Below are positions 1-64,000 of a stretch of DNA of 64,000 nucleotides, in pieces. The notes beneath the pieces were generated by a model. That model worked only from the letters and a program-made list of their open reading frames with translations. It was not told the DNA's origin and made no database searches. The position numbers and the translations under genes were made by a program. Origin of the DNA: Planctomycetota bacterium (GTDB taxonomy: Bacteria; Planctomycetota; GCA-002687715; CAIWVZ01); contig JBGANV010000008.1 of NCBI GenBank assembly GCA_044222185.1, positions 96,001 through 160,000 of the forward strand. Reading direction: 5' to 3'. Each line of letters begins with the position of its first letter. Positions within the stretch are counted from its first letter, which is position 1.

Positions 1-1088
1 TCGTCCCGGTCGTGAAGATCGATTACGCGCCCGCCAACGTGCCGCCGCAATATCAGGTGAACCAGGCGGGCTCGAGCCTGGACCTCGACGGTTCGACGAG
101 CGCCGCGTTCAATCCGATGACCGCCAGCCGGTGCGTGGGCGCCAACGCGACGCTCAACCTCGGCAGCAGCAGCTCGCTCCCGTGGGACCTGGGCCTCACC
201 ATCGGTGCTTCGCTGGTCCCGGTCAGCGGCGGTGCGATCACCACGGGATCAGGGCAGATCGTGAACCTGAACCTCGTGCATCCGAGCCTCACGTTCCTGA
301 ACGGCCTCGCGTTCGCGTTCCCGTTCGCGCCACTGAGCCTGCCGTTCTCCGTGCCGGCTCTCCCGTCGATCCAGGCGCAGATGGTGAACCTCAGCGCGAG
401 CAACCCTGATGGGTTCACGCTCAGCGCCGGTCTGGATCTGAGCGCAACGGGAGGTACGGGGATCGCGTTCCCGGTTGCGGGACCGACGACCGATGACAGC
501 GCCGTCTCGATCACCGTCGGCGGAAACACGCCGCCGAGCTGCGCCAACCTCGGCATCCCGTTCTACGGCGTCGTTCGCTCGACCATCCACGTGATCTCGA
601 ATGGCCGCGTCTGCTTCGACACCGCCGACACCGACTTCTCGCCGACCGCGGCAGAAGCCCAGACTCGCACCTTCATCGGCGCCTGGATGGACCTGAACCC
701 GGGCACGGCCGGCAGCGGCCAGATCGACGTCACGAACCCGGCACCCGGGATCGTGTCCGTCAATTACAACGGCGTCTGGCATTTCGGCGCGACGTCCGCG
801 GCCAACTCCGTGACGTATCAGATCGTCTTCGACACGATCTCGGGCGCCATCGCCATGAACGGGCTCAGCGGCATCCTGCCTGGAACCGCGAGCGCCGAGT
901 TCCTCGGCATGTCCCCCGGTGGAGCGGCGACGGACCTGGGCGCGACTCCGTTCACCATCGGTGGCACGATTCTCGGCACGGGCAATCAGATGATCTACGA
1001 GCTCAACGCCGCGATCGCGACTCCGGCGGTGAACACGCTCACCTGCATCCCGAACATGAACGGGAACTACGACGTCATCGGCTCGTGA
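1..1088 (+). CDS. Secreted/surface beta-rich hypothetical protein, 5'-truncated by the window edge
   Basis: The frame is open from the window start through the GTG at 12 to TGA at 1088. G/T/S/N/P-rich composition typical of exported proteins, with a nidogen-like segment (IHVISNGRVCF...AWMDLNP). Confidence 0.75.
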   Translation, partial: VPVVKIDYAPANVPPQYQVNQAGSSLDLDGSTSAAFNPMTASRCVGANATLNLGSSSSLPWDLGLTIGASLVPVSGGAITTGSGQIVNLNLVHPSLTFLNGLAFAFPFAPLSLPFSVPALPSIQAQMVNLSASNPDGFTLSAGLDLSATGGTGIAFPVAGPTTDDSAVSITVGGNTPPSCANLGIPFYGVVRSTIHVISNGRVCFDTADTDFSPTAAEAQTRTFIGAWMDLNPGTAGSGQIDVTNPAPGIVSVNYNGVWHFGATSAANSVTYQIVFDTISGAIAMNGLSGILPGTASAEFLGMSPGGAATDLGATPFTIGGTILGTGNQMIYELNAAIATPAVNTLTCIPNMNGNYDVIGS

Positions 1089-1259
1089 TGACGATCGGTG
1101 CTTGAGGCGACGGCCGGCCGGCAGCATGCTGGACCGGCCGTCGTCGTTTCGAACCCCTTCGATCGGCGAGGCTCGCCCCTCTCGGGACGTCTGAGTCGGG
1201 CCGGCGACGTGCCAGCAGACGCCGGCATCCGCGGAATTCGAACCCATGACGGTCGATCG

Positions 1260-1841
1260 ATGAGCCCGGTCTTTGCGCTGGTCGTCGCTGCGCTCGGCGT
1301 TCAGCGGCTCATCGAGCTGCGAATCAGTGCCACCCACGTGCGCGCCCTCGTGGCGCGCGGCGGGCGCGAACACGCGCCCTCGCACTTCGCATGGATGCGG
1401 GCGATGCACGTGTCGTGGTTCGCCGGCATGATCGCCGAGGTGGTCTTCGGTCGACGCCCGTTCATCCCTGCGCTCGCGTGGCCCATGGTGGGGGTTCTCC
1501 TCGTGGGCCAGGGCCTGCGAATGACGGCCATGCGAACCCTCGGTGCCCGCTGGTGCGTACGCGTCGTCACCCTCCCCGGCGAATCACCGGTTCGCCGCGG
1601 GATCTACCGTTACATCCGCCACCCCAACTACCTGGGTGTGATCCTGGAAATCACCGCCGTGCCGCTGATCCAAACGGCCTGGGTGACGTCGGTCGTCTTC
1701 ACCCTCATGAACGCTCTGATCCTGGTGTGGAGAATCCGAATCGAGGAGGCATCGCTCGAGTCGGACAACGCCTACTGCGCGGCATTTGCGGGCGTCCCGC
1801 GGCTCCTGCCGCTGGGCCGGCGCGATCCGCCGTCGGGGTGA
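1260..1841 (+). CDS. Isoprenylcysteine carboxyl methyltransferase (ICMT) family membrane protein, SrsB/BpsB-like
   Basis: Motifs QRLIELRIS, LGARWCVRV, GIYRYIRHPNY and RIRIEE, plus several TM segments. Start chosen at ATG 1260. Confidence 0.85.
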   Translation: MSPVFALVVAALGVQRLIELRISATHVRALVARGGREHAPSHFAWMRAMHVSWFAGMIAEVVFGRRPFIPALAWPMVGVLLVGQGLRMTAMRTLGARWCVRVVTLPGESPVRRGIYRYIRHPNYLGVILEITAVPLIQTAWVTSVVFTLMNALILVWRIRIEEASLESDNAYCAAFAGVPRLLPLGRRDPPSG

Positions 1842-1974
1842 CCCGACGACCGGCTCCGACGGGTTCCGAGGCATCGGACGCCGGCGACGACCGAGCTTGC
1901 ACTTCCCGCGGTTCGGGACTACGTTTGCCCCAAGCCGTTTTCCGACCGATCGTGTGAAATCCAGGAGTTGCCTC

Positions 1975-3150
1975 ATGAAAGCCTGCCGCCTCAAGGTCGC
2001 CGCACTCGTTCTCGCACTCTCGACCGTGTCGTTCTCACAGTTCTCGCTAACGACGACATTCGCTGGCGGCAACGGCCAGAACGGCGTCATGTTCGACATC
2101 GTCGCGCTCTCGACGGTGCTCATCACGTCATTCGACTGCAGCATCGCGGCCGGGACGACGCAGACGATCGAGATCTGGACACACTCCGGAACGTGGGTCG
2201 GGACGGAGAACAGCTCGGTCGGCTGGACGCAACTCGGAGTCGTCCCTGGCGTCGTCTCTGCTGGGACGAACCTGCCGACGCCGATTCCGCTGCCGCTCTC
2301 CCAACTGATCTCCGGCGGGCAGACCCAGGCCTTCTACATCACGAACACCAGCGGAACGATGGCCTACACCAACGGAACGGCCGTTGGAGCGGTCTATGCC
2401 CAGGACACGTTCATCCAATTCCTCCAGGGCTGCGGAAAGGTGTACCCGTTCGGCGGAACGTTCACTCCCCGCGTCTTCAACGGAGTGATCCATTACCAGC
2501 CGGGCACGGGGTTGTTCGCGAACTTCAGCGCCACCGGCGCCTCCGGACCGGCGCCCCGGACGGTGAACTTCACGGACCTTTCCTACTCGAGTGATCCCGC
2601 GGGCGTTCAATCCTGGGCATGGGACTTCGAGAACGACGGCATCATCGATTCGTTCCAACAGAACCCGTCGTTCGTCTACGTCACGCCGGGCACCTACACC
2701 GTGGCGCTCACGGTCACGGACGCGTCGTTCCCGGCCAGCACGATCGTCAAGACGAACTTCGTCACCGTCGGCCAATACGTGTTCGACGTGCAGACGACCG
2801 GCAGCGGAGTCGGCGATCTCGTGATCAACGGCATACCCTCGATCGGCGCCCCGACGGCGGCTCAAGGGTTCACCCTGCTGAGCTTCGTGCATGCCAATCC
2901 CGTCGGTATCGGACCGTTCTTCGGGCTCATCCCCGACCCCACGACGATCTCGATCCTGCAGGCTCCGCCCGCCGTCGGGAACCCACTCCACTACTTCAAC
3001 GCGCCTGGGCTCTACCCCGAAGTGCCGTTGACCGCTCCGGCCGGCGCGCTTTCGTTCCTTGCGGGCGTGACCGTCGACTTCGTCCAGGTCGGGCTCACGG
3101 CGGGCTACAACCTGGTCTTCGTGAGCAACGCCGACTCGGTCACGTTCTGA
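1975..3150 (+). CDS. Secreted PKD-domain protein
   Basis: AGGAG RBS before ATG 1975 and a signal peptide. PKD signature (VNFTDLS...SWAWDFENDG...QNPSFVYVTPGTYTVALTV). C-terminal domain ends SVTF. Confidence 0.85.
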   Translation: MKACRLKVAALVLALSTVSFSQFSLTTTFAGGNGQNGVMFDIVALSTVLITSFDCSIAAGTTQTIEIWTHSGTWVGTENSSVGWTQLGVVPGVVSAGTNLPTPIPLPLSQLISGGQTQAFYITNTSGTMAYTNGTAVGAVYAQDTFIQFLQGCGKVYPFGGTFTPRVFNGVIHYQPGTGLFANFSATGASGPAPRTVNFTDLSYSSDPAGVQSWAWDFENDGIIDSFQQNPSFVYVTPGTYTVALTVTDASFPASTIVKTNFVTVGQYVFDVQTTGSGVGDLVINGIPSIGAPTAAQGFTLLSFVHANPVGIGPFFGLIPDPTTISILQAPPAVGNPLHYFNAPGLYPEVPLTAPAGALSFLAGVTVDFVQVGLTAGYNLVFVSNADSVTF

Positions 3151-3201
3151 TCGCACCGCGGAGGTTCGGCCGCCGCGCAGCGAGCGCGGCGGTGAACGCC
3201 G

Positions 3202-5952
3202 TCACTTCGTCTCGCGCTCGATGACGAGACGGCCACGCAGGCCGTCGTTCTCGAACGTCAGTCCCGCACGCGCACGCCGCAGTCCTTCGAGGGCCTTGGG
3301 CCTGGCGGGCCCCGGTCGCGTGTCGGTCGGGTGGCCATAGAACTCCGACACGATCCCGTGCGCAGCGTCGACGACGTACCGGCCGCCCGCCGGGTCCGAG
3401 AGGCGAAGCTTGAAGAGCTTCTCGTGAACGGCGACCGGGTCCTCATCCGGGAACAGGCGGCGCCACTCGGAGAGGATCGGGAGCGCGGACCACGCGAGAT
3501 CAGCCTGCCGGCGTGACTCACGCTCGCCGTCCAACCGCATCAGGAGATCGACCAGGTTGCGATCGACGTGGATCGCCGCGTGGTCGCCGAGCCACGGAGT
3601 CGCTGGCTTGGAGTCCGGCGCGCGGCGGTCCAGCACGCGGTCGAGGGCGCGGTGGAGGACGTCCTTGCGGAGTGCGACGAACAACGTGTGATCGGCGATC
3701 GCGTAATGCAGCGCGCTGGGTTCTCGGCCGATGAAGCCCTCGGAAGCCTCGAGCGTCATGGTTTCGAAGTCCCCATGGCGATCCTTCGTCCAGCGGACGG
3801 TTCCGAGCCCCATTTCGTTCGTCACCGCTCGAATGCCGGTGAGGAACGCGACGAGGGCGACCGGGTCCTTGACCTCGGCCGTGAGGAGCAGCGGTAGCTG
3901 CATCAACTGCTCGGACTGTGGGTCCGCGGTGCCGTGAGCGAAGATCTTGTCGAGGATCGGATCCGTGTCGAGCGCCACCGAGATTCCGCCCTTCAGCCAG
4001 GAGAGCGCGACGGACTCGAGGCCGGGCAGGAGCCGCTCGGCGCGTCTCGGCCAGTCGCTGAACGCCCCGGCGGCGGGATCGAGCGCGACGACGAACTGCA
4101 CGACGGCCGAGTCATGTGGGTCGCAGCCCGTGGGACTGATGCGCGCGCCGCGGCAGAACTCCATGAGGTCTCGATAATCGCTGATCGCGACGAGCGGCAT
4201 CACGGTCACGTCGAGGCTCATCCGCCCCGCCTCGAAGCCGAGCCGCATGGCGATGGGATCGAAGTACTGCGCCCAGCGACGTTGATAGGCGTCCCGGAAC
4301 TGGGCGTAGGCGTCCACCTCGGACTGCGTCGCCTTCTCGATCTCGAGTTCGAGGATCGGGCGCAGGAACCGCAGGTTGCCGTAGGTGCCGGAATGGACAC
4401 CCTCGGCCGTGAACGACAGCGCTCCCAATCCCTCCGGCATGCCTTCGGCGGGCACGGGACCCGCCGACACGCGAACGATGGCTTGCGCCGCGCGCGCAGT
4501 GATCTCCGCGAGCTGCGCCGCCGCACGCGTGCGCCGCGAATCGCCGATGCGCCAGCGCGGGCTGCACCATCGGCGGATCGTCGCATCCGTGAGGAGGATG
4601 AACGCCGACTCGTCGGCGGCGCCGCGCGCATAACGATCACGGAAGAAGGTGTACTCGAGGGAGGCCGCGAGCGACGACTCCGGGGTCGCCGACGTGCGGA
4701 CGACGCGATCGAGCTGCGCCGTCGAATTCGTCACGACGACGGCGTGACCGAAGACGGCGACGAACGAGGAGAGTCCCCGATCCTTCGTCGCGACGCCGAA
4801 GTACTTCTTGCCTGCGAGTTCCCCTTCGACCGGGGCTGCATCCGGTCGCCCCTTCGCGGCGGCCGCGTGACGCGCCGTGAACTCGGCGGCGAGGAGGTCG
4901 GGACGCGCGCATTCGAACAGGACGGCCACGTCGGTCCCCGTGCTGAAATACGGGTCGGAGCCGGTGATCGCCACGCTCGTCACCGTCGCGCCTGCCGGGG
5001 ACCCGGCGAGGTTCGCGACCGACACCGCGAGCTGACGCTCGTAGAAACTCCGGGCGCCCGAGTCCTCGCAGCGCTCCTCGTAGCCCCAAAGGATCGGACG
5101 GCCCGCGCCCTCGAGCTCATCCAGCGTCACCGAGAGAGCCTGCAGGCTCGGGAAGAACGCCGCGTGCTGATCTTCGGGGATGAGGCTCGCGAGCGCGTCC
5201 TTCGCGGGTTTCAGCGTGGCCGTCAGCGGTTTCCAATCGAAGCTGGCCGTCGTGATTCCCGGCATCGACCAGACCATGACCGACGGTGTCCCCCCGTCGA
5301 TCGGCGCGAGGGCGCGATCGAGACGGAGGTTCTCCGCGACGGCGCGGCCGCCGGAGAAGAAGTCGTAGGTGTCGTAGGCGTCATCGCCCGAATCAGCGCG
5401 CCCGGTCATCAACATGCGACGGGACCGCGCATCCGGAGTCGCCGGTTGCGGCGGGAGTTCGCGCGCGATTTCCGCGAGCCGGTGGCGGAACCAGGCCGAG
5501 CCAGGAACTCGGGCGTCCAGGAGCGCTCGGAAGCGCGTCCGCGCGGCCTCGAGGAACTGTGCGCGCGTCGCATTCCCGAGCCGGGCGGCGGGGACTCGGG
5601 ACTGGATTTGCTGCGCGGTCGTGCCCGGCCGGCGTCCCGGCAACGTCAGCGTCACCGGGACGTCGCGTCCGGGTTCGGAGCGGAGGAACAGCGTCGCCGT
5701 GATGCGCGTTTCACCTTCCCACTCGGGCCACACGAGCGCGGCCTCTGCGGGTGCCATCACGTCGGCACGCACGATGACCATCCGCTCTCCCGATGACATC
5801 CAGCGGTCGTCGTATTCACCCCACTTGTCGCTCACGTGCTCCACGTCCGTGAGACGAATCGCCGTGTAGACCTCGGCCGGCCTCGAGTCCTGCGGCAGCG
5901 CCGCAGCACAGAGTGCCAAGACCCACACGCTCACGCTGATGACGCTGCGCAT
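3202..5952 (-). CDS. Large secreted hypothetical protein (~916 aa)
   Basis: GAGGAG RBS before ATG 5952, signal peptide followed by QDSRP, long ORF with normal codon usage. No recognisable catalytic motif. Confidence 0.8.
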   Translation of the reverse strand: MRSVISVSVWVLALCAAALPQDSRPAEVYTAIRLTDVEHVSDKWGEYDDRWMSSGERMVIVRADVMAPAEAALVWPEWEGETRITATLFLRSEPGRDVPVTLTLPGRRPGTTAQQIQSRVPAARLGNATRAQFLEAARTRFRALLDARVPGSAWFRHRLAEIARELPPQPATPDARSRRMLMTGRADSGDDAYDTYDFFSGGRAVAENLRLDRALAPIDGGTPSVMVWSMPGITTASFDWKPLTATLKPAKDALASLIPEDQHAAFFPSLQALSVTLDELEGAGRPILWGYEERCEDSGARSFYERQLAVSVANLAGSPAGATVTSVAITGSDPYFSTGTDVAVLFECARPDLLAAEFTARHAAAAKGRPDAAPVEGELAGKKYFGVATKDRGLSSFVAVFGHAVVVTNSTAQLDRVVRTSATPESSLAASLEYTFFRDRYARGAADESAFILLTDATIRRWCSPRWRIGDSRRTRAAAQLAEITARAAQAIVRVSAGPVPAEGMPEGLGALSFTAEGVHSGTYGNLRFLRPILELEIEKATQSEVDAYAQFRDAYQRRWAQYFDPIAMRLGFEAGRMSLDVTVMPLVAISDYRDLMEFCRGARISPTGCDPHDSAVVQFVVALDPAAGAFSDWPRRAERLLPGLESVALSWLKGGISVALDTDPILDKIFAHGTADPQSEQLMQLPLLLTAEVKDPVALVAFLTGIRAVTNEMGLGTVRWTKDRHGDFETMTLEASEGFIGREPSALHYAIADHTLFVALRKDVLHRALDRVLDRRAPDSKPATPWLGDHAAIHVDRNLVDLLMRLDGERESRRQADLAWSALPILSEWRRLFPDEDPVAVHEKLFKLRLSDPAGGRYVVDAAHGIVSEFYGHPTDTRPGPARPKALEGLRRARAGLTFENDGLRGRLVIERETK

Positions 5953-6014
5953 TCGCTCGACTCCTCGCTGATCGGATCCGGACATCCCCGCTGCCTGACG
6001 CGGATCGCCTGTGT

Positions 6015-6065
6015 GACCGTCGACCGCGCGCCCGCGCCCGACGCGTAGGCTACCCGCGCCCGCCA
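6015..6065. repeat. 51-bp repeat R51, copy 1
   Basis: Matches 7169-7219 with 6 mismatches; contains TAGCCT on the minus strand. Confidence 0.85.
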
Positions 6066-6089
6066 GCGGCCGCACGATTCGACCCACCC

Positions 6090-6150
6090 GGAGCGCCGGT
6101 CCTCGGCCGTCTCGGCCGGGACCGGCCGGATCGCCGCGCGTCTCGCGCGG
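6090..6150. repeat. Partial (61-bp) copy of the 120-bp two-hairpin repeat R120
   Basis: GGAGCGCCGGTCCTCGGCCGTCTCGGCCGGGACCGG...CCGCGCGTCTCGCGCGG matches positions 10-70 of the full copies. Confidence 0.85.
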
Positions 6151-6390
6151 GCCAACCGGCGTTGATCGTGGTTCGGTGCGAGATCAACTACGTCGGCATG
6201 ATCCTCGAACGGAACGCGGCACGGCGACGCCCGCGGGACCGGACGCCTCGGCTTCGCCTCGGTCGTCCGGCGATCCGGCCGGTCGCGCCGTCGCTGTCGC
6301 GACGGGTCGACCGGCGCTCCCCCCTGCGGACTTTCGATCCGCAACACGCGTCCGCCGCCGCCGACGACGTTCGTTCCTCTTCAACCTGGA

Positions 6391-6510
6391 TCGGGCCGAG
6401 GAGCGCCAGTCCTCCGCCGCCTCGGCGGGGACTGGCCGGTTCGCCGCGCGTCTCGCGCGGTCCGGCGTGCGTCAATCCGCGGGCGACCCGATGATGACCG
6501 TCACCCGTGC
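6391..6510. repeat. 120-bp repeat R120, full copy A (REP-like, two GC hairpins)
   Basis: Direct repeat of 8535-8654 with 5 mismatches over 120 bp. Confidence 0.92.
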
Positions 6511-6573
6511 GCTCCGTCGAAACGCCCGTTCCGACGCCCGGCTCGTTCGGCCTCTCAACCTTCGAGTGATTCC

Positions 6574-7056
6574 TCACACCTCGCGCCCCATCGGGTCGGT
6601 CTCGAGGACCGATTCATGTAGTCCCCCGATCGGCTCGATCGGTTTGCCATCAGCATCGACGGTGAACAGTCGCCACGCGACGTCGGCCGCGTCGGGCTCG
6701 AGGGTCCCAGGATCTTCGAGCAAGTAGCAGAGGTCGAACAGCGCTCGCGCTTGAACCCAACGAACGAGCGTCGACAGCTCCGCATCCGTCGCGCCTCGAT
6801 CGCGCAGTGACTTCGCCGCATGGCCCACACCAGCAAACGGCGCCGTCGGCGCCGCGGCCGCGGTCTCGATCTGACGATCGATCCACGCAGCGTCGTTCTC
6901 GGCGACGACTCCACGCCACGCCTGGCGCAAGAACAGATATCGAGCCATTTGGTTGATCCCCTCAGTCACCTGCGAGCGCGCCCACTGCTCCGGGTCCCGC
7001 GCGCCGAGCGCACGGAAGCGGGAGGCAAGATCCCGAATGTCAACGTCGTCGCTCAT
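6574..7056 (-). CDS. Hypothetical protein (160 aa)
   Basis: GGAGGG RBS upstream; globular-looking sequence (GARDPEQWARSQ...LHESVLETDP). Confidence 0.75.
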   Translation of the reverse strand: MSDDVDIRDLASRFRALGARDPEQWARSQVTEGINQMARYLFLRQAWRGVVAENDAAWIDRQIETAAAAPTAPFAGVGHAAKSLRDRGATDAELSTLVRWVQARALFDLCYLLEDPGTLEPDAADVAWRLFTVDADGKPIEPIGGLHESVLETDPMGREV

Positions 7057-7168
7057 CCTGCCCTCCGTCCCGCCTCGATGTGCGAGGGTCGAACTGCGTT
7101 ACTCGCTCCGATGATCCGATCGGGCACTGCTGCCACGATACTCCGCGCGACGGCTCGATCACCCATGC

Positions 7169-7219
7169 GACCGTCGACCGCGCTCCCGCAGTCGACGCCG
7201 AGGCTACCCGCGCCCGCCA
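7169..7219. repeat. 51-bp repeat R51, copy 2
   Basis: Matches 6015-6065. Confidence 0.85.
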
Positions 7220-7262
7220 TGGCCGGGCAATCGAGTCTCTTAGTCAGAGCTCATCCGCAACG

Positions 7263-7682
7263 TCAGGCGTTCGACATCCCCGCAACGGCCGTCGACGCGA
7301 TCGCCATCGCTGCGAGGCCTGAGACTGCGCTCCCGGTCAGCAACCGAGCAATGCGCAGCGAAGGCAAAGAAGTCGTCCATCGAGGGAGCATCGGTGGAAT
7401 CACGAGCGTCACCGCGAGCACAGCGGCGCTCGTCCCTGCCGTCAGCACACCGAACGCGTCGCTCCATCGCCCGGGGTGGTAGTAGATCACCACGTACCAG
7501 GCAGCGGTCATCATCGAGGATGCGCACAGAACGACGCAAACGGTGAGGTCGCGGTGCCGAGGGGCCTTCCGTTCAGGAGTCGGCCGAGTGCGCGCAACGG
7601 CGATGGCGGCGAGAACTGAAGCGACGAGACTGACCAGGGCCACGCCGGCACCGATCGTGAGCAGGCTGATGACGACGCTCAT
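7263..7682 (-). CDS. Hypothetical membrane protein (~4 TM)
   Basis: Four hydrophobic segments; TAGACT -10-like box 9 nt upstream of the ATG. Confidence 0.6.
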   Translation of the reverse strand: MSVVISLLTIGAGVALVSLVASVLAAIAVARTRPTPERKAPRHRDLTVCVVLCASSMMTAAWYVVIYYHPGRWSDAFGVLTAGTSAAVLAVTLVIPPMLPRWTTSLPSLRIARLLTGSAVSGLAAMAIASTAVAGMSNA

Positions 7683-7834
7683 GTCCGCTTGAGTCTATCC
7701 GTCGGGGACGCCAATCCGGCGATCGAAAGCGTGCCGGCGGAGTGCGGCCATCGGGGGGGCGTGGATCAGAGGATCGTGCTGACGGGACGCCCATCACAGC
7801 CCACGTGGGTTCGGTGATACGCTGCCCACCTGAC

Positions 7835-8431
7835 ATGAACTGGTCACGAAAAAGGGCGACAGGCAAGAAGCCGAAGACGGTACTGCAGGAGCACTCTGCA
7901 AGCCCGATCGCGGCGGTCGCGGAGTTCGCCAAGTACTTCTGGCCGACCTTCGTGGAATGCGGGGGCTGCATCTTCGTCGCGCTCGACGGTCGGCGACCGC
8001 ACATGACGCTTGGAGGGAGAGGACGGCTTGCCACGGCCGTCAAGGCGCGGCTTCGCGAGCGGGGAACAGACCGCACAGGCCTGGAATCGAGCGACCACCA
8101 CCACATCCTCGACTTCTTCGGTCAATTCGGGTCAGTGTTCGATGCTCGCCGCACGCGCGTGCGAATGCGACATCCGCACTTCCGCGCTGCCGAGACGATC
8201 GGACGGATCATGGCTCAGTGCTGGGCTGCGAAGCTCCACCAGGACTTTCCCCGGTCCCGGTTTCGGGTCTACTTCACGCTGCGTGACAACCCGATCGTCC
8301 GGTTCCATCGCGTCTACGCCGGGGAGCACTTCTACCTCGACGAGAAAACGTGGAGCCAGGAGATCGCTCGGGGCGATGTCGTGATCATCGACGTCGCTCC
8401 GACCCGCTCGCGTCGCCGTCGGAAGAAGTGA
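7835..8431 (+). CDS. Hypothetical protein (possibly immunity-protein-like)
   Basis: Aromatic-rich globular sequence (FWPTFVECGGCIF...CWAAKLHQDFPRSRFRVYF). Start at ATG 7835 is uncertain. Confidence 0.65.
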   Translation: MNWSRKRATGKKPKTVLQEHSASPIAAVAEFAKYFWPTFVECGGCIFVALDGRRPHMTLGGRGRLATAVKARLRERGTDRTGLESSDHHHILDFFGQFGSVFDARRTRVRMRHPHFRAAETIGRIMAQCWAAKLHQDFPRSRFRVYFTLRDNPIVRFHRVYAGEHFYLDEKTWSQEIARGDVVIIDVAPTRSRRRRKK

Positions 8432-8534
8432 TCGCTCGGGCGCACTCGCGGTCATGGCCGAGCCGCGCCGATCCAAGAAACGAATACGCTGCGGATAGGC
8501 TCGGTGGCGGTCGCCTCTCTACGCGCTGAAGCGG

Positions 8535-8654
8535 TCGGGCCGAGGAGCGCCGGTCCTCGGCCGTCTCGGCGGGGACTGGCCGGATCGCCGCGGGTCTCGC
8601 GCGGTCCGGCGTGCGTCAATCCGCGGGCGACCCGATGATGACCGTCACCCGTGC
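8535..8654. repeat. 120-bp repeat R120, full copy B
   Basis: Direct repeat of 6391-6510. Confidence 0.92.
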
Positions 8655-8736
8655 CGTGCATTCGCGGCGACTCGCCCGCGTTCACACGGACCGCATGATC
8701 GTCTCGAGTTCCGACGCGCGATCACGTCGGCCGGAC

Positions 8737-8810
8737 CGGTCCCCCTCGCTATCGCTCGGGTGGACCGGCGATCCGGCCACTCGTCCTCGCTATCGCTCGG
8801 GTCGAGTGGC
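8737..8810. repeat. Two tandem REP-like hairpins sharing the core CCTCGCTATCGCTCGGGT
   Basis: The 18-bp core occurs at 8744-8761 and 8785-8802, each enclosed by a different inverted arm (CCGGTCC/GGACCGG and GCCACTCG/CGAGTGGC). Confidence 0.7.
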
Positions 8811-8829
8811 GCTCCGCCGAGGGCCGGAC

Positions 8830-9330
8830 TCAGTGCCCCGTCGGCTGCGCGTGGGCGGCGCTCAACATGGCGCTCAGGCACAGCGAGGCAGCGAGGAGCG
8901 TGCAGACCACGAGCGCGTTGAGGAAGATCGAGAGGCGGTTGCTGTGATCGAACCGCTCGCGGATGAAGGGGTTCTCGTCGGTGCCGGCGCTGCTTTGAAG
9001 GCGCTCGCGCAGACCGAGCGAGCGCGGCTGCACGACGATGCCCGCGTAGAGCGAGATGGCCTCACCGACGGCGGTGAAGACCATGAACGCGATCGTGTTC
9101 GGCCGCATGTCCGCATTGCTCAACGCGCCGAGCGAGCCGAAGAGCATGAGGAACCCGCACGCGTAGCTCAAAAGGTAATAGAAGCGCCCGATGGAGTTCA
9201 GGTTCTCCGCGACCTTGCCGCCGACGAGTCCCTTGCTGAAGACCGGGATCACGACCCACCAGAAGAACACCACGGACCCGAGCCAAAGGGCGAGGCCGGT
9301 GACGACGGCAAAGAGGCCGAGGAGGGTCAT
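8830..9330 (-). CDS. DUF4149/TMEM205-like membrane protein
   Basis: WLGSVVFF...VIPVF and RERFDHSNRLS patterns with 4 TM segments; lies directly downstream of nuoN. Confidence 0.75.
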   Translation of the reverse strand: MTLLGLFAVVTGLALWLGSVVFFWWVVIPVFSKGLVGGKVAENLNSIGRFYYLLSYACGFLMLFGSLGALSNADMRPNTIAFMVFTAVGEAISLYAGIVVQPRSLGLRERLQSSAGTDENPFIRERFDHSNRLSIFLNALVVCTLLAASLCLSAMLSAAHAQPTGH

Positions 9331-9351
9331 GACGCGGAGAGTGTATGCGCG

Positions 9352-10830
9352 TCAGGGCTTGGAGCCCACGGCGGCCTTGGCAAATCCAAACAGCCCCTCG
9401 ACGCCCACGCCGAAGATCGTGGGCCCGAACCCAAGCCAGAGCACCAATGCCGCCAGTCCCATCACGGCCGCGGTGTAGGCTGGGCTGAACTTGGGACGGA
9501 CGGGCTCGGGACCCGTCGGGTGCTTCATGTACATCTCCACGATGACGCGGAGGTAGAAGCCCAGCGAGATCAACGACGTGATGACGGCGATCGTGACGAG
9601 AAGCCAGCACATCGTGGAGTCGCCCACGGAGGCGCGATCGATGACGGCCCCGAACAGACGGAACTTCGCCAGGAACCCCGCAGTCGGCGGCGCGCCGGAG
9701 AGCGAGAGCATGGCGATGCAGAGGCAGACCGCCATGACCGGCTGGCGCCAGCGCAGCCCGGTGATGTCCTGCCACTCGACGCCCTTGCCCTCGGCCGTCT
9801 CGAGGAACCCGATCACGCCGAAGGCCAGGATGTTCGTGAGCGTGTACGCCACGAGATAGAAGACGACCGATTCCAGCGCCGGCGATCCGCCCCCATTCCA
9901 CGCGACGGGGCCCAGCATGAGGTAGCCGGCGTGCCCGATGCTCGAGAACGCGAGCATGCGCTTGATCGACTTCTGCATCAGCGCGCCCACGTTGCCGACG
10001 ATCATGGTGATGCCCGCGAGCCAGCCCATGGCGTGCTCACCGAACTCGTGGACAGCCGGGTTCGCGACGAAGCGGAAGAACGCGGTGAACCCCGCGACCT
10101 TCACCGCCGTCGACATGAAACCCGTGACCGGCGTCGCCGCTCCCTCGTACACGTCGGCCGCCCACTGGTGGAACGGCACGAGCGAGAGTTTGAACGCGAA
10201 GCCTGCCAGCAGGAGCGCGAAGCCCGTGCTCGCCAGTCCGTTCTTGCCGATGAGCGCCGCGGCGGTGGCGACATCCAGGTGCCCCGTCGCGCCGTAGAGG
10301 AGCGCGATGCCCATGATGAACAGGCCCGAGGCGAACGACCCCGCGAGGAAGTACTTGGCACCAGCCTCGATGGCGGCCTCGCGCCGCCGCACGAATGCCG
10401 AAAGCACGTAGAGCGCGAGCGACATGATCTCCAGGCCGAGGAACAGCGTGACGAGGTGGTCGGTCGTGACCATCACCACCATGCCGGCGGCGCAGAAGAG
10501 GAGCAGCGCATAGAACTCGGCGAAGTTGGCCTCGGCCTTCTTCAGATAATCACCGGCGAGGATGATCGTGGCGAAGGTCGCAACCAGGAGTACCTGGCCG
10601 ACGGCGAAGCCGAGCGAGTCCGCGAGGGCGAAGTCCTGGAAGTGGCGGCCCTTCCCCCCAGGCTGAAGCGCCATCATGGAAATCAGTGCACACAACGTGG
10701 CGAGAGCCGCGAGCCCCGGCGCGAGCGGCGACGGGCCCGTCGGCGACGCCTTCTTCGTGCCCGCGAACATGACGGCGATGGCGCCGCCGCACAGGAACAA
10801 GAGAGGCAGGGAGAATTGGAAGTCGCTCAT
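9352..10830 (-). CDS. nuoN: NADH-quinone oxidoreductase subunit N
   Basis: EAGAKYF, FKLSLVPFHQWAADVYEGA, KRMLAFSSIGHAGY; last gene of the nuo series. Confidence 0.97.
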   Translation of the reverse strand: MSDFQFSLPLLFLCGGAIAVMFAGTKKASPTGPSPLAPGLAALATLCALISMMALQPGGKGRHFQDFALADSLGFAVGQVLLVATFATIILAGDYLKKAEANFAEFYALLLFCAAGMVVMVTTDHLVTLFLGLEIMSLALYVLSAFVRRREAAIEAGAKYFLAGSFASGLFIMGIALLYGATGHLDVATAAALIGKNGLASTGFALLLAGFAFKLSLVPFHQWAADVYEGAATPVTGFMSTAVKVAGFTAFFRFVANPAVHEFGEHAMGWLAGITMIVGNVGALMQKSIKRMLAFSSIGHAGYLMLGPVAWNGGGSPALESVVFYLVAYTLTNILAFGVIGFLETAEGKGVEWQDITGLRWRQPVMAVCLCIAMLSLSGAPPTAGFLAKFRLFGAVIDRASVGDSTMCWLLVTIAVITSLISLGFYLRVIVEMYMKHPTGPEPVRPKFSPAYTAAVMGLAALVLWLGFGPTIFGVGVEGLFGFAKAAVGSKP

Positions 10831-10832
10831 GA

Positions 10833-12344
10833 TCAGCGCCCTGTCGTCTCGGTGTGATTCGCGGGGACGATCGTCCGGTGCACGGCAGCGTCGAGGCGCG
10901 CCACGTCGTCACGGATGAAGTCGAGCATGGGTTTGGGTTTGACGCCCGTGAGCAGGATCACGATGGCGAACGGCAGGACCAGGAGCAGCTCGCGGCGAGT
11001 CAGGTCGCGCAGGCCCTCGTTGGCAGCGTGGACGATCTTGCCGAAGAACACGCGCTTCACGGCGAGCAGCATGTACCAGGCACCGAGGATCGCGCCCGTG
11101 ACCGCGAAGGCGGTGACGGCAGGCCAGGCGCTGTAGGCCCCGAAGAGGATGAGGATCTCCCCCACGAACCCGTTCGTGCCCGGCAGCGCGATGCTCGAGA
11201 ACGTCACGAGCAGGAACGCGACGGTGTAGAGCGGCATGACCTTGGCGATCCCGCCGAAGTCCGCGATGAGGCGCGTATGCCGCCGCTCGTAGATGAAGCC
11301 GACGAGGAGGAACAGCGCGCCGGTCGAGATGCCGTGGGCCACCATCTGCACGACGCCGCCGGAGATGCCCGTCTGCGTCAGAGAGAAGATTCCCAGCGTC
11401 ACCATGCCCATGTGTGACACCGACGAGTACGCCACGAGGCGCTTCAGGTCGGGTTGGACCATGGCGACGAGCGCGCCGTAGATCACCCCGATGACGGAGA
11501 TGACCATCACCGTCGGCGCCAGCGCGCGCGCGGCATCGGGGAAGAGCGGCATGGCGAGCGCGAGGAATCCGTAGCCACCCATCTTCAGGAGCACGCCGGC
11601 CAGCGCGATGGAGCCCGGCGTCGGCGCTTCCGTGTGCGCGTCCGGCAGCCACGTGTGCACGGGGAACAGCGGCAGCTTGATCGCGAACGACAAGCCCATG
11701 CCCACGAAGCACCAGGTCTGCTCGCGCAACGTGAGGTGGAGCGTCTGCCAGTCCTCGATGAGGAAGCTCGGCGAACTGGGATGCTCGGCGCGATAGCGGA
11801 GGTAGACGTACGTCAGGCTCACGAGCATCGGCAGCGAGCCGACCATCGTGTAGATGAAGAACTTGACCGCGGCGTAGATGCGGCGATGTCCGCCCCATCG
11901 CCCGACGATGAACAGCATCGGCAGCAGGAGGAGCTCCCAGAACACGAAGAACTGGAAGACGTCGCGCGCGGTGAGCACGCCGATCATGAAGGACTCGAGC
12001 AGCAGGAACCAGAAGCAGAAGTCCCGCAGGCGATCCTCGATCGAGGACCACGAAGCCTTCAGCGTCAGCGGCGCCAGGAAGGTGGCGAGAACGATCAGGA
12101 CGAGCGAGATCGCGTTGACGCCGACGGCGTAGCGGATGCCGAACGTGGGCACCCACTCGCCGGCCGTGAAGTAGCCGATGCCGTTGGACGCCGGCTGGAA
12201 GTTGGCCACGAGGAGGAGCGAAAGGACGAACGTGAGCCCCGTGCCTGCAAGGGCGAGCCGACGAACCTTCGCGACCTCGTCCTTCTTGACGAACAAGAGG
12301 GCGATCGCCACGAGCAGCGGGAGGTATGTCACCAGGTGAAGCAT
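10833..12344 (-). CDS. nuoM: NADH-quinone oxidoreductase subunit M
   Basis: FFVFWE, KFFIYT, HTWLPDAHTEAPT, LKRLVAYSSVSHMG. Confidence 0.97.
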   Translation of the reverse strand: MLHLVTYLPLLVAIALLFVKKDEVAKVRRLALAGTGLTFVLSLLLVANFQPASNGIGYFTAGEWVPTFGIRYAVGVNAISLVLIVLATFLAPLTLKASWSSIEDRLRDFCFWFLLLESFMIGVLTARDVFQFFVFWELLLLPMLFIVGRWGGHRRIYAAVKFFIYTMVGSLPMLVSLTYVYLRYRAEHPSSPSFLIEDWQTLHLTLREQTWCFVGMGLSFAIKLPLFPVHTWLPDAHTEAPTPGSIALAGVLLKMGGYGFLALAMPLFPDAARALAPTVMVISVIGVIYGALVAMVQPDLKRLVAYSSVSHMGMVTLGIFSLTQTGISGGVVQMVAHGISTGALFLLVGFIYERRHTRLIADFGGIAKVMPLYTVAFLLVTFSSIALPGTNGFVGEILILFGAYSAWPAVTAFAVTGAILGAWYMLLAVKRVFFGKIVHAANEGLRDLTRRELLLVLPFAIVILLTGVKPKPMLDFIRDDVARLDAAVHRTIVPANHTETTGR

Positions 12345-12360
12345 GGATTCTCCGCCGTCG

Positions 12361-14397
12361 TCAGGCCAGGAGGGTCAGAAGCATGACGAGCACGCCCAGG
12401 ACCATCCACGTGAGGTAATTCTGGATCGACCCGTCCTGCACGAGCGAGACGACCGAACCCATCCGTTTCGCGACCGTTCCGCACCCGTTCACGATCGCTT
12501 CGATGATGCGAACGTCGATTCGCTGATGCAGCGTCTTGTCCGCCGCGTTCCGGAGCGGGTCCACGACCTTCTGCACGTACATCTCGTCGACGCCCCAGAG
12601 CTTCACGAGCCGCGCGTACAGGTTGGGGAACCGCGCGACCATGGCCTCCGGAAGCGCCGGCTTGGCGATGTAGTAGCGGTGCGCCATGCCGATGCCGAGG
12701 ATGGCCAGCATGATCGAGAGCAGCATGAGCGCTTGCTCGATCACGGTCGTCGCTGGCGAGTGCTCGACGGCATGCGCATGGCCGATCTTCGCGATCACCG
12801 GCTCGAGGTAGTGCTCGAAGCGGTTGTGCCCCCCGAGGACCTCGGGAACGGCGAGGAACCCGATCACAGTTCCGCCGAGCGCCAGCACCATCAACGGGAT
12901 CACCATGGCGCGCGGAGATTCCTTGATCTCGTGGAACGCAAGCGCGTGGTGTTCGCCGTGATCGTCATGGCCGTGCCCGTGGTCGCCGTGCGCGTGAGCG
13001 CGCTTCATGCCGCGGTACTGGCCGCCGAACGTCATGAAGATGAGGCGGAAGGCGTAGAAGGCCGTGCACGCGGCGCCAACGCTGCCGAGGGCCCACGCGA
13101 AGAACCCGACCCCACCCCGCTCGTAGGCACGCCAGAGGATCTCGTCCTTCGAGAAGAACCCGGAAAGCGGCGGGATGCCGGCCATGGCGGCGGCGCAGAT
13201 CATCATCGTCGCGCAGGTGATGGGCATGCGGTCCTTCAACCCGCCCATGCGGCGCATGTCCTGCTCGTGGTGCATCGCGTGGATCACCGAGCCAGCGCCG
13301 AGGAACAGGCACGCCTTGAAGAAGGCGTGTGTCACGAGGTGGAACACGCCCGAACCGATGGATCCGGTCCCAACGCCGATGAACATGTAACCGAGCTGCG
13401 ACACCGTCGAGTACGCGAGGACTTTCTTGATGTCGAACTGGACGAGCGCCATCGAGCCCGCGAAGACGCACGTCAGCGCGCCGACCGCCATCACGACCGC
13501 CTGGGCCGTCGCGCTCATGGCGAAGAGGGCATTCAGGCGGGCGATCATGTAGACGCCTGCGGTCACCATGGTCGCCGCGTGGATCAGCGCCGACACCGGC
13601 GTCGGGCCGGCCATGGCGTCCGGGAGCCACACGTAGAGCGGAATCTGCGCCGACTTGCCCGTGGCGCCGATGAAGAGGAGGATCGCGATCGTCGTCGCGA
13701 CGGAGAATCCGAGCACGCCCGAGGAGGCCTCAAGGGCCGTCGTCAGCGCGCCCGACTCGATCTGCTGATGGATGCGAGCGAGGTCGAGAGTCCCGGCCGT
13801 CTTCCACAAGAGGAAGCCGCCGAGGAGGAACGCCGCGTCACCGATGCGATTGACGACGAATGCCTTCAGGCCGGCCTGCGCCTTCTCGGCGTCCGTCCAC
13901 CAGAAGCCGATCAGCAGGTACGAGCAAAGCCCGACGCCTTCCCATCCGATGAACAGGACGAAGAGGTCGCCGCCGAGCACGAGCACGGTCATGAAGAACG
14001 TGAACAGGTTCAGGCACGCGAAGTAGCGGGCAAAGCCGCCATCGCCGTGCATGTAGGCGACCGAGTACAGATGGATCAGCGAGCCGATCCCCGTGATCAC
14101 GAGGAGCATCACGGCGGTCAGATGATCGACGCGGAACGTCAGGTCGATCGACACGTTGCCGGCGGCGATCCAGTTCCACAGGTGGGCCTCGATGCGCCCG
14201 GCGTGCTGGCCGGGAGAGTCCAGGCCGAGGAACAGGGCGACGGCGCACAGGAAGGCGACGGCCGGCGCCGCGACTCCCGCGATGCCCAGACGTTTCTCGC
14301 ACCACGGGCCCTTGGTGGTCGAGCGCGCGGCGAAGAACGCCTGGAACGCCGCGCCCAAGAGGAGCACCGACGGGATCAAGACGATGAGCGTTTCCAC
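12361..14397 (-). CDS. nuoL: NADH-quinone oxidoreductase subunit L
   Basis: GWEGVGLCSYLLIGFW, KSAQIPLYVWLPDAMAGPTPVSALIHAATMV. Confidence 0.98.
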   Translation of the reverse strand: METLIVLIPSVLLLGAAFQAFFAARSTTKGPWCEKRLGIAGVAAPAVAFLCAVALFLGLDSPGQHAGRIEAHLWNWIAAGNVSIDLTFRVDHLTAVMLLVITGIGSLIHLYSVAYMHGDGGFARYFACLNLFTFFMTVLVLGGDLFVLFIGWEGVGLCSYLLIGFWWTDAEKAQAGLKAFVVNRIGDAAFLLGGFLLWKTAGTLDLARIHQQIESGALTTALEASSGVLGFSVATTIAILLFIGATGKSAQIPLYVWLPDAMAGPTPVSALIHAATMVTAGVYMIARLNALFAMSATAQAVVMAVGALTCVFAGSMALVQFDIKKVLAYSTVSQLGYMFIGVGTGSIGSGVFHLVTHAFFKACLFLGAGSVIHAMHHEQDMRRMGGLKDRMPITCATMMICAAAMAGIPPLSGFFSKDEILWRAYERGGVGFFAWALGSVGAACTAFYAFRLIFMTFGGQYRGMKRAHAHGDHGHGHDDHGEHHALAFHEIKESPRAMVIPLMVLALGGTVIGFLAVPEVLGGHNRFEHYLEPVIAKIGHAHAVEHSPATTVIEQALMLLSIMLAILGIGMAHRYYIAKPALPEAMVARFPNLYARLVKLWGVDEMYVQKVVDPLRNAADKTLHQRIDVRIIEAIVNGCGTVAKRMGSVVSLVQDGSIQNYLTWMVLGVLVMLLTLLA

Positions 14398-14399
14398 GA

Positions 14400-14699
14400 T
14401 CAGCCCTTCAGGTCCGAGATGCTCTGCGCATCGACCGCGTGCTTGTGTCGATAAATCGCGATCACGAGGCTCAGTCCGACGGCCGATTCAGCAGCCGCGA
14501 GAGCGAGCACGAGGAAGAACAGGACGTGTCCCGATACCGAGGCCCACACGCGGGCGAACGTGATCAGCGCGAGCGCCGCCGCGTTCAGCATGAGCTCGAT
14601 CGAGAGGAAGATGACGAGGAGGTTCCGCCGCGTCAGGAATCCCAGGACTCCCGTGGAGAACATGATCGCGGCGACGATGAGGAATGCGCGAGGTTCCAA
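14400..14699 (-). CDS. nuoK: NADH-quinone oxidoreductase subunit K
   Basis: RRNLL, SIELMLNA, AAAESAVGL; TTG start with RBS. Confidence 0.96.
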   Translation of the reverse strand: MEPRAFLIVAAIMFSTGVLGFLTRRNLLVIFLSIELMLNAAALALITFARVWASVSGHVLFFLVLALAAAESAVGLSLVIAIYRHKHAVDAQSISDLKG

Positions 14700-14709
14700 G
14701 TGGATCTCC

Positions 14710-15210
14710 TCAGTTCAGCCGCTTCTTGGCGATGACGACGGCGCCGACGACGGCCACCAGGAGAAGCACCGACACGAGCTCGAACGGGTAGACGAACGTC
14801 TCGAACAGCTCGTGCCCCGTGGATGCGACCGAGCCGAAGTCGGCGGGAAGCGTGTGGGCCTCCTCGATCTCCACCTTCGATGCGAGTCCGATGAGGACTG
14901 CCGCCAGGGGGATGACGAGGAAGGTGGGCCAGAAGCGGTCTTCGCGGACGTCGGGTCGATGATCGAGCTGATCCTCGGGCATGTTCAGGAACATGATCAC
15001 GAAGATCACGAGCACCATGATGGCGCCCGCGTACAGCATGATCTGCAGCGCCGCAGGGAACGGCGCCGATTGCAGCGCGTACAGGCCCGCCAGGCCGACG
15101 AACGAGACGACGAGACTCAGCGCGCACGACATGGGGCGCTTGCGCGTGACGGCGAACGCGCCGGCGCAGGTCGCGACGAGCGCAAACACCCAGAAGAGGA
15201 TCTTCTCCAT
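14710..15210 (-). CDS. nuoJ: NADH-quinone oxidoreductase subunit J
   Basis: QIMLYAGAIMVLVIFVIM, YPFELVSVLLL; ATG 15210 overlaps the nuoI stop. Confidence 0.95.
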   Translation of the reverse strand: MEKILFWVFALVATCAGAFAVTRKRPMSCALSLVVSFVGLAGLYALQSAPFPAALQIMLYAGAIMVLVIFVIMFLNMPEDQLDHRPDVREDRFWPTFLVIPLAAVLIGLASKVEIEEAHTLPADFGSVASTGHELFETFVYPFELVSVLLLVAVVGAVVIAKKRLN

Positions 15211-15731
15211 CACTTGCCCCCGATGCCGGGCCGGTACCCGCCCGGGGTCGCTGGCTCGTGCGACAGAAGCCGGGCCTTGTCGTAGATGAACGTCGACCGC
15301 TCGTAGGCGGGCATGGGGAACATGCCGGTGTCCATGCGGATCGCGTCGCACGGGCACGCCTCGACGCACAGGCCGCACTCGACGCACTTCAGCAGGTCGA
15401 TGTCGAAGCTCGCCGGGTACTTCTCGATCTTCCGATCGGGATACTCGGCGGCGACGATGTGGATGCAGCCCGCCGGGCACGACGTCGCGCAGCACATGCA
15501 GGCGGTGCACTTGGGCGCCCCGTCGGCGTGCTTCGTCAGCCGGTGAACGGCGCGAAACCGCGTGGGGAACGGGTTCTTGATCTCGGGGTAGCCGTGGGTC
15601 GGCATGCCCGACGGCTTGCGCAGGTTCCGCCACAGATGGCGGAACGTGATCCCGAGCCCCTTCAGGATCTCGACGAGGTAGACGCGCTCGCTGAACGGGC
15701 CGCGCTTCCGAATGTCTTCCATCAAGCCCAT
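15210..15731 (-). CDS. nuoI: NADH-quinone oxidoreductase subunit I
   Basis: Two CxxCxxCxxxCP ferredoxin motifs; operon position. Confidence 0.96.
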
Positions 15732-15744
15732 GCAGTGGCTCCCA

Positions 15745-17040
15745 TCACGAGAACGCCTTCACGAGAAGTCCGGTGACGAACAGGTTGGCGATGCCGAGCG
15801 GGAGGAGGATCTTCCACCCGAGCGCCATCAACTGGTCGTAGCGGAAGCGCGGGGTCGTCCACCGCACCCAGACGAACAGCCAGCAGAAGAACAACGCCTT
15901 CGTGGCGAGCACGAGGAACTGGATGACGGCCGTCCAGACGCCGGCGGCGCTGACGCCGAGGCCGCCCGACCAGAAGATGATTCCGGCGAGGGCGGCGAGC
16001 GCGGGGCCGAATCCCAGGAGGACCGACAGGACCTTGCCTTCGCGCGCGCGCGCGTCTGTCCAGCGCTTCTTGTTGCGCTTGTCCCAGGAGAGGAGCTTCC
16101 AGCCGATGAAGGCACCGCCGAGGAGCACGAACCACAGGATCACCTTCAGAACGGCCGAGGCGTGATCGGGCTGAACGAGCCACTCGTGCGACACGTACGG
16201 GATCTGCCAGCCGCCGAGGAAGATCGTCGCGATGATCAACGACTGCACGACGATGTTCACGTACTCGGCCATGAAGAAGAGCGCGAACTTGAACGAGCCG
16301 TACTCCGTGTGGAAGCCGGCGACGAGCTCGGACTCGCCTTCCGCCAGGTCGAACGGGTTGCGGTTCGTCTCCGCGAACGCCGACACGAGGTAGAGGACGA
16401 AGGCGACCGGCTGGAGGAAGAGGCCCCAGCGCGGGAGCACCAGGAGGAACGTGTCCCCCTGCGCCTTCACCATGTCGTTCAGATTGGTCGAGTTGTAGAC
16501 GAGGAGCGCGCCGACGATCGCCAGCCCCATGGAGATCTCGTAGGAGATCATGGATGCGGACGCGCGCAGTCCGCCGAGCTGCGCAAACTTGTTGTTCGAC
16601 GCCCACCCGGCCAACGCCACGGCGTACACGCCGACCGAACTCACGGCGAGCGTCAGGAGAATGCCGATGTTGGCGTCGATCGCCTGCACCGTGAAGATCG
16701 ACCCGTCGTCGAATCGGATCGAGTGCGCGTAGGGGATGACGGCGCCCACGAGCAACGAGCAGAACATCGCGAGCCCGGGAGCCAGCACGTAATAGAACCG
16801 GCTCACGTGGTACGGGATGATGTCCTCCTTGCGGAGGAGCTTGATCATGTCGGCGAAGTTCTGGACGACGCCGGCGAGGCGCAGCCCGATGCCGGGGATG
16901 AACGCGCGATTCGGCCCCGTGCGGTCCTGGATGAACGCCGAGCCCTTGCGCTCGAGGTAGATCATCACGGGCAACATCTGGAGTACGAAGAGCGCCGGGA
17001 TGAGTGCCTTGAGCAGGATGGCGAGGATGCCGAATTCCAT
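15745..17040 (-). CDS. nuoH: NADH-quinone oxidoreductase subunit H (with internal insertion)
   Basis: [50 protein letters not shown]. Confidence 0.97.
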
Positions 17041-18626
17041 CAGACCACCACTCCCTGCTTCCGCGCTCCAGCCATCACGCCCTGATCACCGACGTCGTCG
17101 AAGGTGATGCCCTGGAACTTGTCGCACTGGGCCCCGAGTGCGTCGAAATGCGAGGCGGCGCGCTCGGAGATCTTGCCGCCCGAGAGCGCAGCGATGTGCA
17201 CGAGGTCGTCCTTGGTTCCCTTGCGTGGCCGGTACGCCCGTCGGACGCGCTGAATGCGACCGTCCTCGTTGACCCACGAGCCCTCACGCTCGATGAACGA
17301 CGCTCCGGGGAGAATGTGCGTCGCCGAGGCGACCGTGGCGGAATCGTTCGCCGCGATGACCACGCGCGTCGCGACGCGCTCGAGCGCCCCCCGAACCTTG
17401 CCATCGCCATCGAGCGCGAGAACGTCGGCACGGTGGATGAGCACGGCGGCCTTGCCCGCGAGAAGCCCGGGAAGATCCGAGACCTTCTTGGCGATGCCGA
17501 GCCACTCCGCGCCCTTGCGGTTGGGATGCTTGTCGGCCCGGATCAGGAACTTGTCCGCCGTGCCGTCGGCGCGCACGGGGATCGCGACCAACGTCGCACC
17601 CGCCAGGGACTCGGCGGCCAGGCGCCGGAGCGCTTCCATCTCCTCGAGCGTGGCATCGAACGACGTGATGACGACGGCGTTGCGGCCCGCGCGCTGCAGT
17701 GCCGAGCGCGCCTCGCGAGTCACGTCCTCGAGGGGCTTGGGAGCTCCGTTCAGCCGCGCATCGAGCAGCCGGCTCTCGTTGATCGGGTTGTATTCCTCGC
17801 GGCCGAAGTCGCACATCCAGGCCTGGTTCACGGCATCGTTGACACGCGGCTTCAACCGATAGGCCGTGCCGTTGTGATCGGCGACGATGGTGTGCTCGTA
17901 GTAGTCGACGGTGACGTTGCAGCCCTTGGCGCAGCCAGGGCACACCGTCGGGTTCGACTTCAAGAACCACACGCGGGCCTGGAAGCGGAAGTCCGTCTGC
18001 GTCAGTGCGCCGACGGGGCAGATGTCAGCCGTGTTGACCGAGTACGCGTTGTCGAGAGCCGTGCCCGGGAACGTGGAGATCACGTTGTGGTCCCCCCGGT
18101 TCACCATGCGCAGTTCGCTCGTCTTCGTGACCTCGTCGCAGAAGCGGATGCAGCGCGTGCACTCGACGCAGCGCTCCTGGTCGAGGGTGACGCGGGGTCC
18201 CACGGGGATGCGCTTGCCGTAATGCACCTTGTCGACCTCGAGGCGCGACGGCTTCAGGTCGTGCTGCATGTAGTAGACCTGCAGCTTGCACTCCCCCGCC
18301 TGGTCGCAGATCGGGCAGTCGATGGGGTGATTGACCAGCAGGAATTCCATCACGCTCTGGCGGGCGGCCTTCACGCGATCGGATTCCGTGTTGACCTTCA
18401 TGCCCTCCGTGCAGTTCGTGTTGCACGAGATCGGAAGGCCGCGTTGCCCTTCGACCTCCACGGCGCACATGCGGCAGTTGCCCGCGACGGAGAGGTGCGA
18501 GTGGTAGCAGAAGCGCGGAATGTCGATGCCGTGGTCCATGGCCGCGTCGATGAGACGACGCCCGGCCGGAACCTGCACGGTCTGTCCGTTCAGGACGATG
18601 TTCACCATCTGGGGCTGGTCGCTCAC
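17040..18626 (-). CDS. nuoG: NADH-quinone oxidoreductase subunit G (short form, 528 aa)
   Basis: FCYH...GNCRMC, HPIDCPICDQAGEC, CVECTRCIRFC, CPGCAKGC...WMCD. Confidence 0.95.
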   Translation of the reverse strand: MSDQPQMVNIVLNGQTVQVPAGRRLIDAAMDHGIDIPRFCYHSHLSVAGNCRMCAVEVEGQRGLPISCNTNCTEGMKVNTESDRVKAARQSVMEFLLVNHPIDCPICDQAGECKLQVYYMQHDLKPSRLEVDKVHYGKRIPVGPRVTLDQERCVECTRCIRFCDEVTKTSELRMVNRGDHNVISTFPGTALDNAYSVNTADICPVGALTQTDFRFQARVWFLKSNPTVCPGCAKGCNVTVDYYEHTIVADHNGTAYRLKPRVNDAVNQAWMCDFGREEYNPINESRLLDARLNGAPKPLEDVTREARSALQRAGRNAVVITSFDATLEEMEALRRLAAESLAGATLVAIPVRADGTADKFLIRADKHPNRKGAEWLGIAKKVSDLPGLLAGKAAVLIHRADVLALDGDGKVRGALERVATRVVIAANDSATVASATHILPGASFIEREGSWVNEDGRIQRVRRAYRPRKGTKDDLVHIAALSGGKISERAASHFDALGAQCDKFQGITFDDVGDQGVMAGARKQGVVV

Positions 18627-19885
18627 ACCAACACTCCTTTGCTGACCTTCGCCTCGAACTCCTCCGGATACTGCTTGAGGAACGAGGCGATCGGCATGGC
18701 GAGCGCATCCGCCAATGCACAGATCGTGGCGCCCGACATCTGCAGGCCGATGGTCCGCAGCGTGTCCAGGTCCTTCTTGGTTCCGTTGCCCGAGTCGATC
18801 TTCTTCAGGATGCGGTAGGCCCAGCCCGTGCCTTCACGGCACGGCGTGCATTGGCCGCAGGACTCGTGGGAGTAGAAGCGCGCGAGCACGGTCAACAAGT
18901 GGACCATGTCCTGCGTGTGATCGATGACGATGCACCCGGCGGATCCGAGCAGCGTGCCGTTGGCCGCGCACGACTCGTAATCCAGGTTGACCTTGTCGAG
19001 GGCGTCGGCTTTCACCAGGGGAACGGATGACCCGCCGGGAATCACGGCCTTCAGGCGGTAGCCATCCTGCATGCCGCCGCAGTCTTCGAAGAGGAGCTTC
19101 TTCAGGGGATATCCCAGGACGACCTCGTAGTTGCCGGGGCGCCGCACGCGGCCGGAAACCGAGATCAGCTTGGTGCCCTTGCTCTTCTCCGTGCCCATCG
19201 CTGCGTAGGCGGCACCACCGTTGTTGATGATCCACGGGACGGCGGCCACGCTCTCCACGTTGTTCACGATGGTCGGGCAGCCGAACGCGCCCTTCACGGC
19301 GGGGAACGGCGGCTTCAACTTGGGCTCGCCGCGGCCGCCCTCGATGGACGAGATCAGCCCCGTCTCCTCGCCGCAGATGTAGGCGCCGGCACCGCGGTGG
19401 ACGAGGAACTCGAGGTCGAACCCCGAGCCCATGATGTTCTTGCCGAGCATCCCCGCCTTGAACGCCTCGTCGACGGCCTCGAGCATGCGCCTGTGCGAGA
19501 GGTCGAACTCGCCTCGCACGTAGAAGAACGCCGTCCTCGCGTTGATGGCGTAGGCTGCGATGATCGCGCCCTCGATGACGAGGTGCGGGTCACGCTCCAT
19601 GAGCTCGCGGTCCTTGTTCGTGCCCGGCTCGGACTCGTCGGCGTTGATGCAGAGGTAGATCGGTTTGCCCGTGTTCTGCGGGACGAACGTCCACTTCATC
19701 CCCGTGGGGAAGCCGGCGCCGCCACGGCCGCGGAGGCCCGAGGCCTTCACCTCGTCGGTAACCTGGGCCGGCGTCATCTTGCCCGTGAGCACCTTCTTCA
19801 GCGCCGTGTAGCCGCCGTTCTTCTGGTAGACGGACAACCGGTGCGAATCCGGCGTGCCCCAGTTCTTCGTGAGGACCTTCGTCAC
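18623..19885 (-). CDS. nuoF: NADH-quinone oxidoreductase subunit F
   Basis: SGLRGRGGAGFPTG, NADESEPGT, GAGAYICGEET, ESCGQCTPCREG. Confidence 0.98.
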   Translation of the reverse strand: MTKVLTKNWGTPDSHRLSVYQKNGGYTALKKVLTGKMTPAQVTDEVKASGLRGRGGAGFPTGMKWTFVPQNTGKPIYLCINADESEPGTNKDRELMERDPHLVIEGAIIAAYAINARTAFFYVRGEFDLSHRRMLEAVDEAFKAGMLGKNIMGSGFDLEFLVHRGAGAYICGEETGLISSIEGGRGEPKLKPPFPAVKGAFGCPTIVNNVESVAAVPWIINNGGAAYAAMGTEKSKGTKLISVSGRVRRPGNYEVVLGYPLKKLLFEDCGGMQDGYRLKAVIPGGSSVPLVKADALDKVNLDYESCAANGTLLGSAGCIVIDHTQDMVHLLTVLARFYSHESCGQCTPCREGTGWAYRILKKIDSGNGTKKDLDTLRTIGLQMSGATICALADALAMPIASFLKQYPEEFEAKVSKGVLV

Positions 19886-19889
19886 GGCA

Positions 19890-20387
19890 TTACTCCAGCG
19901 AGTCGAGGAGCTTGATGAGCTTCTCGGGCGTCATGTTCTCGTGATAGGTCCGGTTGATCTGGACGACGGGCGCCCAGCTGCATCCCGCGAGGCACTCCAC
20001 TTCCTCCAGCGAGAACTTGCCGTCGGGCGTGCGCTCACCGTTCTCGATCCCGAGCTTCTTCTTCGTGCAGGCGAGGAGTTCCTCCGCGCCGAGCATGGTG
20101 CACGTGATGTTGCGGCAGACCTGGACGTGATGTCGCCCCGGCGGCTGCTGATGGAACATCGTGTAGAACGACACGACGCCCAACACCTTGGAGAGGGCGA
20201 CGTCGCAGCGCGCGGCGGCGTACTCCATCCAAGGCCTCGAGATCCACGTTTCCTGGTCCTGGATCGCCCAGAGCACGTGCAGGAGCGTGGCCGCCTTCGT
20301 GGGGTAGCGCTTCTGTAAGTCGTCGATGTGCGCCTCGACGGCCGGTTTCAGCTTCAGTGTGGGCGCCGCTCCGGTTTGAGGGCTCAT
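19890..20387 (-). CDS. nuoE: NADH-quinone oxidoreductase subunit E
   Basis: VCRNITC...ECLAGC 2Fe-2S ligands; ATG 20387 overlaps the nuoCD stop. Confidence 0.95.
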   Translation of the reverse strand: MSPQTGAAPTLKLKPAVEAHIDDLQKRYPTKAATLLHVLWAIQDQETWISRPWMEYAAARCDVALSKVLGVVSFYTMFHQQPPGRHHVQVCRNITCTMLGAEELLACTKKKLGIENGERTPDGKFSLEEVECLAGCSWAPVVQINRTYHENMTPEKLIKLLDSLE

Positions 20388-22084
20388 CGATCCAACTCTC
20401 CGGCGATGATGTTGAGCGTGCCCAGGATCGCGACGGCATCCGCGACCATCGCTCCCTCGATCAGTCGCGTGAAGCTCGCGAAAAGGGGCAGGCACGGCGG
20501 ACGGACGCGGACGCGATACGGCCGGCCGGTGCCGTCGCTCACGAGGTAGAAGCCGAGTTCGCCATTGGCTCCCTCGACGCACGAATAGGCCTCACCCCGC
20601 GGAACCTTGATGCCTTCGTAGATGAGCACGAAGTGGTTCATCAGGGCTTCGATGTTGTTGTAGACGTCAGGCTTCGCCGGGGCGACCACACGGCGATCGG
20701 CGCTGAAGACCGGCCCCTCCGGGATCCGATCGAGCGCCTGCTCGAGGATCCGCAACGACTGAGAGATCTCTTCGAAGCGGATGAAGAACCGGTCCGCCGA
20801 ATCGCCCACGGAACCCGTGGGGATGTCGAAGTTCATCTGGTCGTACACGTCGTACGGCTCGGCCTTGCGAATGTCGTAGGCGATGCCGCTCGCACGGAGG
20901 CAGGGCCCGGTGTAGCCCCACGACAAGGCCTCCGACTTGGGCATCACGCCGACTCCGACCAGACGATCGAGGAGGATGCGGTTCTTCTTCACCAATCCCA
21001 GGACGTCGTTGACGGCGTTGGGCAATTCCTTGATGAAGTCGCGGATCTGGGCGATGAACGTCGGGTTCAGGTCGTCGGAGACGCCGCCGATGCGGACGTA
21101 TGACGACGTGAGCCGCGCCCCGCACAGGCCTTCGAGGGCCTCATAGGCCTTCTCACGCAACGCGAAGCAGTACCAGAAGTTCGTCAGTGCCCCGACGTCG
21201 ACGAGGTTCGCACCGATGCACACGAGGTGGTCGATGATGCGGCTCACCTCCGCGATGATCACGCGGATGAACTTCGTCCGCTCGGGCACTTCGATGGAGA
21301 GAAGCTTCTCGGCGGCCCGGCAGTACGCGATGTTGTTGAGCATCGCGGAGCAGTAATTCAGACGGTCGGTGTACGGGATCACCTGCGTCCACGTGCCGAC
21401 CTCCGAGTGCTTCTCGAAGGCGCGGTGCAGGTAACCCATCTCGGCGACGCCCTTGACGATCGTCTCGCCGTCGAGCTTCACGAGAACCCGGAGCGTCCCG
21501 TGCGTGGCCGGGTGTGCCGGGCCGATGTTCACGGGGATCAGCTCGCTGAAGCCACCATCCGCCGGGTTCTCGCCGACCTCACCCAACTCGTCGAGGAGCG
21601 AATCCTCCTCGTCGTCGAGCCACTGCTGGTCCTTGACGAAGTAGTCCTTCCGAAGCGCGTGCCCGACGAAGCGGTGGTGCGTGAGCAGGCGCTTCAGGTT
21701 CGGATGTCCGGTGAACTTCACGCCGAACATGTCCCAGACCTCGCGCTCGAACCAGTTGGCGCACTTCCAAAGGTCGGAGACGGTCGGAACCTCGGGATTC
21801 ACTGCCGGGCAGGCCGCCTTGATCCGCAGCCGCCGTCCGCTCGCCATGGAGCGGAGCTGATAGACCACCTCGAACCGGTGGGATTTCCAGCCCAGGTTCA
21901 TGCCGTCGACCCCAGCCAGGTCGGCGAGGAAGTCGAACCCGCCACCGGCAGGCGTCCGAAGGTGCTCCATCACCGGACGCAGCGCCGTCGGACGGATGGT
22001 GACGGCGACCTGCCCGTGCTGTTCAGCCGTCGCGAGGACGTCGTTTGGGAACCGGGTCCGGAGCTCCTGAAGGATCTCGTTCAC
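20384..22084 (-). CDS. nuoCD: NADH-quinone oxidoreductase fused subunit C/D
   Basis: NuoC motif (WFEREVWDMFG...GHPNL...LRKDY) fused to NuoD (GPAHPATHGTLR, GYLHRAFEK, DRLNY, GELDR). Confidence 0.97.
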   Translation of the reverse strand: MNEILQELRTRFPNDVLATAEQHGQVAVTIRPTALRPVMEHLRTPAGGGFDFLADLAGVDGMNLGWKSHRFEVVYQLRSMASGRRLRIKAACPAVNPEVPTVSDLWKCANWFEREVWDMFGVKFTGHPNLKRLLTHHRFVGHALRKDYFVKDQQWLDDEEDSLLDELGEVGENPADGGFSELIPVNIGPAHPATHGTLRVLVKLDGETIVKGVAEMGYLHRAFEKHSEVGTWTQVIPYTDRLNYCSAMLNNIAYCRAAEKLLSIEVPERTKFIRVIIAEVSRIIDHLVCIGANLVDVGALTNFWYCFALREKAYEALEGLCGARLTSSYVRIGGVSDDLNPTFIAQIRDFIKELPNAVNDVLGLVKKNRILLDRLVGVGVMPKSEALSWGYTGPCLRASGIAYDIRKAEPYDVYDQMNFDIPTGSVGDSADRFFIRFEEISQSLRILEQALDRIPEGPVFSADRRVVAPAKPDVYNNIEALMNHFVLIYEGIKVPRGEAYSCVEGANGELGFYLVSDGTGRPYRVRVRPPCLPLFASFTRLIEGAMVADAVAILGTLNIIAGELDR

Positions 22085-22099
22085 TTCGCGTCTCCGGGC

Positions 22100-22630
22100 T
22101 CAGCGGTTGTGTGCCATCTGGGGCACGCGCTCTTTGCTGTAGACGTCCCCGCGGTCCTTCTCGATCTTCCTCTGGAGCATCATGAGGGCTTCGAAGAAGG
22201 CTTCCGGACGGGGCGGGCACCCGGGCAGGTACACGTCGACGGGGATGACGTGGTCGATGCCCTGGACGACGGAATAGTTGTCGTAGAACCCACCGCTCGC
22301 AGCACACACGCCGAAGGCGATGACCCACTTCGGCTCGAGCATCTGGTCGTAGATCCGCTTCAAGACCGGCGCCATCTTGTGCGTGATCGTGCCGGCGACG
22401 ATGAGCAGGTCAGCCTGACGCGGCGAGAATCGGACGAGTTCGGCGCCAAACCGCGAGATGTCGTGGACGTTGGACGCCACACCCATGAACTCGATGCCGC
22501 AGCACGCGGTCGCGAAGGGATAGGGCCACAGCGAATTCAGCCGCCCCCAGTTCGTCACGCCGTTGACGAGCGTGTCCAGGCTCGTCGCGAAGAACCCCGT
22601 CTTGTTCGCGAAGAACGAGTCTACTCCCAT
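22100..22630 (-). CDS. nuoB: NADH-quinone oxidoreductase subunit B
   Basis: [32 protein letters not shown]. Confidence 0.97.
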
Positions 22631-22983
22631 TGGAGCGCGCCTTTCTTGATCACGTACACGAGCCCGACGACGAGCACGCCGATGAAGAGCGCCATCTCGA
22701 AGAGGACCGAGATCCCGGGGAGACTGCGGAACACCACCGCCCAAGGAATGAGGAACGCGACCTCGATGTCGAAGAGCACGAAGAGGATCGCCACGAGGTA
22801 GAACTTGGCCGAGAAGCGGTGCCGCGCGTCGGTCTGCGGCGGGATGCCGCACTCGTACACGGACGACTTCGTTGCGTTCTCCCGCCGCGGCGCGATCCGC
22901 CCCGTCAACAGCAGCACGACTCCCGGCACGAGGAGGGCCAGGAGTCCGGCGACGAGGGCGGACCAGTAGATCGAGTCGTTCAC
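22621..22983 (-). CDS. nuoA: NADH-quinone oxidoreductase subunit A
   Basis: [26 protein letters not shown]; probable GTG start at 22983. Confidence 0.95.
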
Positions 22984-23046
22984 GCGCAGCCCCTTTGAGG
23001 CCAAAGACTTACAACGAGCGGGTGCCCGGGCGCAATGAGCCGCGCG

Positions 23047-23075
23047 ATTCTACGCGTGGGTCGGGGGCCCAACAA
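23047..23075 (-). promoter_or_regulatory. Putative sigma70 promoter of the nuo operon
   Basis: Minus strand TTGTTG-N17-TAGAAT, about 65 nt upstream of nuoA. Confidence 0.5.
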
Positions 23076-23597
23076 TGGACGCCGTGCGGCGGCGGGACGC
23101 CCGAACCCACCTCCTGGGGCAGCGTCGCGGCGACGTCCCGCCCCGATCGCCGGCCTCGTCGGCGCTCGACCGTGACGACGGCGTCGGAACACCCTGACTC
23201 GCGCTGATCCAGGCCGGGAACGCAGGACCGCGTCGGCCCCAGAGTCCTCCAACCCAGAACCGCATTCCACCTGAGCGCATGGCCCGGAGCGCGCCGCGCG
23301 ATCGAAGGTGCGCGGCGCGTGGTTGCACGGCGGGACGGCGTGGCCCTGCCGGCGGACCCGAGCCCGGGCGTCGTCGCGGTCTGCGGCGAACGCCGCGCCG
23401 AGGCGGGCCGTTCCCGTTCCCAGCTCCGCTCGCCGTTGCAACAGGGTCGCGTCTCCGGAGGACCGGCGACGGAGCCTGTCCGCGGCCCGCCGCTTCAGGT
23501 CCGGCCAGACGACGGCCGCCGCGCCGCCCCCGTCACGCGCGCCGTCAGCCGTCGCCTCAAAGATCGAGCGCCCGCCCAAGCGCGGACGCCGGCCTCC

Positions 23598-24125
23598 ATG
23601 AAACCCGACACGATCCTGGAACAAACCCGCGTTCTCCGCACGCTGGCCCGAACCATCACGGGAAACGTGCACGACGCGGACGACGTCGTCCAAAACACCT
23701 GGCTCAGCCTCCTTCAACATCCCCCGAGGGACCGCTCCCGTCCGCATGCCTGGCTGTCGACCGTCGTCGCAAACCACGCGCGGCAGCACTGGCGGTCGGA
23801 GGGTCGACGCGCGCGGCGCGAATGCCGCGTCGCGCGGGAAGTGCCACGGGTCGCGGCCGCCTCGAAGGCGCGCGCTGCGGACGCCCACGACACGGTGATG
23901 GCAGCGCTGCTCCAACTCCCCGAAATCCACAGAACCGCCATCCAGATGCGGTACCTCGAGGGGCTTCGACCGGGCGAGATCGCGCGCCGACTGCGGATCC
24001 CCGCGGAGACGATCCGCTCGCGGGTTCACCGTGGCCTGCAGCAGATGCGCGGCGTGCTGCGTTGCGCGGGGTGCGTCGACCTTCCGGCCCGGCCGCCTGA
24101 GGCGGTTCCGCCGGACGATCACTGA
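23598..24125 (+). CDS. ECF RNA polymerase sigma factor
   Basis: Region 2 (DADDVVQNTW...AWLSTVVAN) and region 4 (LPEIHR...RYLEGL...EIA...ETIRSRVHRG). Confidence 0.88.
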   Translation: MKPDTILEQTRVLRTLARTITGNVHDADDVVQNTWLSLLQHPPRDRSRPHAWLSTVVANHARQHWRSEGRRARRECRVAREVPRVAAASKARAADAHDTVMAALLQLPEIHRTAIQMRYLEGLRPGEIARRLRIPAETIRSRVHRGLQQMRGVLRCAGCVDLPARPPEAVPPDDH

Positions 24126-24300
24126 CCCGACCTGCGACCGCGAGAGATCCCGGTCATGGCCGAGCCGTCCTGGGATCGGCGGCCGGCGGTGGCCCGGTCT
24201 CAACGCGCCACTAGCGCGGGGGCCGAGGGTTTCAGCGCAACCCCATCACCGTGCGACCTACGGTGATCGCGGGGCCATCGCGCCCTCGCAGGAGTCGCCC

Positions 24301-25569
24301 ATGAACCGAGTCTGGTCGAGCGTCTTCACGATCACCGTGGCCGCGGTCGCGACGGTGCAGCGGATCCCCGCGCAGGATGAACCGGGGCCGCTGCAGGACG
24401 CCCTCGAATCCCTGGTCGGCGAATCACTCTCGCGGGTTCGGATCCACGGCCACGCGCAGGCCGGCTACACCTTCAACGCGCACCAGCCAACGGACCGCAT
24501 GAACTTCGGCCGGCTGTTCGACGACCGCGCCAACGACTTTCGCCTGAACGGCGTGGGGATCACCGTCGAGCAATCGTTCCGTTCGGATCCATCCGCGTTC
24601 GATTGGAGCTTCAAGCTGCAGGCATCCGCCGGCACGGATGCCCGCTTCACGCACGGGATCGGCCTTCTCGAGGACGTCACCGATGGAAGCATCCAGCCCG
24701 ACGTCGTGGAGTCGTGGGTCGCGCTCCATCTCCCCTGGCTCACGGAGCGTGGCCTCGACCTGAAGATAGGTACGTTCGCCACCCTCTGCGGGCTCGAAAC
24801 GATGGACCCGGAGTCCAATCTCCTCGACTCCCACGGGTACATCTTCAACTTCGGGGTCCCGTTGAAGCACACGGGCGCCCTCGTCACGACGCACGCGACG
24901 CGCTGGCTCGAAATCCACACGGGCGCCGTCGTCGGCATCAACACGGCGATCGAGGACAACAACGACGCCTGGTCGTTCCATGGCGGCGTGACGGCGCGAT
25001 TCCTCGACGACAGGCTGACCGCCGCGCTCGGCGCTCACGTCGGGCCCGAGAACGACTCGGTCTACCACCGCCTCGCCGGCGTCCATCCGTCCTCGGATGC
25101 ACGTGCGATTCTGGACCTGGTCATCACGATGAAACCGGTCGACTGGCTCACCGCCTACGTCGATCTGAACCACGGTCAGGACGACGCGCCGCTCGGCTTG
25201 GATGGAACCCGGCCCGAGTGGTACGGCGCTGCCGCAACCCTGGCATTCCACGTGAGCGAAGTCGTCGACCTCCTGGTCCGAGGCGAGGTCTTTCGCGACG
25301 ACGATGGCTTCGCCGTCGCCCAGTTCGCCGAAGACGACGACTACCTGGACTTGCAGGAAGGGCGGCTCGGAGGACTCGACGCCCGGACCGTCGGCGGCGG
25401 CGCCACGACCTACCGTGCGATCACGGTCGGCGCGCGGATCGCCGCCACCTCCCGCCTCGTCATCCAATGCGAGATCCGGGCAGATTTCGCCGACGGCAGC
25501 ACACCGTTTCGCGATTCGACGGATGACTCCCAGTTCACCGCGGCCGTGGGGTTTCTCTGGACATTCTGA
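24301..25569 (+). CDS. Outer-membrane beta-barrel protein (putative porin, BBP2/DUF1597-like)
   Basis: AGGAG RBS, signal peptide, NFGRLFDDRAN, GTDARFT, SHGYIFNFGVP, and a terminal aromatic (FLWTF). Confidence 0.85.
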   Translation: MNRVWSSVFTITVAAVATVQRIPAQDEPGPLQDALESLVGESLSRVRIHGHAQAGYTFNAHQPTDRMNFGRLFDDRANDFRLNGVGITVEQSFRSDPSAFDWSFKLQASAGTDARFTHGIGLLEDVTDGSIQPDVVESWVALHLPWLTERGLDLKIGTFATLCGLETMDPESNLLDSHGYIFNFGVPLKHTGALVTTHATRWLEIHTGAVVGINTAIEDNNDAWSFHGGVTARFLDDRLTAALGAHVGPENDSVYHRLAGVHPSSDARAILDLVITMKPVDWLTAYVDLNHGQDDAPLGLDGTRPEWYGAAATLAFHVSEVVDLLVRGEVFRDDDGFAVAQFAEDDDYLDLQEGRLGGLDARTVGGGATTYRAITVGARIAATSRLVIQCEIRADFADGSTPFRDSTDDSQFTAAVGFLWTF

Positions 25570-25600
25570 GACCCAGGACGAACCGATCCTGGAGGGCCTC

Positions 25601-25690
25601 GTCTCCGCAGGCGACGTCACCTTCGCGCTTGCAGGCCTCGCGATCGTCGGGTTCCTGGTCCATGCGCTCGTTCGACAGGAGACGCGCCGA
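25601..25690 (+). pseudogene. kdpF-like small membrane peptide relic
   Basis: GGAGG RBS, then GTC where a start codon is expected. Encodes VSAGDVTFALAGLAIVGFLVHALVRQETR, resembling KdpF (..YLxYALxRPE), with no stop at the expected position. Confidence 0.35.
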
Positions 25691-25707
25691 CTGACGTCGG
25701 CCAGAGG

Positions 25708-26472
25708 TCAGGGATGGATCGGCCGCGGGGACCAGGCCACCACGTCGATGGAGTCCACGAAGAGGGCGTGGGGTGGCAGGGACGGCAGATCGATGCCGTG
25801 GGCCCGCGCCATGGTGTCCTCCTCGATGAGCACGCGCGCGGGCTGGAGCGGCCACGGTGCGTGGTGGATCTCGCCGCGCAAGACGCGGCCACTGCGATCG
25901 GCGGAGTAGAGGCAATAACGGGACGTGAGGAAATCCTCGAGCGAACCCGGCGTCCCTCGAAAGACGTCTCCGCACGGCGCGTAGCGCGCTCTCAGGGCGG
26001 CTGGCGGCGCGCCTCCATGGGTCCGGTTGGAAACGTATCGAACCTCACCGGCAGCCGCCGTGCATTCCATGCGTGCGCGAAAGTACGGCAGGTGGAACCA
26101 CGACCTGGCGATCGCCACCGCGACCGGGCTCGCGGCGTCGAGCGAGAGGAACCACACGCCTCGCTTCGTGCCGTCCGTCACGTACGTCCGCACGTTCAAT
26201 TCGGCGAAGCGGCGAGCCACGGGGATTGGCGGGAGCCAGCGAAGGCCCGACTCCTGCATTTCGAATGGCACGACCCCGAGCCAGGCGGAGCCGTCGAACG
26301 TCTCCAGTCGGAGAGGAGACGGGATCCGTCCCTCGAACACCCGGGCCGGCACGGGCCAGTGGAGGAACGCGAGAGACGCCCACCTCATGTGCATGACCCA
26401 GGGCCGAGCGGGCGGCGGCCACGGTCGGTGGTCCAGGCAGCGCAGCGTGTCCTGAAAAGCCGCGGCGTTCAT
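25708..26472 (-). CDS. DUF2071 (YqjF-like) protein
   Basis: HRPWP, W..LAFLHWPV, FAELNVRTYV, GVWFLSLDA, FLTSRY, HAPWPL. Confidence 0.9.
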   Translation of the reverse strand: MNAAAFQDTLRCLDHRPWPPPARPWVMHMRWASLAFLHWPVPARVFEGRIPSPLRLETFDGSAWLGVVPFEMQESGLRWLPPIPVARRFAELNVRTYVTDGTKRGVWFLSLDAASPVAVAIARSWFHLPYFRARMECTAAAGEVRYVSNRTHGGAPPAALRARYAPCGDVFRGTPGSLEDFLTSRYCLYSADRSGRVLRGEIHHAPWPLQPARVLIEEDTMARAHGIDLPSLPPHALFVDSIDVVAWSPRPIHP

Positions 26473-26578
26473 CGCGTGCGGACACCCTATCCGATCGGCG
26501 GGGACTTCCACCTTGACAAAGTCCCCTCGTCCTGAGTCGATACGCGGAACCGACCGATCCCCTTCCCGACGAGGTGCC

Positions 26579-29233
26579 ATGAATCGCACGCCCACGAGCT
26601 CGCAGAAACTCCTCCGCCCGCTGATCGCCGCATCGGCGCTGCTCCTGTGCGCCTGCACGACGTCCGCGCCCGTGGAGGTCGACTCGCGCCCCGTGGGCGC
26701 CGTGGACGCGGACATGGGTGCACGGCGCATCACGACCGCTCAGTGGGTCAGACCTGCAGGTCCCACCTCCGTGTTCCGAGGACGCCCCCTCGACATGGTG
26801 ATGGCACCGGACCGCAGCGCGCTGTTCGTGAAGAGTTCCCGCGATCTCATCGTCCTCGATCCGGTGACGCTCGACGTCCGGCAGAAACTGCCCATCGAGA
26901 ACGACGGCGGGTCCATGCACGGCATCGCCGTCTCGCCCGACGGGCGTCAGGTGATCCTCACGACGTCCAAGTCGTCGCTCCTGTTCGCCACGGCCGAGGG
27001 CGGGGGGCCGCTGAAGTGGACCCGTCGCATCGACGTCCCGACGCCGAAGAAGACCGGCTCGAATCCCACGGGGCTCGCGTTGTCGCGCGACGGTTCCCGA
27101 ATGTGGGTCTGCCGCACGGTGTTGAACGAGCTGACGGAAATCGACCTGGGCACGGGCCGGGTGACGCATTCGATCCCCGTGGGAATCTGCCCGTTCGACG
27201 TCGTGGTCTCACCCGACGAGACGACGGCCTGGGTCTCCAACTTCGGCGGCCGGCGCGCAGCCGAGGGGGACGCGACGGCCAACACCGCCGGGTCCAAGCT
27301 CGTCGTGGACGAGCGCGGCATCGGAATGACGGGAACGGTTTCGCGGATCGATCTCGCGAAGCGCGCGGTCGTGGCGACGGTGGCGGTGGGGCTGCATCCA
27401 TCGGACCTCCTCCTCGACGCGCCGAGGTCACGCCTGTTCGTTGCCAACGCCAACTCCGATTCGATCTCGATCGTCGACACGGCACGCGACGTCACCACCG
27501 CGACGATCGCCGTCACGCCCGATCCGGCGCTTCCGTTCGGAAGTCTCGTGAACGCCCTGGCTCAGTCGCCCGACGGCGGCACGCTCTACGCCGCCTGCGG
27601 CGGCAACAATGCGGTGGCAGTACTGGACGTGCGAAACGGGGAATCGGCCCAGGTGCGCGGGTTCATCCCCGCAGGGTGGTTTCCCGGCTCACTCGTCGTC
27701 GACGGCGAGGCGCTGCTCATCGGCAACGTCCGCGGCGATGGATCCCAGGATCCGCGGCCCGAGGACGACGCGCGGACCTCGACGCGATACCGCGGCAGCG
27801 TGACGCGCGCGACGGTGGGCGACGAGGCGGCGCTCGCGGCGTGGACGGCGCAGGTCCACCGCGATGCGCGCATCCCGCAGGCGCTCGCGGCGATGGCTCG
27901 CGGCGACGAATCCGCGCGTCCAACACCCGTGCCCGCGCGCCACGGCGAGCCGTCCGTGTTCGAGCACGTCGTGTACGTCATCAAGGAGAACCGCACGTAT
28001 GACCAGGTCTTCGGCGACCTGCCGCAAGGCAACGCGGCGCCCGCGCTTTGCACCTACGGGCGGGAGGTGACTCCGAACCAGCACGCGCTCGCGGAGGAGT
28101 TCGCCCTCCTCGACAACTACTACTGCAACGGCGTGGTCTCCGCCGACGGTCACCAATGGGCGACGCAGGGCATCGTCACGGACTACAACGAGAAGAACTA
28201 CGGAGGATGGACGCGGGGCTACGACCTCGGCACGGACGCACTCACCTACGCCGGATGCGACTTCATCTGGGACAACGCACTGCTTCACGGCCGGACGTTT
28301 CGGAACTTCGGCGAGTTCGACTTCCCGGCGACGGAGCCCGCCAACGCGTCGTGGTTCGACATCTGGCGCGACCGTGAATCCGCCGCGGGAAGGATCGGCT
28401 TCAAACACTCGATCCAACTCGCCCCGCTCGCGCGATACTCGTCGCCGGACTATCCGGGGTGGAATCTGAGAATCCCCGATCAACTGAGGATCGACCGCTG
28501 GCTCGCCGAGTTCCGCGAAGCCGAGCGCACCGGTGAGTGGCACGACCTGTCGATCGTGTACCTGCCCCAGGATCACACCTCGGGCGTGAAGAAGACCGTC
28601 CCCTCACCCCGCGCCTACGTCGCCGACAACGACCTCGCCGTGGGGCGCCTCGTCGAGGCCATCTCGCACAGTCGGTTCTGGGAGAAGACGTGCATCTTCA
28701 TCATCGAGGACGATCCGCAGGACGGTTGGGATCACGTCGATGGGCACCGGTCCACGTGCCTCGTCATCAGTCCGTACACCCGCCGGCGCGCAGTCATCCA
28801 CGACTTCTACAACCAGACGGCCGTGCTCCACACGATCGAGCGGATTCTGGGGCTGCCGCCCATGAACCAACTGAACGCGGCGGCCCCCGTCATGGCGTCG
28901 TGCTTCACCGAGACGCCGGACCTGACGGCGTTCGACCTGCGGCAGAACCTGATTCCCCTCAACGAGACGAACGCGACCGCATCCGCGGCCAATCCGAACG
29001 CAGCGCGTCTCGAAGAGATCACGTCGGCCATGGACCTCTCGGTCCCGGACCGCATCGACGACGATGATCTGAACCGCATCCTGTGGGAGATGGCGAAGGG
29101 ACCGGCCATCCCCTACCCGCGAGACCTCGCCGGCGCTCATGGCCGCGGGCTCGGCACGCTCCGGCTCACGCTCGACCGGAACGCCGTCCGCGACGATGAC
29201 GACGACGATGATGACGACGGGCCGAAGAAGTGA
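26579..29233 (+). CDS. YVTN/YncE beta-propeller plus phosphoesterase (alkaline phosphatase superfamily) lipoprotein
   Basis: Lipobox-like LLLCAC, propeller repeats (VANANSDSISIVD), HVVYVIKENRTYDQVFGD, SADGHQW, EDDPQDGWDHVDGHRS. Confidence 0.92.
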   Translation: MNRTPTSSQKLLRPLIAASALLLCACTTSAPVEVDSRPVGAVDADMGARRITTAQWVRPAGPTSVFRGRPLDMVMAPDRSALFVKSSRDLIVLDPVTLDVRQKLPIENDGGSMHGIAVSPDGRQVILTTSKSSLLFATAEGGGPLKWTRRIDVPTPKKTGSNPTGLALSRDGSRMWVCRTVLNELTEIDLGTGRVTHSIPVGICPFDVVVSPDETTAWVSNFGGRRAAEGDATANTAGSKLVVDERGIGMTGTVSRIDLAKRAVVATVAVGLHPSDLLLDAPRSRLFVANANSDSISIVDTARDVTTATIAVTPDPALPFGSLVNALAQSPDGGTLYAACGGNNAVAVLDVRNGESAQVRGFIPAGWFPGSLVVDGEALLIGNVRGDGSQDPRPEDDARTSTRYRGSVTRATVGDEAALAAWTAQVHRDARIPQALAAMARGDESARPTPVPARHGEPSVFEHVVYVIKENRTYDQVFGDLPQGNAAPALCTYGREVTPNQHALAEEFALLDNYYCNGVVSADGHQWATQGIVTDYNEKNYGGWTRGYDLGTDALTYAGCDFIWDNALLHGRTFRNFGEFDFPATEPANASWFDIWRDRESAAGRIGFKHSIQLAPLARYSSPDYPGWNLRIPDQLRIDRWLAEFREAERTGEWHDLSIVYLPQDHTSGVKKTVPSPRAYVADNDLAVGRLVEAISHSRFWEKTCIFIIEDDPQDGWDHVDGHRSTCLVISPYTRRRAVIHDFYNQTAVLHTIERILGLPPMNQLNAAAPVMASCFTETPDLTAFDLRQNLIPLNETNATASAANPNAARLEEITSAMDLSVPDRIDDDDLNRILWEMAKGPAIPYPRDLAGAHGRGLGTLRLTLDRNAVRDDDDDDDDDGPKK

Positions 29234-29248
29234 CCGGCGTTCCAGAGG

Positions 29249-29461
29249 TCACTTGCCGGCGCCCTTCAAGTAGTTGGTCGTGAGCGTCCTGGCCCAGTAG
29301 CGCGGGACGTCGTGCTCCTTCTGGAGGAAGGCGACGACGTCGTTCGACTTCTTCGAGGCCGCGCCGAAGGCGTCCAGGATCTTCTTCCACACGACGAGCG
29401 ACTTGCCCGTCTTCTCGATCACCTGCTCGTCGTCCACGTCCCAATAGTCGGCTCGCACCAT
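29249..29461 (-). CDS. DUF4287-like small protein
   Basis: EKTGKS..W...L...FLQKEHDV..YWA pattern; third gene of the ArsR-SRPBCC unit. Confidence 0.75.
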   Translation of the reverse strand: MVRADYWDVDDEQVIEKTGKSLVVWKKILDAFGAASKKSNDVVAFLQKEHDVPRYWARTLTTNYLKGAGK

Positions 29462-29497
29462 CTGATTCTCTCCGTGAGTTGAACCGGCTGACGCGCG

Positions 29498-29950
29498 TCA
29501 GGGTTTGCGATCCACGAGCCCCGTTGGCCCTCTCGTCGCGAGCACTTCGAGGGCTGCGGGCAGCTCGACCTTGAACTTCTTCTTCCAACCGCTGGCCATC
29601 ATGATCCTCCCGAAGAAGTCGCCAAATCCCTGGAAGCCGTCGTGTTCGAGGAGCAACCGCGTTCCGTCGCCCTTCGCTTCCAGCGTCCAGCGCACGGTCT
29701 GGGGCGACTTCTTCTCGTCGCCCTTCCACGAATACACGAGGCGATGCGGCGGAGCGATCTCCAGGACCTCGCACTCGACGTACCCGCGCCAGCCCGGGAC
29801 CTTCTTCCAGCGCAACTGAAAGCGGTGGCCCAGACGCGGCTCGAAGTCGTTGGGCATGAGCCACGCGCCGATGCCCTTGGACGTAGCGATCGCGGTCCAG
29901 ACGCGTTCGATCGGATGTGGATAGAAGCGTTCCAGGCGAATGTCCTTCAT
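29498..29950 (-). CDS. SRPBCC/AHSA1-domain protein
   Basis: HPIERVWTAI...WLMPNDFEP, VLEIAPPHRLVYSW, GTRLLLEH, GW. Confidence 0.92.
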   Translation of the reverse strand: MKDIRLERFYPHPIERVWTAIATSKGIGAWLMPNDFEPRLGHRFQLRWKKVPGWRGYVECEVLEIAPPHRLVYSWKGDEKKSPQTVRWTLEAKGDGTRLLLEHDGFQGFGDFFGRIMMASGWKKKFKVELPAALEVLATRGPTGLVDRKP

Positions 29951-30276
29951 CGTGAGTTCTCCAGGTGCCGACCCAGGGCATCGAGACGCTCCTCCCAGAA
30001 ACGACGGAAGGGAGAGATCCACGTGTCGATCATCTGAAGCGGCGACGGGTCGAGGGAGTAGAGCTGTTGGCGGCCCGCGCGCTCGACGCGCACGAGGCCC
30101 GCGTCACGGAGCACGCGCAGGTGCTTGGAGAATGCCGGCTGGCTTGCGGGAAAACCCCGCCCCAGATCCAACGCCGGAGTCGCGCCCTGGCTCGCCAGGC
30201 GATTCAGGATCGTGCGGCGTGCCGGGTCCGAGATCGCTCGAAACACCAGCTTCTCTCTGACGGCTCGTGCAACCAT
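29947..30276 (-). CDS. ArsR/SmtB family transcriptional regulator
   Basis: FRAISDPARRTIL, SQPAFSKHLRVLRDAGLV; alternative start at 30288. Confidence 0.92.
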   Translation of the reverse strand: MVARAVREKLVFRAISDPARRTILNRLASQGATPALDLGRGFPASQPAFSKHLRVLRDAGLVRVERAGRQQLYSLDPSPLQMIDTWISPFRRFWEERLDALGRHLENSR

Positions 30277-30287
30277 GGCGCCGATCA

Positions 30288-30305
30288 TATAACCGTAAGG
30301 TTATA
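30288..30305. promoter_or_regulatory. Perfect 7-4-7 palindrome TATAACC-GTAA-GGTTATA, probable ArsR operator
   Basis: AT-rich inverted repeat immediately upstream of the ArsR gene in a GC-rich background. Confidence 0.7.
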
Positions 30306-30431
30306 CAATCAAGAGACGCGCGCACGATCCCTGAACCGGTCGAACCCAGGCACGAGGCGCTCGACGGAACTCCCGCGCTTGCGCGGTCACGACCCCCCTG
30401 CCAGTGTGGCCGCGCCAGAACGACGATCGTC

Positions 30432-31484
30432 ATGAACCAACGAATCCCCGTCGCGATCCTCGGCGCCACCGGAATGGTCGGACAGCGCTTCGTCCGCCGC
30501 CTCGCGCGCCATCCTCGGTTCGAGATCCGCTGGCTGGCGGCATCCGAGCGAAACGCGGGACGGACGTACCGCGAGGCGTGTGTCTGGCGGCTCGGCGGCG
30601 ACCCGTACGAAGGACTGGGCGATCTCGTCCTGGTCGACGCAACGCCCACGGCGGCTGCCGCCCGCTGCGTCTTCAGCGCCCTCGACAGCATCCCAGCCCA
30701 GGAGATCGAGCCCGCATTCGCACGGGCCGGCGCGTTCGTCTTCTCGAACGCCTCGGCATTCCGCATGGCGCCGGACGTGCCGCTCCTCGTGCCGGAGGTG
30801 AACGCGGACCATCTCGGTCTCGTCGCGAGGCAACGCCGCGTGCGAGGGTGGAGCGGCGCCATCGTCACGAACCCCAACTGCACCGCCACGGTCCTCGTCA
30901 TGGCGCTCGCCCCGCTCCACCGCGCGTTCGGCGTCGACACCGTGATGATGACATCCATGCAAGCCGTGAGCGGCGCCGGCTATCCGGGCGTCCCCAGCTT
31001 CGACATCCTCGGGAACGTGATCCCCCACATCCGCGGCGAGGAAGCAAAGGTCGAAGAGGAAACTCCCAAACTGCTCGGTCGGTTCGCGGACGGCGAAGTC
31101 ACACCGGCGCCCATGGCGATCTCCGCCCTGTGCCACCGCGTTCCCGTGCTCGAAGGGCATTCCGAAGCCGTCTCGGTCCGGTTGCGCGGCGATCCCGGCG
31201 AGGCGGAGGTCTGCGACGTGCTTCGCTCGTTCCGCGGTCCGCCCCAGGAACTGGGCCTGCACTCGGCCCCGCCGGTCCCGATCCGCCTGCACCTGGCGGA
31301 GGACCGCCCGCAGGTCCGACTGGACGTGGAAGCGGACGCGGGCATGTCGGTGCACGTCGGGCGAGTCCGCTCCTGTCCCGTCCTCGGGATCAAGTTCGCG
31401 CTGCTCGGGCACAACACGGAGCGCGGCGCCGCGGGCGCCAGCGTTCTCAATGCCGAGCTGGCGCTGGCGCGCGGGATGTTGTGA
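30432..31484 (+). CDS. asd: Aspartate-semialdehyde dehydrogenase (archaeal/fungal-type subfamily)
   Basis: ILGATGMVGQRF, SNASAFRM, VPEVN, TNPNC, QAVSGAGYPG, HNTERGAAG. Confidence 0.95.
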   Translation: MNQRIPVAILGATGMVGQRFVRRLARHPRFEIRWLAASERNAGRTYREACVWRLGGDPYEGLGDLVLVDATPTAAAARCVFSALDSIPAQEIEPAFARAGAFVFSNASAFRMAPDVPLLVPEVNADHLGLVARQRRVRGWSGAIVTNPNCTATVLVMALAPLHRAFGVDTVMMTSMQAVSGAGYPGVPSFDILGNVIPHIRGEEAKVEEETPKLLGRFADGEVTPAPMAISALCHRVPVLEGHSEAVSVRLRGDPGEAEVCDVLRSFRGPPQELGLHSAPPVPIRLHLAEDRPQVRLDVEADAGMSVHVGRVRSCPVLGIKFALLGHNTERGAAGASVLNAELALARGML

Positions 31485-31508
31485 CGCCGCGGCCTCGCGG
31501 CAGGCGCG

Positions 31509-33935
31509 TCACTTCTTCGGAGCAGCCGCGAGTCGGTAGGTCTCGGGCGTGGCGATCACGTCTCCCGTGAGCGACTTGAGCGTCAGCAGCGCCTCGCCGG
31601 CGCCGCCCGACTTGAGTCGGATCCTGCCGGGGAATTTCACGCCGAGCGCGTCCTGGTACCGATCGAACCGCGCGTCCAGCTCTTCGTTCGTGCCGGAAGC
31701 GTCCTTCACGTTCGCGATCAGGCGAAGCGTGAGTCCCGTCGCGACGTCGAGCCAAAGCGTCACCGGCTCGTCATCCTTGACGTATCCCGTCACGACGACC
31801 GCAGGGCTCCCGTCGATCACGTCCTCCTTCGTGACCTCGAGCCGGTCGAACAGGGCGCGCAGGTCACCGAAGAACGGGGCGCATCCGCTCATGCGCTTCG
31901 AGCGCGCCGCGACCCCCGTCGTCTCCGTGACGTCGTCGGTGAGCGCGCGCTCGAAGGCCGACGTGCCATCGAAGGCGCTTTCGATCCGCCCGTACACCCC
32001 CAGGTCGACGAGCTGGGCGAACTTTTCATCGCGGAACGTGAAGCTCACGGATCCGCCCACGCCCTGGTTGACGAACTCGACGGTGCCATCCAGGCGCGCG
32101 TCGCCGAGCGCGGCCACTGCATCGCGCCCGAACGATTTCGAACGTTTCCGCAGGATCTCGTCGATCGAGGGCATCGGACGGGACTCCGGTGCCGCCGTCT
32201 TCTTGACGACGTACGTCTTCCCGGCCTGGACGAAATCGATCGCGTCGACCTGCCCGGCGGCGTCCTTCCGGAACGTGAGCGACATCCCGCCCGTGAGCTC
32301 GTCGATCCAGCGCCCCTGGTCGTCGGGCCACTTGAGGACGAAGAACATCTGCCGTGGGACATCGAAGCCCAACCGGCCGTCACGAACCTCGACCTTCCAC
32401 GTCTCTTTGCGCGGCTCGAACAGGTACGTGCCCTCGAGCGCGCGAAGTTCGGACATGCTCAGCGGCGGAGGCGGCTGGGGCGGCTGCGGCACACCTTGCT
32501 TCGGCATGCGGAACGTCGCGCCGCCCTGATGAAGGCGCATGGCGATGACGCGTCCGCCAGCCTCGGGCCGCGGGTCGCGCTCGAACTCGAGCTTGATCGT
32601 GTTCGTGATCTTGAAGAACCAGAACCCCGCCTGGTCCGGCCACCTCAACTCGTAGACCGTCTGGCCAGGGACGTCCAGGTGGAGGTGCCCGTCCTTCACG
32701 AGCACCTTGCAGTCCATCTTCATCTCCTTGGATGGATAGGTGCCCACCATCTCCTGGAGCTTGGACGCGGGCAGGACACCGACGCCGGCGTCCTTCGGCG
32801 GGAACAAGGCGTCCCACACCATGGGCGCGACCGTCGCCTGGAGCATCGCGTGCTCCGCGTTCGTCAACAGCACGACGCCGGCATGACGATCGGGGAGCAT
32901 GGCGACCTCGGCCGAGAACCCGTCGATGTTGCCGCCGTGCTCGACGTACCGCTGTCCACCCCAGTCGCGAATCATCCAGCCGAGCCCGTAGCCGGCGCCG
33001 CCGCCAGGCATGTCGATCTGGGTCTTCCACGTCTCCTCGATCCGCGCGGCGCTGACCAGCTTCTTCCCGCCGAGGGTCCCGCGTCCCAGCTGGAACCGCA
33101 GCCACTGCGCCATGTCGAGCGCACTGGCATTGATCGCGCCCGCCGGTGCGATGGCACTGAGATCCCTCATGGGCCGGACACGCTGGATCTTCTTGTCCTC
33201 GATCCAGGCGTATCCCGTGGCGTGATCCTTGGCCGCCAGCATGTCCCGGATCGAGGTGTTCGCCGTCGTCATCCCGAGGGGAACGAACAGGCGCTCCTTC
33301 ATCAGCGTGTGCCAGTCGGAGCCGCCGATCGTCGCGGCCGCAAGACCTGCCGCGAGGAACATCGGGTTGTTGTAGTTCCACGCCTTGCGGAACTCGCCGA
33401 CGGCCTCCGCGCGCGCCACCGCCGCCAGGACGTCATCGGCGGTCGCCTTGCCCCCGTACCAACAGAGGTCCGTCCGCATGAGACCGCACCGATGGCAGAG
33501 GAGGTCGCGAACGGTGATCTCCTCGTTCGCCTTCGGGTCCTTCAACCGAAGGGACGGGACGAAGTTCCTCGCGCGCTCATCCCAGCCCGCAAGCCTGCCG
33601 TCGTCGATCTGCATGGCGAGCAAGGTGCTCGTGAATGCCTTGCTGGACGACCCGATGGCGAAGAGCGTGTTCTCGGTCACCGGCGTCTGGGCGTCGACGT
33701 TCCGAAGGCCGAACCCCCGGGCCAGCACCACGGCGTCGTCCACGACGATCGCGACGGCCATTCCGGCGACGTGCCCCTCGATCCGCGCGGCTTCGAGTTT
33801 CCGCTCGAGGTCGGCGAGCCGTTCGTCACGACTCTCGGGGCGCGACTCGGGCGCCGGCGGCGCGGCCGGCTGCTGAGCCAACGACGGTACGACGACGCAC
33901 AGCAGCCAGAACGACGCGAGAAGCTGTGATTGCAT
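31509..33935 (-). CDS. Secreted serine hydrolase (beta-lactamase/AmpC-like) with C-terminal extension domains
   Basis: Signal peptide; SxxK (GSSSK), YNN and HGG motifs; two repeated LDVPGQ/FDVPRQ..L.WPD modules and a LolA-like tail. Confidence 0.9.
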   Translation of the reverse strand: MQSQLLASFWLLCVVVPSLAQQPAAPPAPESRPESRDERLADLERKLEAARIEGHVAGMAVAIVVDDAVVLARGFGLRNVDAQTPVTENTLFAIGSSSKAFTSTLLAMQIDDGRLAGWDERARNFVPSLRLKDPKANEEITVRDLLCHRCGLMRTDLCWYGGKATADDVLAAVARAEAVGEFRKAWNYNNPMFLAAGLAAATIGGSDWHTLMKERLFVPLGMTTANTSIRDMLAAKDHATGYAWIEDKKIQRVRPMRDLSAIAPAGAINASALDMAQWLRFQLGRGTLGGKKLVSAARIEETWKTQIDMPGGGAGYGLGWMIRDWGGQRYVEHGGNIDGFSAEVAMLPDRHAGVVLLTNAEHAMLQATVAPMVWDALFPPKDAGVGVLPASKLQEMVGTYPSKEMKMDCKVLVKDGHLHLDVPGQTVYELRWPDQAGFWFFKITNTIKLEFERDPRPEAGGRVIAMRLHQGGATFRMPKQGVPQPPQPPPPLSMSELRALEGTYLFEPRKETWKVEVRDGRLGFDVPRQMFFVLKWPDDQGRWIDELTGGMSLTFRKDAAGQVDAIDFVQAGKTYVVKKTAAPESRPMPSIDEILRKRSKSFGRDAVAALGDARLDGTVEFVNQGVGGSVSFTFRDEKFAQLVDLGVYGRIESAFDGTSAFERALTDDVTETTGVAARSKRMSGCAPFFGDLRALFDRLEVTKEDVIDGSPAVVVTGYVKDDEPVTLWLDVATGLTLRLIANVKDASGTNEELDARFDRYQDALGVKFPGRIRLKSGGAGEALLTLKSLTGDVIATPETYRLAAAPKK

Positions 33936-34083
33936 GTTTGATCCTTCGATCGAACGGCCGGAGTTTCATCTTCGGGCGGCGCGTCGGCCTCGGCGCACAC
34001 GAAGACCCTGCCGGCACTGGTTGGTGGCGCGATCTGCGATTTCCTTCGGTGATCCGGCCAATCGGCCGGAGGAGCCCCGCCGC

Positions 34084-35148
34084 TCACGCTCTCGGCGAGA
34101 GGTCGGAGGCGAGGCGGATCGCCAGTGCACGCTCCGCCGCTCGCGCTCCACCCGGATCGGTGTAGCTGTTGTATCCGCTGCCGAGCGGATACGAACGCTG
34201 GATGTTGTCCCACAACTCGTGAGCAATCTCCCCGAGGTGTGGACTCCCGATGTAGTACCGGGGCGACGAGATCTCCGAGTCTGCGATGTTCAGATGCCAC
34301 GCGAGGTAGTCGACACCGATCTCCTTCGCCATGCGTCTTGCGAGATCCATTTCCTCGGGCGAGTCGTTCCACTTGAAGAGGATGTATCGCCACGCGGTCA
34401 GCGGACGCGTCCGGCCCTGGGCGCGGCGCATCCGCAGGATCGCGCGCAGGCTTTCGATCACGTGATCGAAATCGCCGCCGACGCGGTACTTGGCATAACT
34501 CGTGGGCGTCGCACCGTCGATCGAGAAGATCACGCCGTCGATGCCGCAATCCAGCAGCTCCTGGCGCTCCTTCTCCGTCCGGAAGTAGTGCCCGTTCGTG
34601 CTCGTGAGGATGAAAACGCCCGGGTTGTGTTCCTTCGCGTAGCGGAGCATGCGGCCCCATTGCTTGTGCATGAAGTTCTCACCGCCCAGGTGGAATTCCA
34701 TGTACTCGAGCGTGGGGGATAGCCCGTCGATGATCTTGCAGTACGAGTCCCAATCGAGGACGAGCCGACCATCCCGATTCCCTTCGATCGCCTCGCGATC
34801 GCAACCGGGGCATTTGAGGTTGCAGGCCGCGACCGACTCGATGTAGAGCGCGCGCGGCCTGGGAAGTCCCCGCAAACTCTCCGTGTCCGCCGGTGGCTGG
34901 GCGATCCGATTTGGGCAGCCGCGACAAATGGGGACGTCGTCGATGTCGTTGAGGATCGCACCCCGCAGCCCGGCGTAGGCATCGCCGTTCCAGATCTGCT
35001 CGACGCTCTGATCCCGGATGTTGCCCAGGGGGTTGGTGCGTGCGGCGTCGATGCATGCGCAGACGGCCGTGCCGTCCGAGAGGAACGTCATGGCCTGCCA
35101 CGGGTACGCACAGTAGCGGTTCAGTTTGGGGTCGACGCGAGTATCCAT
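34084..35148 (-). CDS. Radical SAM protein with N-terminal SPASM/twitch-like domain
   Basis: CNLKCPGC core motif, GGE, FSIDG; N-terminal CAYPW..DG...CAC..LGNI...IWNG...CRGC. Confidence 0.88.
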   Translation of the reverse strand: MDTRVDPKLNRYCAYPWQAMTFLSDGTAVCACIDAARTNPLGNIRDQSVEQIWNGDAYAGLRGAILNDIDDVPICRGCPNRIAQPPADTESLRGLPRPRALYIESVAACNLKCPGCDREAIEGNRDGRLVLDWDSYCKIIDGLSPTLEYMEFHLGGENFMHKQWGRMLRYAKEHNPGVFILTSTNGHYFRTEKERQELLDCGIDGVIFSIDGATPTSYAKYRVGGDFDHVIESLRAILRMRRAQGRTRPLTAWRYILFKWNDSPEEMDLARRMAKEIGVDYLAWHLNIADSEISSPRYYIGSPHLGEIAHELWDNIQRSYPLGSGYNSYTDPGGARAAERALAIRLASDLSPRA

Positions 35149-35241
35149 GAGTCCGTCCCTGCCGAAGTCGCAACCGCCAGCCTACGCGGCACGTCGCGGC
35201 GGTCAACCGCGCGCCGCTCAAAGCCTGTAAAGTCATCGGCC

Positions 35242-36282
35242 ATGCCAACACCCATGACTCAGACTTCGAACGCCGTGCCCTCGCCCGAGCGAATCATGCA
35301 GCTCGCCTGGGGCTTCGGTCCGACGCACGTCCTGTCGACCGCATTGGAGCTGGACGTGTTCACGCTCGTCGCGTCCGGGCGTGCGAGCCTCTCCGAGATC
35401 GCGGCGGCCAACGGCGCATCCGCACGCGGTCTCCGCAACTTGCTGAATGCTCTCGTGGGCTTCGGACTCCTGACCCGCAGCGGTGACGGAGATGCAGCAC
35501 GCTTCGCCAATTCGCCTGACGCCGAAGCGTTCCTCGTGAAGGGCCGCCCCGCCTATCGCGGCGACTTCATCACGTTCCACTCGGAGCTTCACCTGAGACA
35601 CTGGTCCAGGTTGACCGAGTCGGTCCGGTCGGGAAAGCCCGTCCTCGCCGTGGACGATCCCGCCCAGGGGCTCCCGTTCTGGGAGAAACTCGTCGGAGGG
35701 TTGTTCGGCACGAACTACCCGGCGGCTCGCGCGGTCGGCGAGGAGCTCCGGCGGGTGCACGGGGACGGTCCTCTGCGCGTACTCGACGTCGCCGCCGGTT
35801 CGGGCGTGTGGGGCATCGGCGTCGCGCACGTGGCTCCGAACGCACGCGTGACCGCGTTCGACCTGGCCGGCACGCTCGAGCTCACACGCCCCATCGCTGC
35901 GAGGGAACAGGTCCAGGATCGCGTCGAGCTGATGCCCGGAGACATCCGCCAGGATGATTTCGGCTCGGGGTACGACGCCGTGATCCTGGGCCACATCTGT
36001 CACTCGGAAGGCGCCGCCCAGACACGGGCACTCCTGGCAAAGTGTGCACGCGCCATTCGGCCCGGCGGAACGCTCGCGATCGCCGAGTTCCTCGTCGACG
36101 ACGATCGCCGCGGGACGCCTCAGGGGTTGCTCTTCGCGCTGAACATGCTCCTGCTCACGACGGACGGTGATACGTTCAGCCTCGCCGAATTCCGGCAGTG
36201 GCTCGCGCAGGCGGGGTTCCGCGACGTTCGCACGCTTGCAGCGCCGGCCCCGTCGCCCATCATCCTGGCCACACGAAACTGA
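35242..36282 (+). CDS. SAM-dependent O-methyltransferase (dimerisation plus Methyltransf_2 domain)
   Basis: ALELDVF N-terminal domain, VLDVAAGSG, GDI, YDAVILGHICH, PGGTLAIAE. Confidence 0.92.
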   Translation: MPTPMTQTSNAVPSPERIMQLAWGFGPTHVLSTALELDVFTLVASGRASLSEIAAANGASARGLRNLLNALVGFGLLTRSGDGDAARFANSPDAEAFLVKGRPAYRGDFITFHSELHLRHWSRLTESVRSGKPVLAVDDPAQGLPFWEKLVGGLFGTNYPAARAVGEELRRVHGDGPLRVLDVAAGSGVWGIGVAHVAPNARVTAFDLAGTLELTRPIAAREQVQDRVELMPGDIRQDDFGSGYDAVILGHICHSEGAAQTRALLAKCARAIRPGGTLAIAEFLVDDDRRGTPQGLLFALNMLLLTTDGDTFSLAEFRQWLAQAGFRDVRTLAAPAPSPIILATRN

Positions 36283-36305
36283 ACATGGATTGGAGGAGAA
36301 CCCGA

Positions 36306-38186
36306 ATGACGCTCCGGTCGCTGTCCATCCGGCTCGCGTGCATGCTGGCGCTTGCGGCCATCGCCGTCGCACAGTCGATGAACCCCCAGATCTTCGACGT
36401 GAAGGCGCACTACACGAAACAGGAGCACAGCATCGCCATGCGGGACGGCGTGAAGCTGTTCACCTCGATCTACGCTCCGAGGGACACGTCGAAGCCCTAC
36501 CCCATCATGCTCAACCGCACGCCGTACGGGGTCGGGCCCTATGGAGCGGACGCCTATCGCACGAGCGTCGGCCCGTCGAACGAGATGGCCGCGGACGGAT
36601 ACATCTTCGTGTACCAGGACGTGCGCGGGAAGTTCATGTCCGAGGGCACGTTCGCCATGATGCGTCCCTTCATCGAGGACAAGAAGACTCCGCAGGACGT
36701 CGACGAGAACAGCGACACGTTCGACACGATCGAGTGGCTGCTCAAGAACGTCCCGAACGACAACGGACGCGTCGGCATGTGGGGGATCTCCTACCCGGGG
36801 TTCTACACCTCCATGGGCGTGATCGATTCACACCCCGCGCTGAAGGCGGCCTCACCCCAGGCGCCGATCGCCGACATGTTCACGGGGGACGATTTCCACC
36901 ACCACGGCGCGTTCTTCCTCGCGCACGCGTTCAGGTTTCTCGCGACGAACACACGAGCGCGCACGGGCCCGACGACGCAGCCGTCGCCGCCGCTCCGCTA
37001 CCCGACGCCTGACGGCTACCGCTTCTTCCTCGAACTCGGCGCCCTCTCGAACGTCAACCGCCTGTACTTCCACGGCGAGAATCCCGTATGGAACGACTAC
37101 ATGGCCCACCCGGACTATGACGGGTATTGGAAGGCCCAGAACATCCTCCCACACCTCCACGGCGTGAAGGCCGCGGTGATGACGGTGGGAGGGTGGTTCG
37201 ATTCGGAGGACCTCCACGGTCCGATGAAGACGTATCGAACGATCGAGAAGAACAGCCCGGGGACGACGAACGTCCTCGTGGCTGGGCCCTGGTTCCACGG
37301 CGGATGGGCGCGATCCGACGGCGATCAGCTGGGCGTCGTGCCCTTCGGCTCGAAGACGTCGCTCCACTACCGGGCCGAGATCGAGCTGCGCTTCTTCCGC
37401 AAGCACCTCAAGGACTCGGCGGACCCCGACCTGCCCGAGGCGTCGGTGTTCGAGACCGGCAGCAACACCTGGCGCGCATTCGACCACTGGCCGCCCACCC
37501 ACGTGAAGCCGAAGTCCCTCTACTTCCGCGCCGACGGGGGCCTGTCGTTCGAGCCTCCCACGGAGGACGGCCCGGATGCCGCGGACACCTACATGAGCGA
37601 TCCGCGCCGACCCGTGCCATTCACGTCGGAGGTTCGCAACACGATGGGGCACGAGTTCATGATCGAGGACCAGCGATTCGCATGGATGCGGCCGGATGTC
37701 CTCTCCTACGAAACCCCTCCGCTCGAGAACGACGTGACGATCGTCGGCCCGCTCGTCGCCAACCTCCACGTGACGACGACTGGGACGGATTGTGATTGGG
37801 TCGTGAAGCTCATCGACGTCCTGCCGGGTGACGCACCGGACACCAGGCCGGACGCCGGGGCCCCACGCTTCGGGCATTTCCAGATGCTCGTCCGCGGCGA
37901 GGTCTTCCGCTCGCGATACCGCACGGGCTACGACAAGCCGACGGCCATGGTCCCGGGAGCGACGACGCCCATCTCCTTCGAGCTCCAGGACGTCTGCCAC
38001 GCGTTCAAGAAGGGCCACCGGATCATGGTGCAGGTGCAGAGCTCCTGGTTCCCGCTCGTCGACTGCAATCCGCAAACGTTCGTGAACGTCTACGATGCGA
38101 AGCCGTCCGACTTCCGCGCGGCAACCCAGCGAGTCATCCGTTCGAGCCGCATGCCGTCCTCGCTCGAAGTGACGGTGTTGGAGTAA
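36306..38186 (+). CDS. CocE/NonD family hydrolase (alpha-amino acid ester hydrolase-like), secreted
   Basis: Signal peptide, MRDGVKL, RTPY, QDVRG, GISYPG nucleophile elbow, GPWFHG. Confidence 0.93.
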   Translation: MTLRSLSIRLACMLALAAIAVAQSMNPQIFDVKAHYTKQEHSIAMRDGVKLFTSIYAPRDTSKPYPIMLNRTPYGVGPYGADAYRTSVGPSNEMAADGYIFVYQDVRGKFMSEGTFAMMRPFIEDKKTPQDVDENSDTFDTIEWLLKNVPNDNGRVGMWGISYPGFYTSMGVIDSHPALKAASPQAPIADMFTGDDFHHHGAFFLAHAFRFLATNTRARTGPTTQPSPPLRYPTPDGYRFFLELGALSNVNRLYFHGENPVWNDYMAHPDYDGYWKAQNILPHLHGVKAAVMTVGGWFDSEDLHGPMKTYRTIEKNSPGTTNVLVAGPWFHGGWARSDGDQLGVVPFGSKTSLHYRAEIELRFFRKHLKDSADPDLPEASVFETGSNTWRAFDHWPPTHVKPKSLYFRADGGLSFEPPTEDGPDAADTYMSDPRRPVPFTSEVRNTMGHEFMIEDQRFAWMRPDVLSYETPPLENDVTIVGPLVANLHVTTTGTDCDWVVKLIDVLPGDAPDTRPDAGAPRFGHFQMLVRGEVFRSRYRTGYDKPTAMVPGATTPISFELQDVCHAFKKGHRIMVQVQSSWFPLVDCNPQTFVNVYDAKPSDFRAATQRVIRSSRMPSSLEVTVLE

Positions 38187-38224
38187 GTCGGGCTTGAAGC
38201 CGCACCGCCGCGGCCAACGGCGAA

Positions 38225-38252
38225 CTGGCTCCGCGCACGGGCGCGGAGCCAG
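38225..38252. terminator. GC hairpin between convergent genes
   Basis: CTGGCTCCGCGC-ACGG-GCGCGGAGCCAG, a perfect 12-bp stem; no U-tract. Confidence 0.5.
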
Positions 38253-38284
38253 GACGGGACGTCACTCGTCTCGATGAAGAAGTC

Positions 38285-39931
38285 CTACTTCCTCTCGACC
38301 ACGGCCTTCGCGCCGAACACCTTCGGGTAGCGGACGTACACCTCGTAGCAGAGGGTCATGAGCGCGGTCGAATACACGCGGCCACCCTCATCCGACCACG
38401 GGTCGATCGGGTCGTAGCTGCCCGCGGCGCAGCCGGCCTTCACCTGGTGCTCGATCACGATCGACTCGAGGTTCTTGTTCCACCGCGCCCAGTTGTCGCC
38501 GCCGAGCTGATACATGGCGAGCGTGCCGTAGTACCAGTAGTACATGTCGATGGAGCCCGACGCCTCGTCCCACACGGGCAGCTTCTTCGAGAGCAGCGCG
38601 GCTCCGGCCTTCACCATGGGGTTCTGGTCGGCCTTGCCCGTGAAGATCCTCGAGCAGAGTCCCACGGCCGTGAGCGATTCCGACTGCGCCGCCGGCCACT
38701 TCGCCGTCCCGCCTTCCGGGCGAACGGGGAGCTCGCCCTTCTTCGTGTAGCCGGTGCGGCCGGTGTCTTCGTCCGTCATCGAATCGATGAAGGCGAGGCC
38801 GTCCAGGATCGTGCGTTCGTTGATGGTGAGGCCGGCATCCTTCGCGGCCTTCAGCGCCATGATCATCCACCCCGTGACGGACGCGTCGTTGTCTCCTGGC
38901 TTCTCGCCGTAGCGCCAAGCCTTGTACGGGTTCTGGCACGCGGCGATGTAGTCGGCCCCGCGCTGGGCCGAGCGACGCCAGATCGGGTTCTTCGTGAAGG
39001 ACGCCGCTTCGCACATGGCGATGGTGGCGCAGGCGTGCGAGTAGGTGTATCGCGGATCGCCGCGCGGCCCGAAGCAGCCCTGGGCATCCTGGCTGTCCCG
39101 CAGCCACTTCAGTCCGCGCCGCACGGCCAGATCGTTGAGCGATTCCGTGCTGCCGTCGTAGCCGGCGCCAAGCAGCGCCAACAGCGCGAGGCCCGTCACG
39201 CCCGAATCGAACGTCGCCTGGCCGCGACCGGTGCATGCCGGTCCGCCCTTGCCGTCACAGCATGCGGTGAAACCGTCGCAGTCCCACGATCCATCCGGGG
39301 ACTGGTGGCGGGCGAGCCATCCCAAGCCGGCGTCGATGCGCGGCGTGCGCGGGTCGCCCTTCTGCCGGAGGTAGAAGTCGCGACGGATGTTCCCGGCGAA
39401 CGGACGCCCCTTGGGAGCGCCGCCCCCGGCGTGCCCGCCGTTGCTCCCGAGGCCGATGGCCGTCGCGCGTCCCCATCCGCCGCGGCTCATGCTGAAGTCC
39501 TCGTTGTGGTTGTCCTCGTCACCCTCGGTCACGCCGAACTTCCCGGCCTCGTTCGCATGCTCGCGGATGCGGTCGTCGGTGTTGTAGAAGAAGGCATCGG
39601 GATCCGCCGAGGCGAGCGCAGCATCCGAGACTTCCGGGATCGCCGAGCGCTCGATCTCCTTGGGGGGCTCCGCCAGGTTCTCCTCGATCTTCGGGGCGTC
39701 GACCTCGCTGATGTGGCCGATGGTCGGTGCGTCGCGCTCTTCGCGCTTCGCATCCTTGTGTAAATAGACCATGCCGAGGATCGCCGCGAGGATCGCGTGC
39801 ACGGCGAGCGCCGTGACGAGGAACGGCGCGCGCTGGGCGGCCGTCTTCACCCTCTCTTCCGCCGTCAGGTGCGGTCGCACCAGGATCTCGCTCAACGAGT
39901 GATGATTCGCGCTGCCGTTGACCGTGCTCAT
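38285..39931 (-). CDS. Membrane-anchored prenyltransferase/squalene-oxidase-repeat (alpha/alpha barrel) protein
   Basis: GAGGAG RBS, N-terminal TM, GLGWLARHQSPDGSW, TGLALLALLGAG, DASVTGW, YYWYYGTLAMYQ, GGRVYSTA. Confidence 0.9.
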   Translation of the reverse strand: MSTVNGSANHHSLSEILVRPHLTAEERVKTAAQRAPFLVTALAVHAILAAILGMVYLHKDAKREERDAPTIGHISEVDAPKIEENLAEPPKEIERSAIPEVSDAALASADPDAFFYNTDDRIREHANEAGKFGVTEGDEDNHNEDFSMSRGGWGRATAIGLGSNGGHAGGGAPKGRPFAGNIRRDFYLRQKGDPRTPRIDAGLGWLARHQSPDGSWDCDGFTACCDGKGGPACTGRGQATFDSGVTGLALLALLGAGYDGSTESLNDLAVRRGLKWLRDSQDAQGCFGPRGDPRYTYSHACATIAMCEAASFTKNPIWRRSAQRGADYIAACQNPYKAWRYGEKPGDNDASVTGWMIMALKAAKDAGLTINERTILDGLAFIDSMTDEDTGRTGYTKKGELPVRPEGGTAKWPAAQSESLTAVGLCSRIFTGKADQNPMVKAGAALLSKKLPVWDEASGSIDMYYWYYGTLAMYQLGGDNWARWNKNLESIVIEHQVKAGCAAGSYDPIDPWSDEGGRVYSTALMTLCYEVYVRYPKVFGAKAVVERK

Positions 39932-40111
39932 GGAAGTCCTCCTCGGGTTCTTCCGGGGCGAATCGGCAATCGGGCGGGGTTGACGGCTCAGGTTCGCTCC
40001 ATCGGCGATCACGGGCGGCCGGCGGGTTTCTTAGAAGTTCGTACTCGGCCCGCCGCGGCTGGCAGCGGAACCGCCCCACTGTTAGCCCTTTGCGCCCCAT
40101 CGGAGATAACC

Positions 40112-41623
40112 GTGAAGGTTTCGGATCTGCTGCGTGCGTTGCCGGGAGCGCGGTTCGCCGGATCGGGAGATCCGGATGTCGTCGCAGTCACACACGATTC
40201 TCGTCGCGTCACGAAGGGAGCGCTGTTTTGTGCGCTGTCGGGCGAACGTGCCGATGGCCGCACGTTCATCGGCGACGCAATCGCGCGCGGTGCCGTGGCC
40301 ATCCTCACGGACACGGAGACTCGCCTCACCCCGAACGCTCCTCAGATCCTCGTGACGAACCCACGCGCGGCCATGGCCCACGTTGCCGCCTTGGTGAACG
40401 GGAATCCATCCGCCCGTCTGTGCCTCGTCGGCGTCACTGGAACGAGCGGCAAGACGACGACGGCCACGCTGATCGACAACGTCCTCGGCGTCGTCCACCC
40501 CGTTCGTGGCCTGTTCGGTACGCTCGTGTATCGGTTCGGAACGGATGCGAACGCAGCGATCGACGCCACGCGTACGACGCCCGAGTCCACCGAGCTCCAA
40601 CCCATGCTCGCGGCCCTGCTCCGATCCGGTGGAACGGCCGCCGTGATGGAGTGCTCGTCGCATGCGTTGGCGCTCGAGCGCCTCGTCGGATGCAACTTCG
40701 ACGTCGCCGTATTCACAAACCTCTCGCACGAGCACCTGGATTTCCACCACGATCTGGACGCCTACTTCGAGGCGAAGGCGCGGCTGTTCGACATGCTGAA
40801 ACCCACGGGCACGGCCGTCGTCAACGTGGACGACGCGTTTGGCCGTCGGCTCGCCGATCGCATCCCGGCGGCACGCCGATCGACCTTCAGCCTCGATCCG
40901 CGATCGGGAGCCGACGTGGTCGCCGCGGCACACACGTCCATAGACCACACCCGACTGGACGTGGATATCCCCCGCCGCGGCACGCGATTCACCATCCGGT
41001 CGCCGCTCCTCGGCCGCCCCAACGCCGAGAACCTCCTGGCGGCGACGGCCACGGGGTTGGCGCTGGGCATTCCGCCTGCCCGGCTCACGACGGCCCTCGC
41101 TGCCGTCGCGACCGTCCCGGGCCGGCTCGAGCGGATCGAGAACGACGCGGGCCTCACGGTCCTCGTGGACTACGCGCACAAGCCGGCAGCGCTCGAAGGC
41201 GTGCTCCGGACGACGCGCGCCCTCGCCACGTCGACCGGGGGCCACCTCATCACGGTCTTCGGATGCGGCGGCGACCGCGATCGGGCCAAGCGTCCGGAGA
41301 TGGGGCGGATCGCCGCGCGCCTCTCGGACGAGGTCGTCGTCACCTCCGACAACCCGCGCACCGAGGACCCCCACGCGATCCTCGACGAGATCTGCGCTGG
41401 CATCACCGACCGCGCCGTGCTGCGCATCGTCGACCGCCGCGCCGCCATCGGCACTGCGATCCGCATGGCGAGGGCAGGCGACGTGGTCCTGCTCGCGGGA
41501 AAGGGCCACGAGACCTACCAGGAATTCGCCGACCGGAAGGAGCCGTTCGACGACCGGATCGTCGCGAAGGAAGTCCTGGACTCGCTCTCGCAGGGACGAG
41601 CCGCGGAGGTGACCGCGTCGTGA
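40112..41623 (+). CDS. murE: UDP-MurNAc-Ala-Glu:meso-diaminopimelate ligase
   Basis: HDSRRV, GVTGTSGKTT, MECSSHAL, FTNLSHEHLDFH, DYAHKP, GCGGDRD, DNPR (mDAP-type), AGKGHE. Confidence 0.95.
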   Translation: MKVSDLLRALPGARFAGSGDPDVVAVTHDSRRVTKGALFCALSGERADGRTFIGDAIARGAVAILTDTETRLTPNAPQILVTNPRAAMAHVAALVNGNPSARLCLVGVTGTSGKTTTATLIDNVLGVVHPVRGLFGTLVYRFGTDANAAIDATRTTPESTELQPMLAALLRSGGTAAVMECSSHALALERLVGCNFDVAVFTNLSHEHLDFHHDLDAYFEAKARLFDMLKPTGTAVVNVDDAFGRRLADRIPAARRSTFSLDPRSGADVVAAAHTSIDHTRLDVDIPRRGTRFTIRSPLLGRPNAENLLAATATGLALGIPPARLTTALAAVATVPGRLERIENDAGLTVLVDYAHKPAALEGVLRTTRALATSTGGHLITVFGCGGDRDRAKRPEMGRIAARLSDEVVVTSDNPRTEDPHAILDEICAGITDRAVLRIVDRRAAIGTAIRMARAGDVVLLAGKGHETYQEFADRKEPFDDRIVAKEVLDSLSQGRAAEVTAS

Positions 41624-43053
41624 ACAACCCGCTCATCGACGACCTGCGTCCGGGCGCCCGCGCCGCCGTGTTCGGCATCGCTCGATCGGGACTGGCGACG
41701 ATCGCCGCACTCCTCGAACGCGGGTACGAAGTGGTCGCGTCGGACCAGCGCCCGGCGGAGGAGATCGGCGCGCTGCCGAGTCACCCGCGGCTGTGGCTCG
41801 ACCTCGGTGGACACCGCGAAGCGATCCTCGAAGGCGTCGACCTCGCCGTCGTCTCGCCGGGAGTTCCGCTCTCGCTCCCGATCTTCGATGCGGCTCGCGC
41901 TCGTGGAATCTTGGTGATCGCCGAGATCGAGCTCGCGTCGCGGCTCCTCCCCGGACACGTGATCGCGATCACCGGCACGAACGGCAAGTCGACGACGACG
42001 GCGCTGACGGCGGCGATCCTCCAGGCCGCGGGACTTCCGGCCATCGCGTGCGGGAACATCGGGAAGCCGTGGATCTCGTTCGCTTCGGAGGCGCAGAGAA
42101 CGGCATGGCGCGGACTCGGCGCCGAGCCGATCTGGGTCGTCGAGCTCTCGTCGTTCCAGCTGGAAGGGATCACTCGGTTCGCGCCGCAGGTGGCGCTTCA
42201 CCTGAACCTCACGCCCGACCACCTCGATCGCTACCACTCCATGGACGCCTACGGCGCGGCCAAGGCCCGCGTCTTCGAGAACCAGCGTGTCGACCACCGC
42301 GCCGTGATCAACGCCGACGACCCGCTCGTCGCGCGCGTCCGCACCAAGGCGGAGCGATTCGAGTTCTCGCGACGCCGTCCGGTGGCCCGCGGCGCGTGGT
42401 TCGCGAACGACCAATTCCTCCTGCGACTCGGTTCCGGCGAGGCGCGCATGGTGGCCTCGCGGGCGGATCTGGCGATCGCGGGCATGCACAACGTGGAGAA
42501 CGCGCTCGCGGCACTGGTCGCGGCGGCGCTCTCGGGCGCACCGGACGATGCGATCCGCGCGGCATTCCGCACCTTCGAGCCGCTTCCGCACCGCACGGAA
42601 CTCGTGCGCTCACGCGGCGGCGTCGGCTGGTTCGACGACTCCAAGGGCACCAACGTGGACGCGACGCTGAAGAGCCTGGAGGGGTTCCCCGACGACCGGG
42701 TGTGGCTGATTCTCGGTGGGAAGGACAAGGGCGACGACTTCGGGCGATTGGCCGACCTCGTGCGGGCGAAGGCTCATCGGATCCTTACGATCGGTGCGGC
42801 CGCTCCGGCGATCCACGTGGCGCTCGAGCCGGCCGGCCTCGCCGGGCGAATCCTCCACACCGAGACGCTCGCACGCGCCGTCGCGGAAGCCGCCGCGCAG
42901 GCGCGCGCGGGCGACGTCGTGTTGCTGAGCCCAGCGTGCGCCTCGTTCGACCAGTTCCGCAACTTCGAGCACCGGGGCGAGGTCTTCAAGACGCTCGTGA
43001 AGGCGCTTCCGGAAGCTGACGGCAGCGAGGCAGCCGGGTCGATTGCCTCATGA
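41620..43053 (+). CDS. murD: UDP-MurNAc-Ala:D-glutamate ligase
   Basis: SPGVP, ITGTNGKSTTT, ELSSFQL, PDHLDRY, DDSKGTN, LSPACASFDQF; GTG start overlaps the murE stop. Confidence 0.95.
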   Translation: MNNPLIDDLRPGARAAVFGIARSGLATIAALLERGYEVVASDQRPAEEIGALPSHPRLWLDLGGHREAILEGVDLAVVSPGVPLSLPIFDAARARGILVIAEIELASRLLPGHVIAITGTNGKSTTTALTAAILQAAGLPAIACGNIGKPWISFASEAQRTAWRGLGAEPIWVVELSSFQLEGITRFAPQVALHLNLTPDHLDRYHSMDAYGAAKARVFENQRVDHRAVINADDPLVARVRTKAERFEFSRRRPVARGAWFANDQFLLRLGSGEARMVASRADLAIAGMHNVENALAALVAAALSGAPDDAIRAAFRTFEPLPHRTELVRSRGGVGWFDDSKGTNVDATLKSLEGFPDDRVWLILGGKDKGDDFGRLADLVRAKAHRILTIGAAAPAIHVALEPAGLAGRILHTETLARAVAEAAAQARAGDVVLLSPACASFDQFRNFEHRGEVFKTLVKALPEADGSEAAGSIAS

Positions 43054-44456
43054 GCATTCCGTCGGGGCGCGTGCATTTCGTCGGGATTGGCGGAGCAGGC
43101 ATGTCGGTCCTGGCCGAGCTCCTCCGACGGCGAGGATGCTCCGTCACCGGCTCGGACACGAACGAGAGCGCGGTCGTCGGGCACCTGCGCTCGCTCGGCA
43201 TCCCCGTCCACGTGGGGCCCCATCGCGCCGAGTCGCTCGGCGGGGCCGACGTGGTCGTCACCACGGCCGCGGTGACCGGCGCGAATCCCGAGCTGACGGC
43301 GGCACGGACGCAGGGGATCCCCGTCGTTCGGCGAGCCGACCTCCTCGCCCGCGTCGTCTCCGAGGGTCGCTCGATCTGCGTGGCTGGCGCACACGGCAAG
43401 ACGACGACGACGGCCATGTGCGGAGCCATCCTCGCGGAAGCCGGTCTGGACCCGACCGTGCTCGTCGGAGGCGCGCCCGTCGGTGGGACGTCGGGGCTGC
43501 GCCACGGCGGATCCTCGTGGTTCGTCACCGAGGCCGACGAGTTCGACCGGGCGTTCCTGTCGCTGACGCCGACGATCGCGCTGATCACCAACGTCGACCG
43601 AGAGCATCTGGACACCTACGGAACCGAGGACGCGATCGCCGATGCGTTCCTCGCCTTCGCTGGGGCCATACCGGATGACGGCGTCTGCGTCGCGGGAATC
43701 GACGACCCCCGATCCGCCGCCGTGGCGGCGCGACTGCGCGGACGCCGCCTCACGTTCGGCACCTCGGTCGACGCGAACGTTCGAGCGAGGGGCGTGCAGT
43801 TGAACCTCGGTGGGTCACGCTTCGACGTGGTCTGGGCTGACCAGGTCACGCCGGTTGCCCTTCGCGTCCCGGGGCTCCACAACGTCCGCAATGCGCTGGC
43901 AGCGTTCGCCGCAGGCGTCGCGGCCGGTGTCGAGGCGGCGACGGCCGCCCGTGGACTCGCCTCGTTCAAGGGCATGTCGAGGCGGTGCGAAGTGGTGGCG
44001 GAGCGTGGTGGGGTCACTTTCGTCGACGACTACGCCCACCATCCCACCGAGGTCGCCGCCACGATCGCAGCCCTGCAGGCTGGCCGCCCAGGGCGGCGGA
44101 TCGTCGTGCTCTTCCAACCTCACCTGTTCACGCGAACGCGTGACCAGGCAGGCGGCTTTGCGCAGGCGCTGTCGGCCGCGGACGTCGTCATCCTCGCACC
44201 GGTCTATGCATCGCGCGAGGAACCGATCGCGAACGTCACGTCAGCGCTCATCCAGCGGGCCGCGAGTCCGGCGGACGCGCGGAGGATGACCGTGCTCGCG
44301 TCCGAGGGTGAGGTCGGCGCCGCCGTCCGCAGCACGCTGCGGTCCGGCGACGTCTTCGTCACGATGGGCGCGGGCGACGTTCGGAAGTTCGCCGCGCCGG
44401 CCCTCGCTCACTTCGCGGCGACGGCCGACAGGATCGGGTCCGGCGACTCGACGTAG
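43050..44456 (+). CDS. murC: UDP-MurNAc:L-alanine ligase
   Basis: HFVGIGGAGMS, GAHGKTTTT, EADEFD, EHLD, DDYAHHPTE, FQPH, MGAGD; ATGA overlap with murD. Confidence 0.95.
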   Translation: MSIPSGRVHFVGIGGAGMSVLAELLRRRGCSVTGSDTNESAVVGHLRSLGIPVHVGPHRAESLGGADVVVTTAAVTGANPELTAARTQGIPVVRRADLLARVVSEGRSICVAGAHGKTTTTAMCGAILAEAGLDPTVLVGGAPVGGTSGLRHGGSSWFVTEADEFDRAFLSLTPTIALITNVDREHLDTYGTEDAIADAFLAFAGAIPDDGVCVAGIDDPRSAAVAARLRGRRLTFGTSVDANVRARGVQLNLGGSRFDVVWADQVTPVALRVPGLHNVRNALAAFAAGVAAGVEAATAARGLASFKGMSRRCEVVAERGGVTFVDDYAHHPTEVAATIAALQAGRPGRRIVVLFQPHLFTRTRDQAGGFAQALSAADVVILAPVYASREEPIANVTSALIQRAASPADARRMTVLASEGEVGAAVRSTLRSGDVFVTMGAGDVRKFAAPALAHFAATADRIGSGDST

Positions 44457-46432
44457 CCCCGCTCGACGAAGAGCACGAGTCGGTCATACACGTCAGGCGG
44501 AGCGTCCTCGGCGTTGATGATCTCCGAGAGCACCTTGCCCTCGTGGGTGATCTGCCGCAGGAGCTTGATGTCGACCTCATCGCAGTCGAAGGCCTCGCCG
44601 CTTTGTGCGACGAAGATCCGGAACTGCCGCAGGCCGTTCTTCACCTCGCCCGTGTCGAGGTAGCCGTTCTCGCGGGGCACGACGGCGAGACGTTCAGCCA
44701 TGGGCGGATCCTCCCACGAGACCGGCCCGACGGCGTTCTGCCCGCGCAACTGGTAGAGCAGTTCAGGGTGGTTCGATGCGTAGAGCAGCGCCGCGCCGGA
44801 GACGGCGATCGGGATGTCGCTGCGCACGTGGTAGCCCTTGTGCAGTTTCTGGTGATCCCAGTCCGCGCCGTCGTTTCGGATGTACCCGGGATTTCCCTCG
44901 GCATCGAACTGGAGCTTGATGTCGTACTCCTCGGGGTGCTGAAAGACCGGAACGTCGTGTCCCAGGCCGAAGGTCCCCGTGTAGAGCGACAGGTGCATCT
45001 CGTTCCAGTGCCGGCGGAGATAGCGATAGGTCTCGCGCGCGTCCTCCTCGCTCTCCGTCGGGAAGCCGATGAACCAGGTCACCGCCACGTTGATGCGGTT
45101 GTCCTTCAGGTTGTCCAGCATGATCTCGATCTGGTCGAGCTTGTTGCCCTTCTTCATGCCGTCGAGCACGCGCTGGACGCCCGATTCGAAGCCGAACTGG
45201 AGCAGCTTGCAGCCGCCGCCGGCGAGATTGCGGACGTATTCCCGGCTCGTGTAGATCTTTTCGAACTTCACTTCGGCGTGCCAGTTCAGCCCCAGCTTCT
45301 CTCGCGCGACCTCACGCGAGAGGTGCGCCAGGGTCCGCGGCGGTGTCAGCGGATCGAAGAAGTGGATGTAACGCACGCCCTGGTTCTGGACGATGTCGCG
45401 GATGTCCGCGTAGACGTTCTCGGGCGACCGCATGCGGAAGCCGACGCGGAAGCTCTCGGGGCAGAACGTGCATTTGCCGTAGTAGCAGCCCCGCGACGTG
45501 GTGTAGAACCCGGCCGCTTCGGGGAGCATGTAGTGACTGAAGTCGATCCCGCGATAGTCCGGGATGGGCGACTGATCCATGTCGACGTTCTTGAAGAGCG
45601 CCGGCCGGACGATCTGGCCGGACTCGAACCGCCAAAGCCCGGCGACCTCGTCGAAGGGCTTCTTGCCCTCGACGGCGGCGACGAGATCGGGCAGCGCCTC
45701 TTCGCCGTCACCCACGATGGCGTAATCGATGTACTCGTAGAAGCGCGGGTCCGTGAGGATGACGTGCTGCGCGTCCGAGATACCGGTCCCGCCGATCAGG
45801 AACTTCACGTCGGGCATGACCGAGCGCACCATTCGCGCGAGCCGCATCGCGGGCGCGACCTGGCGCGAGAACGGGCAGGTCAGCGCGATCACGCGAGTCC
45901 CGAACGCCTTCAGGCGCGGGATCGTGTGGTTCGCATAGACGTCGACGTAGGGGTCGGGGGTCTCGTCCGCCAGGTGGGCGTAGAGCTGGGTCGTGTAGTT
46001 GGTGTTGCGCGGATCCAGGCTCGGCGTCAGGGCGTGGAGGAACCCGTGCGTCGTCCGAACCACTCGGTTGGCGTGGCGGAACTTCACGGGGTCGTAGAAG
46101 TAGTCCGCGTCCCGGAGGTTCTCCGCGGCCTGCCGGGCCGTCTTCATCATCTCCCGTGGGAAGAGATGGAGGCGCCGGTAGACCTGGAGCGTCTGCTCCT
46201 GTTCGGGTGTGCGCGCCGGGATCGCCGCGAGTGAGTCCGTGTAGCGATCGAGAAGTCCGAAGTAGCGGAACAGGTTCGCTTCCTCGAGCATCACGGTGAA
46301 CGCCTCGGCGTTCAGGTCCATGACCATCGTTTCGTTGCCAGCCCGCTTCAGGCAGGCGTCGAGCAGCGGAAGCGTCCCGAACGGCATCGTCGGAGGTGTG
46401 AAGTCCGGTGGATAAATCAGTGAGACTCGCAC
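44408..46432 (-). CDS. Cobalamin-binding radical SAM enzyme
   Basis: N-terminal YPP...DLN, B12-binding region (IGG...VGDGEEAL), TSRGCYYGKCTFC, GFESG, IGFPTE. Confidence 0.9.
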   Translation of the reverse strand: MRVSLIYPPDFTPPTMPFGTLPLLDACLKRAGNETMVMDLNAEAFTVMLEEANLFRYFGLLDRYTDSLAAIPARTPEQEQTLQVYRRLHLFPREMMKTARQAAENLRDADYFYDPVKFRHANRVVRTTHGFLHALTPSLDPRNTNYTTQLYAHLADETPDPYVDVYANHTIPRLKAFGTRVIALTCPFSRQVAPAMRLARMVRSVMPDVKFLIGGTGISDAQHVILTDPRFYEYIDYAIVGDGEEALPDLVAAVEGKKPFDEVAGLWRFESGQIVRPALFKNVDMDQSPIPDYRGIDFSHYMLPEAAGFYTTSRGCYYGKCTFCPESFRVGFRMRSPENVYADIRDIVQNQGVRYIHFFDPLTPPRTLAHLSREVAREKLGLNWHAEVKFEKIYTSREYVRNLAGGGCKLLQFGFESGVQRVLDGMKKGNKLDQIEIMLDNLKDNRINVAVTWFIGFPTESEEDARETYRYLRRHWNEMHLSLYTGTFGLGHDVPVFQHPEEYDIKLQFDAEGNPGYIRNDGADWDHQKLHKGYHVRSDIPIAVSGAALLYASNHPELLYQLRGQNAVGPVSWEDPPMAERLAVVPRENGYLDTGEVKNGLRQFRIFVAQSGEAFDCDEVDIKLLRQITHEGKVLSEIINAEDAPPDVYDRLVLFVERGYVESPDPILSAVAAK

Positions 46433-46541
46433 TCAACCACTCCTGCGATAGTTCGGTCGTTGGTTTCGGTGGGCCGCGGCGGCGGCGGAAGCCCCGGGGA
46501 GGCACCCGGCGGACACGGTGCAGAGCTTCCGAAGTGCCGGG

Positions 46542-46570
46542 AGTCTAAGCCCCTGTCAGAACGCGGTCAA
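46542..46570 (-). promoter_or_regulatory. Putative sigma70 promoter for the B12 radical SAM gene
   Basis: Minus strand TTGACC-N17-TAGACT. Confidence 0.65.
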
Positions 46571-46768
46571 GGAACCATCGGCCATCGGTCACACCCGCGT
46601 TGATCACGCGTGGAGCGCGGTCAACCCGGGCGGGCGCCGCGCCGAGGCCCTCCTTCGGGCGGCGCGTTGCCCGCAAACGACTTGTGGACCACGGTCCGCT
46701 CCGACGGCGGTGCATTCCGCCTCGCCTGACGAGCTTTTCCTGCCCCGATGTGAGGCATACCATCGCCC

Positions 46769-47449
46769 GTGACCCTGCCCGGCGACCTTCGATACGGCGA
46801 TCCCTCGGTCGCTCGCGCTTACCGACACAAGTTCGAGAAGTCGCCTGCGCGCCGTTGGTCCCACCTGATGGAGCTGGGGATGCTGGCGCGCGCCCTGAAG
46901 CGAGTCGGGGCGTTCGGGACGATCCTGGATCTGCCGTGCGGCGCTGGGCGCCTGACCCCCACGCTCGCGCGCGTCGCCGATCGGGTCGTCTGCGCCGATC
47001 TCGCCGGTCCCATGATCGACGAGGCGCGCGACGCCACGGCCGGCATCGCCCGTCCGCGCGACGGCCTTCAGTTCGTCCGGTCCTCGGCGCTTCGCATGCC
47101 GTTCGCGGACAAGAGTTTCGACGTGGTGGTCTGCTGGCGACTCCTCCAGCACCTGAGGAACGCGGCGGACCGCGCGGCGCTCTTCCGTGAGATGGCCCGC
47201 GTGGCGCGGCACGCGGTGATCCTGTCGTTCTCGGATTCCGGAACCTGGCGCGCGCGCTTCCGCCGGCTGTGTGGTCGCGGCAGCGATTCCGCGCGGAGCC
47301 GCGTGGTGATCTCGCGCCAGGCGCTCTCGGAGGAGGCCCGTCAGGGCGGACTCGTCCCCGTCGCGTTCTTCAGGCTGTCGTCGGCGTTCTCCGTCGTGGC
47401 GGCCTCCGCGATGCACGTGGCCCCCGACGCGAACGGGAGCGCCTCGTAG
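46769..47449 (+). CDS. Class I SAM-dependent methyltransferase
   Basis: ILDLPCGAGR, D...M, MPFADKSFDVVVCWRLLQH, EMARVAR. Confidence 0.9.
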   Translation: MTLPGDLRYGDPSVARAYRHKFEKSPARRWSHLMELGMLARALKRVGAFGTILDLPCGAGRLTPTLARVADRVVCADLAGPMIDEARDATAGIARPRDGLQFVRSSALRMPFADKSFDVVVCWRLLQHLRNAADRAALFREMARVARHAVILSFSDSGTWRARFRRLCGRGSDSARSRVVISRQALSEEARQGGLVPVAFFRLSSAFSVVAASAMHVAPDANGSAS

Positions 47450-49297
47450 ATGCTCGTGTCCCCGCCCTCGAATGAAGCACCGGCGAGTGAAGCGCAGCCC
47501 GCGCCCGATCACGCGATCGTGGGCGGACCGACCCTCGCGCTGTTGATCACGGTCCTGTTCGTCGTCGGCTGGGTGTTGCCCTCGGCGCTCCTGAACCTCG
47601 TCAACCCGGACGAGGGCCGATACACGGAGATCTCCCGGGAAATGGCCGCGACGGGCGACTGGCTCGTTCCGCGACTGCACGGAGTGCCCCACTGGGCGAA
47701 GCCGCCCCTCACCTATTGGGCGTGCGGGCTGAGCCAGCGCATCCTCGGTCCGACCCACCTCGCGACGCGGCTTCCGTCGGTCTTCGCCTCGCTTCTCGTC
47801 ATCGTGACGATGGCCCTGCTCGGGCGACGGATGTCCGGCCCGCGCGTCGGGTGGTGCGCCGCGATCATCCTGGCTTCGATCGGTCACTTCTTCGCCGTCG
47901 GTCATTCGATCACGACCGACATGCTCACCTGCCTCTGCACGACGTCAGCGCTCGCCGCATGGTGGGCCGGCTACCGAGCAGCGCCGGGGAGCGACGCGCC
48001 GTCGCCGCACCGGTTCGCCTGGAACCTCCTCGCGTTCCTCGCCCTCGGCGTCGGCTTTCTTGCAAAAGGCCCGGTCTCGCTCGCCTTGTTCTTCGCGACC
48101 ATCGGGGCGTTCGGTCTCCTGCGAAGGGACTTCCGCCTGGTACCGCTCGGTCACCTCGCGCTCGGGATCGCTCTGGTGCTCGCCATCGGCTTGCCCTGGT
48201 TCTTCGCGGTCGCGAATCGAAACCCCGATCTCTTCGACTTCTTCCTCTTGCGGGAGGTGCGCGACCGCTATCTGACGGAGCGACATGGACGGGGGAAGCC
48301 GTTCTGGTTCTGCACCGCGGTCTTCCTCGCGGGGCTGGCTCCGTGGACGCCGCTTTTCGTGGCGACGTTCTGGGCCCGCGTCCGATCCCTGGGACGCGCC
48401 CTCGTGTCGCGCATGGCACCAGCCGATGTCGCGTGTGAGCAGTTCCTCCTCGCCTGGACGCTTGGCCCGCTCGTCTTCTTCTCCTTCTCGGGCTCGCAGC
48501 TTTGGACGTACGTGCTCCCGGTGTTTCCCCCGGCGGCACTGCTCCTCGCGCGCTGCGTCGCAAGGTTCGCCGGCCGACCGACCGAAGGCGCAGACCGCCA
48601 CGTTCGGGTTGCCGCGCGCATCACGTGCGGCCTCGCGATCGTGATGGCGATCGCGCCGACGATCTTCATGACGGCGTGGATGCACCGGGACTGGGCGCGC
48701 GGTGCGTCCTGCCTGGCGCCCGGTGCGCTGTGCGCCGTCGCGTGGTGGAGGATCGGCCGTCGGTCGAGATCGGCGGCCTCGCGCCTGTGGTTGCACGCTT
48801 CAGCGGTTCTGGCATTCATCGCCTATGCGGCGTTCGCGGCCCAGCTGCCGCTCGTTGAGGATGGCCTCGGCGATCGCGCGTCGTTCGCATGGGTGAGAGA
48901 CCACCTGCCCCCCGACATCTGCGGCGCGAAGATCCCTCTCACGCTGCATCCCGACGACAATCCGATGGAGTTTCCCGCCGGACGCCCCCGCCTCGTGACG
49001 TGGCGGATCACCCGCAATTCACTCAGCTTCTACACGCTGGGGCTGAAGCCCGAGGTCGTACGCTCGTTCGGCCAGGACACCATCTACGAGCTGCGCAAGG
49101 ACAAGGACGCGGACAAGCCTCCCGGCCTCGTGGAACTCCGTCGCGCCATCTCCCTCCCCGGCGATACCTACGCCGTGGTGCCCCGCGCGTACGTCCAGGA
49201 CCTCACGTCCGCCGGCTTGAGCATCGAACCCATCGCGTCACGCGGCGAGGGGAAACACGAGATCGCGCTCGTGCGACTCGGCACACAGCCGCGGTGA
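47450..49297 (+). CDS. ArnT/PMT-family membrane glycosyltransferase
   Basis: PDEGRYTEISREM, KPPLTYW, RLPS, TTDM, LAKGP, LPWF; multiple TM segments. Confidence 0.92.
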   Translation: MLVSPPSNEAPASEAQPAPDHAIVGGPTLALLITVLFVVGWVLPSALLNLVNPDEGRYTEISREMAATGDWLVPRLHGVPHWAKPPLTYWACGLSQRILGPTHLATRLPSVFASLLVIVTMALLGRRMSGPRVGWCAAIILASIGHFFAVGHSITTDMLTCLCTTSALAAWWAGYRAAPGSDAPSPHRFAWNLLAFLALGVGFLAKGPVSLALFFATIGAFGLLRRDFRLVPLGHLALGIALVLAIGLPWFFAVANRNPDLFDFFLLREVRDRYLTERHGRGKPFWFCTAVFLAGLAPWTPLFVATFWARVRSLGRALVSRMAPADVACEQFLLAWTLGPLVFFSFSGSQLWTYVLPVFPPAALLLARCVARFAGRPTEGADRHVRVAARITCGLAIVMAIAPTIFMTAWMHRDWARGASCLAPGALCAVAWWRIGRRSRSAASRLWLHASAVLAFIAYAAFAAQLPLVEDGLGDRASFAWVRDHLPPDICGAKIPLTLHPDDNPMEFPAGRPRLVTWRITRNSLSFYTLGLKPEVVRSFGQDTIYELRKDKDADKPPGLVELRRAISLPGDTYAVVPRAYVQDLTSAGLSIEPIASRGEGKHEIALVRLGTQPR

Positions 49298-49304
49298 GGT
49301 GAGT

Positions 49305-50381
49305 TCAGGCGTCGAAGAACGCCCGGAACCGCGGTGTGAGCCAGTCGAACTCCTTCAAGAACGCGTCGTGTCCGTAGATCGAGGACAGCACCTCGTACTT
49401 CACGTCCCGGCCGGCATCCTTCAGGACTTTGTAGACGAGCTCCTGCTCGTCGGGCGGCACGAGGGCGTCGCGATCGACGGCGATCACGTATCCGCGCGCC
49501 GTGATCTGGCGGATCCCCGCTTCGAGCGACGGGTGCCCGCGTCCCAGGTCAGTCAGATCCATGCACTTCGAAAGCAGCACGTAGCAATTGGCGTCGAAGC
49601 GCTCGGCGAAGCGCTCGCCTTGCGCCGCGAGGAACGACTCCACTTCGAACGTGACGTCGCCTGGCCGAAGGGGCCCGATCGGCGCATGGTCGAAGCGTTG
49701 GTTGAACTCGTCACGCGAGCGATAGAGGATCGTGCCGATCTCGCGCGCGAGCCTCAGGCCGAGCTTCGGACCGCGTCCCGGCTCGTAACGACCGGCGCGG
49801 TACTCGGGATCGTTGAAGATTGCGTGTCGCCCCAGCCGGCGCAGGGCCACGGTGTGCGGCATCGTTCGCGACGTCATGCTGAGCGCGATGAATCGATCCA
49901 CGAAGCGCGGGAACGCCGCGGCGAATTGAAGGACCTGCATCCCACCCAGGCTCGCGCCGGCGATCGCGTGGATCCGCTTGAGGCCGAGTGCGTCGAAGAG
50001 CGCCTTGTGAACCCGGGCCTGATCCAGCGGCGTGATCGGCGGGAAATCAGGCCCGAAAGGGCGCCCCGTTCGTGTATCGATGCTCAGAGGGCTCGTCGAT
50101 CCGTAGGGCGAACCCAGGATGCTCGCGCAGATGATGTGCCACCGATCCGTGTCGAACGCGCGGCCCGGGCCGACCATCTCCTCCCACCACCCCTCGCTCG
50201 AGTCGCTCGGACTGCTGCGAAGGTGGCTGTGCGCGGAGAGGGCTGGGAACACGGCGATGGTGTTTGCGCCGTCTCCCTGACGAGTGCCCCACTCCTCGTA
50301 CCGGATCCGAAGCTCGGGGATCGCCCCACCGAGTTCCAGTCGGAACGGTCCCGGCAGGTTGACGGATGCGGGGTTCGCCAT
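49305..50381 (-). CDS. metX: MetX-family homoserine/serine O-acyltransferase
   Basis: YEEWG, GWWEEMVGPGRAFDT, GASLGGMQ, RFDANCY, YGHDAFL. Substrate is uncertain (see findings). Confidence 0.85.
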   Translation of the reverse strand: MANPASVNLPGPFRLELGGAIPELRIRYEEWGTRQGDGANTIAVFPALSAHSHLRSSPSDSSEGWWEEMVGPGRAFDTDRWHIICASILGSPYGSTSPLSIDTRTGRPFGPDFPPITPLDQARVHKALFDALGLKRIHAIAGASLGGMQVLQFAAAFPRFVDRFIALSMTSRTMPHTVALRRLGRHAIFNDPEYRAGRYEPGRGPKLGLRLAREIGTILYRSRDEFNQRFDHAPIGPLRPGDVTFEVESFLAAQGERFAERFDANCYVLLSKCMDLTDLGRGHPSLEAGIRQITARGYVIAVDRDALVPPDEQELVYKVLKDAGRDVKYEVLSSIYGHDAFLKEFDWLTPRFRAFFDA

Positions 50382-51049
50382 GGTCCGACGTGTTAACGCG
50401 AAGCGCGAGCGGGTCTCAACGCGGGCCGAGGACCAGGTTGACGCTGATTCCAGCGCCTCCGCGGCCGTGCGCCGCGCCTGCACCATGGCGACAGCGCCGC
50501 ATGGGCGATGCGCGTGCGCGTTGGAGTTCGCCGCGTCCCACGCGCCCGCGGCCTCGCCCGCGCGGGCCGTCCTGAGGACGAGTCAGCCGATGGACCGAGT
50601 GCCTCGCCGCCGACACGTGATCCGATCGCCTCGATGACGCTGAGGATTGGATGGGCCGACCGCGGGTTCGCGAAGTCGACCGCGGCCGGCATGATTCCTG
50701 AACGACCACCTTGCAGCACTTCGACGGTCCGAAGTGCCGGAACCGACGGAGGTGGCGATCACAGCGAAGTCATCGACGGCACCCGCGGAGGCGAACGCCC
50801 GACAGCGCGTGATTCGACGCCGTCCACGTGCGCGAATTCTCGTACCGAGGATTGTCAAGAGAAAACACGGTCTGGCCCGAGCCGGGGGGCTGGTTGTCTC
50901 GTCGGCGGTCCTGCGTACTCTTCCTGCCCTGGAGGTCTGGTCTGCGCATGTCTCGCATGATCTCGAGCCTCGTTCGACCTGTGACGACGAGCCTCCTTGT
51001 CAACCTCGAACCAGTTGTCCGCGGTGGGATCCCGCCCGAAACCAATCCC

Positions 51050-51586
51050 ATGACACCTCCAGCTCAAGCGCCCATGGACTCGACTGAAACACTCCACGCC
51101 TCCGCGGTCGACGCGAACTTCCTCACCACCATGGATGAGATCTGTGCAGGGACCGCGGTAGCAGTCCCCGAACTCATCGAGTCGGCCGACGAGGATGAAA
51201 CAGGCCTCGCCTTCGCGCGGATCACATCGCCCCTCGGCGCCCGCGCCCCGAAGAAGAAGGACGAAGAGGAAGACGACGACGCGGACGAGGATGCAGACGA
51301 GGAGTCGGACGACGAAGCGGGCGACGACGACGAAGCGGGCGACGACGAGGAAGAGGGCGTCGACGAAGAGGACGACGACTGGGACGAGGACGAGGAAGAA
51401 GAAGACGAAGACGACGACGAGGATGACGACGAAGACGAAGACCTCGACGACGATGACGATTGGGACGAGGACGACGAAGACGAAGACGAGGATGAGGACG
51501 AGGACGAAGACGACGACGAGGATGATGACGACGACGATGACGATGATGAGGAGGAGGACGACGAGGACGAGGACTGGGACGACTGA
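51050..51586 (+). CDS. Hyper-acidic low-complexity protein (start uncertain)
   Basis: Open frame ending in ~108 codons that are almost all GAY/GAR, with mixed synonymous codons and three DW motifs. Confidence 0.6.
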   Translation: MTPPAQAPMDSTETLHASAVDANFLTTMDEICAGTAVAVPELIESADEDETGLAFARITSPLGARAPKKKDEEEDDDADEDADEESDDEAGDDDEAGDDEEEGVDEEDDDWDEDEEEEDEDDDEDDDEDEDLDDDDDWDEDDEDEDEDEDEDEDDDEDDDDDDDDDEEEDDEDEDWDD

Positions 51587-51789
51587 GGTCGCCACCGTCA
51601 TGCCCGCCTCTCGCACCTGACCGACTTTCAGCGAGCGCCCGCGGCGCGCCGTGATGGAGCGCCGCCGCCTCAGCGCCCGCAGCGGGCAGCTCCAGCCCGT
51701 GCCTGGCTCCCCGCCTTGGTCGTCGTGATGACCCCGACGACCCGCCGGCAGCTCCCGCCGCCCCACCGACTGACGCCGTCGCGCCCCGC

Positions 51790-51835
51790 AAAATGAGCGA
51801 GGGCGCGAACCCGGCAGGGTTCACGCCCTCGTCAT
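51790..51835 (-). terminator. Intrinsic terminator-like hairpin between convergent genes
   Basis: CGAGGGCGCGAACCC-GGCA-GGGTTCACGCCCTCG stem; on the minus strand it is followed by CTCATTTT. Confidence 0.6.
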
Positions 51836-51869
51836 GAGGCCCCTCGAGTGGGGGCCACTCGCACCTGGC

Positions 51870-52760
51870 TCACTTGCCCGAGGTCGCTCGAGGCGCCGGC
51901 GCGGCGACCGGTGTGGCCTTCACCGCGGGAGTCAGCAACTGCTTCTCCTCCGAGAGGAGCTTCGTCTTCTCGGTCTTGGCCGTGGTGAGATCCGTCTCGG
52001 TTTCCTTGATGGCCCTTCGGCCATTCTCGCAGTCGTGCTTCGCGACGTGGTCCTTGTGCTCCTGAAGCTCGGTCTCCAGGTTCTCGACCGATGCCGAGAC
52101 CTTGTCCAGCTTCTTCAGGAACGAGGAGTAGCGACTCACGAGGGTCGCGAGCGCATCACGGAACTGCGTCGCGGCGACCTGCTGCTGGGCGAGGAACACG
52201 GAGCTCGCGGTGATCCCGGAGCCCGCCAGGCGCGTCACCTCGTTGCCCTTCGAATCGAGGAAGATCACCGCGGGCACCGTCTTCGCGTATTGCTCGCGCG
52301 CGGCGTTGTCCCGGATGTCCTCGACGTAGACCTTGGCGTTGTTGAACCACCGCGAAGCGATGATGACGTTGTCGTCGTCGAACATGCGCTTCTCCGCCTT
52401 GGGATCGGGGGTGAGGCTGAGGAACCACACCATCCCAGGGCGAACGGCAGCCTTGCCCATGATCTCGGCGAACTCGCCGTCGAAAATCGCGTGGAGAGGC
52501 GCGGTCGCGCCGCTATACCCCGCGCGCTCGACGGTGATGAGGTGCTTCGTTTCCCACTCGATCGCAAGACGCTCCGCAGCAACGCTGCTCATCGTCTTGC
52601 CGGCGGCACCGCTCGCCGGTCCGCCCCCCGCACTGCGCGACCCACCCGGGGCCGCTTTGCGTGCGCCTCAATGTGCGCACTGCGCGTTCATCGTCGAGGC
52701 GACGACCGCCAGGAGCAGCGGTACGATCGCCAGGCCGATCCTGGCTCGTGACAGTTTCAT
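51870..52760 (-). CDS. Candidate exported selenoprotein (296 aa; C28-A-H-U31, thioredoxin-like domain, coiled coil)
   Basis: GAGGAG RBS and ATG 52760; signal peptide MKLSRARIGLAIVPLLLAVVASTMNA; TGA at 52670-52668 in frame with ORF 52592-51870 (75 nt open linker); SECIS-like hairpin follows the TGA. Confidence 0.8.
52629..52665 (-). promoter_or_regulatory. Bacterial SECIS-like stem-loop
   Basis: After UGA: GG-CGCAC-GC-AAA-GCGGCCC-[CGGGU]-GGGUCGC-GC-A-GUGCG. 7-bp apical stem, G-rich loop beginning 19 nt after the UGA. Confidence 0.7.
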
Positions 52761-52910
52761 GGATCTCCTCCGAGGTTGTCGTCCGCGCGAACCCGAGCAG
52801 TTCTCACGCGCACGTCGTTCGAAAGGCGCACCGAAGCATTGGGTTGAGGCCGTAGCATACAGTTCAGTCGACACTCAGGCCACCGGACTTTTGCCGGTTC
52901 CCATCAGAAG

Positions 52911-53837
52911 TCACCCCGCGTGCGTGAACGCGAGAAGCCCCGCCCCCGCGACACCGGCTCGGTTGCCGAGCTTCGCCCGGACGATCCGGACGCCTTTGTG
53001 CACGAACTCGAGCGAATGCGCACGAAACGCGTCCGCGACAGGCCTCAGCAACAGGGGGCCGAGGACGCTGATCCCGCCGCCAACGACCACGATCTCCGGC
53101 GCGATCACCGAGGCGATGGAAGCGAGTCCGATCCCCAGGTTCCGCCCAACCTGTCCGACGACCCGCAGAGCTCGCTCCTCGCCCGCCCGGGCCCGCTCGA
53201 TGATCAACCGAACCTCGATCTCACTCTCCCCGCCCGCTTCCCGGTAGTACCGCCGCAAGGCGTGGGTTGCGGTGTATTGCTCGAGACATCCCCGCGCGCC
53301 GCAGCCGCAGGGCTCGCCATCGGGCTGAAAGATCGCGTGGCCGATCTCCCCGCCGGTGCCGTAGCGGCCGCGGACCAGGTGCCCCTCGACGACGACGCCG
53401 CCCCCGAGGCCGGTCCCGACCGTCGCCATCAGGACGTTCCGCACGCCCCGTGCGGAACCGATCATCGACTCGCCGAAACAGGCAACCGTTGCGTCGTTCT
53501 CCGCGACGACCGGCAATCCGGATTCCGCCCGCAGGAAGTCCGCGACCGCGAGACCCCGTGTACCCAGGAGGTTCGGTGACGCCGTCACCAGCAGGCCCCG
53601 GCGCCCGGTCACCGTGCCGGGAACCCCCACGCCCACGCCACGTGGCTTGTGCTTGTGTGCCCGCGCCGTGGCCCGAAGCCGCGCGATGGCGTCGCGGAAC
53701 GCACGCTTCACGCCGGCGCGCCCCTCGTGCGCGTTCGACGGGACTTCGTCCGCGTCGAGCACACGCCCCGCGCAGTCGACGATCCCAAACTTCAGCGCCG
53801 TGCCGCCGAGGTCGAGGCCAAATGCCACGTCTGTCAT
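52911..53837 (-). CDS. ROK family sugar kinase (glucokinase-like)
   Basis: GLDLGGT, GVGVPG, ENDA, GTGLGGG, GEIGH, CGCGARGCLE, GGG. Confidence 0.93.
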   Translation of the reverse strand: MTDVAFGLDLGGTALKFGIVDCAGRVLDADEVPSNAHEGRAGVKRAFRDAIARLRATARAHKHKPRGVGVGVPGTVTGRRGLLVTASPNLLGTRGLAVADFLRAESGLPVVAENDATVACFGESMIGSARGVRNVLMATVGTGLGGGVVVEGHLVRGRYGTGGEIGHAIFQPDGEPCGCGARGCLEQYTATHALRRYYREAGGESEIEVRLIIERARAGEERALRVVGQVGRNLGIGLASIASVIAPEIVVVGGGISVLGPLLLRPVADAFRAHSLEFVHKGVRIVRAKLGNRAGVAGAGLLAFTHAG

Positions 53838-53865
53838 GAATGTCCTTCCGCGGAAGATCGACGCA

Positions 53866-56430
53866 TCAGCCGTCCTTCATTCCGGGGCTCGCGCCCAGGA
53901 TGAAATTCCGGACCGGAGACAGCGGACGCAACCCGCCTGCATTCAGATCGAGGAAGGTTTCTGCACTCTTCGGAACGGGCATCGTTCCGACCTTCGCCAG
54001 CTTGGCGCGGATCTCTTCCGCGCGGGCGTGCTCGCCCGTGGCGTCGAGCACCTCGAGAAGCTCGTCGATGGCCGGCTTCCAAAGCACGATCGGCGGCCCC
54101 GAACCCGGGTTCGGGTCGTCCTGCTCGGCACGTTCCTTCTCCTCACGACGGAGGTCCTGGTCCCTGCGGACGGCCTCCAAGAGGCGCGCCTTCGCTTCGT
54201 CCAGTCGTGCGGCCCTGCGCAGGATCTGCGCGGCAAGGACGCGCGGCATGATCTCGTCGTGCCACGTCGCGTCCTCACGTGACCACCAGGCTTTCAAGAG
54301 ACCCAGGGCATCGTCGACCTGGCCCCCTGCCGCACGAATCAACGCGAGTCGCCCGGTGAGACAGCGGGACGCGGGGTGCGACTTCGGTAATTCGCGGGCC
54401 ACACCGTCGAGGAGCGTGCGCGCGCGATCGATGTGCCCGGCCTTCTGCTCGACGACGCCCAGCAGGTAGCGCGCGCCGACGGCACGGGGCTGCGCGGTCA
54501 CGACGAACTCCAGGTCGCTTCGCGCCGCTTCCCACTGGCGGTCGATGAAGGAGAGTTCCGCCTGGATGAATCGCGCCGGCGCTTCCGTCTCGCCAGAGAG
54601 GCAGGCGCGCAAGTGCTCTCGCACTGCGGTGCGGCGCCGCATCTGGTTCTCGGACTGGAATTCGGCCGGGTCGTTCGACACGCACCCCCAGAGCATGACC
54701 GCAGCGACGATGTGATCGCGGGAGTCGCCGGCGACGACGCGGGGCTCCAGGCCGCCCGGCTTCATGAGGATCGCGTCGACCTCCTGCGGCGCGAGCGGCT
54801 GCTCGCGTGTTTCGTCCGTTGGAACCAGCGCCTGTCGCGATTCGTTGTCCGGGAACGCCATCTCGGCATCGGCGTGCGTGACCCCGGCACCGCGTTTCCC
54901 GCGCGTCCACACGTCGCGCAGCACGAGTGCGGCGAAACCGTCGCCGCTTCCGACCTCACCCAACGACGCGCGAGCGTCCCCTGGTCGGCCCGCGAGGTAG
55001 TTGACCCACGCGGCAAGGCGCCGCCGCTCGAGCGTCGCCGCGGGCGCGAGGTCATCGGACCCCAGCTCGAGCGTCAGCGCGCGCGGTGGGAGTCCAATGC
55101 CGTCGGCGAATGCCTCCGGCGGAAACCACGCGAAGGGGCGGAGCTCCGCTTCGATCGCCCGCGCCCGAAGCTCCGGCCGGATCTGGGTCGTGCCGATCCA
55201 CGCGGCGACCGCGAGGATCGCGACGAACAGAGCGGCCGCGACGAGGAGTCCGCGCTTGTGGCGGTGGAGCAGGCGAGACAACGGGCGAGCCCGTTTCAGC
55301 GTGATGCGGTCCGGAGATTCCCCGCGCGCCACGCGCTCCAGGTCACCCGCGAACGCCGCCATGTCGGCGTACCGCCGCAAGGGGTCGATCTCGATCGAGC
55401 GCAGGATCACCGCTTCGAGGTCCGGTGGGACTCGTGACTCCACCTTGCGTGGTGGCGTCGGGCCGAGAGACCGGATGTGGTCGAAGAGCTCGCCGCGCGT
55501 GCGCTGCGAGAACGCCTCCGTCCCCACGCAGAGCTCGTAGAGCGACAACCCCAGCCCGTAGATGTCCGTCCGGTTGGAGACGACGCTGTTTCCGCCCTCG
55601 ATCAGCTCCGGTGCCAGGTAGCGCGGTGTCCCCATCACCTGGTCGTCGGTGACCGTCAGTTCGGGAAGGTTGGGAGCCTGCGCAATCCCGAAATCGATGA
55701 TCATGGGCTCGCCCGTGCGGTCGACGAGCAGATTGGACGGCTTCACGTCCCGATGCAGGATGCCGAACCCGTGTATGGCAGCGAACGTTCGAGCGATCCG
55801 CGCGACGAAGCGGGCGCGCTCCTGCATTCCGTGAAGGCGATGGTCGGACTGCTTCACCGTCTCGCGCAGCTTCGCGACGGTCTCGCCCTCGACCCACTTC
55901 ATGGCGATCCAGAAGCGGCCGCGCTCCTCCCCCGAGTCGAGCACCGGTACGACGTTCACGAGGTCGAGCTTGCGCAGCATGTCCGCTTCGCGCTTGAAGC
56001 GTTCGACGTCCCGCGCGTCGCCGGCGCCGCGCGCGTCCATCACCTTCAGCGCGACGATCTGACCGGAACCCGCGTGACGGGCCCGGTACACCGTGCCGCC
56101 TCCAGCCGTCGAGACATGCTCGAGACCGGTGTAGGGGCCGAGCCGAACCTCGTCGGGAGCACCGGTGGGCGCGACCTCCGTCGCCGTGATGCGCGCCGTA
56201 CGAATCGGTGTCGCGTCCGGTTCCTTCCGGGTCGGAGGCGGCACGGTGTCCCAGGCGAGAATCCGCGCCAGCTCCTCGGCGTACTTCGGATAGCGCGCGA
56301 GGTACTCGTCGAGGCTCGGGTTCAGGCCCTCCTCACGCTTGAGGATGAAGTCCGCCGCCACGTCCTCGACCGGAGGAAGGCGGCCGCCCGTCGTCACTCC
56401 GAACGGGTCGTCGTCAGGAACGGCCGGCAT
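53866..56430 (-). CDS. Hanks-type Ser/Thr protein kinase with TM segment and TPR-like C-terminus
   Basis: VALK, RFKRE, HRDVKPSN, DFG, GTPRYLAPE, DIYGLG; overlaps the upstream ECF gene. Confidence 0.93.
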   Translation of the reverse strand: MPAVPDDDPFGVTTGGRLPPVEDVAADFILKREEGLNPSLDEYLARYPKYAEELARILAWDTVPPPTRKEPDATPIRTARITATEVAPTGAPDEVRLGPYTGLEHVSTAGGGTVYRARHAGSGQIVALKVMDARGAGDARDVERFKREADMLRKLDLVNVVPVLDSGEERGRFWIAMKWVEGETVAKLRETVKQSDHRLHGMQERARFVARIARTFAAIHGFGILHRDVKPSNLLVDRTGEPMIIDFGIAQAPNLPELTVTDDQVMGTPRYLAPELIEGGNSVVSNRTDIYGLGLSLYELCVGTEAFSQRTRGELFDHIRSLGPTPPRKVESRVPPDLEAVILRSIEIDPLRRYADMAAFAGDLERVARGESPDRITLKRARPLSRLLHRHKRGLLVAAALFVAILAVAAWIGTTQIRPELRARAIEAELRPFAWFPPEAFADGIGLPPRALTLELGSDDLAPAATLERRRLAAWVNYLAGRPGDARASLGEVGSGDGFAALVLRDVWTRGKRGAGVTHADAEMAFPDNESRQALVPTDETREQPLAPQEVDAILMKPGGLEPRVVAGDSRDHIVAAVMLWGCVSNDPAEFQSENQMRRRTAVREHLRACLSGETEAPARFIQAELSFIDRQWEAARSDLEFVVTAQPRAVGARYLLGVVEQKAGHIDRARTLLDGVARELPKSHPASRCLTGRLALIRAAGGQVDDALGLLKAWWSREDATWHDEIMPRVLAAQILRRAARLDEAKARLLEAVRRDQDLRREEKERAEQDDPNPGSGPPIVLWKPAIDELLEVLDATGEHARAEEIRAKLAKVGTMPVPKSAETFLDLNAGGLRPLSPVRNFILGASPGMKDG

Positions 56431-57049
56431 CGCGCCTGCCCTCGATCGCGGCAGTCATGCGGATCCTCAACCGCGCATCCGTCCGTGCGAACCGCAATCT
56501 GACGGCGCGGTCGGTGAGCCCGACCATGTCCGCGATCGCCAGCGACGAGAACCCACGGGCGCGCAGTCGGTAGATCCGCCGATCCATGCGATCGAACTCG
56601 CGCAGGATCCGGTAGCGGACCTGGACGAGTTCCTCGATGGAGATGCGAGTCATCGGAGTGAGGTCGGGCGACAGGACGGCCATGTCGTCCTCGAGCGCCG
56701 TGCGGCGCTTGATGTGCTGACCGCCGGCCTTCTGGAGGACGACGCGTGTGATGATCCCCCGCAGCCATCGCGCAAAAGACCGGCTGTCCTCCATGTGGAA
56801 GAGCCCGATCTTGCGCATCACGACCTGGTAGGCGTCGTGGAGGACGTCGCGCGTCTCCTCAAGCGTGCGCAGGGGCATCCCCAATCGACGACGCGCCCAG
56901 CGCGTCATCATGGGCTCGTGCATCTCGAAAAGTTGTCCCAAGGCGTCCCGATCTCCGTTGCGAGCCTTTTCGATCAGCGCACGGAGGGACCCCCCGCCTG
57001 TCGTGTCGGTCGCATCTGACACGGGCCGATCGGTCGGGGGATGAGACAT
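56414..57049 (-). CDS. ECF sigma factor (kinase-associated type)
   Basis: LIEKARNGDRDALGQLF, SFARWLRGI, region 4 (GFSSLAIADMVG.TDRAVR). Confidence 0.85.
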   Translation of the reverse strand: MSHPPTDRPVSDATDTTGGGSLRALIEKARNGDRDALGQLFEMHEPMMTRWARRRLGMPLRTLEETRDVLHDAYQVVMRKIGLFHMEDSRSFARWLRGIITRVVLQKAGGQHIKRRTALEDDMAVLSPDLTPMTRISIEELVQVRYRILREFDRMDRRIYRLRARGFSSLAIADMVGLTDRAVRLRFARTDARLRIRMTAAIEGRRDAGRS

Positions 57050-57095
57050 AAACCAATGCGTCGCAAGCCGTAGAGCGGCGACGCATGAGCCGCTG

Positions 57096-57184
57096 ATTCT
57101 ATGGGCGCCCCTTCGGACTGTGCAAGCGCCGCGTCTCGAACTCTCTGAAATCTTTTGCACGGTGCGCAAGCGTGCGGCTACAGT
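57096..57184. promoter_or_regulatory. Divergent sigma70-like promoter pair
   Basis: Minus strand TTGCAC-N18-TAGAAT (57125-57096); plus strand TTGCAC-N18-TACAGT (57155-57184). Confidence 0.45.
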
Positions 57185-57217
57185 CCCGCAGTCCCCCATT
57201 TGCCGGAGTCGTATGCC

Positions 57218-58945
57218 ATGCCGAGAGGCGGAAGGTTCCTCGCCATCGGTGTTTTCGCCGTCGCAGCGTCGTTCGTTGCCTACCCCCAGCTAACGGCCAC
57301 AGGAAACATCGGAGTCGTCATCAGCGAGATTGGGCACGGGCCCAGCCTCACCCAGCAGTTCGGCGTGCCGTGGCCGTCGTACATCGAGCTGGTCAACGTC
57401 CGCGCGGCCGCCGGATCAATGATCCCGCCGCCCGTCGTCCTCCCGCCCGTCACGCCGCAGAATCCCAATGGGACCACGATCCTCGCGCGCGTGCGCGGCG
57501 CGCCACCGACGCAGCTGCCGTTCCCACAGGCGGTGACTCTCGGAAGCAACCCACAACCGTCACCGGCGCCACCGGTGGTGACGCCGATCCCCGACGCGCC
57601 GGTCGTCGTGATCGCAAGCGGGCCGTTCCCGCCGAACGCCCTGCCGTCGACGTTCACCAACGTCTTCTTCGCGCCAGCATTCTTCTCCGGTGCGTCCGCG
57701 CAGCTTGGCGCGCCCGGCGTTCCGTTCGAGATCTGTGTGAGCATCCCCGGCGTCAACAACGACCGGGTTTTCTTCGTCACCCCGCCGGTGAGCCCCATGT
57801 GCCCCTCGACGCCATTCGCCCTGCGAAACAACGGCATCGTGTCGGCGGGCCTCATCACGCGTTGGCTCTACATCGACTCGGACACGGACTTCGACTTCGA
57901 CACCCAGTTCCTCCCATCGCCGGGACGGTCGAACCCGGAGATGACTCACGCCAATGGCTTCATCTTCGGCAACGCCCAGGCGCCGACGGCGATCGGAGCG
58001 CCCTTCCAGGTCATCGGCTCGGCTGCCGGCGGGACGCTGCTGCAGACCTCGAACTCGATCGTCCGCGGGGTGAACTTCCTCCACCTGGTGCCGGGCCAGG
58101 GCCTCATCAACCGAACGATCGGGCTCGGCGTCCCGGGCGGTTCGTTCTTCGATCCCATCGTCGGGACGTCGATCACGTTCGGACTGGGCTTCGTCGCGCA
58201 GACAGGCACGTCGACCGGAACGAACCTTCCGAACTTCCTTCCAGGCCTGCAGATCACCGGCGCGAACGTGATCCTCTCCGCGGTCACGGGTCCGGGAACG
58301 ACGGGAACCCTGTTCCTTCCCAGCGGCGCCGAGGCGAACGTGGGCGTGACCGTGCAGCCCGGCACGGCCGGCAACTTCCGGATCGAACGCCTGTTCTCCG
58401 ACCAGGTGTCGGACACGGCGCCGAGCGGCACCGGCGCGCTCTCCGTCGCGCAGGCGGACGTCCTTCCACCCTCGACCGGCGGTGGAAACACGTGGTGCGA
58501 GGTCATCGCGTACGACTACGCCGGCAACCAGTACCGAGCGAAGGTTCGCAACTGGCCACAAGGCGGCGGGTGCGGCACGCCCCCTACGCCGCTTCTCGCA
58601 CTCGGCACTGACGGCCTGGGAACCGGCACGCTGATCGACGTGTGCTTCGATGGCAACTCCAAGGTGTTCAACCTGTTCTCCACCACGCCCGCGGCCACGT
58701 GCGGCGGCCCGCTCTTTCCCCCCGGCGGAATCTGCCCCGATCTGACGACCACGCTGTGCCTCTCGCTCGTGGGGATTCCCCCCATCGACGTGGTGACCGA
58801 TGCGGCCGGCATTTTCGCGTGGCAGAGCGCGCCCGGTCAGTTCGCGAGCCTGATCGGCATCACGTTCGAGGCGATCGGCATCGAGTACACGCTCGTCGGG
58901 CCGACGATCATCAAGCAGTCGCCCGTCAACTCGATCACGTTCTGA
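57218..58945 (+). CDS. Secreted Pro/Gly/Thr-rich protein (LTD-like N-terminus; C-terminal domain ending SITF)
   Basis: GGAG RBS, signal peptide, VVISEI...YIELVN lamin-tail-like motif and PSPGRSN. Confidence 0.82.
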   Translation: MPRGGRFLAIGVFAVAASFVAYPQLTATGNIGVVISEIGHGPSLTQQFGVPWPSYIELVNVRAAAGSMIPPPVVLPPVTPQNPNGTTILARVRGAPPTQLPFPQAVTLGSNPQPSPAPPVVTPIPDAPVVVIASGPFPPNALPSTFTNVFFAPAFFSGASAQLGAPGVPFEICVSIPGVNNDRVFFVTPPVSPMCPSTPFALRNNGIVSAGLITRWLYIDSDTDFDFDTQFLPSPGRSNPEMTHANGFIFGNAQAPTAIGAPFQVIGSAAGGTLLQTSNSIVRGVNFLHLVPGQGLINRTIGLGVPGGSFFDPIVGTSITFGLGFVAQTGTSTGTNLPNFLPGLQITGANVILSAVTGPGTTGTLFLPSGAEANVGVTVQPGTAGNFRIERLFSDQVSDTAPSGTGALSVAQADVLPPSTGGGNTWCEVIAYDYAGNQYRAKVRNWPQGGGCGTPPTPLLALGTDGLGTGTLIDVCFDGNSKVFNLFSTTPAATCGGPLFPPGGICPDLTTTLCLSLVGIPPIDVVTDAAGIFAWQSAPGQFASLIGITFEAIGIEYTLVGPTIIKQSPVNSITF

Positions 58946-58960
58946 GCGCCGACCGGCGCG

Positions 58961-59485
58961 TCAGGTACCGGCGGGCGGCGCGTCCGAAGCCGGTGGCGGT
59001 GCATCGCCGCCCTCCTCCGGTGCCGCGGGCGGCGCGTCCGTCGGCGGCGTGCCGGGCGGCGTGAACCCCGGTGGCATGCCCGGCATCTGCCCAGGTTGGA
59101 TGTTCAGCTTCGCGACGCGGAAGCTGCGCACGGTGAGGAGTTCGCCGCCCACCTGGAGCTCGATCGAGTAGGTTCCGGGCGCTTTGAACTGCACCATCGG
59201 CATGGGGAACGCCGCTTCGAACATGGCCTGCGGGAGGGCGGGCAGCGGGGCCCGCAGACTCATGACGGGCTCCTGGTTCGGGTCCCGGATCGCCACGTCG
59301 ATGTTCGTATCGCCATGGAAGTCCGACAGGCTCACGAACACGATGAGCGGAGCGTGCATCGCCGGGAAGTTGGCCGCCCAGATCGCGGAGAACGTTCCGA
59401 TGATGCACCACTTGCCCGTGCCCGCCTGCTGGAATGCCTGGTCGCACAACAGAAGCGCATTGACCTGTGGGAGTGGGCGCGGCAT
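58961..59485 (-). CDS. DUF6941-like protein with Pro-rich tail
   Basis: LLLCDQA...GKWCIIGTF...FPA...F..PGTYSIEL pattern. Confidence 0.78.
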   Translation of the reverse strand: MPRPLPQVNALLLCDQAFQQAGTGKWCIIGTFSAIWAANFPAMHAPLIVFVSLSDFHGDTNIDVAIRDPNQEPVMSLRAPLPALPQAMFEAAFPMPMVQFKAPGTYSIELQVGGELLTVRSFRVAKLNIQPGQMPGMPPGFTPPGTPPTDAPPAAPEEGGDAPPPASDAPPAGT

Positions 59486-59600
59486 CGCGAGAGTCTATCC
59501 GGCAGACCCACGAGGACCACAGAAAGCGCGCCTCCGCGCCGCCGTACCGATGCGCTTCCACATACAATCGCCACGCTCCACGACGGAGCACGGAGCCCTC

Positions 59601-61613
59601 ATGCCTGCCTTCCGCAACGCAGCGATCGTCGTTCTCATCCTCGTGACGTCCCAGCTCTCGATCGCGCAGCGCGATCATGGGCCGCGCCCCGGTGCGCTGG
59701 CCGAGACCTGCGGCTCGGCGATCCCGTGGAAGGAGTCCATGACCGCCGCGCTCGCGGCAGCGAAAGAGTCGAAGCGCCCGATCTTCTGGTACATCCCCAC
59801 GGTTCCCGGATCCCCCATGGACCGGAAACCCGAGGTCGATTTCTACATGCGCGCGGGCGCCCTCTCGATGCCGGACGTGGTGTCGCTCATCAGCCGCCGA
59901 TGCGTCGCGGTGAAGGGCAAGCCCTCGCGTGACGAAGCGACCAAGTACGGGCTGAAGGCGTTGAAGTTCATCGAGCCCGGCTTCCTCATCCTCGCGCCGG
60001 ACGGCAACGAGATCGCGCGGCTCGACAAGATCTCCACGTACCACGAGCTGTGGCTGACGACGGTCCTGGATCGCATGCTCTCTGGGGGCGGCAACTTCGG
60101 CCGGCCCTCGGACGCGACGCTCGCTGCGAAGGAGCCGCTCGATCAGGCCGAGCAGCACCTGCTCGATGGGGCCTGGGGACGGGCGCAGGAAGCGTTGGGC
60201 CGTGTTCCCGCGGATGCCGATCCGAAGCGCCTCGCCTGGATCAAGGGCCGCGTTCTCGCCCGCCTGCAAGACGCCAGCGGCGCCGAGGCTGCGTTGACGA
60301 CCGTCGGGACTTCCGATGCACAGGTCGAGTTGGGCCTGCTCGCGCTGCGGCGCGAGGACTGGGCGAAGGCAGAGACGATCCTCTCGGCCGTGACCACGGG
60401 CAATCGCGCCGACGAAGCCGCCTACCTGCGCGGCGTCGCGCAGCACCGCCAGGGCCGACAACCCGACGCCCGGACCACCTGGTTGAAGCTCGCCGAGGCG
60501 TCCCCCACCTCGCGCTGGGCCGCACGGGCCGCCGCCGAAGCGGAGCATCACGCACCGTTCAGCCGCGGCTTCGAGGAGTACGGCTACCTCCCCGCCGATG
60601 CCCTCGTGGAGAACCCCGCCGGCACGCAACGAGAGCGCAAGCCGGCGGACTCCAAGCTGCTCGTGAGTCGCTCGGTGAAGTACCTGCTCGAGCTTCAGAA
60701 TCCGGATGGGAGCTACGACGACAGCAACTACGACTTCGGCGGACGCGACAGCCTCCCCGACGTCTATGTGGCGTGCACGGCACTCTGCGCCGACGCGTTG
60801 CTCGCATGGCGCGACGTCGACCCGGTCCGGATCGACGCGGCAGTGAAGCGCGCATTCGACTACGTCTCCGACGAGTCCCACATCGCTACGGAAAACCGTC
60901 AGGAGCGCGTCTGGGCCCACGGCTACCGACTGCTTTTCTACTCGCACCTCCTGGCGACGAAACCCGCCTACGCAGACCGCGTCAAGGCCAAACTTGATGA
61001 GGTCGCGCACTTGTGCGAATCGCTCCAGCTGAAGAAGGGGATCTTCGCTCACGAGTACCCCAACCCCTTTGCGAGCGCGACGGCGCTCCACGCCCTCGTC
61101 ACGGCGCGCAAGAGCGGTGCGAAGGTGACTCAGCAGGTGATCGACTCGGGTGCCGAGGCGCTCGCGTCGACCCGCGGCAACGACGGCGCGTTCTCCTACG
61201 GATTCCCCGGCAAGGGCGATCGCGATGCCGCGTTCGCTGGCGGTCGCGGCCCGATCTGCGAGCTCGCGTTGCTGATGGCCGGCAAGTCGGACCAGGCCGC
61301 CCTCGGTCACGCCATCGACGTGAGCTTCAAGGAGCACGCGGCTCTCGAAGCGCCACGCAAGTACGACGACCACTCGCCGCCGCACCGGATCGGCGGGTTC
61401 TTCTTCTGGTACGACATGCACGCACGCTGCCTCGCCATCGACGCACTGACGGACGCAGCGAAGAAGCGCCAGATGTTCGCGAAGCAGCTGGCGATCGTGA
61501 CGTCGATCTCCGAGATCGACGGCCGGTTCATCGACTCACACGAGCTCGGGAAACCCTACGGCACGGCCATGGGGCTCATGTGCTTGAAGATGTGCGCGGC
61601 AACGGAGCCGTGA
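59601..61613 (+). CDS. Secreted thioredoxin-like, TPR and prenyltransferase-repeat protein
   Basis: GGAG RBS, signal peptide, IPW....ALAAAKESKRPIFWY and PGFLILAPDG (Trx-like), TPR helices, YLLELQNPDGSY, YGTAMGLMCL. Confidence 0.85.
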   Translation: MPAFRNAAIVVLILVTSQLSIAQRDHGPRPGALAETCGSAIPWKESMTAALAAAKESKRPIFWYIPTVPGSPMDRKPEVDFYMRAGALSMPDVVSLISRRCVAVKGKPSRDEATKYGLKALKFIEPGFLILAPDGNEIARLDKISTYHELWLTTVLDRMLSGGGNFGRPSDATLAAKEPLDQAEQHLLDGAWGRAQEALGRVPADADPKRLAWIKGRVLARLQDASGAEAALTTVGTSDAQVELGLLALRREDWAKAETILSAVTTGNRADEAAYLRGVAQHRQGRQPDARTTWLKLAEASPTSRWAARAAAEAEHHAPFSRGFEEYGYLPADALVENPAGTQRERKPADSKLLVSRSVKYLLELQNPDGSYDDSNYDFGGRDSLPDVYVACTALCADALLAWRDVDPVRIDAAVKRAFDYVSDESHIATENRQERVWAHGYRLLFYSHLLATKPAYADRVKAKLDEVAHLCESLQLKKGIFAHEYPNPFASATALHALVTARKSGAKVTQQVIDSGAEALASTRGNDGAFSYGFPGKGDRDAAFAGGRGPICELALLMAGKSDQAALGHAIDVSFKEHAALEAPRKYDDHSPPHRIGGFFFWYDMHARCLAIDALTDAAKKRQMFAKQLAIVTSISEIDGRFIDSHELGKPYGTAMGLMCLKMCAATEP

Positions 61614-61623
61614 GCTCCGCGAA

Positions 61624-63429
61624 TCAAAGGCCGTAAAGCAGGGGGATCAGCGCCGTCGCCACGATGGCGAGGAGCACGTCGAGCGGCAGCCCGACGGCCA
61701 CGTAGTCACGAAGGCGATACCCGCCGGACCCGTAGACGAACAGGTGGGTCTGGTAGCCCATCGGCATGGCGAACGCAGCCGATGCGGCGAACGTCACCGC
61801 CAGGACGAAGGGCTCGGGCCTCATGTTCCCATGGTGCGCCGCCTCGACGGCGATCGGCACCATCAGCGCCGCGGCCGTTCCGTTGCTCAGGAACTCCGTC
61901 ACGAGCAACGTGATGAGGTAGAGGCTCCCGATCGTCACCCACGCCGGACCGCCCGCCGTTCGCTCGGCGAGCCATTGCGCCACGTCGCGGGCGAGCCCTG
62001 TCGACTGGAGCGCGGCCCCAAGGCACAGCGAACCGGCGAGAAGCAGCAGGACGTTCCAATCGAGCGCGTTGACCGCGTCCTGGAACGTCACGCAGCGGAA
62101 CAGCACGAGTACGGCGGCCGTCGCGAGCGCCGGCACGGCCAGCGAGTCGGTGACCGCCGCGGCCACGACGAAGGCGAGCAGTCCCACCAGCGCGATCGGC
62201 GCCTTCGACCGCAACGGGACGCGCTTCTCCACTCCCTCGACCAGAAGGACGTCCTCTGCCGAACGCAGCCGGCGCAGTCCATCAGGCGTTCCCTGCACGA
62301 GCAGCGTGTCACCAAGCTCGATCTCGTGCTCGCCGACCGACCGGCGGATGTGCCGGCCGTGTCGCTGGATCGCGATCACCGAAACTCCAAACAACCCGCG
62401 GATTCCGATGGAGTCCACGCGGCGGCCGATCCACTTCGACCGGGGGGTGACGATCAGCTCGGCAAGCGTGAAGGCCACCTGCCTCAACCGACCCGCCGCC
62501 TGGGCGTCGCCGTCGTTGCCGAGCGGCGCGAGGCCGCTTCGCTCCACGTACAGCCGCATGATCGCGTCCTGCGAGCCCTTGAGGATGAGCACGTCTCCCG
62601 CGTGCATCTCCAGATCCGGCAGGGGCATCTGGACGACGTCAGCCCGTACGAACTGGAGCAGGCGCAGGTCCTTGCGTTCCGCTCCGAAGATCTCGCCGAC
62701 GCGACGGCCGACGAAGCCGGAACCAGCTTCGACTTCCACCTCCGTGACGAAATCGTCCGAGCCTTCGCGCGGAAGGCTCATCGACAGCGCCGTGCGGTCC
62801 GGGAGGAGCCTCCGGCCGATGGTCACCATGTAGATCGTCCCCACGATGACGAAGGCGATGCCCAGGGGCGTGAACGTGAAAAACCCGATGTCGAGGTGAG
62901 CCCCCGGGCCGTAGACCCGCGCGACGACGTCGTGCGCCTCGGCGAGCGCCACGACGTTCGTGGACGTTCCCACGAGCGTCGTGGTTCCTCCGAGGATAGC
63001 CGCGTAGGAGAGCGGAATCAGGTACCGGCTCGGGGATTCGTCGAGCCGCTCGCACATGGCGAGAACGATCGGAAGGAACACCAGCACGACGGACGTGTTG
63101 TTGATCCAAGCCGACGTGAAGGCTGCGATCAGCACGAGCCACAGGAGCAACCACGCCCCCTTCCGGCGGCCGTGTCGGACGCCGAAGTCCGCGAGGAAGC
63201 TCAAGGCCCCTGTGCGCGTGACGGCGGCGGACACGATGAACATGGCCGCCACGCTCACGACGCCGTCGTGGGAGAGGGACTGGAAGATCCTGTCGCCGGG
63301 AATCACGCCCGTCATCGCGAGCGCCAGGGCGGCGAGGATCCCCACGAGTCCGGGCGGGAGCCACTCGAGCACGAGCAGCGCGATCGTGAGGCTCAGAATG
63401 ACTGCGGTGACGGCTGCTCCTGTCGACAT
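61624..63429 (-). CDS. SLC13/DASS family permease with TrkA-C domains
   Basis: SAWINNT, LIPLSYAAILGGTTTLVGTSTN, two RCK_C domains, TEFLSN, PMGYQT, GGYR. Confidence 0.93.
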   Translation of the reverse strand: MSTGAAVTAVILSLTIALLVLEWLPPGLVGILAALALAMTGVIPGDRIFQSLSHDGVVSVAAMFIVSAAVTRTGALSFLADFGVRHGRRKGAWLLLWLVLIAAFTSAWINNTSVVLVFLPIVLAMCERLDESPSRYLIPLSYAAILGGTTTLVGTSTNVVALAEAHDVVARVYGPGAHLDIGFFTFTPLGIAFVIVGTIYMVTIGRRLLPDRTALSMSLPREGSDDFVTEVEVEAGSGFVGRRVGEIFGAERKDLRLLQFVRADVVQMPLPDLEMHAGDVLILKGSQDAIMRLYVERSGLAPLGNDGDAQAAGRLRQVAFTLAELIVTPRSKWIGRRVDSIGIRGLFGVSVIAIQRHGRHIRRSVGEHEIELGDTLLVQGTPDGLRRLRSAEDVLLVEGVEKRVPLRSKAPIALVGLLAFVVAAAVTDSLAVPALATAAVLVLFRCVTFQDAVNALDWNVLLLLAGSLCLGAALQSTGLARDVAQWLAERTAGGPAWVTIGSLYLITLLVTEFLSNGTAAALMVPIAVEAAHHGNMRPEPFVLAVTFAASAAFAMPMGYQTHLFVYGSGGYRLRDYVAVGLPLDVLLAIVATALIPLLYGL

Positions 63430-63564
63430 TGGCCGCTAATATAGCCGCGCCGATTTGACGGGTGCGCGTGAACTGGGAAGCCGCGAGGACTGGTCTCGAC
63501 TCTCAGAACCAGCAACCGTGACAGGAGAGAGATGTCCCCGACCCGTGACCTCAGAGGTGGCCGG

Positions 63565-63981
63565 ATGAGCCTGGAGTTCCTCAGTCGCTATCGCGAAACC
63601 GGTCTTTTCCTGCTCCGCCTCGGCATCGGGACATGTTTCGTGATCCACGGCTGGCCGAAGATCGCCGCCGGCCCGGAGGGATGGGAAGGCCTCGGTGCCC
63701 AGGCACGTGACGCAGGAATTTCATTCAGTCCGAAGGCGCTCGATGCCGTCCTGGGATTCCTTTCCGCGGTCGCCGAGTTCGGCGGTGGAATCTGTTTCGC
63801 CCTCGGAATCCTCTTCCGGCCCGCGTGCCTGCTCATGGCCGCGAACATGGCGGTGGCGCTCTCGTGGCACCTTCACAAAGACCAGAGCTTCGAGCAGTAC
63901 TCGCACGCGCTCGAATGCCTGATCCTGTTCGTGGGATTTGCCCTGATCGGTCCGGGAAAGATCGGCGTCGAGCGCGGATAA
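63565..63981 (+). CDS. DoxX family membrane protein
   Basis: LLRLGIG..FVIHGWPK, AEFGGG, LG.LFRPA, GPGK. Confidence 0.92.
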   Translation: MSLEFLSRYRETGLFLLRLGIGTCFVIHGWPKIAAGPEGWEGLGAQARDAGISFSPKALDAVLGFLSAVAEFGGGICFALGILFRPACLLMAANMAVALSWHLHKDQSFEQYSHALECLILFVGFALIGPGKIGVERG

Positions 63982-64000
63982 GCGCGGCTTCACACATGGG

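What the first reader, a model, noticed from the sequence alone, without database searches (positions are those of the whole stretch)
51870..52760. Hidden exported selenoprotein: signal peptide, CxxU arm, Cys-less thioredoxin-like domain, coiled coil
Seen: a strong RBS and ATG (52760) encode a signal peptide, then Q-C-A-H-TGA. The TGA is exactly in frame with the downstream 240-aa ORF through an open G/A/S/P linker (GARKAAPGGSRSAGGGPASGAAGKT). Without readthrough, the upstream part is only a signal peptide plus 4 residues and the downstream ORF has no clear RBS. Known: CxxU is a common redox motif of bacterial selenoproteins, decoded by SelA/SelB/SelC/SelD. Inference: the mature protein starts with CxxU on a flexible tether. 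The thioredoxin-like domain (RPGMVWF...PAVIFLDSKGNEVTRLAG) has no CxxC of its own, and the only other Cys is in the coiled coil (KHDCEN). I do not recognise this architecture among described selenoprotein families.
Basis: partly seen in the sequence, partly recalled or inferred. Interest (0 to 1): 0.92.

Follow-up and report, generated by a model that had tools for sequence, protein, structure and literature searches.

The report
Exported selenoprotein with N-terminal selenocysteine arm
This gene, split in databases into a 30-residue stub and a 240-residue "hypothetical protein", is really one exported selenoprotein of an undescribed Planctomycetota family that carries its selenocysteine at the very tip of a floppy N-terminal arm attached to a thioredoxin-like domain that has lost its own active site.

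Summary
On the minus strand, an RBS and ATG (52760) start a signal peptide, then Q-C-A-H-TGA (52670-52668). The TGA is in frame with the 240-aa ORF, giving a 296-aa protein.

It is a real selenoprotein gene. The genome has SelA, SelB, tRNA-Sec and a Sec-containing SelD. In its order (Planctomycetota MAGs), 21 of 23 genomes carry a homolog, and 23 of 25 translated loci have TGA right after the signal peptide (QCU 11, QUU 6, QGU 2, QU 2, QUC 1, QCAHU 1). Two paralogs have Cys only. A profile finds the family in at least 64 of 301 Planctomycetota genomes. All 23 UGA sites are followed by a G-loop hairpin. The TGA stands in independent DNA and RNA-library contigs.

AlphaFold gives a disordered arm, a thioredoxin fold closest to DsbD-gamma without CxxC, and a helical hairpin.

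- The family motif is a vicinal Cys/Sec pair at mature position 2-3. CxxU is peculiar to this window.
- The G/A/R linker encodes the SECIS-like hairpin.

No Pfam or NCBIfam model matches, and the family is absent from a 2026 table of 119 selenoprotein families. Function is inferred: a redox arm, or else a metal-binding arm.

The parts
52765..52771 (-). Shine-Dalgarno-like GGAGGAG, 4 nt before the ATG
   Evidence: Read. Similar GGAG-type sites precede the signal-peptide ATG in most relatives.
52683..52760 (-). Start codon and predicted Sec-type signal peptide, residues 1-26, with predicted cleavage MNA|Q
   Evidence: Every aligned homolog has A/G/S at -1 and a small or aliphatic residue at -3 before an invariant Gln. 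No signal-peptide predictor was available, so this was read by eye.
52668..52682 (-). Predicted mature N-terminus Q27-C28-A29-H30-U31; the Sec codon TGA is 52670-52668
   Evidence: TGA sits at the equivalent place in 23 of 25 loci of the order and in 14 of 15 loci elsewhere in the phylum. The TGA is present in independent contigs.
52637..52655 (-). SECIS-like hairpin GCGGCCC-CGGGU-GGGUCGC. It starts 12 nt after UGA, with 19 nt from UGA to the loop
   Evidence: -11.5 kcal/mol, and only 5% of 1057 control windows of the same locus do as well.
52593..52667 (-). Gly/Ala/Arg/Ser/Pro-rich linker, residues 32-56. It is disordered in the model and its mRNA holds the hairpin
   Evidence: pLDDT under 50 for residues 21-54. 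In one search, length and sequence vary between relatives.
52590..52592 (-). Internal ATG (Met57), which gene callers use as a false start
   Evidence: 240-aa ORF. In some searches, database relatives begin just after the TGA. Met is not conserved at this column.
52161..52589 (-). Folded domain, residues 58-200: a small N-terminal subdomain (S58, W69, P75, Y82 conserved) plus a thioredoxin fold (beta1 109-114, beta2 140-145, P163 before beta3, G172, G180). No CxxC; Asn141 where most relatives have Cys
   Evidence: Foldseek's top hits are DsbD gamma-domain entries (E 1.5e-4 to 7.7e-4).
51936..52151 (-). Antiparallel helical hairpin, helices 204-241 and 245-275. H238, H242 and C244 sit at the turn
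   Evidence: pLDDT above 90. In one search, H238, H242 and C244 are invariant in the 8-sequence subgroup A2.
51870..51872 (-). Stop codon TGA of the full-length gene
51798..51831 (-). Intrinsic-terminator-like hairpin (15 pairs, then CTCATTTTGC), 39 nt after the stop
   Evidence: 3 sites found in the region against 0.5 expected from shuffles.

Best explanation
One gene (52760..51870, minus strand) encodes a 296-residue exported selenoprotein.

Shown here:
- UGA 52670-52668 lies in frame between a signal peptide and the rest of the protein.
- The genome has the complete Sec machinery.
- Relatives keep UGA (or Cys) at this place.
- A G-loop hairpin follows the UGA.
- The rest of the protein is a CxxC-less thioredoxin fold plus a helical hairpin.

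Inferred:
- SelB and Sec-tRNA read the UGA using the hairpin that lies inside the linker coding sequence.
- Signal peptidase I cuts before Gln27. The mature protein then begins Q-C-A-H-U (Q-C-U, Q-U-U or G-U-C in relatives). The selenol and its neighbouring thiol sit at the tip of a roughly 25-residue disordered tether.

Most likely mechanism (inference): the tip cycles between selenol/thiol and a selenenylsulfide (a diselenide in UU forms). It would work as a swinging redox arm in the periplasm. It replaces the lost CxxC of a DsbD-gamma/TlpA-like domain, which now serves as a docking or recognition module. The helical hairpin would serve in assembly or partner binding. Substrate and electron donor are unknown.

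My odds: about 0.9 that it is a true selenoprotein, and about 0.5 for the redox-arm mechanism given that. The confidence stated for this explanation covers both together.
For: Sec machinery in the own genome: SelA, tRNA-Sec beside it, SelB, and SelD with its own in-frame TGA. That SelD TGA is followed by an 8-bp hairpin with a GUC loop.

Conservation within the order:
- 21 of 23 genomes have a homolog.
- SelA is present in 23 of 23.
- 23 of 25 translated loci have TGA directly after the signal peptide; 2 have Cys only.

Conservation across the phylum:
- A profile hits 64 of 301 genomes.
- 48 of the 122 listed matches hold TGA.
- 14 of 15 translated loci have U one or two residues after the predicted cleavage site.
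- 37 of the 38 genomes with a TGA-bearing match have SelA, against 225 of 301 overall.

Full-length homologs without TGA show that signal peptide, linker and domain are one protein (P0013, P0062, P0022, P0042). P0062 has GCGGGGC where L070 and L072 have GUGGGGC.

Hairpin:
- 23 of 23 UGA sites of the order have a perfect hairpin with G in the first two loop bases, 18-47 nt from UGA.
- In 20 of 23, at most 7% of about 1000 control windows per locus do as well.
- RNAalifold on 9 sequences of one family finds the hairpin, with a GC/CG compensatory basal pair (5 GC, 3 CG, 1 broken).

Structure: mean pLDDT 82.6, arm 21-54 disordered. DsbD gamma tops Foldseek. The cis-Pro column P163 is invariant.

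Reads: the TGA is bridged by an independent DNA contig and by an RNA-library contig.
Against: - No selenium incorporation, protein or activity has been observed.
- In this 67% GC DNA the window's 96-nt stretch does not fold better than shuffles (z -0.32).
- Outside the order only 5 of 14 hairpins beat 90% of controls, and one locus (L078) has none by my rule.
- One of three Cys-only genes (L029) has a similar hairpin by chance.
- Covariation rests on one basal pair. The other 12 sequences gave no consensus alignment.
- The RNA-library contigs do not prove transcription (tool caveat).
- The arm is not predicted to dock on the domain (pLDDT under 50), so a 'trans active site' has no structural support.
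- Some homologs lack any Cys or Sec in the arm (P0013, P0029, P0030, P0036), so the domain has a role independent of the arm.
- No reductase or other partner gene is conserved next to it.
Confidence: 0.5

Rival explanations
1. It is the same exported selenoprotein, but the tip is a soft-metal or metalloid ligand rather than a redox centre. The vicinal Cys/Sec pair on a flexible arm would capture Hg, Cu(I), Cd, As or an organometal in the periplasm and hand it on. In the window's subgroup the H238/H242/C244 cluster at the tip of the helical hairpin would help.
For: Vicinal CU or CC motifs are linked to mercury and organometal chemistry in the SAO system and HgcA (Haft and Gwadz preprint 10.1101/2022.07.06.499078, passages read). 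The review table lists CU and UxxU 'metal-binding' selenoproteins. H238, H242 and C244 are invariant in the 8-sequence subgroup. Other homologs begin their mature chain with His-Gly (P0029, P0030), which also looks like a metal-binding end. Variable spacing (UC, CU, UU, U-x4-C, CxxU) suits chelation by a floppy peptide as well as it suits redox cycling.
Against: No metal-resistance, transporter or chaperone gene is conserved beside it. Neighbours are a ROK kinase, a Ser/Thr kinase, a TonB receptor, an amidohydrolase and peptidases. No hit to any NCBIfam metal-binding selenoprotein model. The His/His/Cys cluster is missing from most of the family. Four loci have a lone Sec with no nearby Cys (L016, L019, L022, L028).
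Confidence: 0.28
2. The TGA is a true stop. A 30-residue leader peptide is made and the 240-aa protein is translated separately from Met57 as a cytoplasmic protein.
For: This is how gene callers read it. The stub P0044 and the 240-aa P0078 are both in the databases. UGA is also the ordinary stop of this gene.
Against: Met57 is not conserved and has no RBS. The frame between TGA and Met57 is open in all 23 loci of the order despite length changes. Homologs without TGA are continuous from signal peptide to domain. A signal peptide with nothing attached has no evident use. The hairpin and the Sec machinery are present.
Confidence: 0.04
3. The UGA is read through without selenium, by a near-cognate Trp, Cys or Arg tRNA or by a suppressor. 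The product is full-length but is not a selenoprotein.
For: Leaky UGA readthrough exists in bacteria (general knowledge, recalled). It would also explain the open frame.
Against: 37 of 38 genomes with TGA-bearing homologs have SelA. Cys, not Trp or Arg, replaces U in the non-TGA homologs. A positioned hairpin follows the UGA. Tandem UGA-UGA in 7 loci would make leaky readthrough very inefficient.
Confidence: 0.03

Closest known systems
DsbD gamma domain and TlpA-like periplasmic thioredoxin-fold reductases (PDB 1vrs, 1uc7, 2fwf)
   Same: Exported thioredoxin fold. These are the best structural matches (Foldseek E 1.5e-4 to 7.7e-4, target-normalised TM 0.56-0.61). The proline before beta3 is invariant. 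There are weak sequence hints to Thioredoxin_2 and to the DsbD-like part of TsoB.
   Different: No CxxC or UxxC after beta1. The redox-capable residues lie about 80 residues upstream on a disordered arm. There is an added N-terminal subdomain and a 70-residue helical hairpin. The Pfam score is far below the cut-off (14.9 against 27 bits).
C-terminal Gly-Cys-Sec-Gly arm of mammalian thioredoxin reductase (recalled knowledge, no call)
   Same: A vicinal Cys-Sec pair flanked by small residues on a flexible terminal extension. 10 of the 11 QCU loci of the order read Q-C-U-G.
   Different: The arm is at the N-terminus of an exported protein, not the C-terminus of a cytosolic flavoenzyme. There is no FAD/NADPH domain. 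The window itself has C-A-H-U. UU, UC and lone-U forms occur.
CU-motif selenoproteins SaoL, SaoC, SaoB, HgcA and MbdU (Haft and Gwadz preprint, passages; review PMC13188914 Table 1)
   Same: Adjacent Cys-Sec. Several are exported or are lipoproteins. They are typically truncated at the TGA in databases.
   Different: Unrelated folds and no sequence match. In those proteins the Sec lies inside or at the C-terminal end, not at position 2-3 of the mature chain. Their conserved operon contexts are absent here.
Thioredoxin-fold selenoproteins with Sec in the fold (thiol:disulfide interchange protein UxxC, UGC-containing TlpA family, Trx7/PDZ CxxU; review Table 1)
   Same: Bacterial selenoproteins built on a thioredoxin-like domain, many of them exported.
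   Different: In those families Sec occupies the canonical active-site turn. Here that turn holds no Cys or Sec, and Sec lies outside the fold. None of their NCBIfam models matches.
Eukaryotic SELENOS and SELENOK (recalled knowledge, no call)
   Same: Sec near a chain end in a Gly-rich, intrinsically disordered segment.
   Different: Those are C-terminal, membrane-anchored ER proteins decoded through a 3'-UTR SECIS. There is no homology.

Membership tests
Bacterial selenoprotein (UGA decoded as Sec by SelA/SelB/tRNA-Sec/SelD) | In-frame UGA conserved among homologs, with sequence conservation on both sides | tested here: met
   23 of 25 loci of the order and 14 of 15 loci elsewhere in the phylum. 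The signal peptide upstream and the domain downstream both align.
Bacterial selenoprotein (UGA decoded as Sec by SelA/SelB/tRNA-Sec/SelD) | Homologs with Cys in place of, or beside, Sec | tested here: met
   L020 and L029 (QC-), L079 (QCKC), and P0062 (GCGGGGC against GUGGGGC in L070 and L072).
Bacterial selenoprotein (UGA decoded as Sec by SelA/SelB/tRNA-Sec/SelD) | Sec machinery encoded in the same genome | tested here: met
   SelA, tRNA-Sec, SelB wing domain, SelD. SelA is in 23 of 23 genomes of the order.
Bacterial selenoprotein (UGA decoded as Sec by SelA/SelB/tRNA-Sec/SelD) | SECIS hairpin shortly downstream of UGA with G in the apical loop. The distance and loop rules I used are recalled from bSECISearch and were not checked in a paper | tested here: met
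   23 of 23 in the order, with 20 of 23 in the best 7% of controls. 13 of 14 outside the order, but only 5 of 14 in the best 10%. One compensatory pair. No Rfam match.
Bacterial selenoprotein (UGA decoded as Sec by SelA/SelB/tRNA-Sec/SelD) | Selenium found in the protein | not testable with these tools
   Needs 75Se labelling or mass spectrometry.
Thioredoxin-fold thiol:disulfide oxidoreductase (DsbD gamma / TlpA type) | Thioredoxin fold | tested here: met
   AlphaFold model with pLDDT above 90 over residues 105-200. Foldseek hits to DsbD gamma and thioredoxins.
Thioredoxin-fold thiol:disulfide oxidoreductase (DsbD gamma / TlpA type) | CxxC (or UxxC/CxxU) at the start of helix alpha1, after beta1 | tested here: not met
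   No Cys or Sec in residues 115-120 of the window protein, nor in that column of the 22-sequence alignment.
Thioredoxin-fold thiol:disulfide oxidoreductase (DsbD gamma / TlpA type) | Match to a curated thioredoxin-family model above its cut-off | tested here: not met
   Thioredoxin_2 scores 14.9 bits against a 27-bit cut-off. At E<=0.01, 0 of 22 members match a thioredoxin model.
Bacterial lipoprotein | Lipobox [LVI][ASTVI][GAS]C at the end of the signal peptide | tested here: not met
   Gln is invariant at the position before C/U in the order. L016 and L019 have Gly where the lipid-bearing Cys would be.
Any listed prokaryotic selenoprotein family (119 in review PMC13188914, most with NCBIfam models) | Match to the family's model, or the same domain and Sec motif | tested here: not met
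   The best NCBIfam hit to a selenoprotein model is TsoB at E 0.048, 11.7 bits against an 805-bit cut-off. None of the 22 members hits one at E<=0.01. The table holds no UU motif and no family with Sec on an N-terminal arm.

The most novel reading that the evidence does not exclude
This is a new architectural class of selenoprotein. The catalytic Sec sits at position 2-3 of the mature, exported chain, on a disordered Gly-rich tether whose own mRNA is the SECIS. It acts in trans as the active site of a thioredoxin fold that has lost its CxxC (a 'split' active site). Several lineages use a natural vicinal Sec-Sec pair decoded from tandem UGA-UGA by a single hairpin.
Probability: 0.3. Interest if true: 0.85.

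Novelty: new variant of a known kind. Interest (0 to 1): 0.72.

Why it matters
1. It adds a selenoprotein family that current annotation cuts in two. Here the pieces are a 30-aa stub and a 240-aa 'hypothetical protein', and one relative is named 'paraquat-inducible protein B' by a source. The family occurs in at least a fifth of the Planctomycetota genomes sampled.

2. It places Sec outside the fold, at the tip of a tether. This is a natural bacterial counterpart of the thioredoxin-reductase arm. It makes testable the question of why a selenol, rather than a thiol, is needed on a mobile arm in the oxidising periplasm.

3. The UU forms are natural tandem-UGA recoding events. They offer a simple system for asking how one bacterial SECIS serves two adjacent codons, and what a vicinal diselenide is used for.

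4. It is a clear case of one sequence under double constraint, as peptide linker and as RNA hairpin.

Tried and rejected
Searches and analyses that led nowhere:
- Curated families: Pfam and NCBIfam on the window protein and on all 22 aligned members gave only sub-threshold coiled-coil noise.
- Rfam gave nothing relevant.
- RNAalifold on 12 sequences of families f1, f3 and f4 gave no consensus because the nucleotide alignment is too poor. I replaced it with a per-locus hairpin test against control windows.
- Whole-stretch folding energy of the window's 96 nt is not better than shuffles.
- The first metagenome scan with the single protein found no relative. The second, with alignment A5, found 3 loci: L053 and L054 repeat L006 and L008, and L055 is a new QCUG locus. 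Neither found a closer relative of the window.

The CAHU question stays open. Whether C-A-H-U goes with the loss of the beta2 Cys in the window's clade (P0079-P0082 keep WFNN) could not be tested, because only proteins called from the internal Met are held.

Conserved gene neighbourhood: none across families. ROK kinase, Ser/Thr kinase, TonB receptor, amidohydrolase, and M14, S41 and S9 peptidases recur only within lineages. I therefore rejected an operon-based function.

Readings rejected:
- The lipoprotein reading, because of the invariant Gln at -1.
- A Tat signal, because only some relatives have RR.

Not examined or left out:
- Locus L030 (G008:C184) was left out of the 25-locus count, because its match starts at query residue 121 and I saw no signal peptide upstream.
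- Weaker hits without loci were not examined, apart from G024, which was read as L075.
- Complex prediction and the second structure job were not used. The arm is disordered, and I make no binding claim.

Limits on the claim that the family is not in print:
- It rests on three full-text searches, on Table 1 of PMC13188914 (section 7, parts 1-2 read), on passages of the Haft and Gwadz preprint, and on passages of PMC4807772.
- Supplements are closed, so Table S9 of PMC4807772, which lists planctomycete selenoprotein candidates, could not be seen.
- The primary papers behind references 64 and 65 of the review were not read.
- Other phyla were not searched.
Full report
THE OBSERVATION

Reading the minus strand shows GGAGGAG at 52771-52765 and ATG at 52760. 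Next comes a 26-residue leader, MKLSRARIGLAIVPLLLAVVASTMNA, then Q-C-A-H and TGA at 52670-52668. Translated with TGA=U, the frame stays open for 296 codons down to TGA 51872-51870. It passes through the linker GARKAAPGGSRSAGGGPASGAAGKT and through the ATG at 52592, where the mechanically listed 240-aa ORF begins. That internal ATG has no Shine-Dalgarno-like sequence before it. A 15-pair terminator-like hairpin with a T-run follows the stop (51831-51798).

IS THE TGA REAL?

Twenty public runs from ten studies hold part of the stretch. Laying four of them shows a DNA contig from another study (X3, 52384-52847) and a contig from an RNA-Seq library (X9, 52467-52846). Both cover the signal peptide, the TGA and the start of the downstream ORF. 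They differ from the window only at 52611 (G>A). That is the third base of Ser50 in the linker and is synonymous (worked out by hand). The other RNA-library run (X4) has two contigs that do not bridge the TGA. The tool warns that a contig in an RNA library does not prove transcription.

SEC MACHINERY

The window's genome is 7.08 Mb, 67% GC and 93.8% complete. It encodes:
- SelA
- a tRNA-Sec about 120 nt downstream of selA
- SelB
- a SelD that itself has an in-frame TGA

The SelD TGA is followed, after 25 nt, by an 8-bp GC-rich hairpin with a GUC loop.

RELATIVES WITHIN THE ORDER

A six-frame search that reads through stops found the protein in 24 of 41 related genomes and in 21 of the 23 genomes of its order. 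The two without a match at that threshold are 86% and 76% complete. All 23 have SelA. Record titles of six matching contigs name them Planctomycetota MAGs.

I translated 25 loci of the order. L030 was left out because its match begins at residue 121 and I saw no leader. In 23 of the 25, a signal peptide ending in A, G or S is followed by an invariant Gln and then by TGA within one to four codons:
- QCU: 11 loci
- QUU: 6
- QGU: 2
- QU: 2
- QUC: 1
- QCAHU: 1 (the window)

Two paralogs (L020, L029) have Q-C and no TGA.

The 22-sequence alignment has invariant Q27, Y82, P108, F139, P163 and G172. Nearly invariant are C28, S58, W69, P75, G180 and a Cys at the window's position 141. There is no conserved Met at the false start.

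RELATIVES ACROSS THE PHYLUM AND IN DATABASES

A profile of the alignment finds matches in 64 of 301 sampled Planctomycetota genomes. This is a floor, because the tool used a stricter first look. Of the 122 listed matches, 48 contain TGA, in 38 genomes. Of those 38 genomes, 37 have SelA, against 225 of 301 overall. The exception, G164, is a 340-contig, 92% complete MAG. Kinship inflates such counts.

Of 15 loci outside the order that I translated, 14 carry U one or two residues after the predicted cleavage site:
- GUC: 8 loci
- GUGGGGC: 2
- GUGGRC, GUGGAGRC, GUU and GCU: 1 each

One locus (L079) has Cys only (QCKC).

In a library of 1.84 billion cluster representatives, only 76 proteins match at E<=1e-3. 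Most start two to seven residues into the alignment at query positions 50-68. They were called from an internal start just after the TGA. The window's own 30-residue stub is there as a separate 'protein' (P0044).

Full-length homologs without TGA exist:
- P0062 has GCGGGGC where L070 and L072 have GUGGGGC.
- P0013, P0029, P0030 and P0036 have no Cys or Sec in the arm.

These show that leader, linker and domain form one polypeptide. They also show that the domain can exist without the reactive tip.

SECIS

In the window, the hairpin GCGGCCC-CGGGU-GGGUCGC (52655-52637) starts 12 nt after the UGA.

I set a rule: a perfect stem of at least 5 pairs, a loop of 3-7 with G among its first two bases, and 15-48 nt between UGA and loop. 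These criteria are recalled from the bacterial SECIS literature and were not checked in a paper. I then compared each UGA site with about 1000 windows tiled over the same locus on both strands:
- All 23 sites of the order have such a hairpin.
- In 20 of 23, at most 7% of controls do as well.
- The other three stand at 14.5%, 15.8% and 23.5%.

In one family of the order, RNAalifold on nine sequences recovers the hairpin GGCGC-NGGNC-GCGUC. Its basal pair is GC in five sequences, CG in three and broken in one. This change spans a codon boundary.

Outside the order, 13 of 14 Sec-bearing loci qualify, but only 5 lie in the best 10% of controls. A recurrent CGCCA-GU[AU]-UGGCG hairpin is seen there.

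Evidence against:
- The window's 96-nt stretch as a whole folds no better than shuffles (z -0.32).
- Twelve divergent sequences gave no consensus structure.
- One of three Cys-only genes also has a hairpin.
- Rfam finds nothing.

The G/A/R/S/P composition and poor conservation of the linker are what one expects of a peptide whose codons are chosen largely for RNA pairing.

STRUCTURE

AlphaFold2 on the 22-sequence alignment gives mean pLDDT 82.6 and pTM 0.73:
- Residues 21-54 are disordered.
- Residues 58-200 form a small subdomain plus a beta-alpha-beta-alpha-beta-beta-alpha thioredoxin fold.
- Residues 204-241 and 245-275 form a long antiparallel helical hairpin, with pLDDT above 90.

Nine of the ten Foldseek matches at E<=1e-3 are chains of the gamma domain of DsbD.

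The turn after beta1, where CxxC should be, holds no Cys in any aligned member. The proline before beta3 is invariant. Most members of the order have a Cys at the start of beta2 (FFNC). The window has Asn there. Its closest database relatives (85-57% identical) share WFNN, and outside the order about half lack this Cys. It is therefore not essential.

In the window's subgroup, H238, H242 and C244 at the turn of the helical hairpin are invariant.

WHAT IT IS

It is a genuine, mis-annotated exported selenoprotein of a family without a curated model. No Pfam or NCBIfam hit was found for the window protein or for any of the 22 aligned members. The family is absent from the 119 families tabulated in a 2026 review. 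That table holds no UU motif and no family with Sec on an N-terminal arm.

The family signature has five parts:
1. A Sec-type signal peptide.
2. Sec at position 2-3 of the predicted mature chain, usually next to Cys or a second Sec.
3. A Gly-rich tether of about 20-60 residues.
4. A CxxC-less thioredoxin-like domain.
5. A helical hairpin.

The window is the odd member. Two extra residues turn C-U into C-x-x-U.

HOW IT LIKELY WORKS (INFERENCE)

The motif Q-C-U-G, in 10 of the 11 QCU loci of the order (L014 reads Q-C-U-S), resembles the G-C-U-G arm of animal thioredoxin reductase (recalled). The Sec-plus-partner arrangement tolerates many spacings, and the arm is mobile. I therefore favour a swinging selenol/selenenylsulfide arm that performs thiol-disulfide or peroxide chemistry in the periplasm. 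The degenerate DsbD-gamma-like domain would act as a docking module.

The main rival is soft-metal or organometal binding. Support for it:
- Vicinal CU and CC motifs are tied to such chemistry (Haft and Gwadz preprint, passages).
- The His/His/Cys cluster is conserved in the window's subgroup.
- Some homologs begin with His.

Nothing in the gene neighbourhoods decides between the two. Neighbours are conserved only within lineages: ROK kinase and Ser/Thr kinase here, and a TonB receptor, an amidohydrolase and M14, S41 or S9 peptidases elsewhere.

NOVELTY AND LIMITS

Three full-text searches found no description. I could not see supplements, including Table S9 of PMC4807772, and I did not read the primary papers behind the review's newest entries.

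I rate it a new variant of a known kind. Selenoproteins built on thioredoxin folds are common. A Sec placed outside the fold at the mature N-terminus, a linker that doubles as the SECIS, and natural tandem-UGA (UU) forms in four separate genera (g2, g5, g4 and that of G054) are not among the described families I could check.

Noticed in passing
window 50828-51586 (+) and 50855-51766 (-): A 252-aa ORF whose C-terminal half is almost pure Asp/Glu (with scattered Trp) lies just downstream of the selenoprotein gene. It overlaps a mirror ORF on the other strand that reads as runs of Val/Leu/Ile/Phe. Pfam finds nothing for the acidic ORF. I did not work out which strand is coding.
   Followed up: partly
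G000:C14:427704-428624 (locus L003): The genome's selD is itself a selenoprotein gene (SPGGGU-ACKIGP). Its hairpin is UGGCGCAG-GUC-CUGCGCCA, 25 nt after the UGA. This is a useful native SECIS for comparison.
   Followed up: partly
L006, L007, L009, L010, L011, L024, L081 (and metagenome locus L053): Tandem UGA-UGA (Q-U-U or G-U-U) in seven genome loci from four genera, g2, g5, g4 and that of G054 (L053 repeats L006). A single downstream hairpin follows, which implies a vicinal Sec-Sec pair. No UU motif appears in the 2026 review's table.
   Followed up: partly
G182:C1:455044-456723; G299:C14:122370-124144; G046:C5:178520-180413; G054:C6:660929-662498; G301:C30:299680-301373: Tandem pairs of paralogs of this family, and up to seven matches per genome (G107), in other Planctomycetota.
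   Followed up: no
window 52029-52049 (residues 238-244): H-x3-H-D-C at the turn of the helical hairpin is invariant in the 8-sequence subgroup A2 and absent from the rest of the family. It is a possible metal site.
   Followed up: no
window 52338-52340 (Asn141): The window and its four nearest database relatives (P0079-P0082, 85-57% identity) have WFNN where most of the order has FFNC. The loss of the beta2 Cys is therefore an old clade feature. Whether it goes with the C-x-x-U spacing could not be tested.
   Followed up: partly
P0044, P0078, P0080: Databases hold this gene as a 30-aa stub plus a 240-aa protein. One source names a 66%-identical relative 'paraquat-inducible protein B', which nothing here supports.
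   Followed up: yes
L036, L037, L039 (M14); L085, L087, L088 (S41 tricorn-like); L031, L038, L041, L043 (S9 DPP-IV): Large exported peptidase genes lie beside or within a few kb of the family gene in three separate lineages. This may be chance in peptidase-rich genomes.
   Followed up: partly
window 52911-53837 (-) and 53866-56430 (-): A ROK-family kinase and an 854-aa Ser/Thr protein kinase with TPR repeats lie upstream on the same strand. The ROK gene is also a neighbour in three other loci, and the kinase in the window's family and in f4.
   Followed up: partly
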